From NCBI RefSeq assembly GCF_963921235.1, contig NC_086108.1, forward strand, positions 31,622,001 through 31,686,000: a stretch of 64,000 bases of DNA, in the 5' to 3' direction. Within the stretch, counting starts at the first letter, position 1. Each line of letters starts with the position of its first letter. The notes under the pieces are model-generated. The model did not search any database. It was not told the origin of the DNA and worked only from the letters and a program-made list of their open reading frames with translations. The DNA is from Mobula hypostoma. Lineage: Eukaryota. This document shows, one piece after another, positions 1-64,000 of this stretch. The position numbers and the translations under genes were made by a program.

Positions 1-269
1 TGCAAAGATAATGGGAATAAAGAGAGAAAAAGCTGGAAGTACTCAACAGGTCAGGTAGCATTAATGAAGAGTGATACAGAGTTACCACTTCAACTTGGTC
101 ATCTTTCATCAAATAAAGAATGTTACAATATCAAGCATATTTTGCTAGTGAAACACCAGGAAGACCCCTGGAATTTGTCCCAGAGGTTTAGCTCTCACAG
201 GTTCACCATTAAGCAATGAATTCAAAAGACTGAGTTAAACAATGGGAAAGGGGAGAGCTCCACACCATT

Positions 270-945
270 TAAAGTTTAGAGTTCAAAGTAAATTTATTAT
301 TAAGGTGCATATATGTCACCATATACTCTCCTGAGATTTATTTTCTTGCAGGCATTTACAGTGGAACAAAGAAATGTTATAGAATCAATAAAACACTACA
401 CACACACAAAGACTGACAAACAACTAATGTGCAAAAGAAAGCAAACTGTGCAAATACAAAAATAAATAAATATATATAGAACTATTGAGAACATGAATTG
501 TTGAGTCCTGGAAGGTGAGTCTGTAAGTTGCAGGATCTGTTCAGCATTGAGGTGAGTGAAGTTATCCACATTGGTTCAGGAGCCCGATGGTAGAAGGGTA
601 ATAACTATTCCTAGACCTGGTGTTTTGTGACCCAGGGCTTCTTTAACTACTTCCTGATGGCAACATTAAGAAGAGATCATGGCCTGGATGGTGAGGGTCT
701 TTGATGATGGATGTTGTTATCTTGTGACAGCACTCTTTGTAGATGTGCTCCATAGTGGGGAGAGCTTTTCCTATGATGGACTGGGCTGCATCCATCACTT
801 TTGGTAGGATTTTCCATACTTCGGCATTGGTGCTCCCAAACCAAGCCGTGATGCAACCAGTCAGGAAACTCTCCACTGTGCTTCCATAGAAGTTTGTGGA
901 AGTTTTAGATGCCATACTGAATCTACACAAACTTCTAATGATGTA
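270..945 (-). mobile_element. Rex1/Babar-type LINE 3' fragment
   Basis: ORF 643-930 has ES.LTGCITAWFG and IIKDPHHPGH.LF.LPSG motifs typical of the Rex1/Babar ORF C-terminus, followed by 3' UTR-like sequence; boundaries approximate. Confidence 0.75.
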
Positions 946-1689
946 GGAGTCTGAAGTGATTCTCTGAAGTAGGGCTAATCATCTTGAATATGTACAAGAA
1001 CCTAATTATCTCCTTCCATTATTAAAAGCTGAACTTTACGGCTATAAAATTCCATGCAAAATCCAACATGCATGAGGCAGACATTGAACCCATTTGCAGT
1101 CTTTCATCTCCAATTCTTGACTGACTTAATCCTTCTATAGCACTCAGACAGGGTTACCTGCAGATTGCCTGTTCACCAAATCCACCGAAAAAGTGGTCAG
1201 TCTGCCCTCCCCACTACTGCTGCTGCTGAGAATTGAAATCCCTCTCCCCTCAGTCCTGACAAACTCCAGCTCCTCATTTAACCAGTCTTTATTCAGGTGT
1301 AAACTTTGACCAGCTACTCAACCACAGATGACACTACACAATATGCCATCCATTCCTCACATGGCATCCACACCTCTACATCAGCAGTGTGGTCCCAGGG
1401 CAATTTTCCCTGCTTTAGTGAGGCTCAAGTTACTGAACTTCAATCCTGCCTGTTGTGGCCAATTCCTGCAAAATCCATATGGAGCCAAGGTCTAACCTTT
1501 ACTTCCTTCTGAACTGAGCGCCTTAGATGTTCATTGGATGAACTCATTGACATCTTAAAAGTATTTAGTGGAAGAAAGTACAATTTATTTACTGTTCCCT
1601 TGCAACCTATACTGTGAAAATTACCTTTGTATAATGGATCCCCAGCGGCAACCAAACGGAACAGTTTCAATTTGAGTGTGGGGCCACGC

Positions 1690-1858
1690 ATCTTCATCAT
1701 CATCACCATTACGTGCTGTGTCGTATGACGGGTGGGCAATCATGGTCATTTTTTGATCATGATTGTTCTTGGTAAATTTTTCTACAGCAGTGGTTTGCCA
1801 TTGCCACCTTCTGAGCAGTGTCTTTACAAGACGGGTGATCCCCAGCCATTATCAATCT
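1690..1858 (-). mobile_element. Partial copy of RTE-related short retroposon
   Basis: Reverse complement matches the 3' half of 55294-55684 (gataatggctgggg.cacccgtcttgtaaagacactg...ggcaatggcaaaccac) with a (TGA)n-like tail. Confidence 0.75.
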
Positions 1859-2489
1859 TCATAGATCTTCTAATTAGCTTCCCTGTACAAGACAAATATA
1901 ATTAATTCCTTCTAATAAGGAACACTGTCAAACTCACTACAACAACAATTTAACACAGGCAGTACAGAAATCTCTCGGCAGGCAGCTGTTGCTAGTTTTA
2001 AAACTGAGATTGGCAGGATTTTTATTAACCAAATATATTAGAGGATGAGGATAAAATGTGGTTTGGATGCAGATGAGCTATTATTTCACTGGATGGCGAA
2101 ACAGTTGCAAAGGGCTAAGCCTGGTGCTGATTCCTTAAGTTTCCTAAATAGGTACTTCACTGTGTACAAACTTTTGCCATTAAAAATTAAATATTCAAAA
2201 TATAAAAAATTATATTGTGTGGTTATCTCACTCATTTCCTTTTAGAAATTTTACATCTCCAACTGCCCCATCACACCCACCAAGTGTATAATTTGTACAC
2301 AACTATTTCAAAGATCCTCTGACACAGCTGCATTTGTTGAGATTAGTGGCTTGATAGTCATGGAAGAATAAAGCTCCCAAACTTTGAAGACCAGTAAATT
2401 AATTTGCACAGTGCGCATTTTGAGAACCAAATAGATATGTTTAAATTAACTTTATTGATTTTTTTTTTAATTAACTCAATTTATTCTGA

Positions 2490-2630
2490 CATCTTCCCCC
2501 TTCCTTTCCAGCCCTGATGAAGGGTCTCAGCCTGAAACGTTGACTGTTTATTCATTTCCATAGATGCCGCCCGGTCTCCAGGATTTTGCCTGTGTTGCTC
2601 TGGATTTACAGCATTTTCAGAATCCCTTGT
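2490..2630 (+). mobile_element. Penelope-like terminal-repeat fragment with hammerhead motif
   Basis: ctgatga-agggtctcagcct-gaaac-gtt-gactg at about 2514-2546, followed by the atagatgc... tail shared with 25570-25675. Confidence 0.75.
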
Positions 2631-3597
2631 GCTTATAATTGTTTTCAAATCCTTTCCGCTGCCTTCATTTTTAGAATGTTTTAACATTTCAAGCACAAGT
2701 AAATTTTGAACTGTTTTGTAAATGTTTGATGTTTTAATATGATTAGTTATTTCAGTAGGTTCTTTTTTATTTTTCAATGAAGATTGCATTTCAGTGGCAG
2801 TCACAGACAAAGTCCTGACTGTGTTGGTAGCTGACGACTCCTGCTCGTGACCTTGACATCTGCAGCATGGTCAGTTGAGGCTGTGCCTACAGAAAATGCT
2901 CATCACTGCCTCAGTTATTGCCCTGTGAAGAACGTTTCTATCCATGTACTCTACACAGTCTGTGGGCCATGTCTGGCTTGTGAGAGCCACTCAGCACAGA
3001 AACCATGCCAATTCTGCTCACCACATCCACACCAATCGTCAACCACCCATTTCCACTGGAATTACGTTAATCACCATTTTTAATTTTCCCCACATTTTCT
3101 TTAACTCCTCCCCGATTCTAGCACTTATCTGCACAGTAGGGGTAGCTAACAGTGGCCACTACTCAGTATGTCTTTGGGATGAGGGACGAAACCAGAACAT
3201 CAAAGGGAAACCAACAATGTACCAACAGGAGAGTGCCCCTGCTTTCAGTAATCCCAATTCCTCATTCTTGCTGACCACAGATAACCTTTGGGCCCCTTGC
3301 TTAGACTTAATTCTGATGGCAACAGCTAAACAATGCCATTTATTCCACTTTTCTGTGTACCATATCATCAAAAAAGTCAGTGATCTTCTCTGCAAAGGGA
3401 AAGAGGCAGTTTGTTGCCTCTGTCTCAAGCAATGATTATAGGCAGAGCAGGCCTGTGCATCTGCACAGATCTCCCTGGAAGGTATGTAGTGAACTCAAGT
3501 GCTGCCTTCGGTTCCTCCACATTAATCACAAGAATTTGCCTTACCCTGAGACACAACACAGGAGCAAATATGAGCAACAGCTTTTCAAACGTAATTC

Positions 3598-3680
3598 AAG
3601 TCCTGATGAAGGGTTCCGGCCGGAATGCAGGTGCTGCCTGTCATGCTGAGTAGCTCCAGCATTTTGTGTGTGTTTCTCAA
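3598..3680 (+). mobile_element. Penelope-like terminal fragment, degenerate hammerhead
   Basis: gtcctgatgaagggttccggccggaa, then gctgcctg...ccagcattttgtgtgtg tail. Confidence 0.65.
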
Positions 3681-4315
3681 ATTCAGCTGCTGTCAGATCA
3701 TGCTAAGTCTTTTCAAGGAACTGTTCTCCTAAACCGTTTTGAAAATTGAGCTTTAAAATGAGCCTTGTTTAATTATCTTAAGTGTCAGTGGAAAATACAT
3801 ATATCAGTCTCTGTTGGCCATATCCAAGTCAGATGAATGTCACACTTCAGCCACAAGACTGGTCTTGAAGTCACAATATTACACTAAGCAGAAGCATATT
3901 GCCTTAAACCGAAACTGTTTTTCCCTGAGAACTCTCCACCCACGTTCCTTCTGTGGTACTCCTTGACTGAAAGAGCTTCAGTTCACAGCTCCCCGCCAAC
4001 ACTCGAGGAAGAATTACCCAAAGCTGCTTGAAGCTGCGAGACAGATTGGCTCTTTTCAAATTTCAGTCGGTGGATTTCAGCCGTCTTGAGCTGGCGTTTA
4101 TTTCTAGCCGCTTTCAGCTTTGTACAGAAAGCTGCATGCATATTGGGCAACAGCCACATCAGTGATGCCATTACTGACGTTAACGGGGACCTCATTCACC
4201 ACAAGTAGTCAAAAAGGCACTAAAGGTGTTGCCTGGGTTCTTCCTGAAATCAACAGAAGCTAACAGTCGTTAACTTAGAAATAAGTCATCGGCTGAGGAA
4301 CAGAGGGTGAGATTA

Positions 4316-4830
4316 TAAACACGAGAAAGTCTGCAGTTGCTGGAATTCCCAAGCAACACACTCCTCAGGTCAGGCAGCATCTGTGGAAATTAATAAACAG
4401 TTGGTATTTCGGGCTGAGACCTCTCTTCAGGACTGGAAAGGAAAGCGGAAGCTGCCAGAATAAAAAGGTGGGGGGAGGGGAAGGAGGCTAGCTGGAAGGT
4501 GATCGGTGAAGCCAGGCGGATGGGAAAGATAAAGGGCTGGAGAAGAAGGAATCTGATAGGAGAAGCACTCCCTTCTCCTGACTAGTCCACTCTGACTACA
4601 AGAGAAAGGGAAGGAGCAGGGGACACAGTGGAAGGTGATCAGCAAGTGAGTACTGGTAAGAGGCCTGAATGGGGAATTGAAGAAGAGAGGAGGATTTTTT
4701 TTACCGAAAGGAGAAATCGACATTCGTGCCATCAGGTTGGAGACAGAATATAAGGTGTTGCTTCTCCACCTGAGGAAGGCCTCACATTGGAATAGGAGAA
4801 AGCCATGAACCGACAGGTGAGAGGCTGAGA
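4316..4830 (-). mobile_element. Penelope-like element 3' fragment
   Basis: Minus strand: end of GIY-YIG-like ORF, pyrimidine-rich UTR, cagtc-CTGAAGA-gaggtctcagccc-GAAAT at about 4398-4435 and family tail; homologous to 24934-25675. Confidence 0.75.
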
Positions 4831-5039
4831 TTGCAGTCTGAGGAACCTATCACTAATTGTTGTCCTTTGCATCCCTCTTTCTCCTCGCTCATTCATCACC
4901 ACTCCAGGATCAATCTTCACAGCACAGACAGTAATGTTTCTCCGTTATTGTCTTATTCATGTCTCCATTACTTTATAGACAGAGGCTATTTGACCAATCA
5001 ATTATATCTGAGTGCATTCCCATTCCCTCATTACATGTC

Positions 5040-5365
5040 TCTGTAAGCTATTCTCTCTACCTTCCCAACAGCTATCCTCAGCTTGTGCCACCCACTGACT
5101 CTCGGGCAGCTGATAGACTTGCAGTCTCATAGAACTAAAGGCCCAGGTTCGATCATGATTTCCAGTCCTGTTTGGGCAGAGTTTACATATTCTCAATTAA
5201 CCAGCAGAGTGGCCGATTAATCTTCCCAAACTTAATGTGAGAGGAAACTGGATCATTCAGAGGAAACCCACGCAGTTACAGGGAGAGCGTGCAAACTCCA
5301 CACAGAGAGTATCAGAGGCCAGCACTGTACCCTGGCTACAGGAGCTGTGAGACAGCAGCTGCATT
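5040..5365 (-). mobile_element. V-SINE-like tRNA-derived SINE (degenerate)
   Basis: Minus strand carries the V-domain core tgtgtggagtttgcacgctctccctgtaactgcgtgggtttcctc (about 5260-5305). Confidence 0.7.
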
Positions 5366-6443
5366 TATCATCAGCTGTCGATGAGAGCAACCCAACTAGT
5401 AGAAGGCACGAGAGCACCTCTACTTCCTTAGAAGTTTGTGCAGGTTTGCTAAGTCCTGGAGCTCTTTCCCTAACAGCCTTGTGGGTACAGCCACACCTCA
5501 AGCAACTCTGTAGACACTCAAGCTGGCTGCTCAAACCACCTTCTCAAGGGTTCTCAAGCAACTGGGGATGCGCTGTAAATTAAACATTACTTCAGCCTGC
5601 AAAGCCCACATTTCTTAAATTAATTTTTCAAAGCTATTTGAAATATAATATGCATCTTATTTTAACTTATAAACATGCCTGAGCATATCTGGAAATCAAT
5701 AACTGTCAAATTTAACTGAAGTAAATCTCCTTATTAAAGATGCATTGAAGGAAGAAAGACTAGACAGGAAGCAGAAAGGCTAAAAATAACACAAGGGGCA
5801 CAACAGGAATGGAGAATGCTTGGTCTCTCAATCTACCTCAGTGTGAACCTAGCATCTTATCTGTCTATTTGTTATCTGTAAATGTAAAACTATATTCAGC
5901 ATTCTGGTTTTTTTGTCTTTTTGTACTATCTTAATGTACATATTTGGAATGATCTCTCTGGACTGCATGCTAGAAAAGTGTTTCACTGCATCTTGGTCGA
6001 TCTGACAATAACAAACCAATAACCAATTACCAAATAGGAAATAGGTTTCACGGAAGCTTCTTAGAAAAAGCAGCAGAGCAGGACAAAATTAATGAGGGTT
6101 TAGGTTCAACATGTGAGGAAAGGGGTAGATTGATTTATAATAGGTTAAAAGATCAGCATGGTGGGACAAACTGTGCAGTAGTGTTCCACGGTTTATGTCT
6201 GTTTTAATAAACTCATGGGATGATGCCATGGCTGGTGATCTGTTAATCTGTTACCACCAGCATACATTGGCTATAGGTTGTACTTTCTACAAAATGGACT
6301 GTCGTTGCTCATTGTGACAGCACGCCCCAATCCCACAACCTCTACAACCGAGAAGGACGAGGGCAGCAAGCTTATTGACACTCAGTTCCCCTCTGAGTAA
6401 TGCACCATCATGACTCAGAGGTACTTTATCGTTGCTTCATCTC

Positions 6444-9400
6444 CATAAGATCATAAGATATAAGAGCAGAGTTAGACTATTTGACCCATCAAGTCTGCTT
6501 AGCCATTTCATCATGGCTAATCCAATTTTTCTCTCGGCCTCAATCTCCTGCCTTCTCCTCATATCACTTCAAGCCCTGACCAATCAAGTATCAATCAACC
6601 CCTGCTTTAAATATACATGCAGATTTGGCCTTCACAGCTACCTGCGGCAAAGAATTCCACAGATTCACCACACTCTGGCTAAAGAAATTACTCCTCATCT
6701 CCATTTTAAAAGGATGCCCATCTATTCTGAGGCTGTGTCCTCTGGTCTTGGACTCGCCCATCATAGGAAGAAGCATCCTCTCCACGTCCATTCTATCAAG
6801 GCCATTCACCATTTGATAGATTTCAATGAGGTCACCCTTCATTCTTCTGAATTCTAGGGAATACAGGCCCAGAGCCATCAAACGCTCTTTATATGACAAG
6901 CCATTCAATCCTGGAATCATTTTCATGAACCTCCTTTGAACCTTCTCTCGATTTAGCACATCCTTTCTAAGATAAGGGTCCCAAAACTACTTACAATATT
7001 CCATAAAGCCTTGCCAGTGCTTATAAAGTTTCAACATTACACCCTTGCTTTTATATTCTAGTCCTCTTGAAATGAATGCTAACATTGCATTTACCTTCCT
7101 CACCACAGACTGAATTTGTAAATTACTCTTTAGGGAATACTGCACAAGTCCCTTTGCACCTCAGTTTTTTGTATTTTCTCTCCATTTAGAAAACAGTCAA
7201 TCCTTTTGTTTCTTATACCAAAGTGCATGACCATACACTTCATGACACTGTATTCCATGTGCCATTTCTTTGCCCGTTCTCCTAATCTGTCTAAGTCCTC
7301 TGTAGCCTCTCTACTTCCTCAAAACTACCTGCCCCTCCACCTATATTCATATTGTCTGAAAACTTTGCAACAAAGCTATCAATTCCATCATCCAAATCAC
7401 TGACATATAATTTAAAAAGAATCAGTCCCTCCACAGACCCCTATGAAACACTACTATTCACCAGTAGCCAACCAGAAAAGGCTCCCTTTATTCCCACTCT
7501 TTGCCTCCTGTCTATCAGCCACTGCTTTGTCCATGCTAGAATCTTTTCTGTACTACCATGGGCTCATACCTTGCTAAGCAGCCTCATGTGTAGCACCTTA
7601 TCAAAGGCCTTCTAAAAATCCAAGTACATAACGTCAACCAATTCTCCTTTGTCTATCATGCTTGCTATTTCTTCAAAGAATTCCAACAGATTTGTCAGGC
7701 AAGGTTTTCCCTTGAGAAAACAATGCTGACTATGGCTTATTTCATCATGTGCCTCCAAGTACCCTGAGACCTCATCCTTAATAATTGACTCCAACATATT
7801 CCCAGCCACTGAGGTCAGACTAACTGGTCTATGATTTCCTTTCTTCTGCCTCTCTCCCTCTTGAAGAGCGCAGTGATATTTGCGATTTTCCAGTCCTCCA
7901 GAGCCATTTCATAATCTAGTGATTTTGAAAGATTATTATTAATGTCTTCACAATCTCTTTAGACTCCTCTTTCAGAATCCTGGGGTGTATACCATCTGGT
8001 CCACATGATTTATCTACCTTCAGACCTTTCAGTTTCCCAAGAACCTTCTCTCTAATAATGGTAACTTCATGGCTCCTGACACCTGGAAATTCCACCATAC
8101 TGCTAGTGTCTTCCACAGTGAAGACTGATGCAAAATACTTTTCCAGTTCATCCACCAGCAGTCCAATATCCACCCTCACCTCTCTTTTACACGTATGTAT
8201 CTGAATAAACCTTTGCTATCCTCTTTAGTAATACTGGCTAGCTTACTTTCATGTTCCACCTTTACCTTCTTAATGACTTTTTAGTTGCCTTCAGTTGTTT
8301 TTTAAAAGCTTCCCAATCTTCTAGCTTCCCACTAATTTTTGCTCTACTATATGCCCTCTCTTTGACTTTTATGTTGGGTTTGACTTCTCTTGTTAGCTAT
8401 GGTTGTGTATTCTTGCCTTCAGAATGTTTCTTCCTCTTTGGATGTATGTATTCTGTGCCTTGCTAATTGCTTCCAGAAATTTTAGCCATTGCTGCTCTGC
8501 TGTCATCCCTGCCAGTGTTCATTTCCAATCAATTCTGGCCACCTCGTCTCTCATGCCTCTGTAATTCCCTTTACTCCACTGTAATACTGATGCATCTGAC
8601 TTCAGCTTCTCCTCAAATTTCAGGGTGAATTTGATCACATTATGATCATTTTCCCCTAAGGTTTCTTTTACCTCAAGGTCTGTACTCAATTCTGATTCAT
8701 TGCAAAATACTCAATCCAGAATAGCTGAACCCTTAGTGGGCTCAACCAAAAGCTGATCTGGAAAGCCATCTCCTAGGCACTCTAGAAATTACCCCTCCTG
8801 GAATCCAGCACCATCCTGATTTTCCCAATCTACCTGCATATTAAAATCCCCCATAACTATTGTAACATTGACTTCTTGGCTGCCTTTTCTATTTCCATCG
8901 TAATTTCTAGATCATATCTTTACTACTGTTTGAGGGTCTGTATACAATACCCATCAGGGTTGTACTACCCTTGCAGTTTCTTAACTCTATCCACAAAAAT
9001 TCAAAACCTTCTGACCCTATGTCACCTCTTTCTAATGATTGATTTAATTTTTTACCAACAGAGCAATGCTGCCCCTCAGCCTTCCTGCCTGTCCTTTTGG
9101 TACAATGTTCATCCTTGAACATTAAGATCACAATCCTGGAGGTCCTGCCTTGTAACTTAGCACCTAACTCCCTGAACTCCTTATGCAGAACCTTATCATT
9201 TGTCCTATCCATGTCATTGGTAACTACAAGGAACATGTCCTTCTGGCTGTTCACCCTCCCACTTAAAAATGCTGAGGACTCGATCTGAGATATCCTGAAC
9301 TCTGGCACCCAGGAGGTAACACGTCATCTGAGAATCTCGTTCTCACCCACAGAACCTCCTGTCCATTCCCCTAACTAACGAATCCCCTATCACTACAGTG

Positions 9401-9970
9401 TGCCTCTTTCCCCCACTTCCTTTCTGAGCTGCAGAGCCAGACTCAGTGCCAGAGACCCAACCACTGTGACTTCCCTCTGTCAGGTCAACCACCGCCGCCG
9501 CCCCCCCCCCCCCCCAACAACAGTATCTGAAGTTATATATCTGTTGCTGAGGGGGATGGCCACAGGGTTACTCTGTACTGGCCCCTTAACCCCCTTCCCC
9601 TTCATGACTGTCACCCAGTCTCCTGTGTCCTGTGCCTTGGGTGTAACTACCTCTCTATATGTCCTATCTATCACCCCCTCAGCCTCCTGAATGATCTGGA
9701 GTTCATCCATGTCCAGCTTCAGCTCCTTATAGTGGATTGTTAGAATCTGCAGCTGGATGTACTTCTCACAGTTGTAGTCCATCAGGGGCAAGGCAGGTCT
9801 CCCTGCCTTCCCACATCTCGCAAGAGGAGCATTCCACCATCCTGCCTGGCATCTCTACTGTCCCAGCTGAGGGGATAAAAAGAAGGGAAGGAAAAAAGAA
9901 CTTAACCTAGAGCTTTTCTTTTCCTCAGCCTTCTCTGACTGAAGCCGCTCTTTGCCGAGGCCTCAAAGAG
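6444..9970 (-). mobile_element. CR1 LINE, long but internally deleted and decayed
   Basis: ORF1 remnants (9480-9791; 8907-9308 joins ORF1 to APE endonuclease VYRP), RT fragments (KSCGPDGIHPR, CLTNLLEFFE, YLDF), CR1 C-terminus (6591-6959), and short-repeat 3' tail cataagat/cataagat at 6444. Confidence 0.9.
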
Positions 9971-10814
9971 CTACTTGGGTCATGGATTTGAGTAAAATCC
10001 CCTCCTCACTAAGTTTCCGAGAGCTGTTCTGGAACATCCCACACAATGTTCAGCAGGACTGCAGCAGTTCAGAAAGATGTTCCTCATCAACTTACCAGAG
10101 ATAGGTTGGTTTCAAAATTAAAATTGGATAGGTAGAAGAAAATATGCCTGTAAAGGCAAGACAATTCCAGGAAGAGCTACGGTTCTTATTAGGGAGGGAG
10201 CTCAGAAGTTGACACAACTATGAAGTGACAATGATATATTTTTCCGATAATTTATGACCTTGAGTGGTATTGTCCTCTATCACCAAATGCTCTTACGCTT
10301 TTATCTAAATAGTGGAAGTTGCACTTTCGGGTGGTTCTGTTCAAGATGTGGTGGGCCAGGTTGTGACAGACAACTTTATAAGAACCGAAAGTGAGAGTGA
10401 AGTAGTTTAGCATAATTAGTGGATCAAGAAGTTAAAAAGCGAAAGGGGAAAATTCCTCTCCAACTCTCTAGCAGTAACCTAACCCCTAACACCATCTGGT
10501 GTCAGAGCCACCTGTAGCTACCTAGGAAGCGGCCTCAGTGCCAAGACTGAATTTTTGGAGTGTGCAGTCAACAAGTCAAGGGAACCAAGAGGTGATGGCC
10601 AGTGGAAGAATGGACAGAATGGGAAAGGTGCGATGAATAGAAAATTTGGAGTCAGTCCAAAGGAGATTCACCCAGCTAATTCCTAGGATGAGAGGCTTGT
10701 CCCATCAGGCGAGGCCAAAGGGTTTGTGTTATATTCTTTGGCGTTTTGGTGAATTAGTGGTCACTTTATTCAAACATGTAAGGGTTAACTGGGCTTGGCA
10801 GGGTAGATGTTGAG

Positions 10815-11096
10815 ATGTTTTCACTTGAGCGGCTGGTTATGGATCGCATTAAATCCCATCTTCCTGCTGCATTGTACCTGTTCCAGGTCACTTCTCATTC
10901 AAATCAGTCAACTGACAATGCTCTAGCATCTGTTGTCCACTCTGTCCTGTCTCACCTGGAAATGGTGCCTCATACACCAGGATGCTCTTCATTGACTTCA
11001 GCTCAGCCCTCAGGTAAACTGGTGGGTAAACTGTCTTTGTTGAGTCTCAATACCTCTCTCTGTAACTGGACCACGGACTTCTTGACACAATATTGA
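10815..11096 (+). mobile_element. Rex1/Babar RT fragment
   Basis: ERLVM..IKSHLP, NQSTDNA, LNTSLCNW..DFLT motifs. Confidence 0.7.
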
Positions 11097-11924
11097 TTGT
11101 TTATACTGCCCCAGGGCATTTTACTGAGTCAAAGGAGCTATGTAAATACAAGGCATAATTGACCACAGGAATTATGTTGTCCATGCATGAGGGCTGAAGA
11201 GACTGCGGAGAGCTAGTTTCAAACAGGAAATTGTTACTTTAGTTTCAGTTTTCAAGGAGTAAACGAAATCTTTGGTTGCCAAATTTGGTTATACTTCAGA
11301 CTTACGTCTGCACGTGATAATTCAATATGCCAACTGATGTGTTATCACCCGACACCACTGGTCCAAACCCATACGTGCAATGAAATCTTTTCTAAACCTG
11401 TGCTAGATAGTTATTTTACACAAACGTATGAACTCAATGTAAAAAGAAGTGACCACTTTTGTTTCTTGATCTCAATTACCCAGTTTTTTTATAAAGTGTT
11501 TATAACTGATATTTCAGGGTGAGCGGGAGGAGTGAGTAATGTTAACATCTGGTTACCTGCTGCTATATCACCTTTTCAGAACAGAAGACAGGGTCTCTTT
11601 CTCAGCCAGCAGCTCTAGACGAAGTGGTAAGTTCACCAGCTCATCGTGTGCCTTGCTGCCGAGGCCAGAATGAGCAACCTACTCTCGCCCCGCAGAATGT
11701 GGTGCAGGTATTTACAAATAAGAGATGAAAGACAAGAGCTGATCAGATACACAGTGTAACAAAAGTTAGCACCATCACCACAATCAAAGTTTGAAATCCA
11801 CAAAGCCCCGTGCCACACAACAAGAAGAGGAACTTGACCTTCAAAGAGCGGGTTTCGTTTCTGTTTCATCAAAACTAGTTAATTTCCCAAAATTGCAGCA
11901 AGTGAATATTCCCCAATCTGGATT

Positions 11925-12705
11925 ATGCAGGAAAAAAAAAACAAGAAGCTGGAGAAACTCAGCAGGTCAGAAAGCTTTTGGTGGGAGAAAAAGACAGTCA
12001 ACATTTCAGGTCCAGACCCCTCATCTGGGCTAAAAATGTAGAGGGGTGATAACCAGTATAAAAAGGTCAGGGGAAGGGGAGAAGCAAGAGCTGGCAACCA
12101 ATATCTGGATCCAAGTGAGGAAGGATGATAGGCATTTGGGGGAACAGAAGGATGGAAATAGAAATAGAGGTTTGGAGATGATAGATGGCAGCAACAAAGA
12201 ACTGCAGATGCTAAAAACTGATAGGACAGAAAGGTGGAGCATGGAACCAAATGAGGGAGACTGGTAGGCAGAAGAAAGCAGTGGGAGGAGGAGAGTCAGT
12301 GGAAGAAGTGTGTGGGTGATGGGAAAGATGAATTAAGTGTAGGAGGAGAGAGAAAAACTGGGTGATAGGGAACAGTTGAAGGTGGAGGATTGAGTGTGTG
12401 TAAAAGGATCTGGATAGACCAGGAAGAGAGGGAAAGGGACAGAGGAGGCACTGCCTGACATTGGAGAATTTCATTTCATTGCAGACGACTCAGGTTCGTC
12501 CCCCTGCTCGCATGTGGCTTCACCCCGGCAGTGGAGAAGGCTGAGGCCAGGCAGGACAGAGGGGGAATAGGGAAAGGAGTTAAAATAGCTGGCAACCAGG
12601 AACTGGAGGTGATCATGGCAGGCGCAGTGGAGGAGCTTGCTAAAGTAGGTAGCTAGTCTGCACTTAGTCTCACCGATGCAGCAGAGGCTGCATCAAGAGC
12701 AGGCA
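11925..12705 (-). mobile_element. Older Penelope-like element 3' part
   Basis: Decayed GIY-YIG remnant (IGETKCRL at about 12655-12700 minus), pyrimidine-rich UTR, hammerhead variant cccAGATGAggggtctggacctGAAATGTTgac at about 11995-12032, and family tail. Confidence 0.7.
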
Positions 12706-13299
12706 GGGGAGGCCAGAGAAGAGAGGAAATGCAGTGTGAACTAACCATTCTATGACAGCAAAACCGTGAACTTATGCTTCTATGAAACCATTGGGAAATG
12801 AATCAAAGACATTTGAATGATGTATCTTGCCATGGGTTGCCTCTTCCTGGGTGTGCATTTTTAAAATTTAAATACACATTATTCTCTAATCCCATCTCTT
12901 GTTATTAACCAAAAGATGTGAAGAGCAAAGCTAATAGTTTTTCTGTCAAAAAATATTGAGGTTCACCTTCCTAACATTAAAACAATGAAGAAAAAATGTT
13001 TGTTGAGCCATCTCCCAATAAATTATTTATTCTGATGAGGCAGCATATTCTATGTAAAATCATTCATGGCATTGTTCTGGGTTTGAGAGGTATTTTGCTG
13101 ACAAGGACACTGTGTGTGGAGGTGGTGACAAATTTGTGGGAGTGTTTGTGGTGGAAACATTGCAAAACAGACCCACTGGTAAATCTGTGTAAGTCTCCAA
13201 GACCCTGAATCCAAAACACTTTACAATGGAAAATTAGGGCAATAATGACACTTTCTGTGCAGTTTGAAACAGTAATCTAAATAATACTGGTGTCAGCAG

Positions 13300-14520
13300 A
13301 TCACATTACAATTAGTACATGTACCAAGGTACAGTGAACATCTCTGGCTTTTTTGCATGCCATTCTCTAGATCATTTCATTACAACAGTGAATTGAAGTT
13401 GTACAAAGTTAAACAATAACAGAGTACAGAACAAAGTGTAATTACAGAGGACGTGTAGTGCAGGCAGACAATAAGGTGTGAGCAATAACAAATTAGATTG
13501 TGAGGTCAAGATTCCATCTTATCGCACTAGGGGACCATTCAATAGTGTTGTAACAGTAGGGCAGTAGCTGTCCTTGAGCCTGGTGGCATGGGCTTTTGTA
13601 TCTTCTGCCCGATCAGAGGAGGGAGAGCCCAATGTGAACAGAGTCTTCTATTATTTTCGCTGCTTTAATGAATCTACAAGAAGCGTAGGCAGAGTCCATG
13701 GAGGGGAGGTTAGCTTCCGTGAGGCGCTGAGCCGTGTCCACAACCCTCTGCAGTCACGGGCAGAGCAGTTGCCGTTCCAAGTCATTATGCATCCGGATAA
13801 CTTCAAAATCAAAGTAAATTTATTATCAAAGTACTTACAGCATACGTTACCATACACTACATTGAGATTCACTTTCTTGCAAGCACTTATAGGAAAAGAA
13901 ACACAAGAGATTTTTACAAAAAACTATACATAAACAAAGACTGTCAAACAACAACTGTGGAAAAGGAAACAAACTTTGCAAATGAAACTGTGAGTTGCAA
14001 AGAGACTTTGAAAGTGAGTTAATTGGTTGTAGGATCAGCTCAGAATAGTGGTGAATAACATAATCCCACACTTGTTTGGGTGCTTAAATATTGAAGATTA
14101 ATAACTGTTTCTGAACCTGGTGGTGTGACCTAGGGCTTCTGTACCTCCTGCCCAATGATAGTAATGAGAAGAGAGTAAGGCCTGGTGATGAAAGTCATTG
14201 ATGATGGATGCTGCTTTCTTGTGTCAGGTCTCCATGGAAATGTGGGGAGAACCTGTGGTGAACTGGGTCATGCTCAACACTTTCTGTAGCCTTTTCCTGG
14301 AGATTGGTGTTTCCAAACCGGGCTGTGATGAAACCAGATAGGATCATCTCCAATGGGTTTCCTAACTGGATGCATCATAGCCTGCTTTCTATAGGATAGG
14401 ATGCTTTCTATGGTTCATGAGCTAAGAATGATTAGGGTCAAAGGAGACATGCCAAATGAGGAAGTAGAGGTGCTGGTGAGATTTCTTGGCCATGGTGTCT
14501 ACTTAGTTGGACCACTACAG
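13300..14520 (-). mobile_element. Cluster of nested Rex1/Babar 3' fragments
   Basis: Repeated LSGCI..WNGNCSA and 3' UTR motifs homologous to 270-945; boundaries approximate. Confidence 0.6.
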
Positions 14521-16046
14521 ACTACTGATCCTATCCTGGAGCCATGCACTGGAACAAACTTGGACCCATGGCGATTTTTCTGTGAAAAAATGTTTGAAGT
14601 TTCATTGGAGCGTGGTGGTGTATTACAAAAGCAGAGAAGAATTAAGCCATAAATTCCCTTTAAGAGATGTGAAAACTGGTCAAAAGCACACTATTGTTAA
14701 TGCTGAAAACCTGACAGCAAACAAAACTTAATAGCAGGGAGCCAGGCTGTGGAGAGAGCAATAAAATTAATATTTAAGCTTGATGACCTTTCAATAAAAT
14801 TGGTAAAAGCTGGAGAAACGTCACATTTTAAGCAAGTTCAGAATCTCTGAATTTGTGAATTGTAGATAGGCTGGCTAACCGTTGCACACTGTAAAGGTCA
14901 TTGGCAACTCCAGAGACTTGGATGACTCAGGGACAGGAATGGTTACTTCAAGTGCCAGGCATTAGTGTCACAGCTGCAGAAAAGGAGGAAGTTATGGAGG
15001 GATTGTCTATGCAGTCTCTGTGGGTGGAAGTTAGGAAGAGGATCTAGAAGGTTATAAGGCTAGCAGAAAGGAGCTTAAGAGTGAAGTTAGGAGAGCCAGA
15101 AGGGGCCATGAGAAGGCCTTGGTGAGCAGGATTAAGGAAACCCCCAAGGTATTCTACAAATATGTGAAGATCAAGAGAATAAGACGTGAGAGAAGAGGAC
15201 CAATCAAGTGTGACAATGGAAAAGTGTGTATGGAGCCGGAGGAGATAGCAGAGGTACTTATGAGTACTTTGCTTCAGTATTCACTACAGAAAAGGATCTT
15301 GGCGATTGTAGGGATGACTTCCAGCAGACTGAAAAGCTTGAGTATGTAGATATTAAGAAAGAGGATGTGCTGGAGCTTTTGGAAAGCATCAAGTTGGATA
15401 AGTTACCGGGACAGGACAAGATGTACCCTAAGCTACTGTGGGAGGCAAGGGAGGAGATTGCTGAGCCTCTGGTGATGAACTTTGTGACAACAATGGGGAC
15501 GGGAGAGGTTCCAGAGGATTGGAGGGTTGTGGATGTTGTTGCCTTATTCAAGAAAGGGAGTAGAGATAGCTCAGGAAATTATAGACCAGTGAGTCTTACT
15601 TCGGTGGTTGGTAAGTTGATGGAGAAGATCCTGAGAGGCAGGATTTATGAACATTTGGAGAGGCATAATATGATTAGGAACAGTCAGCATGGTTTTATCA
15701 AAGGCAGGTCATGCCTTATGAGCCTGATTAAATTTTTTGAGGATGTGACTAAACACATTGATGAAGGTAGAGCAGTAGATGTAGTGCATATGGATTTCAG
15801 CAAGGCATTTGATAAGCTATCCCATGCAAGGCTTATTGAGAAAGTAAGGAGACATAGGATCCAAGGGGACATTGCTTTGTGGATCCAGAACTGGCTTGCC
15901 CACAGAAGGCTAAGAGTGGTTGTAGATGGGTCATATTCTGCATGGAGGTCGGTCACCAGTGGTGTGCCTCAGGGGTCAGTTCTGGAACCCTTACTCTTTG
16001 TGATTTTTATAAATGACCTGGACGTGGAAGTGGAGGAATGGGTTAC

Positions 16047-16275
16047 TGAAGCACCTTCAATTACTCCAAAAGACTGAGGTTTGGTAAAATACTGAAAGGC
16101 TTTTATTCGCTGTACAATATGACCTCCACAGTGAGTGTCTGCCCCCGGAATGAGGGGGAGGGGCAAGTCAAACACCTTTATACAGGACTCTGTGGGAGGA
16201 CCCACAGGGTCAGTCAGCAGAGGTGTGTGTCCAGACAGGTAACCGAGTTACAACATATATACATGGTTTACCACA
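16047..16275 (-). repeat. 3' LTR of Gypsy element
   Basis: 229 bp; 10 substitutions versus 20295-20523 by manual comparison; AATAAA at 16102-16107 minus. Confidence 0.97.
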
Positions 16276-16297
16276 TTCACCCCTCCTTTTTTTTTTA
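16276..16297 (-). promoter_or_regulatory. Polypurine tract
   Basis: Minus strand (A)n-GGAGGGGTGAA directly abuts the 3' LTR. Confidence 0.85.
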
Positions 16298-16347
16298 AAA
16301 AGAGTCCCGCGGGGTGAAGTGACTGACAATATTTACAAGAAGTATAT

Positions 16348-19070
16348 TTACAGGTTAAGTCTATCAGACGGTCGAGTCCGTCGCTGTGATCTACGTAGCA
16401 CCGGTGGTGATTGCACCAGCGACGGCGGTTGTGCTGGCTCCGGCCTGACTTCAGGTGCCAGCACGTTAGGCGTCGGTAATCCCTCGTGCGTGTGCGTCGC
16501 GCCCGGTATGGGAGTGTCGTGTGGTGTCTGTATAGGGTTTGGGGTGCACGGTGTCTCGTAGGTACATACATTGGTGGGTACGGGGTCAATAGTCACCACA
16601 GAGTGTTCAGGGTAGGGGCCCGGTTCTCCTGCGGGCGCCAGGTCGCGGATGGAGACCGTGTCCTCCCGCCCATCAGGTAAAACCACATAGGCTTACTGGG
16701 GGTTCGCATAAAGTAACTGAACCCTCTCGACTATTGGGGAGTATTTATTGCTCCTCGCATGTTTCCGGAGCAGCACTGGCCCCGGGGACGTCAGCCAAGA
16801 TGGTAGGGTGGTTCCACTGGTCGATTTTCTGGGAAAAGAAAAGAGTCGCTCATGAGGGGTGGCATTGGTGGCTGTGCATAACAGGGAGCGGATGGAGTGG
16901 AGTGCCTCGGGAAGAACCTCCTGCCAGCGGGAGACCAGCAGTCCCTTTGACCTGAGGGCTAAGAGTGTGGCTTTCCACACTGTGCCATTCTCCTTCTCTA
17001 CTTGTCCATTCTCCCGGGGATTATAGCTCGTGGTCTGACTAGTTGTGATACCCCTAGCCGGCAGGTATTGGCGCAGCTCATCACTCATAAACGAGGACCC
17101 TCTGACACTGTGGATATAGCATGGGTATCCGAACAGAGTGAAGAGCTTGCGCAGGGCTTTTATAACTGACGTGGTAGTTGTGTCGAGGCAGGGGATGGCG
17201 AAGGGGAACCGCGAGTACTCGTCAATTACGTTAAGAAAGTACACATTGCGGTCGGTGGAGGGAAGGGGGCCCTTAAAGTCAACATTCAGTCACTCAAAGG
17301 GGCAGGTGGCCTTGATGAGTGGTGCCTTTTCGGGTTGGTAGAAATGCGGTTTGCACTCTGCGCAGACTTGGCAGTCCCTGGTCATCATCCTGATCTCCTC
17401 AAGGGAGTAAGGCAGGTTCCAGGCTTTCACGAAGTGGAAAAGCTGGGTGACTCCCGGGTAGCAAAGGTCTACATGTAGGGCGTATAGCCGGTCGATCTGC
17501 GCACTGGTGCATGTTCCCCGGGATAGGGCATCGGAGGGCTCGTTGAGCTTCCCAGGCCTGTACATGATGTCATAGTTGTAGGTGGAGAGTTCGATTCTCC
17601 ACCTCAGAATTTTATCATTTTGGATTTTGCTCCGCTGCTGATTATTAAACATGAATGCGACTGAGCGCTGGTCAGTTAGCAGGGTGAACCTCTTGCCGGC
17701 AAGATAGTACCTCCAGTGCCTTATAGCTTCCACTATGGCCTGGGCCTCTTTCTCTACCGCAGAGTGCCGAATTTCAGGGCCTTGAAGGGTACGGGAGAAG
17801 AACGCCAACGGTCTTCCCGCCTGGTTGAGGGTAGCAGCCAGCGCAAAGTCGGAGGCGTCACTCTCCACTTGGAAGGGAATGGCCTCATCCACCGCATGCA
17901 TTGCTGCTTTGGCAATGTCCCCTTTTATGCGGCTGAAGGCCGCGTGGGCCTCAGCAGAGAGGGGGAATGTGGTGGACTTGACCAGGGGGCGGGCCTTGTC
18001 TGCATAGTTAGAGACCCATTGGGCATAATATGAAAAGAAGCCCAGGCACCTTTTGAGGGCTCTGAGGGTATTGAGAAGAGGGAGTTCCAACAAGGGGCGC
18101 ATACGGTCGGGGTCAGGGCCAATGACTCCATTCTCCACGACACACCCAAGGATAGCAAGTCGGGTGGTCCTAAATACACATTTGTCCTTGTTATAGGTGA
18201 GGTTGAAAGATTTGGCCGCTTGGAGAAATTTTTGGAGGTTGTTGTCGTGATCCTGCTGGTCGTGACCGCAGATGGTGATGTTATCCAGATATGGGAACGT
18301 GGCCTTCAGTTGGCACTGGTCCACCATCCGGTCCATTGCCCTCTGGAAGACAGATACACCATTCGTGACACCAAAGGGGACGCGCAGGAATTGATAAAGC
18401 CCGCTGTCCGCCTCGAAGGCAGTGTAAGGGCGGTCCTCCCGGTGGATGGGGAGCTGATGGTAAGCGGATTTTAGGTCTATGATCGAGTACACCTTGTACT
18501 GTGCTATCTGATTGACCATATCCGCGATGCGGGGTAGAGGGTACGCGCGAGCTGCGTGAACCTATTGATGGTCTGGCTATAGTCCACGACCATCCTATTC
18601 TTCTCCCCGTTCCGAACAACCACCACCTGCGCCCTCCAAGGACTTGTGCTTGCCTCAGTGACCCCCTCCCTGAGCAGCCGCTGCACCTCCGACTTAATGA
18701 AAGCTCTGTCCCCTGCGCTGTACCTCCTGCTTTTAGTTGCCACAGGTTTACAGTCGGGAGTCAGGTTGGCGAACAGCGGTGAGGGAGGGATCCTGAGGGT
18801 GGAGAGGCCGCAAGTGGTTTCGGTAGTGTGGCAGTTGGCATGATGTTGGGTGGGATGTGCGGGTCGGTGTGTGTGTGTGGTCAGTAGCGGGGTACGTGAC
18901 ATATCTCTACAAAACAGGGGATTTATGACAGTAATTGGCGGGAGGAGCCCATCATACTTCATTGTCACGCTTTTCAGGTGGCTCTGGAAGTCCAACCCCA
19001 ACAGCACAGGGGCACACAGTTGAGGCAAGACCAGTAACTTAAAGTCCCGATATTCTGTGCCCTGCACCAC
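16348..19070 (-). pseudogene. pol: Gypsy pol (RT, RNase H, integrase), disrupted by frameshifts and stops
   Basis: ORFs 18504-19070 (SPW...RMVVDY), 17290-18519 (DLKSAYHQ, PFGV.N, YLDNI, ESDAS, EKEA.A, TDQ, C..C), 16693-17244 (IDEYSRFP, YNP..NGQVE), 16348-16686. Confidence 0.93.
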
Positions 19071-20268
19071 TAGTGTCGCTACACAACCCCCCCCGGATGT
19101 CTGTTGTATGTGACCTGGAGGCCATGGTGACCCTCTGACTTACCGGCCGTATCATGAGTCCACAATGCTGCACCGTGGCCGGGTGGATAAAACTCTTCGT
19201 GCTGCCTGTGTCAAACAGACAGCTTGTCCTGTGCCCCTCCACCAGGATGTCCATCATTGACCTTGCGAGCTGGTGGGGAGCGCTTTGGTCAAGGGTCACG
19301 GAAGCCAGGGTGGGGTCGCTGTCTTGGTCCGGCGTGGTGGGGTGCCCCGTGAGCACCCGTTGGTCGTAGGCGGTGGGAGGTGGCACCGACCAAGATGGCC
19401 GCCCCCATGTCTCGCACGTGATGGCGGCGTGCAGGGAAGATGGCGGCCTCCATGTCTCGCACGTGGTGGCAGTGTGCAGGGAAGATGGCGACCCCCACAT
19501 CTCGTACGCGGCGCTGCTCGATCCCGCTCGCGGTTTTGACTTACAGAGCTTGGCGAAGTGGCCCTTCTTTCCGCAGCTGGAGCAGGTAGCTTGTCGGGCC
19601 GGGCAGCGTTTCCGGGGGTGCTTCTCCAGTCCGCAGAAGTAGCACTTCGCGGACTCACGACTGGCGGCAGCCGAGGTCGATCCGCCGGCAGGTTGCGGGG
19701 TCTGCGGCACCCACGAGGCCATCGGGGGATCGCGTGCCTGGAGAGCCTCAGAGTTATGCAGAGTGGCCTCCAATGTATCAGCCAGCTCCATCGCCGAACT
19801 TAGGGTAAGATCGGCTTTTTCCAGCAGCCGCTGGCGCACGTACACTGACCTGGTCCCCGTAACGAAGGCGTCCCTCACTAGGAGTTCTGCATGCTGCGCC
19901 ACCGTCAGCTCCTGGCAATTGCAGGCTCGCACGAGTGTCTGTAGGGCCTGGACGAACTCAGCACTCGATTCCCCGGGGCGTTGTTGCCGTGTTGCTAAAC
20001 GGTGCCGAGCATAGACGCTGTTTATCGGCCGCAGGTATTGTCTTTTGAGTGCGTTCATCGCGCCGTCGTAGTTCAGCTGGTCTCTGATCAGCGAATAGTC
20101 CCGTGGACTGACCCTGGAGAGTAGAACTCTGCGCTTCGCTACGGGGTCGGTCGCTTTAATCTCCTCTAGATACGCTTCGAAGCAGGCCAGCCAGAGTTCG
20201 AAAGCGTTTCCAGCTTCAGGTGTTTGCGGATTGAGGTCTAATTTTTCTGGTCTCAGGGACTGTTCCAT
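19039..20268 (-). CDS. gag: Gypsy gag with protease N-terminus (409 aa)
   Basis: Double zinc knuckle CYFCG..HPRKRCPA...CSSCGKKGHFAKLC (Mag-like) and aspartic protease LFDTGS; ATG 27 nt from the 5' LTR. Confidence 0.9.
   Translation of the reverse strand: MEQSLRPEKLDLNPQTPEAGNAFELWLACFEAYLEEIKATDPVAKRRVLLSRVSPRDYSLIRDQLNYDGAMNALKRQYLRPINSVYARHRLATRQQRPGESSAEFVQALQTLVRACNCQELTVAQHAELLVRDAFVTGTRSVYVRQRLLEKADLTLSSAMELADTLEATLHNSEALQARDPPMASWVPQTPQPAGGSTSAAASRESAKCYFCGLEKHPRKRCPARQATCSSCGKKGHFAKLCKSKPRAGSSSAAYEMWGSPSSLHTATTCETWRPPSSLHAAITCETWGRPSWSVPPPTAYDQRVLTGHPTTPDQDSDPTLASVTLDQSAPHQLARSMMDILVEGHRTSCLFDTGSTKSFIHPATVQHCGLMIRPVSQRVTMASRSHTTDIRGGLCSDTSGAGHRISGL
19392..19512. repeat. 45-bp in-frame tandem repeat (about 2.7 units) in the gag-protease linker
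   Basis: aagatggc...catgtctcgcacgtg.tggc..gtgcaggg repeated; encodes CETW..PSSLH.A.T. Confidence 0.85.
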
Positions 20269-20278
20269 GTTTTAAAAC

Positions 20279-20293
20279 GTACAGCGAATAAAA
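20279..20293 (-). promoter_or_regulatory. Non-tRNA primer-binding-site-like element complementary to own LTR
   Basis: Minus TTTTATTCGCTGTAC, 1 nt after the LTR end, is the perfect reverse complement of LTR segment 20349-20363. Confidence 0.8.
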
Positions 20294-20294
20294 T

Positions 20295-20523
20295 TGAAGC
20301 ACCTTCAATTACTCCAAAAGACTGAGGTTTGGTAAAATACTGAAAGGTTTTTATTCGCTGTACAATACGACCTCCACAGTGAGTGTCTGCCCCCGGTCTG
20401 AGGGGGAGGGGCAAGGTGAACACCTTTATACAGGACTCTGTGGGAGGAGCCACAGGGGCAGTCAGCAGAGGGGTGTGTCCAGACAGGTAACCGAGTTACA
20501 ACATATATACATGGTTTACCACA
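20295..20523 (-). repeat. 5' LTR of Gypsy element
   Basis: TGTGG...TTCA; TATAAA at 20425-20430 and AATAAA at 20350-20355 on minus. Confidence 0.97.
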
Positions 20524-21994
20524 GTTAGTAAATTTGCTGAATTTGGGGGTGTTGTGGATAGTGTTGTGGATAGTGTTGAGGGCTGTCAGAGGTTACAGCG
20601 GGACATCCATAGGATGCAAAACTGGGCTGAGAAGTGGCAGATGGAGTTCAAGCCAAATAAGTGTGAGGTGGTTCATTTTGGTAGGTCAAATATGATGGCA
20701 GAATACAGTATTAACGCTAAGACTCTTGGCAGTGTGGAGGATCAGAGGGATCTTGGGGTCCGAGTCTATAGGACACTCTAAGCTGCCGCTCAGGTTGACT
20801 CTGTTGTTTATAAGGCATACAGTGTATTGGCCTTCATCAATCGTGGGATTGAGTTTAAGAGCCAAGGGGTAATGTTGCAGCTATATAGGACCCTGGTCAG
20901 ACCCCACTTGGAATATTGTGCTCAGTTTTGGTCGCCTCACTACAGGAAGGATGTGGAAACCATAGAAAGGGTGCAGAGGAGATTTACAAGGATGTTGCCT
21001 GGACTAGGGAGCATACCTTATGAGAATAGATTGAGTAAACTTGGCCTTTTCTCCTTGGATCGACGGAGGATGAGCGGTAACCTGATAGAGGTGTACAAGA
21101 TAATGAGAGGCATTGATAGTGTGGATAGTCTGAGGCTTTCTCCCAGGGCTGAAATGGCTAGCAGGAGAGAGCACAGTTTTAAGGTACTTGGAAGTAGGTA
21201 CAGAGGAGATGTCAGGGGTAAGTTTTTTACGCAGAGAGTGGTGAGTGCATGGAATGGGCTGCCAGCAACAGTGGTGGGGGCGGATATGATAGGGCCTTTC
21301 AAGAGACTCCTGGATAAGTACATGGAGCTTAGAAAAATAGAGGACTATAGGTAACCCTAGGTAATTTCTCAGGTAAGGACATGTTCGGCACAGCTTTGTG
21401 GACCGAAGGGCCTGTATTGTGCTGTTACAGGCCTGCAATCCAGATGGAAATGAAACAAGTTGGGTAGGTCTCTCACTAGTACTTTCTGCAATTTCAGAGT
21501 GTTCTCTCAAAGGGCTTTTATGAGCATGATGGACTGTAAAATTCTTTGTCCCTGCCTTTAACCACTCCTTAGGATTTTCTCTTATGTATTTGAACACAAG
21601 GTGTACCCAGATAAAGGAAAAATTGCAATGAACAGTAGTTTCTGAGGATGTAAAGGGAGGAAATGCATTCAGCTGCCCAACTTAGAGAGAGGGAAAAGGT
21701 TGTTCTCTGAGGTTGGAGACTAAACAGTTAGCTTTCAGAGAACAAAATACAGCTTTCATGTATCTTTTTGCAGTAGTGCTGCTGTTAGAATTTAATGATC
21801 AGATTTCAAAAATAGGTAACTGAAAAATGCCACACTATGGTCTGTTTTGCTACCTTCTCTTACGGTCAGTTTATACAATGTCACTAGTTATGAGATTCAA
21901 TTTAGTTCAATGGGGCTGCAGTGCACACAAACTCTGCCTTGCCAAGTCCCAACTACAAACCCCAGCCACTACGGGCTCCACCTCAATACAATAT

Positions 21995-22780
21995 TAGTCA
22001 AGTCAAGTTTATTGTCATTTAACTATATAGATATATACTGTTAAACGAGACAACGTTTCTCCGGACCAGGGTGTAAAGCACTGTAGTACACGTAACACAC
22101 AGGTAAAAAACAATAACTTAGGAAAGTAAGAATTAAATCTGCAAATGAATTCTGCATAGATAAACAAAGTAAAGTGTATAAGTTAAATATTGTAGGGTAC
22201 AGTACAAATTATCCGGTGACACTTTGAATGCGATGTGGCAAGGGGTCAGAAGCCTAATGGTCTGCGGGAAAAAGCTGTTTCCCATCCTGATCATTCTTGT
22301 CTTTATGCATCAAATCTCCTACCTGATGATAGAAAGCCAAAGAGAATGCTGGACAGATTGGCGGGATCCTTGATAATACTAAGGGCCCTGCAATAGGCAG
22401 TGTTCCTGACAAAAATCCCCAATGGATGGTAGGAAGTCCCCTATGATCCTCTCAACTGTTCTTACAGTCTTTGTAGGGACTTCTGGTCCGATGCGCGACT
22501 GCTCCCATACGAAATAGAGATGCAACTTGTCAGGACACTTTCAGTGTTGCTCCTGCAAAATGGGGTTAAAATGGGGTGGGGGGGATTCCTTGCTTGCCCC
22601 AATTTCCTCAGGTAGTGGAAGCACTGCTGTGGCTTCTTATTCAGGGAGGTGATGTTGAGAGACCAGTTGAGGGCATCCGTGATGTGAACTCCAAGGAACT
22701 TGGGTGCACTTAACTCTGTCTATGGAGAAGCCATGTATGTGTAGAGGGGTTGTTTCAACTGCACCTTCCACGACCATTTC
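21995..22780 (-). mobile_element. Rex1/Babar-type LINE 3' fragment
   Basis: 3' end aataaacttgacttgact on minus strand plus decayed ORF C-terminus (attatcaaggatccc). Confidence 0.6.
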
Positions 22781-23439
22781 ATTATAGCACTAGAGTAAGT
22801 ATAACTTGCAGTTGATGACAAGTGACAAAAGGGCTGGATCTAAGAATGAATTCAATTTCAGATAATTCATTTTCTTAAATAAACTCAACTAGAATTCAAT
22901 TCATGGTAGTTTGGATGATGACAGGTCCTTAACAGCTCTCTGGTAAGGACCTGTCATCACTTCTGTTACTGAAACATCACTTTGGTTGCTTTCATCACAG
23001 ATGCTGCCTAGCCAGCAGAGTATTGATCAAAATCCAAGATCAAGATTCAAATTTATTTATCACATGTACATCAAAATACACCGTGAAATGCACTATTTGT
23101 GTTAACAACCAACACACCCAAGGCTGTGCTGAGGCAGTTCACAAGTGTCACCCCCAATTCCAGTGCCAAAATAGCATGCTCACAATACTCAGCAGAACAA
23201 CACAGAACAAAATGAGGCCAAATAAAATGAAACAGAGCAAAACAACAACAGAGAAACAAATTCCGTTCGTCTCTCACGCCCACCATTTAACACTATTTAA
23301 TGCTGATTATTTATTACAACACAACTTCAACTGCTTGCTTTCCAGCCTCTTTGAAGGCTTTGATTCCACAAGCCTTTGTATTGATATTTTGTATTGGTCC
23401 ACTGATTTAGTTCAGACTCAGAAAGGACAGACAGTATAT

Positions 23440-24275
23440 GAACATACACATTAGAAGCAAAAACAGTCTTTTGGCAACTCAAATCTGCACTACTATTAAA
23501 TAAATTCATGGTTGATCTGACCTCAATTCCACATTCCCGGCTACATATAATAAATTTATACCTCTTACTTTTCAAAGGTTTCCAGTCTGCCTTAATAATA
23601 TTCAAGGATTCTGCATCCACTGTCCTTTGAAGGACTAAGATCCAAAGACTTAAGATCCTATGAGAGAATAAAGATTGCCTCAACTTAGTCTTAAATGAGT
23701 AACTCCTTGTTTTCAAATAATGGCCCCTGATTCTAGATTCATCCACAAAAGGAATCATCCTCCCCACATCCATTCTGGCAAAATCCCCCAGGTCCCCTGT
23801 CATTCAGTTGAACTCCAGCACATACCGGCCTTACTTGTCCAATTCTTCCTGATATGAGAACTTCCCTTTCCAAGCATTAGTGTTATAAACCTTTTCTGAG
23901 TTCCTCCCATAGCACTGGTATCCTTCCTTAAATAATACTGTGCAGAGTCCTCAAATGTGACCTCACTATTATCCTATATCACAGGAACATAACTCCCCCA
24001 CTGTCATACCAAATTCCCCCAACAATAAATAACCGCATTTTGTAAGTTTTCTAAATTGCCCTCTGGACCTGCAAACTTTCTTCTTATGAATCAAGCAGCT
24101 GAGCCCGCCTGATCCCTCTACACCCAACTCTGCAAATCTCTCACACCTCAGATAATATGCTTCCCCTGTATTTTTCATGCCGAAATGAATAATTTTTAAT
24201 TTCAATATCATACGGGATTTACCACATCTGTGTCGGTCACCTAACCTAACTATGTCTCTCTGTAGTCTCCCTCGA
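23440..24275 (-). mobile_element. CR1 3' fragment (decayed)
   Basis: ORFs 23969-24340 (LQRDI.RLG) and 23327-23803 (ESRIRGH.LK...FS.R...LW). Confidence 0.75.
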
Positions 24276-24947
24276 GTCCTTTTCTCCTTACTATGGCTGA
24301 CAAGGACAATGAAGTGTCTGGTGCTACAGGAAGCCGGCACTCGGAGTCAGGCAGCACAGAAGAGTATAGCACTCAGGGCTTCAGTATACATCTTTTGCAT
24401 CAAGGAAATCGTGACCAATTTGAGTAGTGCGACCACACACCCTGACATGGCATCAAAATGAAACTCAACGCGCCCACTGTTGCCTCATCAAAGCTGCCCA
24501 CAGTTGTGTTAACAGAAGTTACCAGCAGTCCGTCCTCCAATTGGTTTACACTGAGGCACTATCCAACAGGAGGAGGATGGCATTATGGATCACTGAGCTG
24601 CTGCTTTCGTCCACAAACCATCATCCCTGCTCTCGAGCCAGCTGCCTATCTTACCTGTGCTGTTGCTCAAGTGAGTGCTGCCCCTGCCAGGGTAATGACA
24701 TCCACAGAGAGAGAGAGGATCATTCTCCCAAAGCAATCCTCCACTCCAAATCATTAGTCTTCCATCAGCCATGTGGTACCTACGGGGTGGGGGGGGGGGC
24801 GGTGTAGGATTGCATGGGGACACCATGGCAGGGGAAGGTGCATTGAAGACAGACAGCAAAGGAATGCATCCCAGTGAATAGCTTATCTTTACATGAAACG
24901 TGACAGGATTTTAAACATAAACTAGCTTGAATTAACAGTCCTTCCAG

Positions 24948-25274
24948 GTGAGGCATCACTTCACCTGTGAGTCGACTGGGGTGATATACTGCGTCCGGTG
25001 CTCCCGATGTGGCCTTTTATATATTGGTGAGACCCGACGCAGACTGGGAGACCGCTTTGCTGAACATCTACGCTCTGTCCGCCAGAGAAAGCAGGATCTC
25101 CCAGTGGCCACACATTTTAATTCCACATCCCATTCCCATTCTGACATGTCTATCCACGGCCTCCTCTACTGTAAAGATGAAGCCACACTCAGGCTGGAGG
25201 AACAACACCTTATATTCCGTCTGGGTAGCCTCCAACCTGATGGCATGAACATCGACTTCTCTAACTTCCGCTAA
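24948..25274 (+). pseudogene. Penelope GIY-YIG endonuclease domain (C-terminus of truncated ORF)
   Basis: FTCES.GVIYCVRCSRCGLLYIGETRRRLGDRFAEH...VA.HF...RLEEQHLI..L.SLQPDGMN. Confidence 0.93.
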
Positions 25275-25569
25275 GGCCCCACCTCCCCCTCGTACCCCAT
25301 CTGTTACTCATTTTTATGCACACATTCTTTCTCTCACTCTCCTTTTTCTCCCTCTGTCCCTCTGAATATACCTCTTGCCATCCTCTGGGTCACCCCCCCT
25401 CCTTGTCTTTCTTCCCGGACCTCCTGTCCCATGATCCTCTCGTATCCCCTTTTGCCTATCACCTGTCCAGCTCTCGGCTCTATCCCTCCCCCTCCTGTCT
25501 TCTCCTATCATTTTGCATCTCCCCCTCCCCCTCCAGCTTTCAAATCCCTTACTCACTCTTCCTTCAGTT

Positions 25570-25605
25570 AGTCCTGACGAAGGGTCTCGGCCTGAAATGT
25601 CGACT
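25570..25605 (+). ncRNA. Minimal hammerhead ribozyme motif (Penelope-type)
   Basis: AGTC-CTGACGA-AGGGTCTCGGCCT-GAAAT-GTC-GACT: stem I AGTC/GACT, CUGANGA core, stem II, GAAA, very short stem III and GUC cleavage triplet. Confidence 0.75.
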
Positions 25606-27234
25606 GCGCCTCTTCCTATAGATGCTGCTTGGCCTGCTGCGTTCACCAGCAACTTTGATGTATGTTGCTTGAATTCATTTTTGGTGGCTCTCTTTTGGTG
25701 GTCAAGTACAGATGACAGTAAAATACAGGATAAAAGTGTTTGCTGGGAGGAGATGGAGAACTGGAGCCATGATTGTTGATACAACCCTTGCATGGGTTCA
25801 TTATGGGCAACCCGGGCAAAAGAGAGCTGAACCTTCTCCTCCTTCTTCCATACATTTGTCAGTGGCTGCCTCACAGACAGTGGCAAGATGTGATCCCTCA
25901 TAATGAGGGTTTTTTCTCCCTGCCTTCCCTATCATTTCCTCTGACTATCTCGAAACTATGATCAAATCCCTCCTTGACCCCAAAAAAAGCCTTTCCAAGG
26001 AATAGAGGCAAGGGTAACACCACGGGGCTAGAGCCTGATCTAGTAGGACTCTTGTCTGGCATGTTCCTCAGAATAACAATGATTGACAGGAGGGTTCACC
26101 CACTCTCAAATTATGTCTGTAAACAGTGGAACATTTTAGTTGCCCAGGCTTGAAAGGAAGAAGGGGGAAGGTGAAGGCAGATTGAACCAACCTCAAAAGA
26201 ATGGGAGCAGTAAATGTTTAAGAGTTCTTTAGATTGTATGCAGGGCCGTGTGTCAGTTGAGTAATGGGTACAATATGGCATTAACCTCAGTGTTGCTTCT
26301 GCTTATCAAATAGGATTTTGTTTAAATGTTTTTGATCAGTAAATTTCACCATTCTCAGTACTGTCACTTAAAATGCAGTATTCAGAATCCTCATGTAAAT
26401 CAGACAGCAGCTTATGTAGGCAATCATCTTGTCTGATGTTGACTTTCTATTGCTTTGAAGTTTAACAACAAAGAATATACCAACATGCTGTGAAGGATTT
26501 GACTCATTTAAAAAAAACAGTTGTGAGTTTCTGTGCACAAGAACTTACATCACTGAAAGTTAAACAACAAACTTTGTGTTGTGATATCCTAGCAAACTAC
26601 CAGATTAGAATATACCACAAAAGAGTATACGTTTTTCTTCAAAGAAGCAGGTGAGATAACCCACATCACATCGACAAACTTTTAACAGTGGGAACATTTC
26701 AGAAGAACCTCATTGGTAGTGAAACGCACGAGGATGCCCCACAATTGCAAAAACAAGTACAGAAATGCAAATCTTTTTCATTTTAGACTGTAACTGAAAG
26801 TTTCCAAAGAGTATACCTGGATGTAAAGTGAGTGGCAAGTTTTATTTCAGTGTGGTCTACAACCTGTGTACTGCAACAGTACACTTATCAAAAGTGCCAC
26901 ATGACAGAGGAACATCTGCAGTAAACCGCATGTGCTGAATTCTACCTTGTTAATGTGCATAATGTATCCTACCCTGCAGTCTCCCAAGCCATCTTTCATG
27001 CTGCTATACTTGGTGCAGTCATTGTCCATTTCGAATTGTGTATTTTATTCCCCTCTGCCATGGCAGTCACACAGGTCACCTGTTTGATCTGGGCATCCAA
27101 AATGTGCCATGATGCACAAGACCCAAGCAATGGAGAGTAAAATGTACCCAACATTGCCCTCATTTTAATAGCCACCTTTCTGTGTAGCTGCATCAAGCTA
27201 TGCATGGTACTGAAGATTGCAGGGACCAAGTGTC

Positions 27235-28960
27235 ACAGCTGGAGCTTTACCCTGGGCTCCCAGTGTTGTAAAGGATAACCCTGGCCTGGCTACAAACAAC
27301 ATTCCATTCAGCTGGATCTTGCCATACTACCTGACTAACTGTCCTTCCTGAGTGGGGTACCGCAAGGATCAATGCTGGGACCCCAGTTGTTTACAATATA
27401 TATTAATGACTTGGATGAGGGAATTAAACGCAGCACCTCCAAGTTTGCGGATGACACGAAGCTGGGTGGCAGTGTTAGCTGTGAGGAGGATGCTAAGAGG
27501 ATGCAGGGTGACTTGGATAGGTTGGGTGAGTGGGCAAATTCATGGCAGATGCAATTTAATGTGGATAAATGTGAAGTTATCCACTTTGGTGGCAAAAATA
27601 GGAAAACAGATTATTATCTGAATGGTGGCCGATTAGGAAAAGGGGAGGTGCAACGAGACCTGGGTGTCATTATACACCAGTCATTGAAAGTGGGCATGCA
27701 GGTACAGCAGGCGGTGAAAAAGGCGAACGGTATGCTGGCATTTATAGCGAGAGGATTCGAGTACAGCAGGGAGGTACTACTGCAGTTGTACAAGGCCTTG
27801 GTGAGACCACACCTGGAGTATTGTGTGCAGTTTTGGTCCCCTAATCTGAGGAAAGACATCCTTGCCATAGAGGGAGTACAAAGAAGGTTCACCAGGTTGA
27901 TTCCTGGGATGGCAGGACTTTCATATGAAGAAAGACTGGATGAACTGGGCTTGTACTCGTTGGAATTTAGAAGATTGAGGGGGGATCTGATTGAAACGTA
28001 TAAAATCCTAAAGGGATTGGATAGGCTAGATGCAGGAAGATTGTTCCCGATGTTGGGGAAGTCCAGAATGAGGGGCCACAGTTTGAGGATAGAGGGGAAG
28101 CCTTTTAGGACCGAGATTAGGAAAAACTTCTTCACACAGAGAGTGGTGAATCTGTGGAATTCTCTGCCACAGGAAACAGTTGAGGCCAGTTCATTGGCTA
28201 TATTTAAGAGGGAGTTAGATATGGCCCTTGTGGCTACGGGGGTCAGGGGGTATGGAGGGAAGGCTGGGGCGGGGTTCTGAGTTGGATGATCAGCCATGAT
28301 CATAATAAATGGCGGTGCAAGCTCGAAGGGCTGAATGGCCTACTCCTGCACCTATTTTCTATGTTTCTATGTTTCTATGTAAGTTCTTTCAGAAGGACAC
28401 CTTTGACCATGAGTCCATCTGTCAATGGTCAGGAAGGGAAAACCCTCAGACCCTTTGGGAGAAGGGCAAGTTGGATCCTGTGGAATGATTTTCCCAAGCA
28501 GATGGTTAAAAACATTCAGCAATGCGCCTCATTGCCACAGTTCACCACTAACACCAAAACCTCACTTAACTAACAGTGAGAAGGAGCCTCAATCTCAAAG
28601 GCATCACATTTGAGGTAGTTGTTATCCAAGTGAGATGTTCTCTCATCTCTTTTGGCATTGTGCATTTGCTAAGATGATGTGGAAGGGGATGCAGTGGCCC
28701 TTGTAGAGGGTCCACCAAAGTTGCCACACAGGACACTGTGACCTACAAGTTGCTCCCACAGATATTTCCTGAAACAAGCATCACCACTGGAAGATCTAAA
28801 ACTTGATGAAAGACTAACTCTATCCTACATGACACTTGTTGTCTTCCATTGTAAAGAGCTACTGCATCTGCAAAGTGAATGTTACCAACTGGCACATAAC
28901 TAGGTGCAAGAGTACATGATGAGGATCACACTGATGCTTGGTTTGTGGGGAACGGCATAG
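27235..28960 (+). mobile_element. Decayed Tx1/L1-clade LINE ORF2 3' fragment interrupted by CR1
   Basis: Broken frames resembling Tx1 ORF2 C-terminal region (KFFQKDTFDH...DPV..FP.Q.VK) on both sides of the CR1; recognition from memory, boundaries approximate. Confidence 0.5.
27349..28379 (+). mobile_element. Young 5'-truncated CR1
   Basis: Open frame from SGVPQGS through FADD and RPHLEYC to stop at 28280; 3' tail (tttctatg)n; nearly identical to 38493-39463 on the opposite strand. Confidence 0.95.
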
Positions 28961-29374
28961 TCAAGGATTGATCATTCCAGGAATATTTTGCAAAATTCAT
29001 AATCCTCACTCAGCCTTCTAGCCCTGTTAACAGATGTGCAGGCACCCACGCTTCCTGTAGCATTGCTGCACCAGTGAACAACATATAATGGCTCATCTAA
29101 CAATGTTGAAGCTGTTACCAGAATCAATAATTCACAAGAACTGAAAGAATCATGGAATCATATAGGCACAGAACATAACTTTGGTGTACCGCGTCCATAC
29201 CGATCAAGACCCCATCCGTTCTAATCCCATTTATTACCACTTGCTTTGCCTGGACAATTCATTGAGACAACTTTACGATGTTGAGCGCGTATCTGCCTCC
29301 ATAGACCACTCAACAGTGCATTCCAAATGCCACCACCCTCTGGGTCACGAAGTTCTTCCACAGATCTCCTCTAG

Positions 29375-30020
29375 ACGTGGACGTAGATGTGGTGAGGACC
29401 TACAAGTACCTGGTGTGCACCTGGATGACAGACTTGAGTGGAACACCAACACAGAAAGGCCAGAGTTGCCTCTACTTCCTGAGGAGAATGAGGTCCTTTG
29501 GCGTATGCAGGCCTCTCTTTCATATGTTCTACCTGTCTGTTGTCACCAGTACAATCTTCTATGTAGTGGTGCGCTGGGGCAATGGCATCAACAGGGGTGA
29601 TGCCAACGGGCTAATCAAACTGATTAGAAATGATGGCTCTGTTATAGGAGTCAAACTGGACATACTGGAGGCTAAGGTAGAATAAAGGACACTACAGAAC
29701 ATCCTGGCAATTCAGGACAATGCTTTTCACCCTCTGCATGCCACCTTAGCTGAACAAAAGAGCACTTTTAGTAACAGTCTAAGACAACTGTGCTGCTCCA
29801 AAGAGCGCTATATGAGGTAATTCTTACCCTCGGCCATTTGGCTCTATAATGAGTCAACCTATAGTTGGAGAAGTGATGACCCCCTCCTATTAGACTGTTT
29901 GAGATAACTTAGTTTTATTCTTTCTTACTTCTCTTCTAATATTTGTACATCTGATACTGTAATGCTACTGAAACAGTGTAATTTTATTTCAGATCAATAA
30001 AGTATCTATCTATCTATCTA
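29375..30020 (+). mobile_element. Rex1/Babar-type LINE 3' fragment
   Basis: DVDVVRTYKYL, KGQSCLYFLRR.RSF, MFY.SVV.S.IFY.VV.WG; ends aataaagt(atct)n. Confidence 0.8.
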
Positions 30021-30219
30021 AACCTCTTACCCTTTACTTCAAACTATAGCTGTATTTTTATACCCCTGTAATGGGGTAATTTTTTCCTGCTGTCTACCCT
30101 GCCTGTGCCCCTAGTGAGCGAGGGGTGTTTGTATGCAAGTACTTAGATGTGCCAGCCAGCACAGGTTAACCGAACAATTCACTAAGGATGTTCTGGGCTG
30201 CATAAATAGAGACAGAAAG

Positions 30220-31135
30220 TATTACAGCTGGAAAGATGTGTTTGAACTTATATAGAACACCCTTTAAAGACCAGCTGGAACATTGTGTCCACTTCTGAGT
30301 ATCATGTACTTTGAAAAAGATAGGAAAGGAACAAGCGTAATCCAGAGAAAGGTTACTAGAAAAGGCAGATGCAGTTTAATCTGAATAAATGTGAAATGAT
30401 CAGATTTGAAGATAGAGTACAGGGTTATTAGCAGGAGTTTTAATAGTGTGGACAGACTGAGGATTCTTAGGGACTACAGCCATAGATGCAGCACAAGTTG
30501 CTGGGTGATTAAGAAAGGGTACGGTGTGCTGACCTTTGGCGGAGTTAGCTCAAGAGCCACAAAGTCATGTTGCAGTTCTATAAAGCTCTAGCAAACCACA
30601 CTTGGAGCATTGTGTTCATTCCTGGTAGCCTCATTGTAGGAAGGATGTGGAAGCTTTAAAGAGGAAGCAGAAGAGATTTACCAGGATGCTGCCTCAATTA
30701 AAGAGCAGGTGCTATGAGGATCGGTCGCGCGACCTGCGGCTTTTCGCTTTGGAATGAAGGAGATGAGAGATGACTTAATATAGGTGTGCAAGATAAGAAG
30801 AGGCATAGATAAAGTGAACAACCAGAGACTTTATCTCAGGGCAGAAATGGCTAATACAAGAGGGAATAACTTTAAGGTGTTTGGAGGAAAGTATAAGGGG
30901 ATATCAGAGGTAGGTTTCTACACAGAGGCTGGTAGATGCATGGAACACACTTCCAGGGGTGGTGGTAGATGTAGAAACATACGGAACATTTAAAAGATTC
31001 TTAGATAAGCACAGGGATGAAAAAAGCTAAAGGGCTATGTGGGAAGGAAGGGTTAGGTTGATCTCGGAGTAGATTAAAGGGTCGGCACAGCATCATAGGC
31101 CAAAGGGCCTGTCTTGTGCTGTACTGTTCCATGTT
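30220..31135 (+). mobile_element. CR1 3' fragments
   Basis: Decayed PHLE.CV.F and RRGIDKV...AEMANTRG motifs; CR1-type 3' UTR. Confidence 0.75.
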
Positions 31136-31154
31136 TTATAGAATCATCCTAAGG

Positions 31155-31235
31155 CGAACATTACTGACCTGGGGTCCACAGACCTCTTGGTTATTGGTAG
31201 GGATCCATGACATAAAAAAGGGTTGGGAACCCCTG
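31155..31235 (+). mobile_element. hAT/Charlie-type MITE, degenerate left end
   Basis: Right TIR ttgggaacccctg; 8-bp TSD tcctaagg/ttctaagg; homologous to 32977-33054. Confidence 0.7.
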
Positions 31236-31610
31236 TTCTAAGGATTAGATGCTATGGTTATGTAAATACAAACTCCATTTATTCTGACTGAAAAAGATTC
31301 AGAAAACATGGATAGACGTGTTTAAATTCTTGAGTCCTTTGATGGAGTAAATAGAGGTCTGCATTTCTCAGTGGCTAAAATGTCAGGTGCTGAAGGGCAT
31401 GGGTTCAAGGTGATTGATCAAGGAAACAGAAAACATTTTTTGCAGTGAGTGCAAGGAAGACACTACTTGTTTGGATACTGGGAGCAAGTTCAGTCACGGC
31501 TTCAAAAGGATTCGTATGCCAACGAGAAACATTTGCAAGGACTTTTAGAAAGATTGGGTTGGACCAAGTGGATTTCCTCAGTGATGGAGAAGAAGAAAGA
31601 ACAATACATT

Positions 31611-32051
31611 GAATAGCAAACATGAGGAAATCTGCAGATGCTGGAAATTCAAGCAACACACATCAAAGTTGCTGGTGAACGCAGCAGGCAAGGCAGCATC
31701 TCTAGGAAGAGGTACAGTCGACATTTCGGGCTGAGACCCTTCGTCAGGATGAATTGAAAGAAGAGCTAGTAACAGATTTGAGAGTGGGAGGGGGAGGGGG
31801 AGATCCAAAATGATAGGAGAAGACAGGAGGGGGAGGGACGGAGCCAAAAGCTGGACAGGTGATTGGCAAAAGGGATATGAGAGGATCATGGGACAGGAGG
31901 CCCAGGGAGAAGGAAAAGGGGGAGGGGGGAAAACCCAGAGGATGGGCAAGGGGTATAGTGAGAGGGACAGAGGGAGAAAAAAGAGAGAGAGAAAAAGAAT
32001 ATGTGTATATAAATAAATAACGCATGGGGTACGATGGACAGGTGGGGCATT
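31611..32051 (-). mobile_element. Penelope-like element 3' part with hammerhead motif
   Basis: Sister of 25275-25675; minus CTGACGA-AGGGTCTCAGCCC-GAAAT-GTC-GAC at about 31716-31750; probable TSD caatacatt/caatatatt. Confidence 0.9.
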
Positions 32052-32389
32052 CAATATATTCTTTCCATTCTGCTTGACTCTATAATTGTGATCAGGATGT
32101 TCTTATAGGTATTCATACCAAATGGAGAGGCAACAGGTGCTGGAAACTGGAGCAACAAACAAGATACTGATATATTTCAGCAGGTCAGGCAGCATCTGTG
32201 GAGGGAAATGGGCAGTCTATGTTTGGGTCAAGATCATTCATCTCGACTGAAAACATGTTTCTGTGGTGGTGTGTCCGGATAAGAATGCAATCAAAGTGCA
32301 AAAGTGCAGTGGAAACCACAGTGGGAAGCAATGAGAGAAGTCCTGTTGAAAAGAGGAGAAAGTCACATTGAAGAGACTTTCCAGTGATG

Positions 32390-32910
32390 AAGAAGGACTG
32401 TCCATTTCTCTCCATAACGTTGCCTGACCCACTGAGCTTCTTCAGCAAGAAGCGGCAGAGAGTTATGGACACAACTCAGCACATACAAAAAAAATCTGCC
32501 CTTCCATGTTCTCTCTGTACTTCTCACTACATCAGTAAAGCAGCCAGCATAATCAAAGACCCCAGCCTCCTTCGACGTTCTGTCTTCTCTCCTCTTCCAT
32601 CATGCAGAAAATACAAAAGCCTGAAAGCACATACCAGCAGGCTCAAGGACAGCTTCTACCCCGCTGTTATAAGATTATTAAATAGTTCCCTAGTTCAATA
32701 TGTTGGACTGTAGAGCTCATAATTCACCTCATTATGATTTGTACCTTATTGTTTAGCTGCACTGCACTTTCTCTGTAGCTGTTACACTTTGCTCCGCCAT
32801 TGTTGTTATTTTATCTTCTTCTACCTCAATGCACAATTATCTGATCTGTGTGAACAGTATGCAAGACAGGCTTTTCTCTGTACGTGACATGTGACAATAC
32901 TAAAACAATT
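32390..32910 (+). mobile_element. Rex1/Babar 3' fragment
   Basis: KAASIIKDP...FSPLPS.RKY.SL...TSRLKDSFYPAVIRLLN. Confidence 0.8.
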
Positions 32911-32976
32911 GCAACCTGCTCTTTGAGAGTGCCTCTATTCTAGGCAACGTCACTAGTGTAATGCCTCCATTTAGAG

Positions 32977-33054
32977 CAGGGGTTCCCAGCCTGGGGTCCA
33001 CAAACCCCTCCGTTAATCGTAGGGCTCCTTGGCATAAAAGTTTGGAAACCACTG
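32977..33054 (+). mobile_element. 78-bp hAT/Charlie-type MITE
   Basis: TIRs caggggttccca / ttggaaaccactg; perfect 8-bp TSD atttagag (32969-32976, 33055-33062). Confidence 0.9.
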
Positions 33055-34728
33055 ATTTAGAGACATAGAATCATACAGCACTGAAATAGGCCCTGTGGAT
33101 TAACGCTCCCGTGCTGACCATCAAGCATGTATTTGTACCAATTCCATTTACCAGCACTTAGTCCATAGCTTTGTAAACTCGCCTACAGAATTGCTAAAAG
33201 AAGAATATTTCCATGCTAATCTATCATTACATCCAATCTGGGGCAGTTGATCACGACTGCAGTTTCTTCCACAGCACAGGAGTTTCAATATTACTGTAAC
33301 CAAGCCAACGAGACTTTTCCAAGAGCAGCAGGGCAAAATGCTGAGTGAGCCGTGGAAGAGAAACAGGAACCTGACAATTCTGGGCTCGGAAATCATCTGG
33401 AGGTATTCAGCTCTGCACACCAAAGCAGAATGTGGAGAAGTTTTTTGTTATTTAAAATAACCATTGCTTTATATGCGTAATGTTTCCTAAGCATTGAATA
33501 TAGTGCATTCTCTATATCCGTTTGTACATTTGTATTGTGATCTTATTAAGCAAGATTCAAGATTCAAGTTTATTTGTCACGGGTGCTTCAAAACGTTTAG
33601 TGAAATGTGCCGTTTGCATTAACAACCAACACACTCCAGGGCGCATTGGAGGCCGCCCACAAATGTCACCACACATTCCAGTACCAACATAGCATACCCA
33701 CCATGCTCAACAACAAAAAAACAAAGCTCACGAGAAGCAACAAACAACAACAACAAAAGCAAGCCTTGTTCCTCCCTCCCACCCACACTCATACACAGTC
33801 CTTCAGCTCCAGTCTCCAGTAGATACAGACTCGGGCCTGCAGACAGCAGGCTTCAACCACCCCAGCGGACTCACAGAGATCTGCAGATTCGGCTCAGGTC
33901 AATGGGCCTCAATTCATCCTGGGGCCTCGATCCTCAGCATCAATCTCAGGACACAGCAATCACCATAGGGATCATCGAATCATCAGAAGTAGTAGGGAAA
34001 TGTAGCGTGCCTGTTTCTCAAACAGTGGAACAATTTCACAGACAGAATGATGTAAAATGTATAATTTTATACAGTAGTATCCATTTTTTGACAGCCTGTA
34101 GAACAAGGCTAAGATGAGCCACAAAAGTGATTCCTGAGGCAATTCAAAACAAATTAATTCTATTAGTCAAGTTAGTCCAATAGCAAAAATAGATAGGGCA
34201 AGGTCATGAAAGTGACTGGATGACGGTCTGAAGTGTACATATTTTAATGCAAGCTGTATAATGGATAAAGCAGATGAGTTCAGAGCCTGGATTAGTACAT
34301 GGAACTACAATACTTACAGAAACTTGCTTGAGAGAAGGCCAAAAGTTACAGCTCAATGCTCCAAGGTGTAGATGATCTGGACATGACTGAGGGTGATGCA
34401 AATGAAATTGGGGAGTTGCATTTCTGTTTAGGGACTCACCACTGCCCTAAGAGAGGACATCTTGGAGGGCTTACCAAGTTGGAAGCTTGTCACGCTGGAC
34501 AGCAGTCAGTGAAGTGAAAGGTAGAGGCCAGCAGCAATGAGCCAAAGCCCGAAAATGCATCAGAGTGGTATTCCTAGGAATGTTGTAGCATTGCCCATAG
34601 GCCTTTCAGAGCATGCAACGGTGCTCATACTGCCATGGAATTTCTCAGAAAAGCAATCACATGATTAATCCAATAATAGTTTAGAAAAGTGAAGGTGTCT
34701 TGTTCCGTATAAAAGCTTGTGCAAGTTT

Positions 34729-35387
34729 AGATTAGACTAGATTATGAGGACACTCAGTCCTCGTTTATTGTCATTTAGAAATGCATGCATGCATTAAGAA
34801 ATGATACAATGTTCCTCCAGAGTGATATCACAAAAAATAAGGACAAACCAAAGACTAACACTGACAAGATCATATAATCATAAAATATAGTTACAGCAGT
34901 GCAAAGCAATACCATAATTTGATAAAGAACAGACCATGGGAACGGTAAAAAAAGTCTCAAAGTTCCGATCGACTCCCAATAGTCCCTGATAGCAGGCGGC
35001 AGAAGGGAGAAACTCTCTCTGCCATAAACCTCCAGGCACCGACAACTGTCGATGCATTGGAAGCACCCGACCCCAGCCAACTCTGAGTCCATCCAAAACT
35101 TCAAGCCCCCGACCAGCCCTTCGACACTGAGCACCAAGCACCATCTCTGCCGAGCGCTTCGACCCTGTCACATCCGCCAAGCAACAAGCAAAGCCGAGGA
35201 TTCAGGGCCTTCCCCTCCGGAGATTTCAGTATCACACAATAACAGCGGCAGTAAAAAAGGCATTTCAGAAGTTTCTCCAGATGTTCCTCCGTTCTCTCAC
35301 GTCTGTCTCCATCAAATCAGAATTGTGCACTGTACCCTACTTGACAGATTACGGATATCATTCACCGGAGTGGCCACGCAAGCTGCG
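34729..35387 (-). repeat. Probable LINE (Rex1-like) 3' UTR fragment
   Basis: Minus strand ends ...tgacaataaacgagg...(aatct)n-like tail, resembling other Rex-type 3' ends in the window. Confidence 0.45.
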
Positions 35388-35610
35388 TTGAAGTTAGCAT
35401 GTGATGTCTTAGGTCATGCTGCAGGTGCAGTTATCAGCCACGTGATAAGTGGTGATCAGAAGAAACCCACTGGTTTCACTTCTTGTAGTCACACATGGAA
35501 CACATACAGTTAAACACATATTCAATGTTTGAAATCAGCCAATACTAGAAGATCCTTTCCCCTATTAACTGATCATAAGCCACTTCTAGTGACATTAGAT
35601 CCCAACTACT
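35388..35610 (+). mobile_element. Gypsy RNase H remnant
   Basis: KLACDV.GH.AGAVISH...KP.GF.S and RSFPLLTDHKPLL motifs. Confidence 0.65.
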
Positions 35611-38492
35611 CTGACAATGTCATTCAATCACTTTATGACAACTTAATTGAAGCAGTGAATCTCCAAGATTAATGGGTCATAGGATGACATTAGGGACAAT
35701 ACTGTTAGAGCATATTCAGGACTTATGGTATATAGTAAATACTAATTTTAACAGTAGTCATTCTTCAGATCTGAATATGGATTGTAGATTGAATTTAAAA
35801 TGCAGTTCTGGGAGTTTCACTCCAGCCTGAAGGAGCTTAAATATGACAGTAACAAATCGGTGGATTCATAAATTATGCCCTGTTTTCATTTTTGACTATG
35901 TTAAATGCCATATTGGCAGTGGGGCAGAATATGGGGTGCTAGAAGGTTCAGATATCCTCTTTAAGTGTGAGGTAAGTCCTCTTGTTCAGTGCTGTTGGGG
36001 CTTTGTTTTTTTTTGTGGGTTTTTTAAATTTACTTATTACTGCTCAGCTGATCTTCAGTCCGGTTTCTTCTCCTCCGGAGTCACATGATTGTTATAAGGA
36101 TTATGACCAGTAATATATTAAAATTGTGCACTTGGAACATTAAGGGAAGTCATTCACCAATCAAGAGAAAGAAGATCCCACTAAACCTGAAAAAGGAAAG
36201 GGTGGACATAGCCTTATTGCAGGAGACACATTTAAATGATAAAGAACATCTAAAACTGCAACAGAGTGGATTTGATCAAGTCTATTTTTCATCTTTTAAT
36301 ACCAGGAGTAGGGAGGTGGCCATTTTAATTAGGAAGAACTTACCTTTTAAATTATTAGACTGCATTAAGGATAAGTATGGGAGATTTGTGATTGTTAAGG
36401 CTTCAATATATGGAGAGGAATATGGTATTCTCAATGTTTACTGCCCTCCAGCTCATCCTCTCAAATTCTTAACAGATGCTTTTTCCAAACTTACAAGCTT
36501 TTCAATACAAAACATTATTGTAAGTGGGGATTTTAATTGTCTCATGGACCCACTGATGGACAGAGTGCCCAGTGGTCCCCCATTGCTCTCCTCACAGTCC
36601 AAACAATTCGTGGGCTTATGTGGAGAACTAGGACTTGTGGATGTCTGGAGGTTGTTATATCCCTCAGACAAAGATTTCACATTTTTTTCTAATCCACACA
36701 AGTGTTACACCAGAATAGACTTTTTTCTAACGCCCAAAATGCTCCTAAATTTAGTTGTATCCAGCACAGTTGGAAATATCGCTATTTCTGACCATGCAGC
36801 AGTATATTTAACTATTAAGCCCAACGATCATTCAGCACGATCTAGACATTGGAGGCTGAATCCCTTTATTCTAAAAGATAATAAATTTATAGAATACCAT
36901 ACTTCCGAATTCAAAACTTTCCTATCTATTAATTCCAAATCAGCTAGTAGTCCATCGATGCTCTGGGAAACCATTAAGGCCTATGCAAGGGGATTAATTA
37001 TCTCCTACTCTGTTGGTAAGAAGCGACAAGCTGCAGAACATCAGCGCCTAGTGCAAGCAAGGCTTGCGGCAGCCGGAAAGGATTATATTAATAAGCCTTC
37101 TACAGCCAAGTTACAGAATATCATAGCCCTACGCTGTATACTAAACTCTTTACTTACACAAGCAGCCAAAAGACATTTGCTAAACAACGATTGTTTGAAC
37201 ATGGTGAGAAACTAAGTAGGTGTTTGGCTTATTTAGCTAGAAAGAAAAATGCCTCTCAGACTATTGCTTCAATTATGGATGGGAGGGGAGCCCTCACTAG
37301 TAATTCTAAAATGATTAGTGCTGTGTATAAGAACTTTTATTCTAAACTGCATCAATCTGAGCAATGCAATGATGGATAATCTAGGATGGAGTACTTTTTC
37401 AGGAATTTAGATCTCCTAGGCATTTCTTCTGAACAAGAGTCCCTCCTCAATGCTCCATTATCTATACACGAGATACAGGAAGCTGTGAGACAGCTCCAAA
37501 GTGGGAAGGCCCCTGGTCCTAATGGACTCACTAGTGAATTCTATAAAGAGTTTTCAGGGTTACTATCAGAGCCTATGCTAAACATGTTCAATCATGCATT
37601 TAATTGTGGTCTCCTCCCACCATCATTGAGAGAAGCCAATATCCCCTTAATTCTTAAGAAAGGAAGATTGTGTTTCCTACAGGCCTATTTCATTGTTAAA
37701 TGGTGACTTTAAAATCTTATCTGAAACCTTAGCGTGGCGATTAGAAACTGTGTTACCTTTTAATCTAGAAGAAGATCATAGGGGTTTTGTAAAAGGCCAC
37801 AGATCATCTAACAATATCAGAAGATTACTTAATGTGATTCAGGTATTTCAGGCAGTGAATGGCTTAGTGGTTTCCTTAGATGCAGAAAAGGCCTTTGATC
37901 ATGCTGAATGACCGTATATTTTTTTCACTTTAGGACGATTTGGTTTGGGCAGTAACTTTATTAAGTGGGTGAAGGTTCTTTATAATGATCCTTTGGCTGC
38001 GATTCTCACTAATAGTATTAGGTCGGATAATTTTACTATTCTTAGGGGCAGCCTGCAGGGCTGCCCTTTATCACCAGTACTTTTCACACTAGTGATCGAG
38101 CCATTGGCTGAGGCTATTCAGCGAGACACCAAAATATCTGCTCCAGACATAGGACTAAAGTCACATAAAATTACATTGTATGCGGATGATGTTCTAATTT
38201 TCTTATCAAACCCTGCTGTATCAGTGCACCACCTTATACAATGCAACAATTCATTTAGCGACTTTTCAGGTTATAAAATAAACTTTACTAAGTCAGAGGC
38301 TATCCCTCTGGGGAATCTGCAACAGGTACCTGACACTCAGGGTGTTTTCCCCTTTAAATGGTTGCAGACAGGTTTTGTTTAGTTAGGCATATTTATCACC
38401 CCTACATTTGATCAATTGTTCAAAGCTAACTTTACACAGTTATTTGACAAAATCAAACAGGATCTTGAGCGATGGAGCACTCTTCCCATTTC

Positions 38493-41400
38493 ATAGAAAC
38501 ATAGAAACATAGAAAATAGGTGCAGGAGTAGGCCATTCGGCCCTTCGAGCCTGCACCGCCATTTATTATGATCATGGCTGATCATCCAACTCAGAACCCC
38601 GCCCCAGCTTTCCCTCCATACCCCCTGACCCCCGTAGCCACAAGGGCCATATCTAACTCCCTCTTAAATATAGCCAATGAACTGGCCTCAACTGTTTCCT
38701 GTGGCAGAGAATTCCACAGATTCACCACTCTCTGTGTGAAGAAGTTCTTCCTAATCTCGGTCCTAAAAGGCTTCCCCTTTATCCTCAAACTGTAACCCCT
38801 TGTTCTGGACTTCCCCAACATCGGAAACAACCTTCCTGCATCTAGCCTGTCCAATCCCTTTAGGATTTTATACATTTCAATCAGATCCCCCCTCAATCTT
38901 CTAAATTCCAATGAGTACAAGCCCAGTTCATCCAGTCTTTCTTCATATGAAAGTCCTGCCATCCCAGGAATCAATCTGGTGAACCTTCTTTGTACTCCCT
39001 CTATGGCAAGGATGTCTTTCCTCAGATTAGGGGACCAAAACTGCACACAATACTCCAGGTGTGGTCTCACCTAGGCCTTGTACAACTGCAGTAGTACCTC
39101 CCTGCTCCTGTACTCGAAGTCTCTCGCTATAAATGCCAGCATACCATTCGCCTTTTTCACCGCCTGCTGTACCTGTATGCCCACTTTCAATGACTGGTGT
39201 ATAATGACACCCAGGTCTCGTTGCACCTCCCCTTTTCCTAATCGGCAACCATTCAGATAATAATCTGTTTTCCTATTTTTGCCACCAAAATGGATAACTT
39301 CACATTTATCCACATTAAATTGCATCTGCCATGAATTTGCCCACTCACCCAACCTATCCAAGTCACTCTGCATCCTCTTAGCATCCTCCTCACAGCTAAC
39401 ACTGCCACCCAGCTTTGTGTCATCCGCAAACTTGGAGATGCTGCATTTAATTCCCTCATCCAAGTTTGCACACTAATCTCCTGTGTGGGACCTTGTCAAA
39501 GGCCTTTTGAAAATCCAAATATACAACATCCACTGGTTCTCCCCTATCCACTCTATTAGTTACATCCTCAAAAAATCCTATGAGATTCGTCAGACATGAT
39601 TTTCCTTTCACAAATCCATGCTGACTTTGTCCGATGATTTCACTGCTTTCCAAATGTGCTGTTATCACATCTTTGATAACTGACTCCAGCAGTTTCCCCA
39701 CCACCGACGTTAGGCTAACCGGTCTATAATTCCTCGGTTTCCCTCTCCCTCCTTTTTTAAAAAGTGGGGTTACGTTAGCCACCCTCCAATCCTCAAGAAC
39801 TAGTCCAGAATCTAACGAGTTTTGAAAAATTATCACTAATGCATCCACTATTTCTTGGGCTACTTCCTTAAGCACTCTAGGATGCAGACCATCTGGCCCT
39901 GGAGATTTATCTGCCTTCAATCCCTTCAATTTACCTAACACCACTTCCCTACTAACATGTATTTCGCTCAGTTCCTCCATCTCACTGGACCCTCTGTCCC
40001 CTACTATTTCTGGAAGATTATTTATGTCCTCCTTAGTGAAGACAGAACCAAAGTAATTATTCAATTGGTCTGCCATGTCCTTGCTCCCCATAATCAATTC
40101 ACCTGATTCTGTCTGTAGGGGACCTACATTTGTCTTTACCAGTCTTTTCCTTTTTACATATCTATAAAAGCTTTTTCAGTCAGTTTATATGTTCCATGCC
40201 AGTTTTCTCTCATAATTTTTTTCCCCTTCCTAATTAAGCCCTTTGTCCTCCTCTGCTGAACTCTCCCAGTCCTCAGGTGAGCCACTTTCTCTGGCTAATT
40301 TGTATGCTTCTTCTTTGGAATTGATACTATCCCTAATTTCCCTTGTCAGCCACAGGTGCACTACCTTCCTTGATTTATTTTTTTGCCAAACTGGGATGAA
40401 AAATTGTAGTTCATCCATGCAACCTTTAAATGCTTGCCATTGCATATCCACCGTCAATCCTTTAAGTGTCATTTGCCAGTCTATCTTAGCTAATTCACGT
40501 CTCATACCTTCAAAAATACCCCTCTTTAAGTTCAGAACCTTTGCTTCTGAATTAACTATGTCACTCTCCATCTTAATGAAGAATTCCACCATATTATGGT
40601 CACTCTTACCCAAGGGGCCTCTCACGACTAGATTGCTAATTAACCCTTCCTCATTGCTCAATACCCAGTCTAGAATAGCCTGCTCTCTAGTTGGTTCCTC
40701 GACATGTTGGTTCAAAAAACCATCCCTCATACATTCCAAGAAATCCTCTTCCTCAGGACCTTTACCAATTTGGTTCACCCAATCTACATGTAGATTGAAG
40801 TCACCCATTATAACTGCTGTTCCTTTATTGCACACATTTCTAATTTCCTGTTTAATACCATCTCCGACCTCACTACTACAGTTAGGTGGCCTGTACACAA
40901 CTCCCACCAGCGTCTTCTGCCCCTTAGTGTTACGCAGCTCTACCCATATCGATTCCACATCTTCCCGGCTTATGTCCTTCCTTTCTATTGCGTTAATCTC
41001 TTCTTTAATCAGCAACGCCACCCCACCTCCCCTTCCTTCATGTCTATCCCTCCTGAATATTGAATATCCCTGAACGTTGAGCTCCCATCCTTGGTCACCC
41101 TGGAGCCATGTCTCTGTGATCCCAACTATATCATAATCATTAATAACAATCTGCACTTTCAATTCATCCACCTTATTACGAATGCTCCTTGCATTGACAC
41201 ACAAAGCCTTCAGGCGCTCTTTTACAACTCTCTTAGCCCTTATACAATTATGTTGAAAAGTGGCCCTTTTTAATGCTTTCCCTGGATTTGTCGGCCTGCC
41301 ACTTTTACTTTTCTCCTTTGTACTTTTTGCTTCTACCCTCACTTTACACCCCTCTGTCTCTCTGCACTGGTTCCCATCCCCCTGTTGTGAACTAACCTCC

Positions 41401-43017
41401 TCACGCCTAGCCTCTTCAATTTGATTCCCACCCCCAAACCATTCTAGTTTAAAGTCACCTCAGTAGCCCTCGCTAATCTCCCTGCCAGAATATTTCTTGG
41501 CTTGGCCGAATATCCCTGCTCAAAATGAACATTCTTCCTCATCTGCTCTACCCAATACAAATGATTCCAGTCATTTTTACCCAACAAATACTTAAAAAAA
41601 CTAAATGACTGGTTTGTTTCTTTCATCTGGAACAAAAAAAGACCCTGTATTAAAATGTCTTTTCCTTTTTACATATCTATAAAAGCTTTTACAGTCAGTT
41701 TTTATGTTCCATGCCAGTTTTCTCTCATAATTTTTTCCCCTTCCTAATTAAGCCCTTTGTCCTCCTCTGCTGAACTTTGAATTTCTCCCAGTCCTCAGGT
41801 GAGCCACTTTCTCTGGCTAATTTGCATGCTTCTTCTTTGGAATTGATTCTATCCCTAATTTCCCTTGTCAGACACGGGTGCACTACCCTCCCTGGTTTAT
41901 TCTTTTGCCAAACTGGGATGAACAATTGTTACAGTTCATCCATGCAATCTTTAAATGCTTGCCATTGCATATCCACCATCAACCCTTTAAGTATCATTTG
42001 CCAATCTGTCTTAGCTAATTCACATCTCATACCTTCAAAGTTACCCTTATTTAAGTTCAGAACCTTTGTTTCGGAATTAACTATATCACTCTCCATCTTA
42101 ATGATGAATTCCACCATATTATGGTCACTCTTACCCAAGGGGCCTCTCACGACTAGATTGCTAATGAACCCTTCCTCATTGCTCGATACCCAGTCTAGAA
42201 TGGCCTGCTCTCTAGTTGGTTCCTCGACATGTTGGTTCAGGAAACCATCCCGCATACATTCCAAGAAATCCTCTTCCTCAGCACCCTTACCAACTTGGTT
42301 CACCCAATCTATATGTAGATTGAAGTCACCCATTATAACTGCTGTTCCTTTATTTCACGCATTTCTAGTTTCCTGTTTAATACCATCCCCAACCTCACTA
42401 CTACTGTTAGGTGGCCTGTACACAACTCCCACCAGCGTTTTCTGCCCCTTAGTGTTATGCAGCTCTACCCATATCGATTCCACATCCTCCCGGCTAATCT
42501 CCTTCCTTTCTATTGCGTTAATCTCCTCTCTAACCAGCAATGCTACCCTACCTACTTTTCTTTCATGTCTATCCCTCCTGAATATTGAATATCCCTGAAT
42601 GTTGAGCTCCTATCCTTGGTCACTCTGGAGCCATGTCTCTGTGATCCCAACTATGTCATATTCATTAATAACAATCTGCACTTTCAATTCATCCACCTTA
42701 TTACAAATGCTCCTTGCATTGACACACAAAGCCTTCAGGCGCTCTTTTACAACTCTCTTAGCCCTTATACAATTATGTTGAAAAGTGGCCCTTTTTAATG
42801 CTTGCCCTGGATTTGTCGGCCTGCCACTTTTACTTTTCTCCTTAGTACTTTTTGCTTCTACCCTCACTTTACACCCCTCTGTCTCTCTGCACTGGTTCCC
42901 ATCCCCCTGTTGTGAACTAACCTCCTCACGCCTAGCCTCTTTAATTTGATTCCCACCCCCCCAACCATTCCAGTTTAAAGTCACCTCAGTAGCCCCCGCT
43001 AATCTCCCTGTCAGGAT
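38493..43017 (-). mobile_element. CR1 inserted in L1 ORF2, partly tandem-duplicated
   Basis: 3' tail (tttctatg)n at 38493; RT ORFs 38591-40097; endonuclease ORF 40230-41342 repeated at 41929-43161; L1 frame LPI|SWLGRISL resumes at about 43018. Confidence 0.93.
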
Positions 43018-43186
43018 ATTTCTTGGCTTGGCCGAATATCCTTGCTCAAAATGAACATTCTTCCTCATCTGCTCTACCCAATACAAATGATTCCAGTCAT
43101 TTTTACCCAACAAATACTTAAAAAAACTAAATGGCTGGTTTGTTTCTTTCATCTGGAACAAAAGAAGACCCTGTATTAAAATGTCT
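40142..43186. repeat. Tandem duplication of about 1.5 kb (40142-41656, 41657-43182)
   Basis: Each unit is CR1 5' part plus about 165 bp of L1; gtct at 40142, 41657 and 43183. Confidence 0.92.
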
Positions 43187-44303
43187 AAGTTACAGCTTCC
43201 CAGTAGTCTAGGGGGGTCTGGATTTTCCAGACATTAAAAAATCTCAGAAGTTCCTTTTTATCTTATGTGGTTGACTGGGTTTGCAGGGCCCCCCCCCTCA
43301 ATTTGACTAGACATTGAAGCTTCACAATCAAAATGGCCTCTTATTAATTTGCTGTTCCTCAATAAGATGAAACCAGTTAAGGAGTATTGTCGCAATCCAA
43401 TAACAATTAATACAGTCAGGGCTTGGAGGGCGGTGCGACAAATTGAGGGCAACACAGTGAAAATATCACCCTTCACTCCAATAACTGGCAGTCCAGATTT
43501 TCAGCCTGGCATAATGGATTCTGGATTTAAACTTTGGATTTCTACGGGTATTTTCCATCTAGGAGATTTGTTTGATGAAAGAATGATGATGTCTTTTAGT
43601 CAAATAGTACAGAAATTTAACATACCCAACAAGGATCTTTTTCGTTTCTTTCAGATAATAGATTATATAGAGAAAAAAACATCATTGTTAACTGATTTCG
43701 ATAGTTCTGACATAGAAAAGAGGGTGTTTTGTTCTAAGGGTGAAGTCTCCATTAGTACTTTTTACGGCATCCTGAGGGAATGTTCTTGTGGAGAGGCTGA
43801 GCAGCTGGGAAAGGTCTGGGAGGAAGAGCTGGGAAGTAGAAATTACAGCTGAAACATGGGAAGACGGAGATTTCTCCAATGTGTTCTAAATGTAAAGTAA
43901 ATACTGGAACTTTCACCCACTGTTTTTGGACTTGTCCCAAACTTCAGGCATACTGGAATGATATTTTGGGTGAAATGCAAAAGATTCTGAAGATGGAGCT
44001 TGAACTGGTCTCAGTGCCTTTTCTCCTAGGCTTCCCAGCAGTCGTATTATTAATGCACATCAGAAAAAACTTTTTAACTTCCTGACTTTTTGTGTGAGGA
44101 AGAACGTTTTACTTTGTTGGATATCCGATAAGGCCCCTGGACTTTTTGGTTGGCGTAAATTAATCATGGAATACATTCCTTTGGACTTTTTTACATTTAT
44201 GGTACACTCAAAAACAAATAGTTTTCATAAAACATGGCAACCTTTTCTGCAGAATGTAGATGTAAACCTGTCTGCTATACTAATAAAGGCTTTTGCATAG
44301 GAT

Positions 44304-44495
44304 CGCAAACACGAGGAAATCCGCAGATGCTGGAAATTCAAGCAACACACACAAAATGCTGGTGGAACGCAGCAGGCCAGGCAGCATCTATAGGAAGAGG
44401 TACAGTCGATGGTTCAGGCGAAATGTCGACTGTACTTTTTCCTATAGATGCTGCCTGGCCTGCTGTGTTCCACCAGCATTTTGCATGTGTTTTCT
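44304..44495. mobile_element. Fold-back (inverted) Penelope terminal-repeat insertion
   Basis: About 58-bp inverted arms 44352-44409 and 44426-44483; 7-bp TSD ataggat (44297-44303, 44496-44502). Confidence 0.9.
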
Positions 44496-44970
44496 ATAGG
44501 ATGTTGTGGTGACGTCTATATTTTGATGGAAGTGTTCTGATATCTGATATCTGTGAGGGGAAGAAATGTTAAAGTAAGTGTATCTGGAAATTGAAAGTTT
44601 TGTTATGCTGAGCAAAAAAAAACACATAAAAATAAAAAATTAAAATGCAGCTCTGAACAATGGCCTTTCATTTGACCACAGATGTATGAATGCAGCCCGG
44701 AGTCAGTCGGAATTAACATTCATTTTGGGTGTCTGGAGTGTTTGAAAACTCTATGTAATTCAAAGAAAGCATTGTAGCTATATTGTAAATATAGAATTGT
44801 CCTACTGTTACCTTTAATCTTTAGCATATAACAATGTCATGTAATATTGGGTTGAGCAGGCGTTTTCTTCCAAGAGTGATGCCAGTTGCTCGTTTTTGCT
44901 GAATAAAACATTTCTATAATCCCAATATCTTCAGTGTCTCTCTGGTGACTTTATTCACAATTACAACATT

Positions 44971-44988
44971 TGGGGGCTCGTCCAGGAT
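44971..44988 (+). promoter_or_regulatory. tRNA-Pro primer-binding site
   Basis: tgggggctcgtccaggat, 17/18 match to canonical PBS-Pro TGGGGGCTCGTCCGGGAT, 2 nt after LTR-terminal CA. Confidence 0.9.
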
Positions 44989-46142
44989 ACATTCATAACC
45001 GATCATGTGGCCTGTGATCTCTGCAGCCTAAGTGGGTGAGTGTTTTTAAAATTAGCACTCACACTTGGATCTGTTCGGGTCAGTCTCAATGGGATCACGA
45101 AGTATCACAAACACGGCGGAGAGCTGAGCTGCTGGGCATCAAAATAATGTGTTTTGTGTGTGAGTGCGCGTGCGCTTGTGTAAGAGATTAGACATTTTTG
45201 TGCTGATTTGGTGAGAGAGAGCTACTGGTTGTGAAGTGTGGCTCCTGACTGTTCAGGACGCCAGTGGAGTGCATGTATACTCGTTCAGGGAACTGTATAG
45301 TAGCAGATGTGTTTGCAAATGCATTTGTGTGTTTTAAGAATAAGTCTGTAACCTTGGTGTAATAGTTTTAAATGCAAAGGAATACAACAGATATTATGAG
45401 TTCAGATGCACATATGTGGTAGATTACAGAGTACATACTGTTAAAGTTTTATCCATCATTTATATTTTGCATATTGTGAGAATTAGTGTGGAGATATTTG
45501 AGGGAGAGGTTATACCCAGATGGCACCAACTAAGATCAGGCAAGGTCAGGTCGAGAACCCTGATGTCACAATCCAGCCCTTGACCTTGATTACAACCATC
45601 CTTAAGCCCTTGACCCCTAGGGAGAAGCAGAGCATTTAGTCAGAACTACCCTCACTTAAGGTCGCCTGTGGGGATGCAGAATTCTGGCACAAGCTTGAGG
45701 AAATGATTGAAATTTACCAAATAAATCCCAAAGGTACACCAGTATACATGTTGATAAAAGCAGATTGCATGAGGAATATGTGGGACAGTATGGCCCAGAG
45801 CATGCAGGATGGTACAGTATCAATAACCGATCTACCCTTGCCCACAAATGCAGAGACAATTTACATTACCAGGGCAGTAGGTGAACCAATGAGGGTGGAA
45901 AGAAGTCAGCCTCAGGTACTTATGATTGAGGGAGTGCAGCTTGCTGTAGATTTTTCAGTGTGCCCAAACAATGAAGGTACTATCCTGGGGATAGACACAC
46001 TCAGTAAGTCAGGTGCTATCATAGACTCAGGAAAAGGAGAAATAACATGGACAAGACAGGGACAACAAACATGCGTGACCCCCAGAGCAGCTAACCTGGC
46101 CCACAGAGAGACAGCTGCCCCAAGCAGGGAGGGGAGACAGGG

Positions 46143-46300
46143 CAAACAAGAGAAAATCTGCAGATGCTGGAAATCCAAAAACACACACAAAATGTTGGAG
46201 GAACTCAGCGGGCCAGGCCACATCTATGGAAAAGACTACAGTCGATATTTCAGGCCGAGACCCTTCAGCCGGACTGGAGGGCTCGAGACCCTTCAGTAGG
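46143..46300 (-). mobile_element. Penelope terminal fragment inserted in the ERV
   Basis: Family tail plus degenerate hammerhead gtccggctgaagggtctcggcctgaaatatcgac on minus. Confidence 0.8.
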
Positions 46301-48355
46301 AGGGATAGGACAATGTGTGGGTATCATGTCAGGAGATCTCAAGGCCAAGGGACATGCACAGCCAGGAGTTGTTAGATGTAGTGCAGCTGTCAGATTAAAC
46401 TGCATGACTCACCTTTTTGTCACCCTCACTGACAGAGCAAGAGATCAAGCGTGCCCCAAATAGTATCGTTGCAGAGAATGTAAGTGTTGAACACCAGCTG
46501 GCTGCATCAGACCTGACCACAGCTTATGGAAGCAGACACACAGCAATTGTGAAGGCAGAGCACACAGAGAGAGCACAACAGCAAGCCGAGAATAGTGTGT
46601 TAAAGTATAATGGCAACTGTACTCTGTAATGAAGGCTGGTTGCTGAAGGCAGATGATAAGTTGTATTACTCATAATAGAAAAAATATTGGGGAAAATAGA
46701 TGGGAAGAGATCCGAGTTACAGCAGAGACATCAGATGCCACAATTTTGATGGCATGCAGATTGACAAAGGGAAGATATTATACAGTGTCTGAAGGCAGTC
46801 ACCCCCAGCCTGAATGAAGAGTGAATACAAATGAGCTGGGCCCTTTCAGTGGTTGGATCAGCAATGGACTGGACAGTCTGGAAAGGTGAGGTCCTTGCAG
46901 TCATTCAGAAAAGAGACAACCCAACCCCTCCTGTCCATTGATGAGAGGGTCAGAGAGAGTAGTCATCAAGATTCTGCCAATCTCTTGTCATAACACTTGT
47001 GTGTGAACGGTTGCTTGTGAGCCCGATACATTTTCCTTGCTGGTGCCCCTGACCAGAGAGTAACCACTGACAGCCACTGCAGAGTTTTAGCTATCAGAGA
47101 ATGAAGAGGTGAAGCTAAAGAATGTGATTAAACTGCAATCGGCCAGCAAGGAATAAGGCAACAGATATACAAATGACAAAGCTGCATTTTAAAGACTGTT
47201 GGTCAAATTTCTCGAACACACTCTGCTTAGAGTCATATGGCTAGACATTAGGGATAATAGCGTAGACATAGATGCACGTAGGGATATGATAGGTAATTAG
47301 GGAAGAGAGTCTGAAATACAGGGTATTTTTGCTGCCCTATTTGATTGGATTCTCCTTAAAATTTGGCCTTTTCTGGAACAAATTCATTTTGTCCAGGAGG
47401 GCCAACAGGAGGAACTGATAAGGCATATTCTAGACTTATGGTATATAGCAAATACTAATTTTAACAGCAGCAACTCTTCAGACCTGAACGTGGAAAGTAC
47501 ATTAAATTTAAAATGCAGCTCTGAACAATGGCCACAGAAGTCTGCATATGCATGAATGCAATCCAGAATCAGTGGAAGTTACAGTTTTACATGCCATCCA
47601 TACAGAACATTTCATCACATCAGTACGTTGAGGTAGTACAAGGGGAATACAATGACCAAACACAGAATATTAAAGTATCAAAGTACATTTATTTTCAAAA
47701 CAATGCATAAATTATACAACCGTGAGGTTTCTTTGCCTATAGGTAGCCACAAAGCAAGAAACCCGAAAGAACCCAATTAAAGAAAAAATATTGAAATAAA
47801 AAACCAGCACCCGGTGTTCAAGAGAAAGGAAAAAGAAACACAAATCATGCAAACAATTGAATCAAATAACAACATTCCAAACCAAATCCTTAGATCCGAA
47901 CCCTGGAGCAGCCCAGAATAGGCCCAAAGCCTCGCTTGTCAGTTGATGATATTAGCGGGCATGGAGCACAGCCCCGGCTCCATGGAGAGAGGAATGACCA
48001 TGGCGGAGAGCGAGCGAAACCGGTTCTCGCCTCTGATCCTGACGTCATGTCTTTTCAGTCTATCGGGGCTGGCAATTACATTGAACAAACAGCAAAACAG
48101 CAAAAGGCTCAGGCACCCCTGGAGAGAGAAGCGAACATCACAGAGAGCAAGCGAAATCGGCTCTCACCTCCAATCTGTATCACAATTGCAGTAAAAGTGT
48201 AGTGCAGTCAGACAATAAGATGCACACCACATTGGGATGGACACTTGCAGAATTCTCGAAGAAGGAAAGAGTAGAAAAACACCTGAGCTTCATTCAACTA
48301 CCTGTGGCTCTCAGACCTGAACACTTAGGCCAAGAACATCACAGTATCATACCAC

Positions 48356-49009
48356 TGAAACTCCGCTGGTTTCCTTGACTGCGTAAGTCACTCTGGTCCG
48401 TCCAAACCCATGAGATTGAGACGGCTCTCCCAACCCAAACCCCAGTTTGTGTGGATGCTGTGGAATTTGCTACCCTGTTGCAACTCAGTGCCAAGAAATA
48501 ACAGACAGCACGCTGCATATGACTAAAGGAATTATATTTATGAATCTGACTTAACTAAAGGGTTAGTAAAGAAAAGAAAGAAATAGCAAAAAGGGTCCAT
48601 TATAATTAAACAGTCAAATGTGCACAAGTTGGATCTCATCTTGAATTTCTCTGTCACTCAGGTGCTGGGCCCTCGGTCAGCATGAAAGCACACACCACCT
48701 TCCCGACGTCGCTCGCAAACCATCTCGAACAAACGGGTCTCCCACCGGCTCACATCCTACCACAGGTTCATCCCAGCGTCTTCTCTCTTCATCTCCCGCC
48801 GAACAAAAGACCCAAGCCTAACCTTAGTGTCCCTCACCAAAAGAAACCTCCCCCCAGTACCACCATCCTAATTCAATGCACACATTCGTCATCATCCCTT
48901 ATCTTCAACAATAACCCAAACGGGCTGAAAGCAGAACAGACTGCTCTTACTGAACCGCTAAATGAAATACCTACAGTGCAACAGTAAAGATGTGAACCAG
49001 GGCATTACG
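48356..49009. mobile_element. Probable solo LTR
   Basis: Begins TG, ends attacg (CA with one change); 4-bp direct repeat ccac on both sides; AATAAA-like signal not confirmed. Confidence 0.55.
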
Positions 49010-50344
49010 CCACGAAAGAGATTTTCAAATAAATCACTGCCTTTATGTTCTTCGCTGTTCCAGCAAGTTGAACTCCTACAAGTGGGGCAGATGAATTACA
49101 GTAAAGCACCGCTGAAACAGAGAGATGTACATCTGGAAGTGGCTCTCCTGGGATTAGAGGACTGTGGGGAGAGCAAGTGTGGTAAGGAGGATGGGGGTTG
49201 TTTGGTTGCTTGTTGTGTTCTGTCTTGTTCTGCCAGCATTGTAGGCACAACACGTTAACAGCGGTACGTGTGGCAACATTTGCAGGCTGCCCCCAGCAAG
49301 TGTTGGCTGTCTACGCAAACAATGCATTTCACTGTATGCTTCAAGGTCCATGTGATATATAAATGAATCTGAAACTGAAGTGTTACATTGATGCAGGTGA
49401 TCTCTGCTAAAGATGGAGCAAGTCTGTAGGGCAAATCACTTGATCACGGCTATATCTGAGCTTGTTCCAGGGCAGACCTCAGGTACTAAAGGATGAAGTC
49501 CAAGCAACAGCTGTCAAAGAAAGAGAACATGAGTGAGTTCAGAACTAGAACCAAGACAGCTCAAAGCTTGAAAAGAGATCCAGAATACTGTAAAGTACCA
49601 GACATTGCACATTAAATGGGGAAAAAAATTCCTATATTACATGTTACAATGCTGCTTTAAAAAAAGGGACAGAATGTGACATCCCTTTAGGCTGTTGCCT
49701 TTGTATGTGTGTGCATGCTTACAATCTAGTCTGGTAGCATGTGGAGTGCCTGCTTCTCAGGCACTGTAGCTGCCAGCATATCATAACGTTAACACATGCA
49801 AATAGCGAGTGCGTTTTTTAAACTTAAATCGGGCTCCATTTGTTGCACCTCAGTGCGTTCTGAAGGCTGTACTGTCTGTAATGGCCATCAACTTGCAAAT
49901 GATTGAGAGAGCATGGAGGGATTGAGAGTACTAATGTTCCACAGATTAACTGAGAGTGCTCAGTAAGGTAAACAAGTTAGTTATGCTTCTTTAAATTACT
50001 TAACATTTTCATTTTTTCCATTAGCTTTATTTTTTAAGTTTAATTTTAATTCATTTACTTCAATTGAGAAGTTTCAGATGTGTCTGAATGTCAGATATAT
50101 TTAAAAGGTATTAAAATCAGTGACAGCTTCAAGAGAAACTCAGCTCCTGCTCCAGACTTACTTGACGGCAGTGATGAAGGCCTGGCATCAGGGTATGGGG
50201 TCGATTAGCTCAGAATTACTCTGAACTGGTCCTTCTGATCTAACCCAGGGTCATAGGAGCTTGTGTGGACCACGGAGGGGGCAGAATCCCAGGACAGGCC
50301 ACGTCTGAATTGATCTAGCCCATTGCAGTATTTGGTGACCCTGT

Positions 50345-51660
50345 AATGTCTGTCCTGGAGGCCAACATCAGAACACCCTTCATGAGGGTGAACCCTCACA
50401 AGGCATCAGGCCCTAATGGCAAACCTGGCAGGACTTTGAAAACCTGTGCCAACCAAATGGAGGGTGTTCAAGGAGATCTTCAATCTCTCACCGCTGCAGT
50501 GGAAGGTTCCCACATGCTTCAAAAGGGCGACAATCATATCAGTGTCCAAGAAAAGCCGAGTGAACTACCTCAACAACTGTCACACAGTTGTACTCACGTG
50601 TCCTGTGACACTTCGAGTGGTTGGTCATGGCCAGATTCAACCCCTGCCTAAGCAAGGAGCTGGACCTGCAGAAATTTCATTTTGCCTCAATAGGTCTACA
50701 GCGGCTGCAATTTCACTGGCTCTCCACTCAATCTTGGATCACAGGCTCAATACTAATACCCATGTCAGGCTGTTGTTTATTGATTACAGCTTAGCGTTCA
50801 ACACAATCATACTCTCAGTACTAATCAACCATCTCCAAAACATGGGCCTATGGACCTCCCTCTACCACTGGATCCTCGACTTCTTCATCAGGAGACCACA
50901 GTCAGTACAGATCAGAAATAATATCTCCTCCTGGCTGGCAATCAACACTGGCACACATCAAAGGTGTGTGCTTGGCCCATTGTTCTGCTCTCTCTACACC
51001 CATGACTAGGCCTAGGCACAGCTCAAACAGCATCTATAAATTTGCTGATGACACAACTATTGTTGGCGGTATTTCAGATAGTGATAAGGAGGCGTACAGG
51101 AGCGAGATAGATCAGTTGGTTGAGTAGTGTCACAACAGCCTTGCACTCAATGTCAGTAAGACCAGGGGATTGATAGTGGACTCGAGGAAAGGGAAGTTAA
51201 GGGAACACAGACCAGTCCTTGTCGAGGGGTCAGCAGTGTTTCAATTTCTTGGCAAGGCAACAGTTATAGTTCATCAGGAGTTTGAGGAGACTTGGTATGT
51301 CACCAGAAACTGTGACACAGATGTACTGTGGAATACTTTCTAACTGACTGCATCACCATCTGGTATGGAGGGATTACTACACAGAATTGGAAAAAGGCAG
51401 AAAGTTGCAAACTCAGCCAGCTCCATCATGGGCATCGAGGATATCTTCAAAAGGAATGCCTCAACAATGCCACATCTGTCATTAAGGACACCCATCAGCC
51501 ATTACAGACCCCCTTCTCATTGCTACCATTAAGGAAAAGGTAGAGGAGCCTGAAGGCATACACTCAACATTTTAGGATCATCTTCTTTCACATCGCCATT
51601 AAATTTATGAATGGACAATGAAACCATGTACACTACCTCACTGTAATATTTTTGCTAATT
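50345..51660 (+). mobile_element. Rex1/Babar LINE RT and 3' fragment
   Basis: NPHKASGP, VPTCFK, RLLFIDYSLAFNTI, WILDF, FADD, LTDCIT.WYG. Confidence 0.85.
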
Positions 51661-51698
51661 TTATATGTGTATAAATAAAACATAATGTACATACTGTG

Positions 51699-52845
51699 TA
51701 GGTTGAGTACCCTTTATAAGAAATGCTTGGGCTGGAATTGTTTTGAATTTTAGATTTTTTCCAGATTTTGGAATACGTAATGAGGTAGCTTTGGATCGCC
51801 ATCATTTCCAAGTCTGAATTTATGTGCTACTGGTAAGTGTCTTACTCTTGGTCATCAAACACAGCCATTCAGTGTGTTAGATTTTCATCAGCAAACTCAT
51901 CAATGAATTTCTCTGCTGCTTCATGATCAGCAATCTCTTTATCACCATAAATCTTTCAAAATTTAGTGCTGTGTCTTTTCTTAAATTTCTGCAACCAGCC
52001 TGCTGCATATTCACCATTACTTTCAATTTTCAGTTCATCATGACAGATCGTTGCTTGCTTCATGATCAGCATACAACATATGTTCATGATCAGCATACTA
52101 CTGATCAGCATATATTCATTCTGATGCTGACAAATCCACTCTTTCAATACACGAACGAGATCTTCATTTTTTGCTTTTGTAATCATGGAGTCATAGAGAA
52201 GTACAGCACAGAAACAGGCCCTTTGGCCCATCTAGTCCATGCCAAACTATTTAAGCTGCCTACTCCCATCCACCTGCATCAGGACCATAATCTTCCATAC
52301 CCCTACTATCCATGTACCCATGTAAACTTCTCTCAAACATTGAAATCAAGCTTGCATCCACCACTTGCACTGGCAGCTCATTCCACACTCTCACGACCCT
52401 CTAAGTGAGGAAGTTTCCCCTCATGTTCCCCTTAAACTGCTCACCTTTCATCCTTAATCCCTGACTTCTGGTTGTAGTCCCACCCAAACTCAGTGGAAAA
52501 AAGCATACTTGCGTTTATCCTATCTATATCCCTCACAACTTTGTATACTTCTATCAAATCTCCTCTCAATCTTCTACATTCTAAAGAATATAGTCCTAAC
52601 CTATTCAATCTTTCCTTATAAATCAGGTCCTCCAAAGCCAATAACAACATTGTAAATTTTCCCCGTGCTCTTTCAACCTTGTTGACATCTTTCCTGTAGG
52701 TAGGCGTAACTTCTGTTCATTACATATCTGAGTCACTTCTCAGAACAGTCTGTGGTGTGCAGACACCTGCGCATCACCTGGAAACCATCCCAACGCCTTG
52801 TAGATTTTTTCATTTGTGACATCATTTGTTTTGGATTTTAGATAT
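51699..52845 (-). mobile_element. Tigger/pogo (Tc1-mariner superfamily) DNA transposon remnant
   Basis: Terminus aggttgagtaccctt.t..gaaatgcttggg; CENP-B-type HTH EDL.RVLKEW...GWLQKFKKRH (51956-52180); interrupted by CR1. Confidence 0.75.
52183..52702 (-). mobile_element. CR1 3' fragment inside Tigger
   Basis: ERLNRLGLYSLE.RRLRGDLIEVYK; CR1 3' UTR and tail. Confidence 0.85.
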
Positions 52846-52927
52846 ATATAGAGATAGCTTTTTCTTAATGTAATTTATGGATTTTTATTGCAATGTTTTG
52901 TCACCGCAAAACAATGTATTTCATGAC

Positions 52928-53871
52928 TGTCACACCTCGCTAGCTCCAACATCCCCACCGACTTCCCCTGGCTCCTCAGGAGGACCCTGACGGGCCTTGG
53001 GCCACGTAATCTTTCTTCGACTGTCTGTCCTCATGTGACTCCATTTCTAGAGAAGCTGGCTGAACCCTGGTCTTCTGTGAGCACAGCCCAGCTCTCTTCG
53101 ACATCTTCACCCCTTTCAGCTTACCATCCCACCGTTGCCACCTCGCTATCAGGTGTGGGTAAGCGGCCCGACGGGGGTCACCAGTTGGAAAAGAAAGCAG
53201 ATTATAAATCACAATGGTGCGTTAGTGCAAGGCTTTTAGTTAGTACCAGGTGAAAAAAGAACAGCAAAAGCTGCCCAAAAGTTGCGAAGTAATAATTACT
53301 ACAAATAGACAAATGAAAACAAATATGTACAAAAATTTGCAAATATACAGAGGCTTTCTCCACAACACACTTTGTCATTAACTTTCCAGTATAACTATTC
53401 ACCAACCGTCAAATCCAACCTCCACACTCCTCAGCAAAACCAAACTGAGAGTTTAAATCCACCTGTGTAGGGTGTAGTGTGCCTGCTCCCATTAACCCAG
53501 GCATTATTTTAGGACACCCCAAACTGTCCCTTGGGTCTTTGAGGCCATTCTGCTGTCTACAAACCAATGTACGGTGTGAGTGAAAATAAATGAAACTATT
53601 TGGAATGCCTGTGTCTAGAATCTTTATTTTTATGAGTTATAAACCAGTAGAGCACATTAACTGAAGGGATTGTTTTGATTAGCCAAGCTAGCAATTGTTT
53701 CACTGTTGGGATGTGTAAATGGTGAACTTCCAAGAAGTGCAGAACGGGAGGGCAAAGTGTGTGAACTTCTGGGGAAACTAGACACACGGACGCAGAATTG
53801 GGAGGAGTGACTAACAGGGCAAAGGGGCAAGGTTAGCAGGCGAATTAGCATTAGCAACCTCTTCTCTCACA
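52928..53871. mobile_element. Solo LTR (944 bp)
   Basis: TGTCAC...CTCACA ends; perfect 5-bp TSD atgac (52923-52927, 53872-53876), splitting a Rex-type 3' end. Confidence 0.8.
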
Positions 53872-55293
53872 ATGACATATAACAGTAATACTAAACCTGA
53901 TTCGGATTCTATTTCTGATTGCTTCACGTCATTGGGTTTCCACTGCAGATGTTATGTAGCACATTAATCCAGAAATTACAGAACATCATTGGTAGAAAAC
54001 CAGGAGCAAACACCAGTTACCAACAAGCATCCCTCTACATTACACATAAACGCCCTCTGAAGCTGTCATGTGATAAAGCAGTGAGGCAGTTATCCAAAAA
54101 TGTGATGGTAAGAATGCCCATCACTCAAGACACAACTCAAACTGCTCTGCAAAGTAGCTTGACTGAAACTAACTTCTCTGAACCTTACGATAATGCCTTA
54201 TTTTCTTTCTGTGAAGCAAAGTCTAACCTTCCCGATCCCTACTCGCCCACAAACAAGGTAGGTGAGAGGTCTAGTGTAGCAAATAATTGAATGAAGGCAA
54301 TCAGTAGGTCAAGCAGCATCTGTGGAAGGAAGGGAACCTGTTGATGCACTGGGATTGGGAGCAGGGAGGGGAGATGCCTGGTATAAAGAAGAGGATCAGT
54401 GAGACAGGAGCCTGAGGTGACAGATGGACTCAGCAGGGCTGCAAGATGGTGGGAAGGTTGATCCAAGCAGGGGTGGGAAGTGGGGCTGGAGCAGCTGGTG
54501 GAAGGCAGATGAAGAGAGAGCAAAAAAAAACTGAGAGACAGGCAGACTAGATGGAAGGAGGTGAGTGTGAAGGTTGAACACAGCTGCTGGAGGAAGACAA
54601 GCAGGAAAACAAAAGGATATCAGTACTAGAACTCTGATCAGTAAGGGAGATGAGAATGGGAACCATTAGAGGACAAGGTAAATGACAGATGGAACCCAAA
54701 CCAAAGAGAGGATGGATTGTTTGGAGACCTGGCTGCAGACTTTTGCCAGATTTCATTCTAATCTCAGCCATCGAGAGGTACTCAGGATTAACCAAGGGCC
54801 CTGTGTGATACAGCTTTCCTGTGTGGTACCAGTTGTGAGGCAGCCTGCTCTCGATGACTCACTATGTGTGGGTTTATAGGGCAAGATCAAGTCTTGTCTC
54901 TGTGGGAGTGTTTCAAAACACTTTAATGTGAAAGGGAACTCATTGTGGGCTACAGCTCAAAAGACAAGATGGCTTACTGATAAAACCCAGAATTAGCATG
55001 AATTGACTTACTTTCTGTTGCTACAGTTCACAAACTTCCATTTGCTCTACAATTTGCAGTGTTGCAAACTTGAAACTTGCACCTCTAGATTAGCAAAGAA
55101 TTTCTGCTTCACGTTTAGCATAAGGACAATTAATTTTAAATGCACCTTCCTATCAACCAGGTTAACGTGCCCACGAGGCCAAAGTATTGATGAAATCTGC
55201 CTAGCTGACCCTTCTGTGCCCTTTGATCAACTTGCGCTGCAATGGATTTGCATTCTGCTTCTTTCTGGTAAGACAAAATGTACGTAACGTATA

Positions 55294-55684
55294 GGGTGGC
55301 AGGGTAGAGCTCTGTCTCAACAAAGTGGGTGTAAGCTGCCACTTTCCTCTGCTAGCATGCGTGTCACCCTCGGGCAAGGTGTAGCACCTGCTTAGTGCAC
55401 ACCCCCCACCCCGATCAAGGTCACGTGAGCCGTGGGAGCAGGTGGTGGATGGTCATATGAGCAGCCGGTGCATAGCACAAGTCCTGGTTATGTGACCACT
55501 GACGCCAGGCAGACACTCTCTGAAGAGTATTGATAATGGCTGGGGTCACCCGTCTTGTAAAGACACTGCCCAGAAGAAGGCAACGGCAAACCATTTCTGT
55601 AGAAAAATTTGCCAAGAACAATCATGATCAAAGACCATTATTGTCACGTCATATGACACGGCACGTAATGATAATGATAATGAT
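55294..55684 (+). mobile_element. RTE-related short non-autonomous retroposon
   Basis: Contains agaagaaggcaacggcaaacca...ttgccaagaa (RTE/BovB 5' UTR-like motif), (ATG/ATA)n tail, TSD gtaacgtata/gtaacatata. Confidence 0.75.
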
Positions 55685-55858
55685 GTAACATATATTTAAT
55701 TTATGATTTTCTTCTAAATGCTGCATATGTGATGCCATGTGTCTGTGATGCTGCTGCAGGTAAGTATTTCATTGCTCCTGTGCACACGTGTACTTGTGCA
55801 TATGATAATAAGCTCATCTTTGATTTTCACTCAGCAAAATCAGCCATCCACTCCCACA

Positions 55859-56142
55859 CAGGTGAGTCCAGGTATGTGGGGACCACGGGCACTGAGTCCA
55901 GGCACTAGGATCAGGTGAGCCCAGGTGTGTGGGGACCACAGGCAGTGTCCACACACTGGGCACAGGTGAGTCTGGGTGTGTGGGCACCACAGACAGTGAG
56001 TACGGGCACTAGGGTCAGGTGAGCTGAGGTGTGTGAGGACCACAGGCACTGAGTCCATGCACTGGGCATAGGTGAGTCTAGGTCTGTGGGCACCACAGGT
56101 AGTGAGTACGGGCACTAGGGTCAGGTGAATCCATGCACTGGG
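55859..56142. repeat. 53-bp minisatellite, about 5.3 units
   Basis: Units start at 55859, 55912, 55963, 56016, 56069, 56122 with (c/t)aggtga. Confidence 0.9.
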
Positions 56143-56907
56143 GATGGTCCACCTCTGTCCAGGCCCACTTCTTAAATCAATGAACTCTTATCACAAATTT
56201 GGACTAGCTAAGCCCGAGAAACAGTGAACACAGTTGTGCATCATAGATAAGGAAATCAGGGGCATTTGCCAAGCAGTAGCAGCCTTCCCTCATTTACATA
56301 AAACGCTACCTCCTGACATATTGTTCCACTATAGCCTCAACTTGTCACACACTGTTACCATCTGAAGTGTAGCCGTTGTTGCAACCAGTTAACACATTAC
56401 AAACTACCGTGAACAGGAATGATTATGACCAGATAATCTGCGTCAACTGCCGGCTGACAAATAAAGGTTAGCTGGAGCATAAGAGGTAACTCCCCTGGTG
56501 TTCATTAACGCAGGATCGTTTCTTATAGGTTTACTTGAGTTGTTTATATAAAAGGCAATGGCTTAGCTGTGCAGAGATACATCATCCTGAACATTGAAGT
56601 TCACATAACCTTCGGAACAGGTTATCTCTTGATAGTGCTGCCTGCTGAGCCCATAGCACTGACACTGCATCTCAAAGCAAGCTGAATATGCCTTACACTG
56701 TCAATAAAAGGATAACTCATGAAGGCAGCAAGAGGTCCCACAACATCCACAGATTGAAAATGAGGAGCCCAGGTCTCAACGAAAATTAATCTCAAGGCTG
56801 TATTAGGTATACATACTTTGATCATAAATTTACTTTGAGTTTTGAGGTCAAAGCCTCAAATTAACCTTACCTCACTGGCACCTACTTTGTGGGGACAGCT
56901 ACATTTC

Positions 56908-57328
56908 AGTGGTGGGATGCAGATACGTCTCTACCAACGGCAGTGTAAAGGTGCTCCTTCCCTCTGCTAGCCTGCACATCACCTTAGGCAAGGTGTAGCA
57001 TCTGCTTACCTCAGCATGAAGCCAAGGGAGCGGATGGCGAATGGCTGTATGAGCAGCTGGTGCATAGCACAAGTCCTGAGCTATGTGATCCCTGACACCA
57101 TGCAGACAATCTCTGAAGAGTATTGATAATGGCTGGGGTCACCCGTCTTGTAAAGACACTGCCCAGAAGAGGGCAATGGCAAACAACTCCTGTAAAAAAT
57201 TTGCCAAGAACAATCATGGTCAAGACCATGATCACCCATGTCAGGTGATACCGCACACTATGATGATGTCATAACAACACAGCACATAATGATGATGTCA
57301 TACGACTCGGCACATAATGACGATGATA
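56908..57328 (+). mobile_element. Second copy of RTE-related short retroposon with triplicated 3' end
   Basis: Collinear with 55294-55684; gtcata...gcacataatgatgat-like unit repeated three times at about 57240-57328. Confidence 0.75.
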
Positions 57329-57712
57329 ACATCCACATCAACGTACTTTCAGTTCCAACTCTCAGGGATTGTTACCTTTTCCCTACCCTATTCCTCAAAC
57401 AAAGCTCATGGCAAACAGTACACCATGATACTGATGCTTCCAGACTGATGTACAGTAATTCTCATTGCAAAAAGCTGTAAGTTGAAGTGATTTAAATTGT
57501 TTCACAACATAGCAGGGATGATTAAGTATCTGGAGTAAGTGTCAATCTGAAATACCAAAGGTCAGGGCTTCAGTTCCATTGGGAAATGACATCCTTCATG
57601 GTGTCGCTCTCATTAAATTTATTCTCTTATTCAGATTTTCAGTATCCATTCTAAGACCTTTGGCCCAGTGAATAAATAGCTTTGACATTCCACAACCAAC
57701 TCAAACACTAAC

Positions 57713-58162
57713 CAGAATCAGGTTTAATATCACTGGTATATGTCATGAAATTTAACATTGCAGCAGCAGTACAATGCAATACATGATAAATATAAAGAAA
57801 AAAAACTGAAATACAGTAAGTATATATCTGTCTAATGAATAGTTAAATTAAGATAAGTAGTGCAAAGCAGATATTTAAAAAAGGTAGTGAGGTAGAGTTC
57901 ATAGTTCAATGTCGATTCAGAAACTAGATGGCAGAGGGGAAGAAGCTGTTCCTGAGTCGTTAAGTGTGTACCTTCAGCTTCTGTACCTCCTTCCTGACGG
58001 TAACAATGAGAAGAGGGAATGTCGTGGGTGGTGGGGTTCCTTGGTGATGGAAACCACTTTTCTGAGGCACCGCTCTTTGAAGATGTCTTGCATACTACAG
58101 AGGTTAGTACCCATGATGGAACTCACCAATTTTACAACACTCTGGAGCTTACTTCAATCCTG
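57713..58162 (-). mobile_element. Rex1/Babar 3' fragment
   Basis: 3' end attaaacctgattct on minus plus homology to other Rex 3' ends. Confidence 0.7.
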
Positions 58163-58922
58163 TAATAAATCCTCATGTTTAAGGTACTGTTACCTTCACC
58201 TCAACTATATTTCCCTTACCTGGGCAAAACCAACTATCCATTAACCATTAACCAGCCCTGACTATATTGTTCAAGCATTGGAAAGGTATTGTTCTTGAGC
58301 TAAATAATGTCACCCTATAAGGTGAAATAATGATGATAGCTAGTTCTTTGCTTGCGAAGATCAAGAGGGAAGTAGGACTTTCCTTCCCACCTGTGCTGCG
58401 TAGGCTTATCGTGAGGATGGGTGCACGCGGACCGGTTCCACTCTATGTCACGCCATGACATAGCAAACTCAGTAAGAACAGGAACACTACAGGACACAGT
58501 AGTGTAGGAGAGGCCATCTGTGAGTAACCTCCTGCACAGCAAGCCAAACAGTGGTCCCGTGGCAATCACAAACCTTCACCTTCCTTAAGTGAGCAGGACG
58601 TCCAGCCCAGAGCTCACACGTCCCCAACTTTAATAATACCTCATGAAATTAACTATGATTCACTCTCACATTCTTTCGTTTTTCACTTAAAAGAAGTTTC
58701 CAGCATGAGACCTGAGTAAACCATCTTGTTAGCGAGGTCTGATTAAACCAAATAACACAAAACAATTGAGTGTGCAATGGTTGGAATTATGAGATCACTC
58801 TTCAAACACCATTTTTAAAAGTTTTTTTTTGACTGAAATCGAAACAATATTGTAATAAATGTTTTTTTAGGGATACTGAGATAAAAATGGAAAACTTGAA
58901 ATGGAAATAAATGTGAAGTACA

Positions 58923-61152
58923 TGTCAGGCCTGCACATGCAGGATTCTCACCATCTCCACACAGCTAATAGGAGTCATCTGCCACTAGTTTCCAACACAT
59001 CGCTTGCTGCTTATTTAAACGCAGCTCTCATCCACAACTCTTGTTCACTTATTGGGCCAGTCAGGCACAACCAGTTGATCCCAGACTTAGTTTCCTGTTT
59101 GTGTTTTGTATTTGTTCTCTCTTGATTCGTGCCCAATGTGGTTTGCTATTTTGCAGTTTATTAGTAAAGTGCCTTTTAGTGCTAACTGGTCTCCACTGCT
59201 CTGCTTTTGGGTCAAGCCACTAGTAAACACCCCCCCTTGGTCCCTTGTTCCAGCACTATAGTCCGACTCACTCTCTGTCCCCCTCCACATCCTAACAGCT
59301 CTCCAGACACAGGAGGCTCTTGTGAGTTCTGGCACAGCAAGCAACTTTCTGGACCGGACTCCAAGCGTGGAGCTTGGACTCCCTACCGAACCTATCTCTC
59401 ACCCCTTCTGCACTGCGGCCAGTGATGGACATCCCTTGGGGCCTGGGATGGTCAGAACACGTGTAAGGGCTGTGCACATGAGATTGAAATGCAACGTGAG
59501 TCCATCCTAGTCCTCTTCATTGACTCACCAAACACTTCTCTCATCTTGGGTTACCCCTGTCTCTCCACTCACATCCTTCAGTTTGCCCGGACATCCAGTA
59601 CACTGCTGAGTTGAGGCACTCCAGTGGACCCATTTCGGTCATCCAGGCACACAATTGACTGAATTTACTACAATGCCAGTTCTAGTTGCCCACCATGATT
59701 GCAGATGCATGTCAGTTTGTTGCTGCCTGCCCTTGATGTGTCCAGTCCAATTCCTCCAACAATTAGCCGTCTGGACTCCTCCAGCCTCTGACAGTCCCTC
59801 AACATCCGTAGATCATGGATTTCATCACTGGTTTACTGGCTCCCAGAGGGGCTACAGTGATTACGACTGTGGTAGATCGGTTCTCCAAGGCAGCCCAATT
59901 CATTGCTTTCCCCAAACTTCTGCCAGCCGCTGAGACACTGGACCTGGTTCTCCAACATACAGCTTGCCTCCAAACTTCCCCCAAGACATTGTGTCAGACC
60001 AGAGCCGACAATCTGTCTCCCACTTCTGGCTAGCTTTCTCCTCTCCCCTCCGCACCTCATTGAGTTTGTCCCCTGGCTATCGTCCACAACGAATGGACTG
60101 TCAGAAAGAGCCAATCAGCAAGTGGAGAGGTTTCTGCAATGCTTTGCTGCCTCTTACCCTTCCACATGGAAGAATTATCTGCTCTGGGCCGAGCTATCCC
60201 ACAATCTATACATCTCCTCTGCCATGGGGATGGCAGCCTTTGAAGTGCTTCAAGGCTACCAACCCCTGCTGTTCCCCATGGAGGAGTCAATGGTGGAGGT
60301 CCCATCCACCAGGGCTTTGGCTCGCCACTGCCAAATGCTTGGAAGAGGGCATGGAGGACCTTCCTAGCTGCCAACTGTGCCTACTGCCATCAGGATAATC
60401 ACCGTCAGCACCCAGCCAGATGACTCCAGCCTGGGGACTATGTTTGGCTGTCTACTCAAGATCTCCTGCACACTGATTATTGCAAGCTCTCATCCTAGTT
60501 CATTGCTCCTTTCAAAATTACCCATCACATCAATCCAGAAGCCACCCTCCCTCAGGATCACACCTACCTCCCATGTGTCCTGCCTCCAGCCCATGGTCCA
60601 CGGAGCACTCAATCCACCTACCCCTTCACTATCTAGGAGGTAATTTTGAGTTCACAGGTTGATGGAGTCACATCATGGATGGGATGTGCACTGTCTGGTT
60701 GAATGGGACAGGTACGGCCTGGAGGAGAGCTCTTGGGTGCTGTTCAGTTACATCTTTGATCCATCATTTGTCAAGGAGCTCCACCAACCTATCTGGACCA
60801 TCCTGGGCCACAGGGGGGAGGGAGTTCCTGACAGGACTGCACATGCAAGCTCCTCCCAGTCTCTACCTAACTCACAGGAGACATTTGCCACTTGTTTTCA
60901 ACTCATCACCTGCAGCCTATTTAAACCCAGCTCTCATGCACAATTCTTGTTCATTCATTGAACCAGCCAGCCTTGTACAGTTGCTCCTGCCCTTCAGCTC
61001 ACTTGCTGCCTGTTGTACTTAATATCTGTTCTCTCTAGTTTTGTGGCCCCTCGTGGAAGGTTATTTTGCAGATCATTAGTGAAGTATCGTTTACTGCTAA
61101 ATCCTTCCCACTGCTCTGCTTTTGGGTCAAGCATCCTCTACATTTTCTGACA
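58923..61152 (+). mobile_element. Decayed sushi-type chromoviral Gypsy element
   Basis: LTRs about 58923-59230 and 60829-61152; TSD gtaca/gtaga; integrase MDFITGL...VVDRFSK and NGLSERANQ; chromodomain LVEW..YG.EE.SWV; PPT 60812-60824. Confidence 0.85.
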
Positions 61153-61289
61153 GTAGAGCCATCAAGTGACAGAGATCATTTAAAATACTTTCACTCTTTT
61201 TATATCTTTCAGTATATTTTAATACTTTAGTATATCTGTTGTATTGTCAGAGCTGGTGAGAATAGCATTTGATGCTATTTAGAGTATAT

Positions 61290-61945
61290 CTGTCTTGCAC
61301 TTCCCTCATTTTTCGCAGAAACTCCAACCATTGCTGCTCTGCTGTCTTTCCTGCAAATGTCTCTTTCCAGTCAACTTCAGCCAGTTCCCTTCTCATGCCA
61401 TTGTGATTTCGTTTATTCCACTGAATTACCAACGCATTGAATTGTATTTTTTCCCTCTCAAATTTCAATGTGAACTCGATCATATTGTGATCACTGTGCC
61501 CTTAAGGTTCCTTAACCTTAAGCTCTCTTATCACCTCCAGGTCATTGCACAACACCCAATCCAGCATAAATGATCCTTTAGTGAGCTCAACAAGAAGCTG
61601 TTCTAAAAAGCCATCCCTTAGACATTCTACAAATTCTCTTTCTTGAGGTCCACTACTGGCCTGGTTTTTTCAATCCATTTTCATGATAAAATCCCCAATG
61701 ACATTGCCTTTCTGACATGCCTTTTCTATCTCCTTCTGTAATTTGTAATCCACATCCTGACTGCTGTTTGGAGGCCTGTATACAACTGCCATTAGGGTCC
61801 TTTTACCCTTGCCATTTCTTAACTCAACCCATAAAGACTCTACACCTTCTAATCCTATGTCATCTCTTTCCAATGATTTAATATTATTTCTTATACACAG
61901 AGCCACACCACCCCCTCTGCCTACTAACCTATCTTTCTGATGTTT
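61290..61945 (-). mobile_element. CR1 endonuclease-region fragment
   Basis: KDR..GRGGGVAL, ESLWVEL, VVYRPPNS, IGDF. Confidence 0.85.
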
Positions 61946-62099
61946 CAATCTGGAGATCCATCATTAGCTGGGAAAGAAAGAAAAAAAGAGTTTATTTTAA
62001 GTTGAGATGGATGGATAGGACAAAGGGAATGTCTCCGTTAGGGAGCCGCCAGGGTTGTTGCAGACATAAATTCTAGACAGGATACCCAGCTGAGTACTA

Positions 62100-63660
62100 G
62101 AGACCTGTGTGATCAACTAGCTGGAGGGTTCATCAATATCTGTAACCTCTCACTTTAGCAGTCTGAGGTTCCTGTCTGCATCAAGCAGGCTTCAATTCTA
62201 CCAGTGACAAAGAAGACCATGGTAACCTGCCTCAATAATTATCATCCAGTAGCACTTACACCCACTGTAATGAATTGCTTTGAGATGTTGGTGATGAAAC
62301 ATGTCAACTCCTGTCTGAAAAGCAGCCAGGATCCACTCCAATTTGCCTACCATCACAGGTCAACAGGTCAGCAGCAGATGCAATTTCATTGGCTCTTCAC
62401 TCAATCCTTGAACATCTGGACAGCAAAGATGTATATATCAGGATGCACTTCATTGACTACAGCTTGGCTTTCAATGCTATCATCCCCTCAAAACTAATCA
62501 ATATGATTCATGTCTTAGGCTTCAATACCTCCTTGTGCAACTTGATCCTCAGTTGCAGACCCCAATCAACTGGGATTGGTGACAACATCTAGTACACAAT
62601 CTCCCTCAGCTCAGACGCACCAGAAGGCTGTGTGCTTAGCCCCCCCGCCCCCGCTCTACTCACTTTATAATTATTACTCTGAGGCTAAGCACAGCTCCAA
62701 TGCCATATATAAGTTTGCGATGACATCGCTGTCATTGGCTGTATCTACGGTGGTGACAATTTAGAATATAGGAGCGAGATTGAAAATTTGGCTGAGTGGT
62801 GCCACAGCAACAGCCTCTCACTCAATATCATCAAAGCTAAAGAGCTGATTATTGACTTCGGGAAGAGGAAACCAGAGGTCCATTTACCAGTCCTCACAGG
62901 GTGATCAGAGGTGGAAAAGATCAGCAACTTTAAATTCCTCAGTGTTTTCATCCCAGATGATCTATCCTGGGTCCAGCATGAAAGTGCTGTTATGAAGAAA
63001 GTACAGCAGTACCTCTACATTATTAGAAGTTGTGAAGATTTGACATGTCATTTAAAACTTGGACAAACTTCTGTAGATATGTGTTGGAGAGTATATTGAC
63101 TGGTTGTTCCATGGCCTGGTATGGAAACACCAAAGCCCTTGTATAGAAAAGCCTACAAATGGTAATGGATACGGTCCAGTCCTTCATCGGCACATTGAGC
63201 ACATCTACATGAAGTGTAGTCACAGGAAAGAGCATCCATCATCAAGGACCTCTACCACCTAGGCCATGCTCTCTTCTCACTGCTGCCATCAGGAAGAAGG
63301 TACGGAAGACCCAGGACTCGTACCACCAGGTTCAGGAACAGTTATTACCCATCAACCATCAGGTTCTTGAACCAGACGGGACAACTTCACTCACCTCATC
63401 ACTGAACTGGACTCACTTTCAGGAACTCCATGTTCTCGATATTTATTGTTTATTTATTTATTATTATTATCATTTCCTTTTTTTCTCATTCTTTTGGTAT
63501 TCACACGGTTTGTTGTCTTTTGCACATTGGCTGTTGTCCTTCCTGTCAGGGGTGGTCTTTCACTGATTCTATTGCGTTTCTTGCACTTACTGTGGTTGCC
63601 TGCAAGAAAGTGAATCTCAAGTTATATATGGCGACATACAAGTACTTGGATAATAATTAT
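62100..63660 (+). mobile_element. Rex1/Babar LINE RT and 3' part
   Basis: CLNNYHPVALT, DPLQFAY, FIDYSLAFNAI, FKFL, IIKD..H.GH.LF.LLPSGRR and 3' UTR. Confidence 0.85.
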
Positions 63661-64000
63661 ACTTACTGGCTTAAATTGTTAGTGGGGCAGTTCTAGAGTG
63701 ACAGAGAAATGGTTGTGCTGCAAATAGTGGGGAATGGTGTGCTAAATGTAGAGGGGAAAGAAACAAGATTAAAAACTGAGCCAATAACACAGAAAGATAA
63801 CTTACTGTTCATCAAAGCAGAGAATGTGAGTTGTCAGTAGTTAGATCTCAAGGCTGCAATCCCTCAGCTTGTAGGTTAGCTGCCCAGATGGAAAGTAAAC
63901 TTATGGTTTGAATCCATTACATTATTAGTGTTTCTGGGTGGAGTGGGCTGGATTTACTATAAATAAAAAGATTTAATCTAGTTGTTGATTAAAACATCAG

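Follow-up and report, generated by a model that had tools for sequence, protein, structure and literature searches.

Covarying leader–LTR complementarity and candidate self-priming in a compact Ty3/gypsy lineage of animals

We analyzed a 64,000-nt stretch of the Mobula hypostoma genome (hereafter the window) and found that a gypsy element within it (16047-20523, minus strand; 4.5 kb) most likely belongs to a widespread animal gypsy lineage that uses Tf1-like self-priming, with the poly(A) hexamer as the 3′ end of the primer. The bases just past the 5′ LTR are complementary to the LTR itself, and this complementarity, its position, its conservation and its covariation extend across a wide lineage, with members in rays, sharks, nematodes and cnidarians and in numerous environmental contigs. 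It is probable, in our judgement, that this compact Ty3/gypsy family represents a lineage that has abandoned tRNA primers and primes its minus-strand DNA with its own RNA.

Results

Structure and identity of the element

The window copy comprises the following features.

20295..20523, minus strand: 5′ LTR, 229 nt, TG...CA, a direct repeat with 16047-16275 (96% identical)
20425..20430, minus strand: TATAAA, candidate TATA box read in the sequence, present in 30/30 family copies
20396..20402, minus strand: initiator-like CTCAGAC, candidate transcription start with its A at 20399 (motif match only)
20349..20363, minus strand: LTR arm, candidate self-primer GTACAGCGAATAAAA, perfect complement of 20279-20293
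20355-20350, minus strand: AATAAA within the LTR arm
20301..20348, minus strand: stem-loop adjoining the 3′ end of the primer in predicted folds, spanning the remaining R plus U5
20294, minus strand: single base A that sets the candidate primer-binding site apart from the LTR end, read in the sequence
20279..20293, minus strand: candidate primer-binding site (PBS) TTTTATTCGCTGTAC, complementary to the element's own LTR
19039..20268, minus strand: gag frame and start of the protease, with two CCHC knuckles (ATG 20268-20266)
16348..19139, minus strand: pol, comprising the rest of the protease, RT, RNase H and integrase (Pfam RVT_1, RT_RNaseH, rve)
16276..16287, minus strand: polypurine tract AGGAGGGGTGAA, immediately before the 3′ LTR
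16047..16275, minus strand: 3′ LTR, 229 nt, TG...CA, with the same 15-mer at 16115-16101 and the downstream partner absent
20524..20528 (CTAAC) and 16046-16042 (GTAAC), minus strand: candidate target-site duplication, 4/5 bases matching

The two TG...CA LTRs, the polypurine tract before the 3′ LTR and the order protease, RT, RNase H, integrase assign the element to Ty3/gypsy, and the best solved relative is the Ty3 RT (E = 2.5e-43). The window element is one decayed member of a compact family that is very abundant and lacks a chromodomain. Its pol reading frame shifts twice, near 19040-19139 and again near 18504-18561, and is interrupted by in-frame stops at 17290-17292 and at 16693-16695, and the aspartyl protease in the gag/protease frame gave Pfam matches that lie under the curated cut-offs. 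First-look searches of the 3.5-Gb host genome returned 35170 candidates for the RT and 2008 for the LTR plus leader, the best 40 of the latter being 98-100% identical, and some family copies retain open frames of more than 1300 aa; a protein search of this genome for diverged families yielded nothing beyond the family itself, with hits at 77-78% identity to the query. Among the sequencing runs listed for the element, none is recorded as RNA; the four that were examined are contigs that span LTR ends and empty LINE sites, a pattern expected of DNA and uninformative about transcript ends or expression. Relatives have a single gag-pol frame with products of 1100-1450 aa and, in the equivalent position, the polypurine tract GGGGAGAA. 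A Pfam search of the C-terminal frame of the window copy found no chromodomain, and PF00385 occurred in 0/120 homologues listed and in 0/6 full-length relatives at E <= 0.01; the lineage therefore appears to fall outside the Tf1/sushi group. The single ARAGORN call in the window, a tRNA-Gly, was rejected for want of Rfam support.

The leader is complementary to the element's own LTR

Only 26 nt (20294-20269) separate the 5′ LTR from the gag ATG, and this leader, in which TGG does not occur, holds no TGG-type tRNA PBS; Rfam matched neither a tRNA nor any other family to the element. What the leader does contain, at 20293-20279, is the exact 15-nt reverse complement of a 5′ LTR segment (20363-20349) and of its 3′ LTR counterpart (16115-16101). 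Apart from these three sites the window holds no match to the 15-mer, even with 2 mismatches, where 0.12 matches would be expected and three were reached in 0/100 shuffles. The PBS arm begins 1 nt past the CA that ends the LTR, and the LTR arm has its 3′ end towards U5, which is the geometry of a primer. A sequence-only reading of this DNA had described the 26-nt gap without a TGG-type site, the perfect 15-nt complement one base past the CA, the primer-like orientation, the AATAAA inside the paired LTR segment and the TATAAA at 20425-20430, and each of these was verified on the minus strand.

The same arrangement emerges from RNA folding. In the predicted minimum-energy structure of the leader RNA, the 15-bp duplex is present, with z = -3.84 for a transcript beginning at 20400 and z = -4.0 for one beginning at 20363 (0/200 shuffles as good in each case). 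The adjoining stem-loop is predicted to pair ACCTT (20348-20344) with AAGGT (20305-20301).

The pairing is conserved and covaries in distant relatives

Relatives were collected by means of the RT as 80 loci (L031-L110), in 43 of which the Gag N-terminus could be placed by tblastn, and the 40 of these 43 with at least 110 nt upstream were judged, at RT identities of 42-62%, by an unbiased search in which the 80 nt preceding the ATG were compared with the 450 nt upstream to find the longest perfect complement. A perfect complement of 13-19 nt to the locus's own LTR was found at the same position in 33 of the 40, and the architecture of these 33 is always CA, one base, then TTTA..., a layout of CA, one base and arm that most relatives share; in control windows within gag the longest complement reached at most 7-11 nt. 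In six of the seven remaining loci these arms recur in a shorter form or with one mismatch, leaving L065, in which no such pairing was found, as the one judged locus of 40 without any version. The 5′ LTR ends 0-2 nt before the arm in 16 of the 24 loci with a BLAST-aligned LTR pair (window copy included), and a second stem begins at the first base after the primer in 24/27 constrained folds of relatives. In the 50 of the 80 loci that are below 7 kb, terminal repeats revealed only collapsed or permuted LTR junctions.

Among 30 copies of the family in the host genome, all 15 pairs are intact in 22, and the remaining eight carry one-sided changes; because the 30 copies are 98-100% alike and the eight imperfect ones differ on one side only, covariation within the family has no power. 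Between elements the signal is strong. We compared 27 distinct elements chosen for at least 12 perfect Watson-Crick pairs, a selection that partly builds in the lack of G-U pairs and the high percentage paired, and the first 13 pairs are Watson-Crick in all 27, while as many as 4 pair types occur at a position. Every PBS forms pairs at 12/12 positions with its own LTR vs a mean of 7.6 with the LTRs of other elements, and at positions 7-12 full pairing occurs in only 8/702 cross-combinations. The PBS varies between relatives at 10 of the first 13 positions and always matches its own LTR. Across 26 aligned sequences, 95.2% of cells are paired vs 67.4% in shuffles, and slid registers fall to 33-47%; both-sided changes affect 14 of the 16 pairs and occupy 99 cells, and the observed covariation score was reached by 0/500 shuffles. 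Close relatives differ by double changes, with T:A in L035 vs G:C in L041 and C:G in L033 vs T:A in L036. The pairing is maintained through compensatory change across a wide lineage.

The sequence-only reading had offered three points on which these comparisons bear: that the complementarity should recur in other family members, that leader and LTR should show compensatory changes in relatives, and that its Gag does not look chromoviral. The 22 of 30 intact copies, the both-sided changes in 14/16 pairs and the absence of a chromodomain from the window copy, the listed homologues and the full-length relatives agree with all three, and its central proposal, an element with no tRNA PBS that is a candidate for self-priming, is strongly supported by conservation and compensatory change in distant relatives.

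The arm often ends in a poly(A) hexamer

The LTR arm ends in AATAAA or ATTAAA in 16 of the 27 distinct elements and in GATAAA in 3 more. The other 8 keep the duplex with no recognised hexamer in the arm, and at least two of them (L033 and L051) have a separate AATAAA further downstream, outside the duplex. The poly(A) hairpin of HIV-1 is one of the ways in which retroelements keep a poly(A) signal in R silent at its 5′ copy, and fold predictions suggest that the duplex may likewise mask the 5′ signal here, as the hexamer is paired in the 5′ context and left open in the 3′ context, where the fold of the LTR segment with its 3′ flank is unremarkable (z = +0.49; 134/200 shuffles equally good). 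As in HIV-1, AAUAAA would be paired in the 5′ R and free in the 3′ copy, with the difference that the partner strand predicted here is the PBS 55 nt downstream and not part of a local hairpin. Masking cannot be a general requirement, because 8 of the 27 relatives lack a recognised hexamer in the arm.

The frequent inclusion of the hexamer (16/27 elements, or 19 when GATAAA is counted), its context-dependent pairing in the folds and the HIV-1 precedent of a 5′ poly(A) site suppressed by a hairpin would also suit a duplex that acts only as a regulatory or packaging RNA structure, in 5′ poly(A) suppression, dimerisation, packaging or control of gag translation, while some other, unrecognised primer starts synthesis. 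We consider this unlikely. Poly(A) control cannot be what maintains the pairing, since 8/27 duplexes persist with no recognised hexamer and L033 and L051 place their AATAAA outside it; no other primer site is visible in the 26-nt leader, which has no TGG; and in every relative with the pairing the arm sits exactly at the PBS position, with the 3′ end of its partner facing U5.

Transcription start and source of the primer strand

The TATA box and initiator make a start at about 20399 plausible. The candidate initiator A (20399) lies 31 nt past the first T of the TATA box, and among the 30 family copies TATAAA is kept in all and an initiator with its A 31 nt downstream in 29 (CTCAGTC). Such a start would lie 36 nt upstream of the primer, which would then occupy positions +37 to +51 in the RNA. 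The sequence-only reading had predicted about 35 nt between start and paired segment; the spacing stands, and the start itself is weakened in that an internal primer raises a problem for plus-strand transfer, for a primer with a 36-nt 5′ tail would leave a non-homologous 3′ tail on plus-strand strong-stop DNA. The RNA would begin at or near 20363 if Tf1 logic holds, and at about 20399 if the TATA box and initiator are used.

Among the relatives, a search of the 110 nt upstream of the arm turned up no TATA motif in any locus. The LTR of L070 is only about 80 nt long and just 39 nt precede the arm, which leaves a promoter little space upstream of it; a TATA-like TTTATAT lies 12-18 nt before it. 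Contigs of relatives whose first base lies 2 to 40 nt ahead of the arm were considered and are not readable as RNA starts, and a poly(A) or poly(T) run at the contig end was seen in 0/80 loci (L031-L110).

The absence of a conserved upstream TATA in relatives and the compact layout of L070 could be accommodated if transcription began downstream of the arm, so that arm and hexamer lay in U3 and the primer came from the 3′ LTR copy of the arm, in the same or a co-packaged RNA; a hexamer in U3 would also abolish the 5′ poly(A) problem. This arrangement strikes us as quite improbable, given that TATAAA and the initiator lie upstream of the arm in the ray family and that, under the standard scheme of reverse transcription, a cut of the 3′ end at the hexamer would part R from U3 on the template, so that a second RNA would be needed, and the plus-strand run-on problem would worsen. 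Least credible is priming by a host RNA (a tRNA fragment or other small RNA) with an incidental LTR complement: a conserved host RNA could impose the loose lineage consensus of the arms (TTTAGTNGAWTAAA, LTR side), but it would give the LTR no reason to covary with a PBS in which 10 of the first 13 positions vary among relatives and which in every case matches its own LTR, and neither a tRNA nor another Rfam family matches the element.

Discussion

We favor self-priming by the element's own RNA, and envisage the following course. The R segment of the 5′ LTR (20363-20349), the 3′ half of which is AAUAAA, would fold back on 20293-20279, and by analogy with Tf1 the element's RNase H would cut the RNA at the 3′ end of the duplex, between ...UAAA and a conserved RCC, where the second stem starts. 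The new 3′ OH would be extended through the spacer base, U5 and the remaining R to give a strong-stop DNA of about 55 nt, which would then transfer to the 3′ R. Since plus-strand synthesis copies the primer, each cycle would rewrite the PBS from the LTR arm, keeping both arms strictly Watson-Crick, and as a bonus the duplex would hide the hexamer in the 5′ copy only.

A more far-reaching scenario is possible, and we put it forward tentatively: a pan-metazoan, chromodomain-less gypsy lineage may have replaced tRNA priming with a self-primer that ends in the poly(A) hexamer, so that a single RNA word would serve as the 3′ polyadenylation signal and as the 5′ primer terminus and cleavage mark, with the duplex silencing the 5′ signal, the PBS re-templated from the LTR every cycle so that the arms co-evolve without wobble intermediates, and the ray primer perhaps excised from inside the RNA (+37 to +51).

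Self-primed reverse transcription is described for Tf1 and Tf2 of Schizosaccharomyces pombe and for the Tf1/sushi chromoviruses in PMC10085805, PMC5341516 and PMC6317226, which cite Levin 1995/1996, Lin & Levin 1997 and Butler 2001, and among Ty3/gypsy elements it is treated in these papers as a hallmark of these chromoviruses. The elements studied here resemble them in that a tRNA PBS is absent and the bases just past the 5′ LTR are complementary to RNA derived from the element's own LTR. The one predicted stem that adjoins the primer in 24/27 folds is reminiscent of the duplexes that flank the Tf1 primer (PMC10085805), where a three-duplex 'pretzel' forms around it. They differ in that a chromodomain is found in neither the window copy nor the relatives. 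The duplex is 13-19 bp, compared with 11 in Tf1, and the 3′ end of the primer is usually a poly(A) hexamer. Tf1 uses the first 11 nt of its RNA as primer, whereas the start predicted for the ray family lies 36 nt upstream of the primer, and an internal primer would create a plus-strand transfer problem that is not present in Tf1.

In their compactness, their short LTRs and the single gag-pol frame of the relatives, the elements are reminiscent of the Mag lineage (Mag, SURL, Jule), and their LTRs combine a clear AATAAA with the lack of a conserved TATA, a combination that PMC3601003 describes for Mag A LTRs. Mosquito elements of the Mag lineage have PBSs complementary to tRNA-Leu, tRNA-Ser or tRNA-Arg, according to PMC3286476, in contrast to the absence of a TGG-type PBS here. 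The plant lineages Tcn1 (gypsy) and TAR (copia) offer a methodological parallel, as their self-priming was predicted from PBS-LTR complementarity alone; they belong to other superfamilies or lineages, and the available text of PMC6317226 reports no link to a poly(A) hexamer. In a search of the literature outside subscription journals, we found neither an earlier account of a non-chromoviral gypsy lineage of animals that self-primes nor one of a self-primer with the poly(A) signal inside it.

If the reading that we favor is true, priming without tRNA arose, or spread, over a wider range than has been supposed, and annotation pipelines based on tRNA PBSs will overlook or misjudge a class of animal elements that is very abundant. 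Internal excision of the primer (+37 to +51), if it occurs, would be a mode of priming not described for Tf1. The fact that primer and poly(A) hexamer are often fused would provide a compact and testable example of how a retroelement discriminates its 5′ R from its 3′ R.

A ray gypsy element whose leader is complementary to its own LTR

The gypsy element has LTRs of 229 nt each, which begin with TG, end with CA and are 96% identical to one another, and a putative target-site duplication in which 4 of 5 bases agree. Gag, which bears two CCHC knuckles, is followed in the coding order by protease, RT, RNase H and integrase, and the copy is damaged by two frameshifts and two in-frame stops.

Features of the element
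16047-20523, minus strand: LTR retrotransposon of 4477 bp, from the LTR pair
16287-16276, minus strand: polypurine tract, just ahead of the 3′ LTR
20348-20344 with 20305-20301, minus strand: second stem (ACCTT with AAGGT), from fold prediction

On the minus strand, the leader between the LTR end (20295) and the gag ATG (20268) is only 26 nt long. Direct reading of this leader bears out the sequence-only reading in that TGG, and with it a TGG-type primer binding site (PBS), is absent. Instead, a single base, A (20294), is followed by 20293-20279, whose 15 nt are perfectly complementary to LTR bases 20363-20349, and this LTR arm contains AATAAA at 20355-20350; both had been claimed from the sequence and both are present. 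Across the window the 15-mer has three sites only, one in each LTR and one in the leader, even at two mismatches, compared with an expectation of 0.12, and three sites arose in 0 of 100 shuffles. The predicted RNA fold retains the duplex (z = −3.8 and −4.0, with 0 of 200 equally stable shuffles each time), and an Rfam scan of the element matched no family, tRNA included. ARAGORN called a 91-nt tRNA-Gly(CCC) at 17518-17608 on the plus strand, opposite the coding strand within the RT gene, which is probably a false call, as Rfam has no tRNA there.

Copies of this family are very numerous in the host genome (3.48 Gb), where a search with LTR plus leader gave 2008 first-look candidates, the best 40 of which, when scored, were 98–100% identical to the query, and an RT search gave 35170 first-look candidates, some copies having open frames of >1300 aa. 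The complementarity expected in other family members is found there, with all 15 pairs intact in 22 of 30 copies and one-sided changes, chiefly at the CpG, in the remaining eight, the 30 copies being too alike for compensatory change to be visible.

The element sits in the RT gene of a LINE whose plus-strand open frames lie at 15214-16077 and 20491-20781, and contigs from public runs that connect both LINE halves, omitting 4496–4545 nt, are LINE copies without the gypsy insertion. At 18280-18291 (minus strand), the gypsy RT has YLDN as its active-site box, against YLDD in Ty3 when aligned with 7q5b and 4ol8. Across 15 aligned relatives D93 is invariant and N94 nearly so, and thus asparagine seems to replace the second YXDD aspartate throughout an evidently active lineage.

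The pairing recurs and co-varies among relatives

The best RT-RNase H protein matches come from rays and sharks (Mobula 94%, Hypanus 83%, Scyliorhinus 80%, Narcine 77%), and at ~60% identity there are sea anemone, Trichuris and Trichinella proteins and many products of ~4-kb environmental contigs. The ~60% identity that ties the ray element to the homologous proteins P0002, P0017, P0018 and P0074 (Trichuris, Trichinella, sea anemone) could be due either to strong constraint or to the lineage having spread horizontally.

Metagenome contigs scanned with an alignment of the homologous proteins yielded 80 loci at 42–62% identity; tblastn located the Gag N-terminus in 43 of these, 40 of which had at least 110 nt upstream. 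In each of the 40 loci, the 80 nt preceding the ATG were compared with 450 nt of upstream sequence for their longest perfect complement, with sequence and exact position unconstrained. It measured 13–19 nt in 33 and 6–11 nt in the other seven, as against 7–11 nt at most in control windows of equal size within gag. Six of the seven short cases retain the arms but have a single mismatch, a deletion or a duplex of 10 nt, and one locus of the 40 judged, L065, has no such pairing. A generic scan gave further loci (L034, L085, L090, and L070 with an 11-nt version). In every positive relative, the terminal CA of the LTR is followed by one base, mostly A, and then by an arm starting TTTA or TTTT, whose partner is an LTR segment ending in TAAA, 24–79 nt upstream of the arm. 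The 5′ LTR ends 0–2 nt ahead of the arm in 16 of 24 BLAST-aligned LTR pairs, the window's copy included; in the other eight the alignment ended elsewhere.

Seven contigs (L038, L060, L070, L085, L088, L089 and L090), one measuring 5.7 kb and the others ~4 kb, show circular permutation or contain a pol-PPT-one LTR-PBS-gag junction, a pattern expected of one-LTR circles, tandem arrays or collapsed assemblies. In the last 220 and first 200 bases of L070, the LTR is only ~80 nt, with 39 nt preceding the arm, which is very short for a promoter-bearing repeat.

Co-variation was counted in 27 distinct elements (the window's copy and 26 relatives), with position 1 at the 3′ end of the primer. All 27 have Watson-Crick pairs at positions 1–13, with as many as four pair types at one position, and positions 14, 15 and 16 pair in 21, 20 and 19 elements, the lack of G-U pairs and high percentage paired being partly built in by selection for 12 or more perfect Watson-Crick pairs. 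That selection does not build in the comparison of own with other LTRs or the shuffles: each PBS pairs at 12 of 12 positions with its own LTR vs a mean of 7.6 with those of other elements, and positions 7–12, outside the hexamer, pair fully in just 8 of 702 cross-combinations. A MAFFT alignment was made of 26 elements, L085 being left out for its misaligned 5′ arm. In it, 95.2% of cells are paired, a level to which the selection contributes, vs 67.4% in shuffles, and sliding the register by 1–3 columns gives 33–47%. The compensatory change that the sequence-only reading had sought in relatives is found in this alignment, where 14 of 16 pairs changed on both sides (99 cells) and the covariation score of 0.70, vs 0.16, was reached by 0 of 500 shuffles. 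Double changes also separate close relatives (T:A in L035 vs G:C in L041; C:G in L033 vs T:A in L036).

Probable self-priming and its alternatives

For Tf1 and Tf2, the self-primer is described as an R segment that pairs with a PBS directly past the LTR, is cut off the mRNA by the element's own RT and is flanked by additional duplexes (PMC10085805, PMC5341516). Self-priming of this kind is most likely the best reading of the present element as judged from its sequence, and the relatives and their co-variation lend good comparative support to the leader and LTR as a self-priming candidate. RCC lies directly 3′ of the LTR arm, and a stem starts at the first post-primer base in 24 of 27 constrained folds; the primer would be cleaved between UAAA and RCC, and strong-stop DNA would measure merely 25–80 nt.

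A duplex needed for poly(A) control only is not the best reading, since it would not need a PBS placed with primer geometry and would not last where the hexamer is elsewhere.

Endings of the LTR arm in the 27 elements
AATAAA: 8 of 27
ATTAAA: 8 of 27
GATAAA: 3 of 27
Other: 8 of 27 (GTTAAA-type 5, TTTAAA 1, no such word 2)

In the subgroup with GTTAAA arms (L033, L036, L038, L051), at least two members, L033 and L051, carry their AATAAA separately, between the arms and 25–30 nt further on, where L036 has AATAAG. Overlap of primer and poly(A) signal is thus common yet not what keeps the duplex; we hypothesize that the modelled duplex may mask the 5′ poly(A) signal. A PBS set by a conserved host tRNA cannot explain the data, because the PBS differs between elements and always fits its own LTR.

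TATAAA is present in 30 of 30 ray family copies and the initiator CTCAGTC in 29 of 30 (the window's copy has CTCAGAC), with the initiator A 31 nt past the first T of the TATA box, the textbook spacing, and the stretch from TATAAA to the LTR arm includes a GC-rich block. If this promoter is used, the RNA would start at 20399 and the primer would span +37 to +51, and we treat this internal position in ray-family RNA as a hypothesis. Under the standard scheme, a primer with a 36-nt 5′ tail would leave a non-homologous tail on plus-strand strong-stop DNA. Because that tail would be copied, a start at or near the 5′ end of the arm, ~20363, as in Tf1, is favoured; a second cut is a possible alternative. 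In the relatives, the 110 nt preceding the arm contain no TATA, and L070 has just those 39 nt of LTR there.

Comparison with known groups

Self-priming is described as a common feature of Tf1/sushi chromoviruses and is predicted too for Tcn1 of plants and for TAR, a copia lineage (PMC6317226, PMC10085805, PMC6934838). Unlike the Tf1/sushi chromoviruses, the lineage here lacks a chromodomain, none being found by Pfam in the window's element or in homologues and full-length relatives, which agrees with the earlier view that the element is not chromoviral. For the Mag-like affinity suggested from the sequence, published descriptions point both ways: Mag A LTRs, in which AATAAA is reported as clear and TATA as not conserved (PMC3601003), fit this lineage, whereas the PBSs given for the mosquito Mag lineage, matching tRNA-Leu, tRNA-Ser or tRNA-Arg (PMC3286476), do not. 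In a literature search with most subscription journals outside its reach, we found neither an account of self-priming in an animal gypsy lineage outside the chromoviruses nor one of a self-primer overlapping a poly(A) signal. For the lineage as a whole, the compared sequences leave self-priming well supported, which is of relevance to retroelement replication and annotation.
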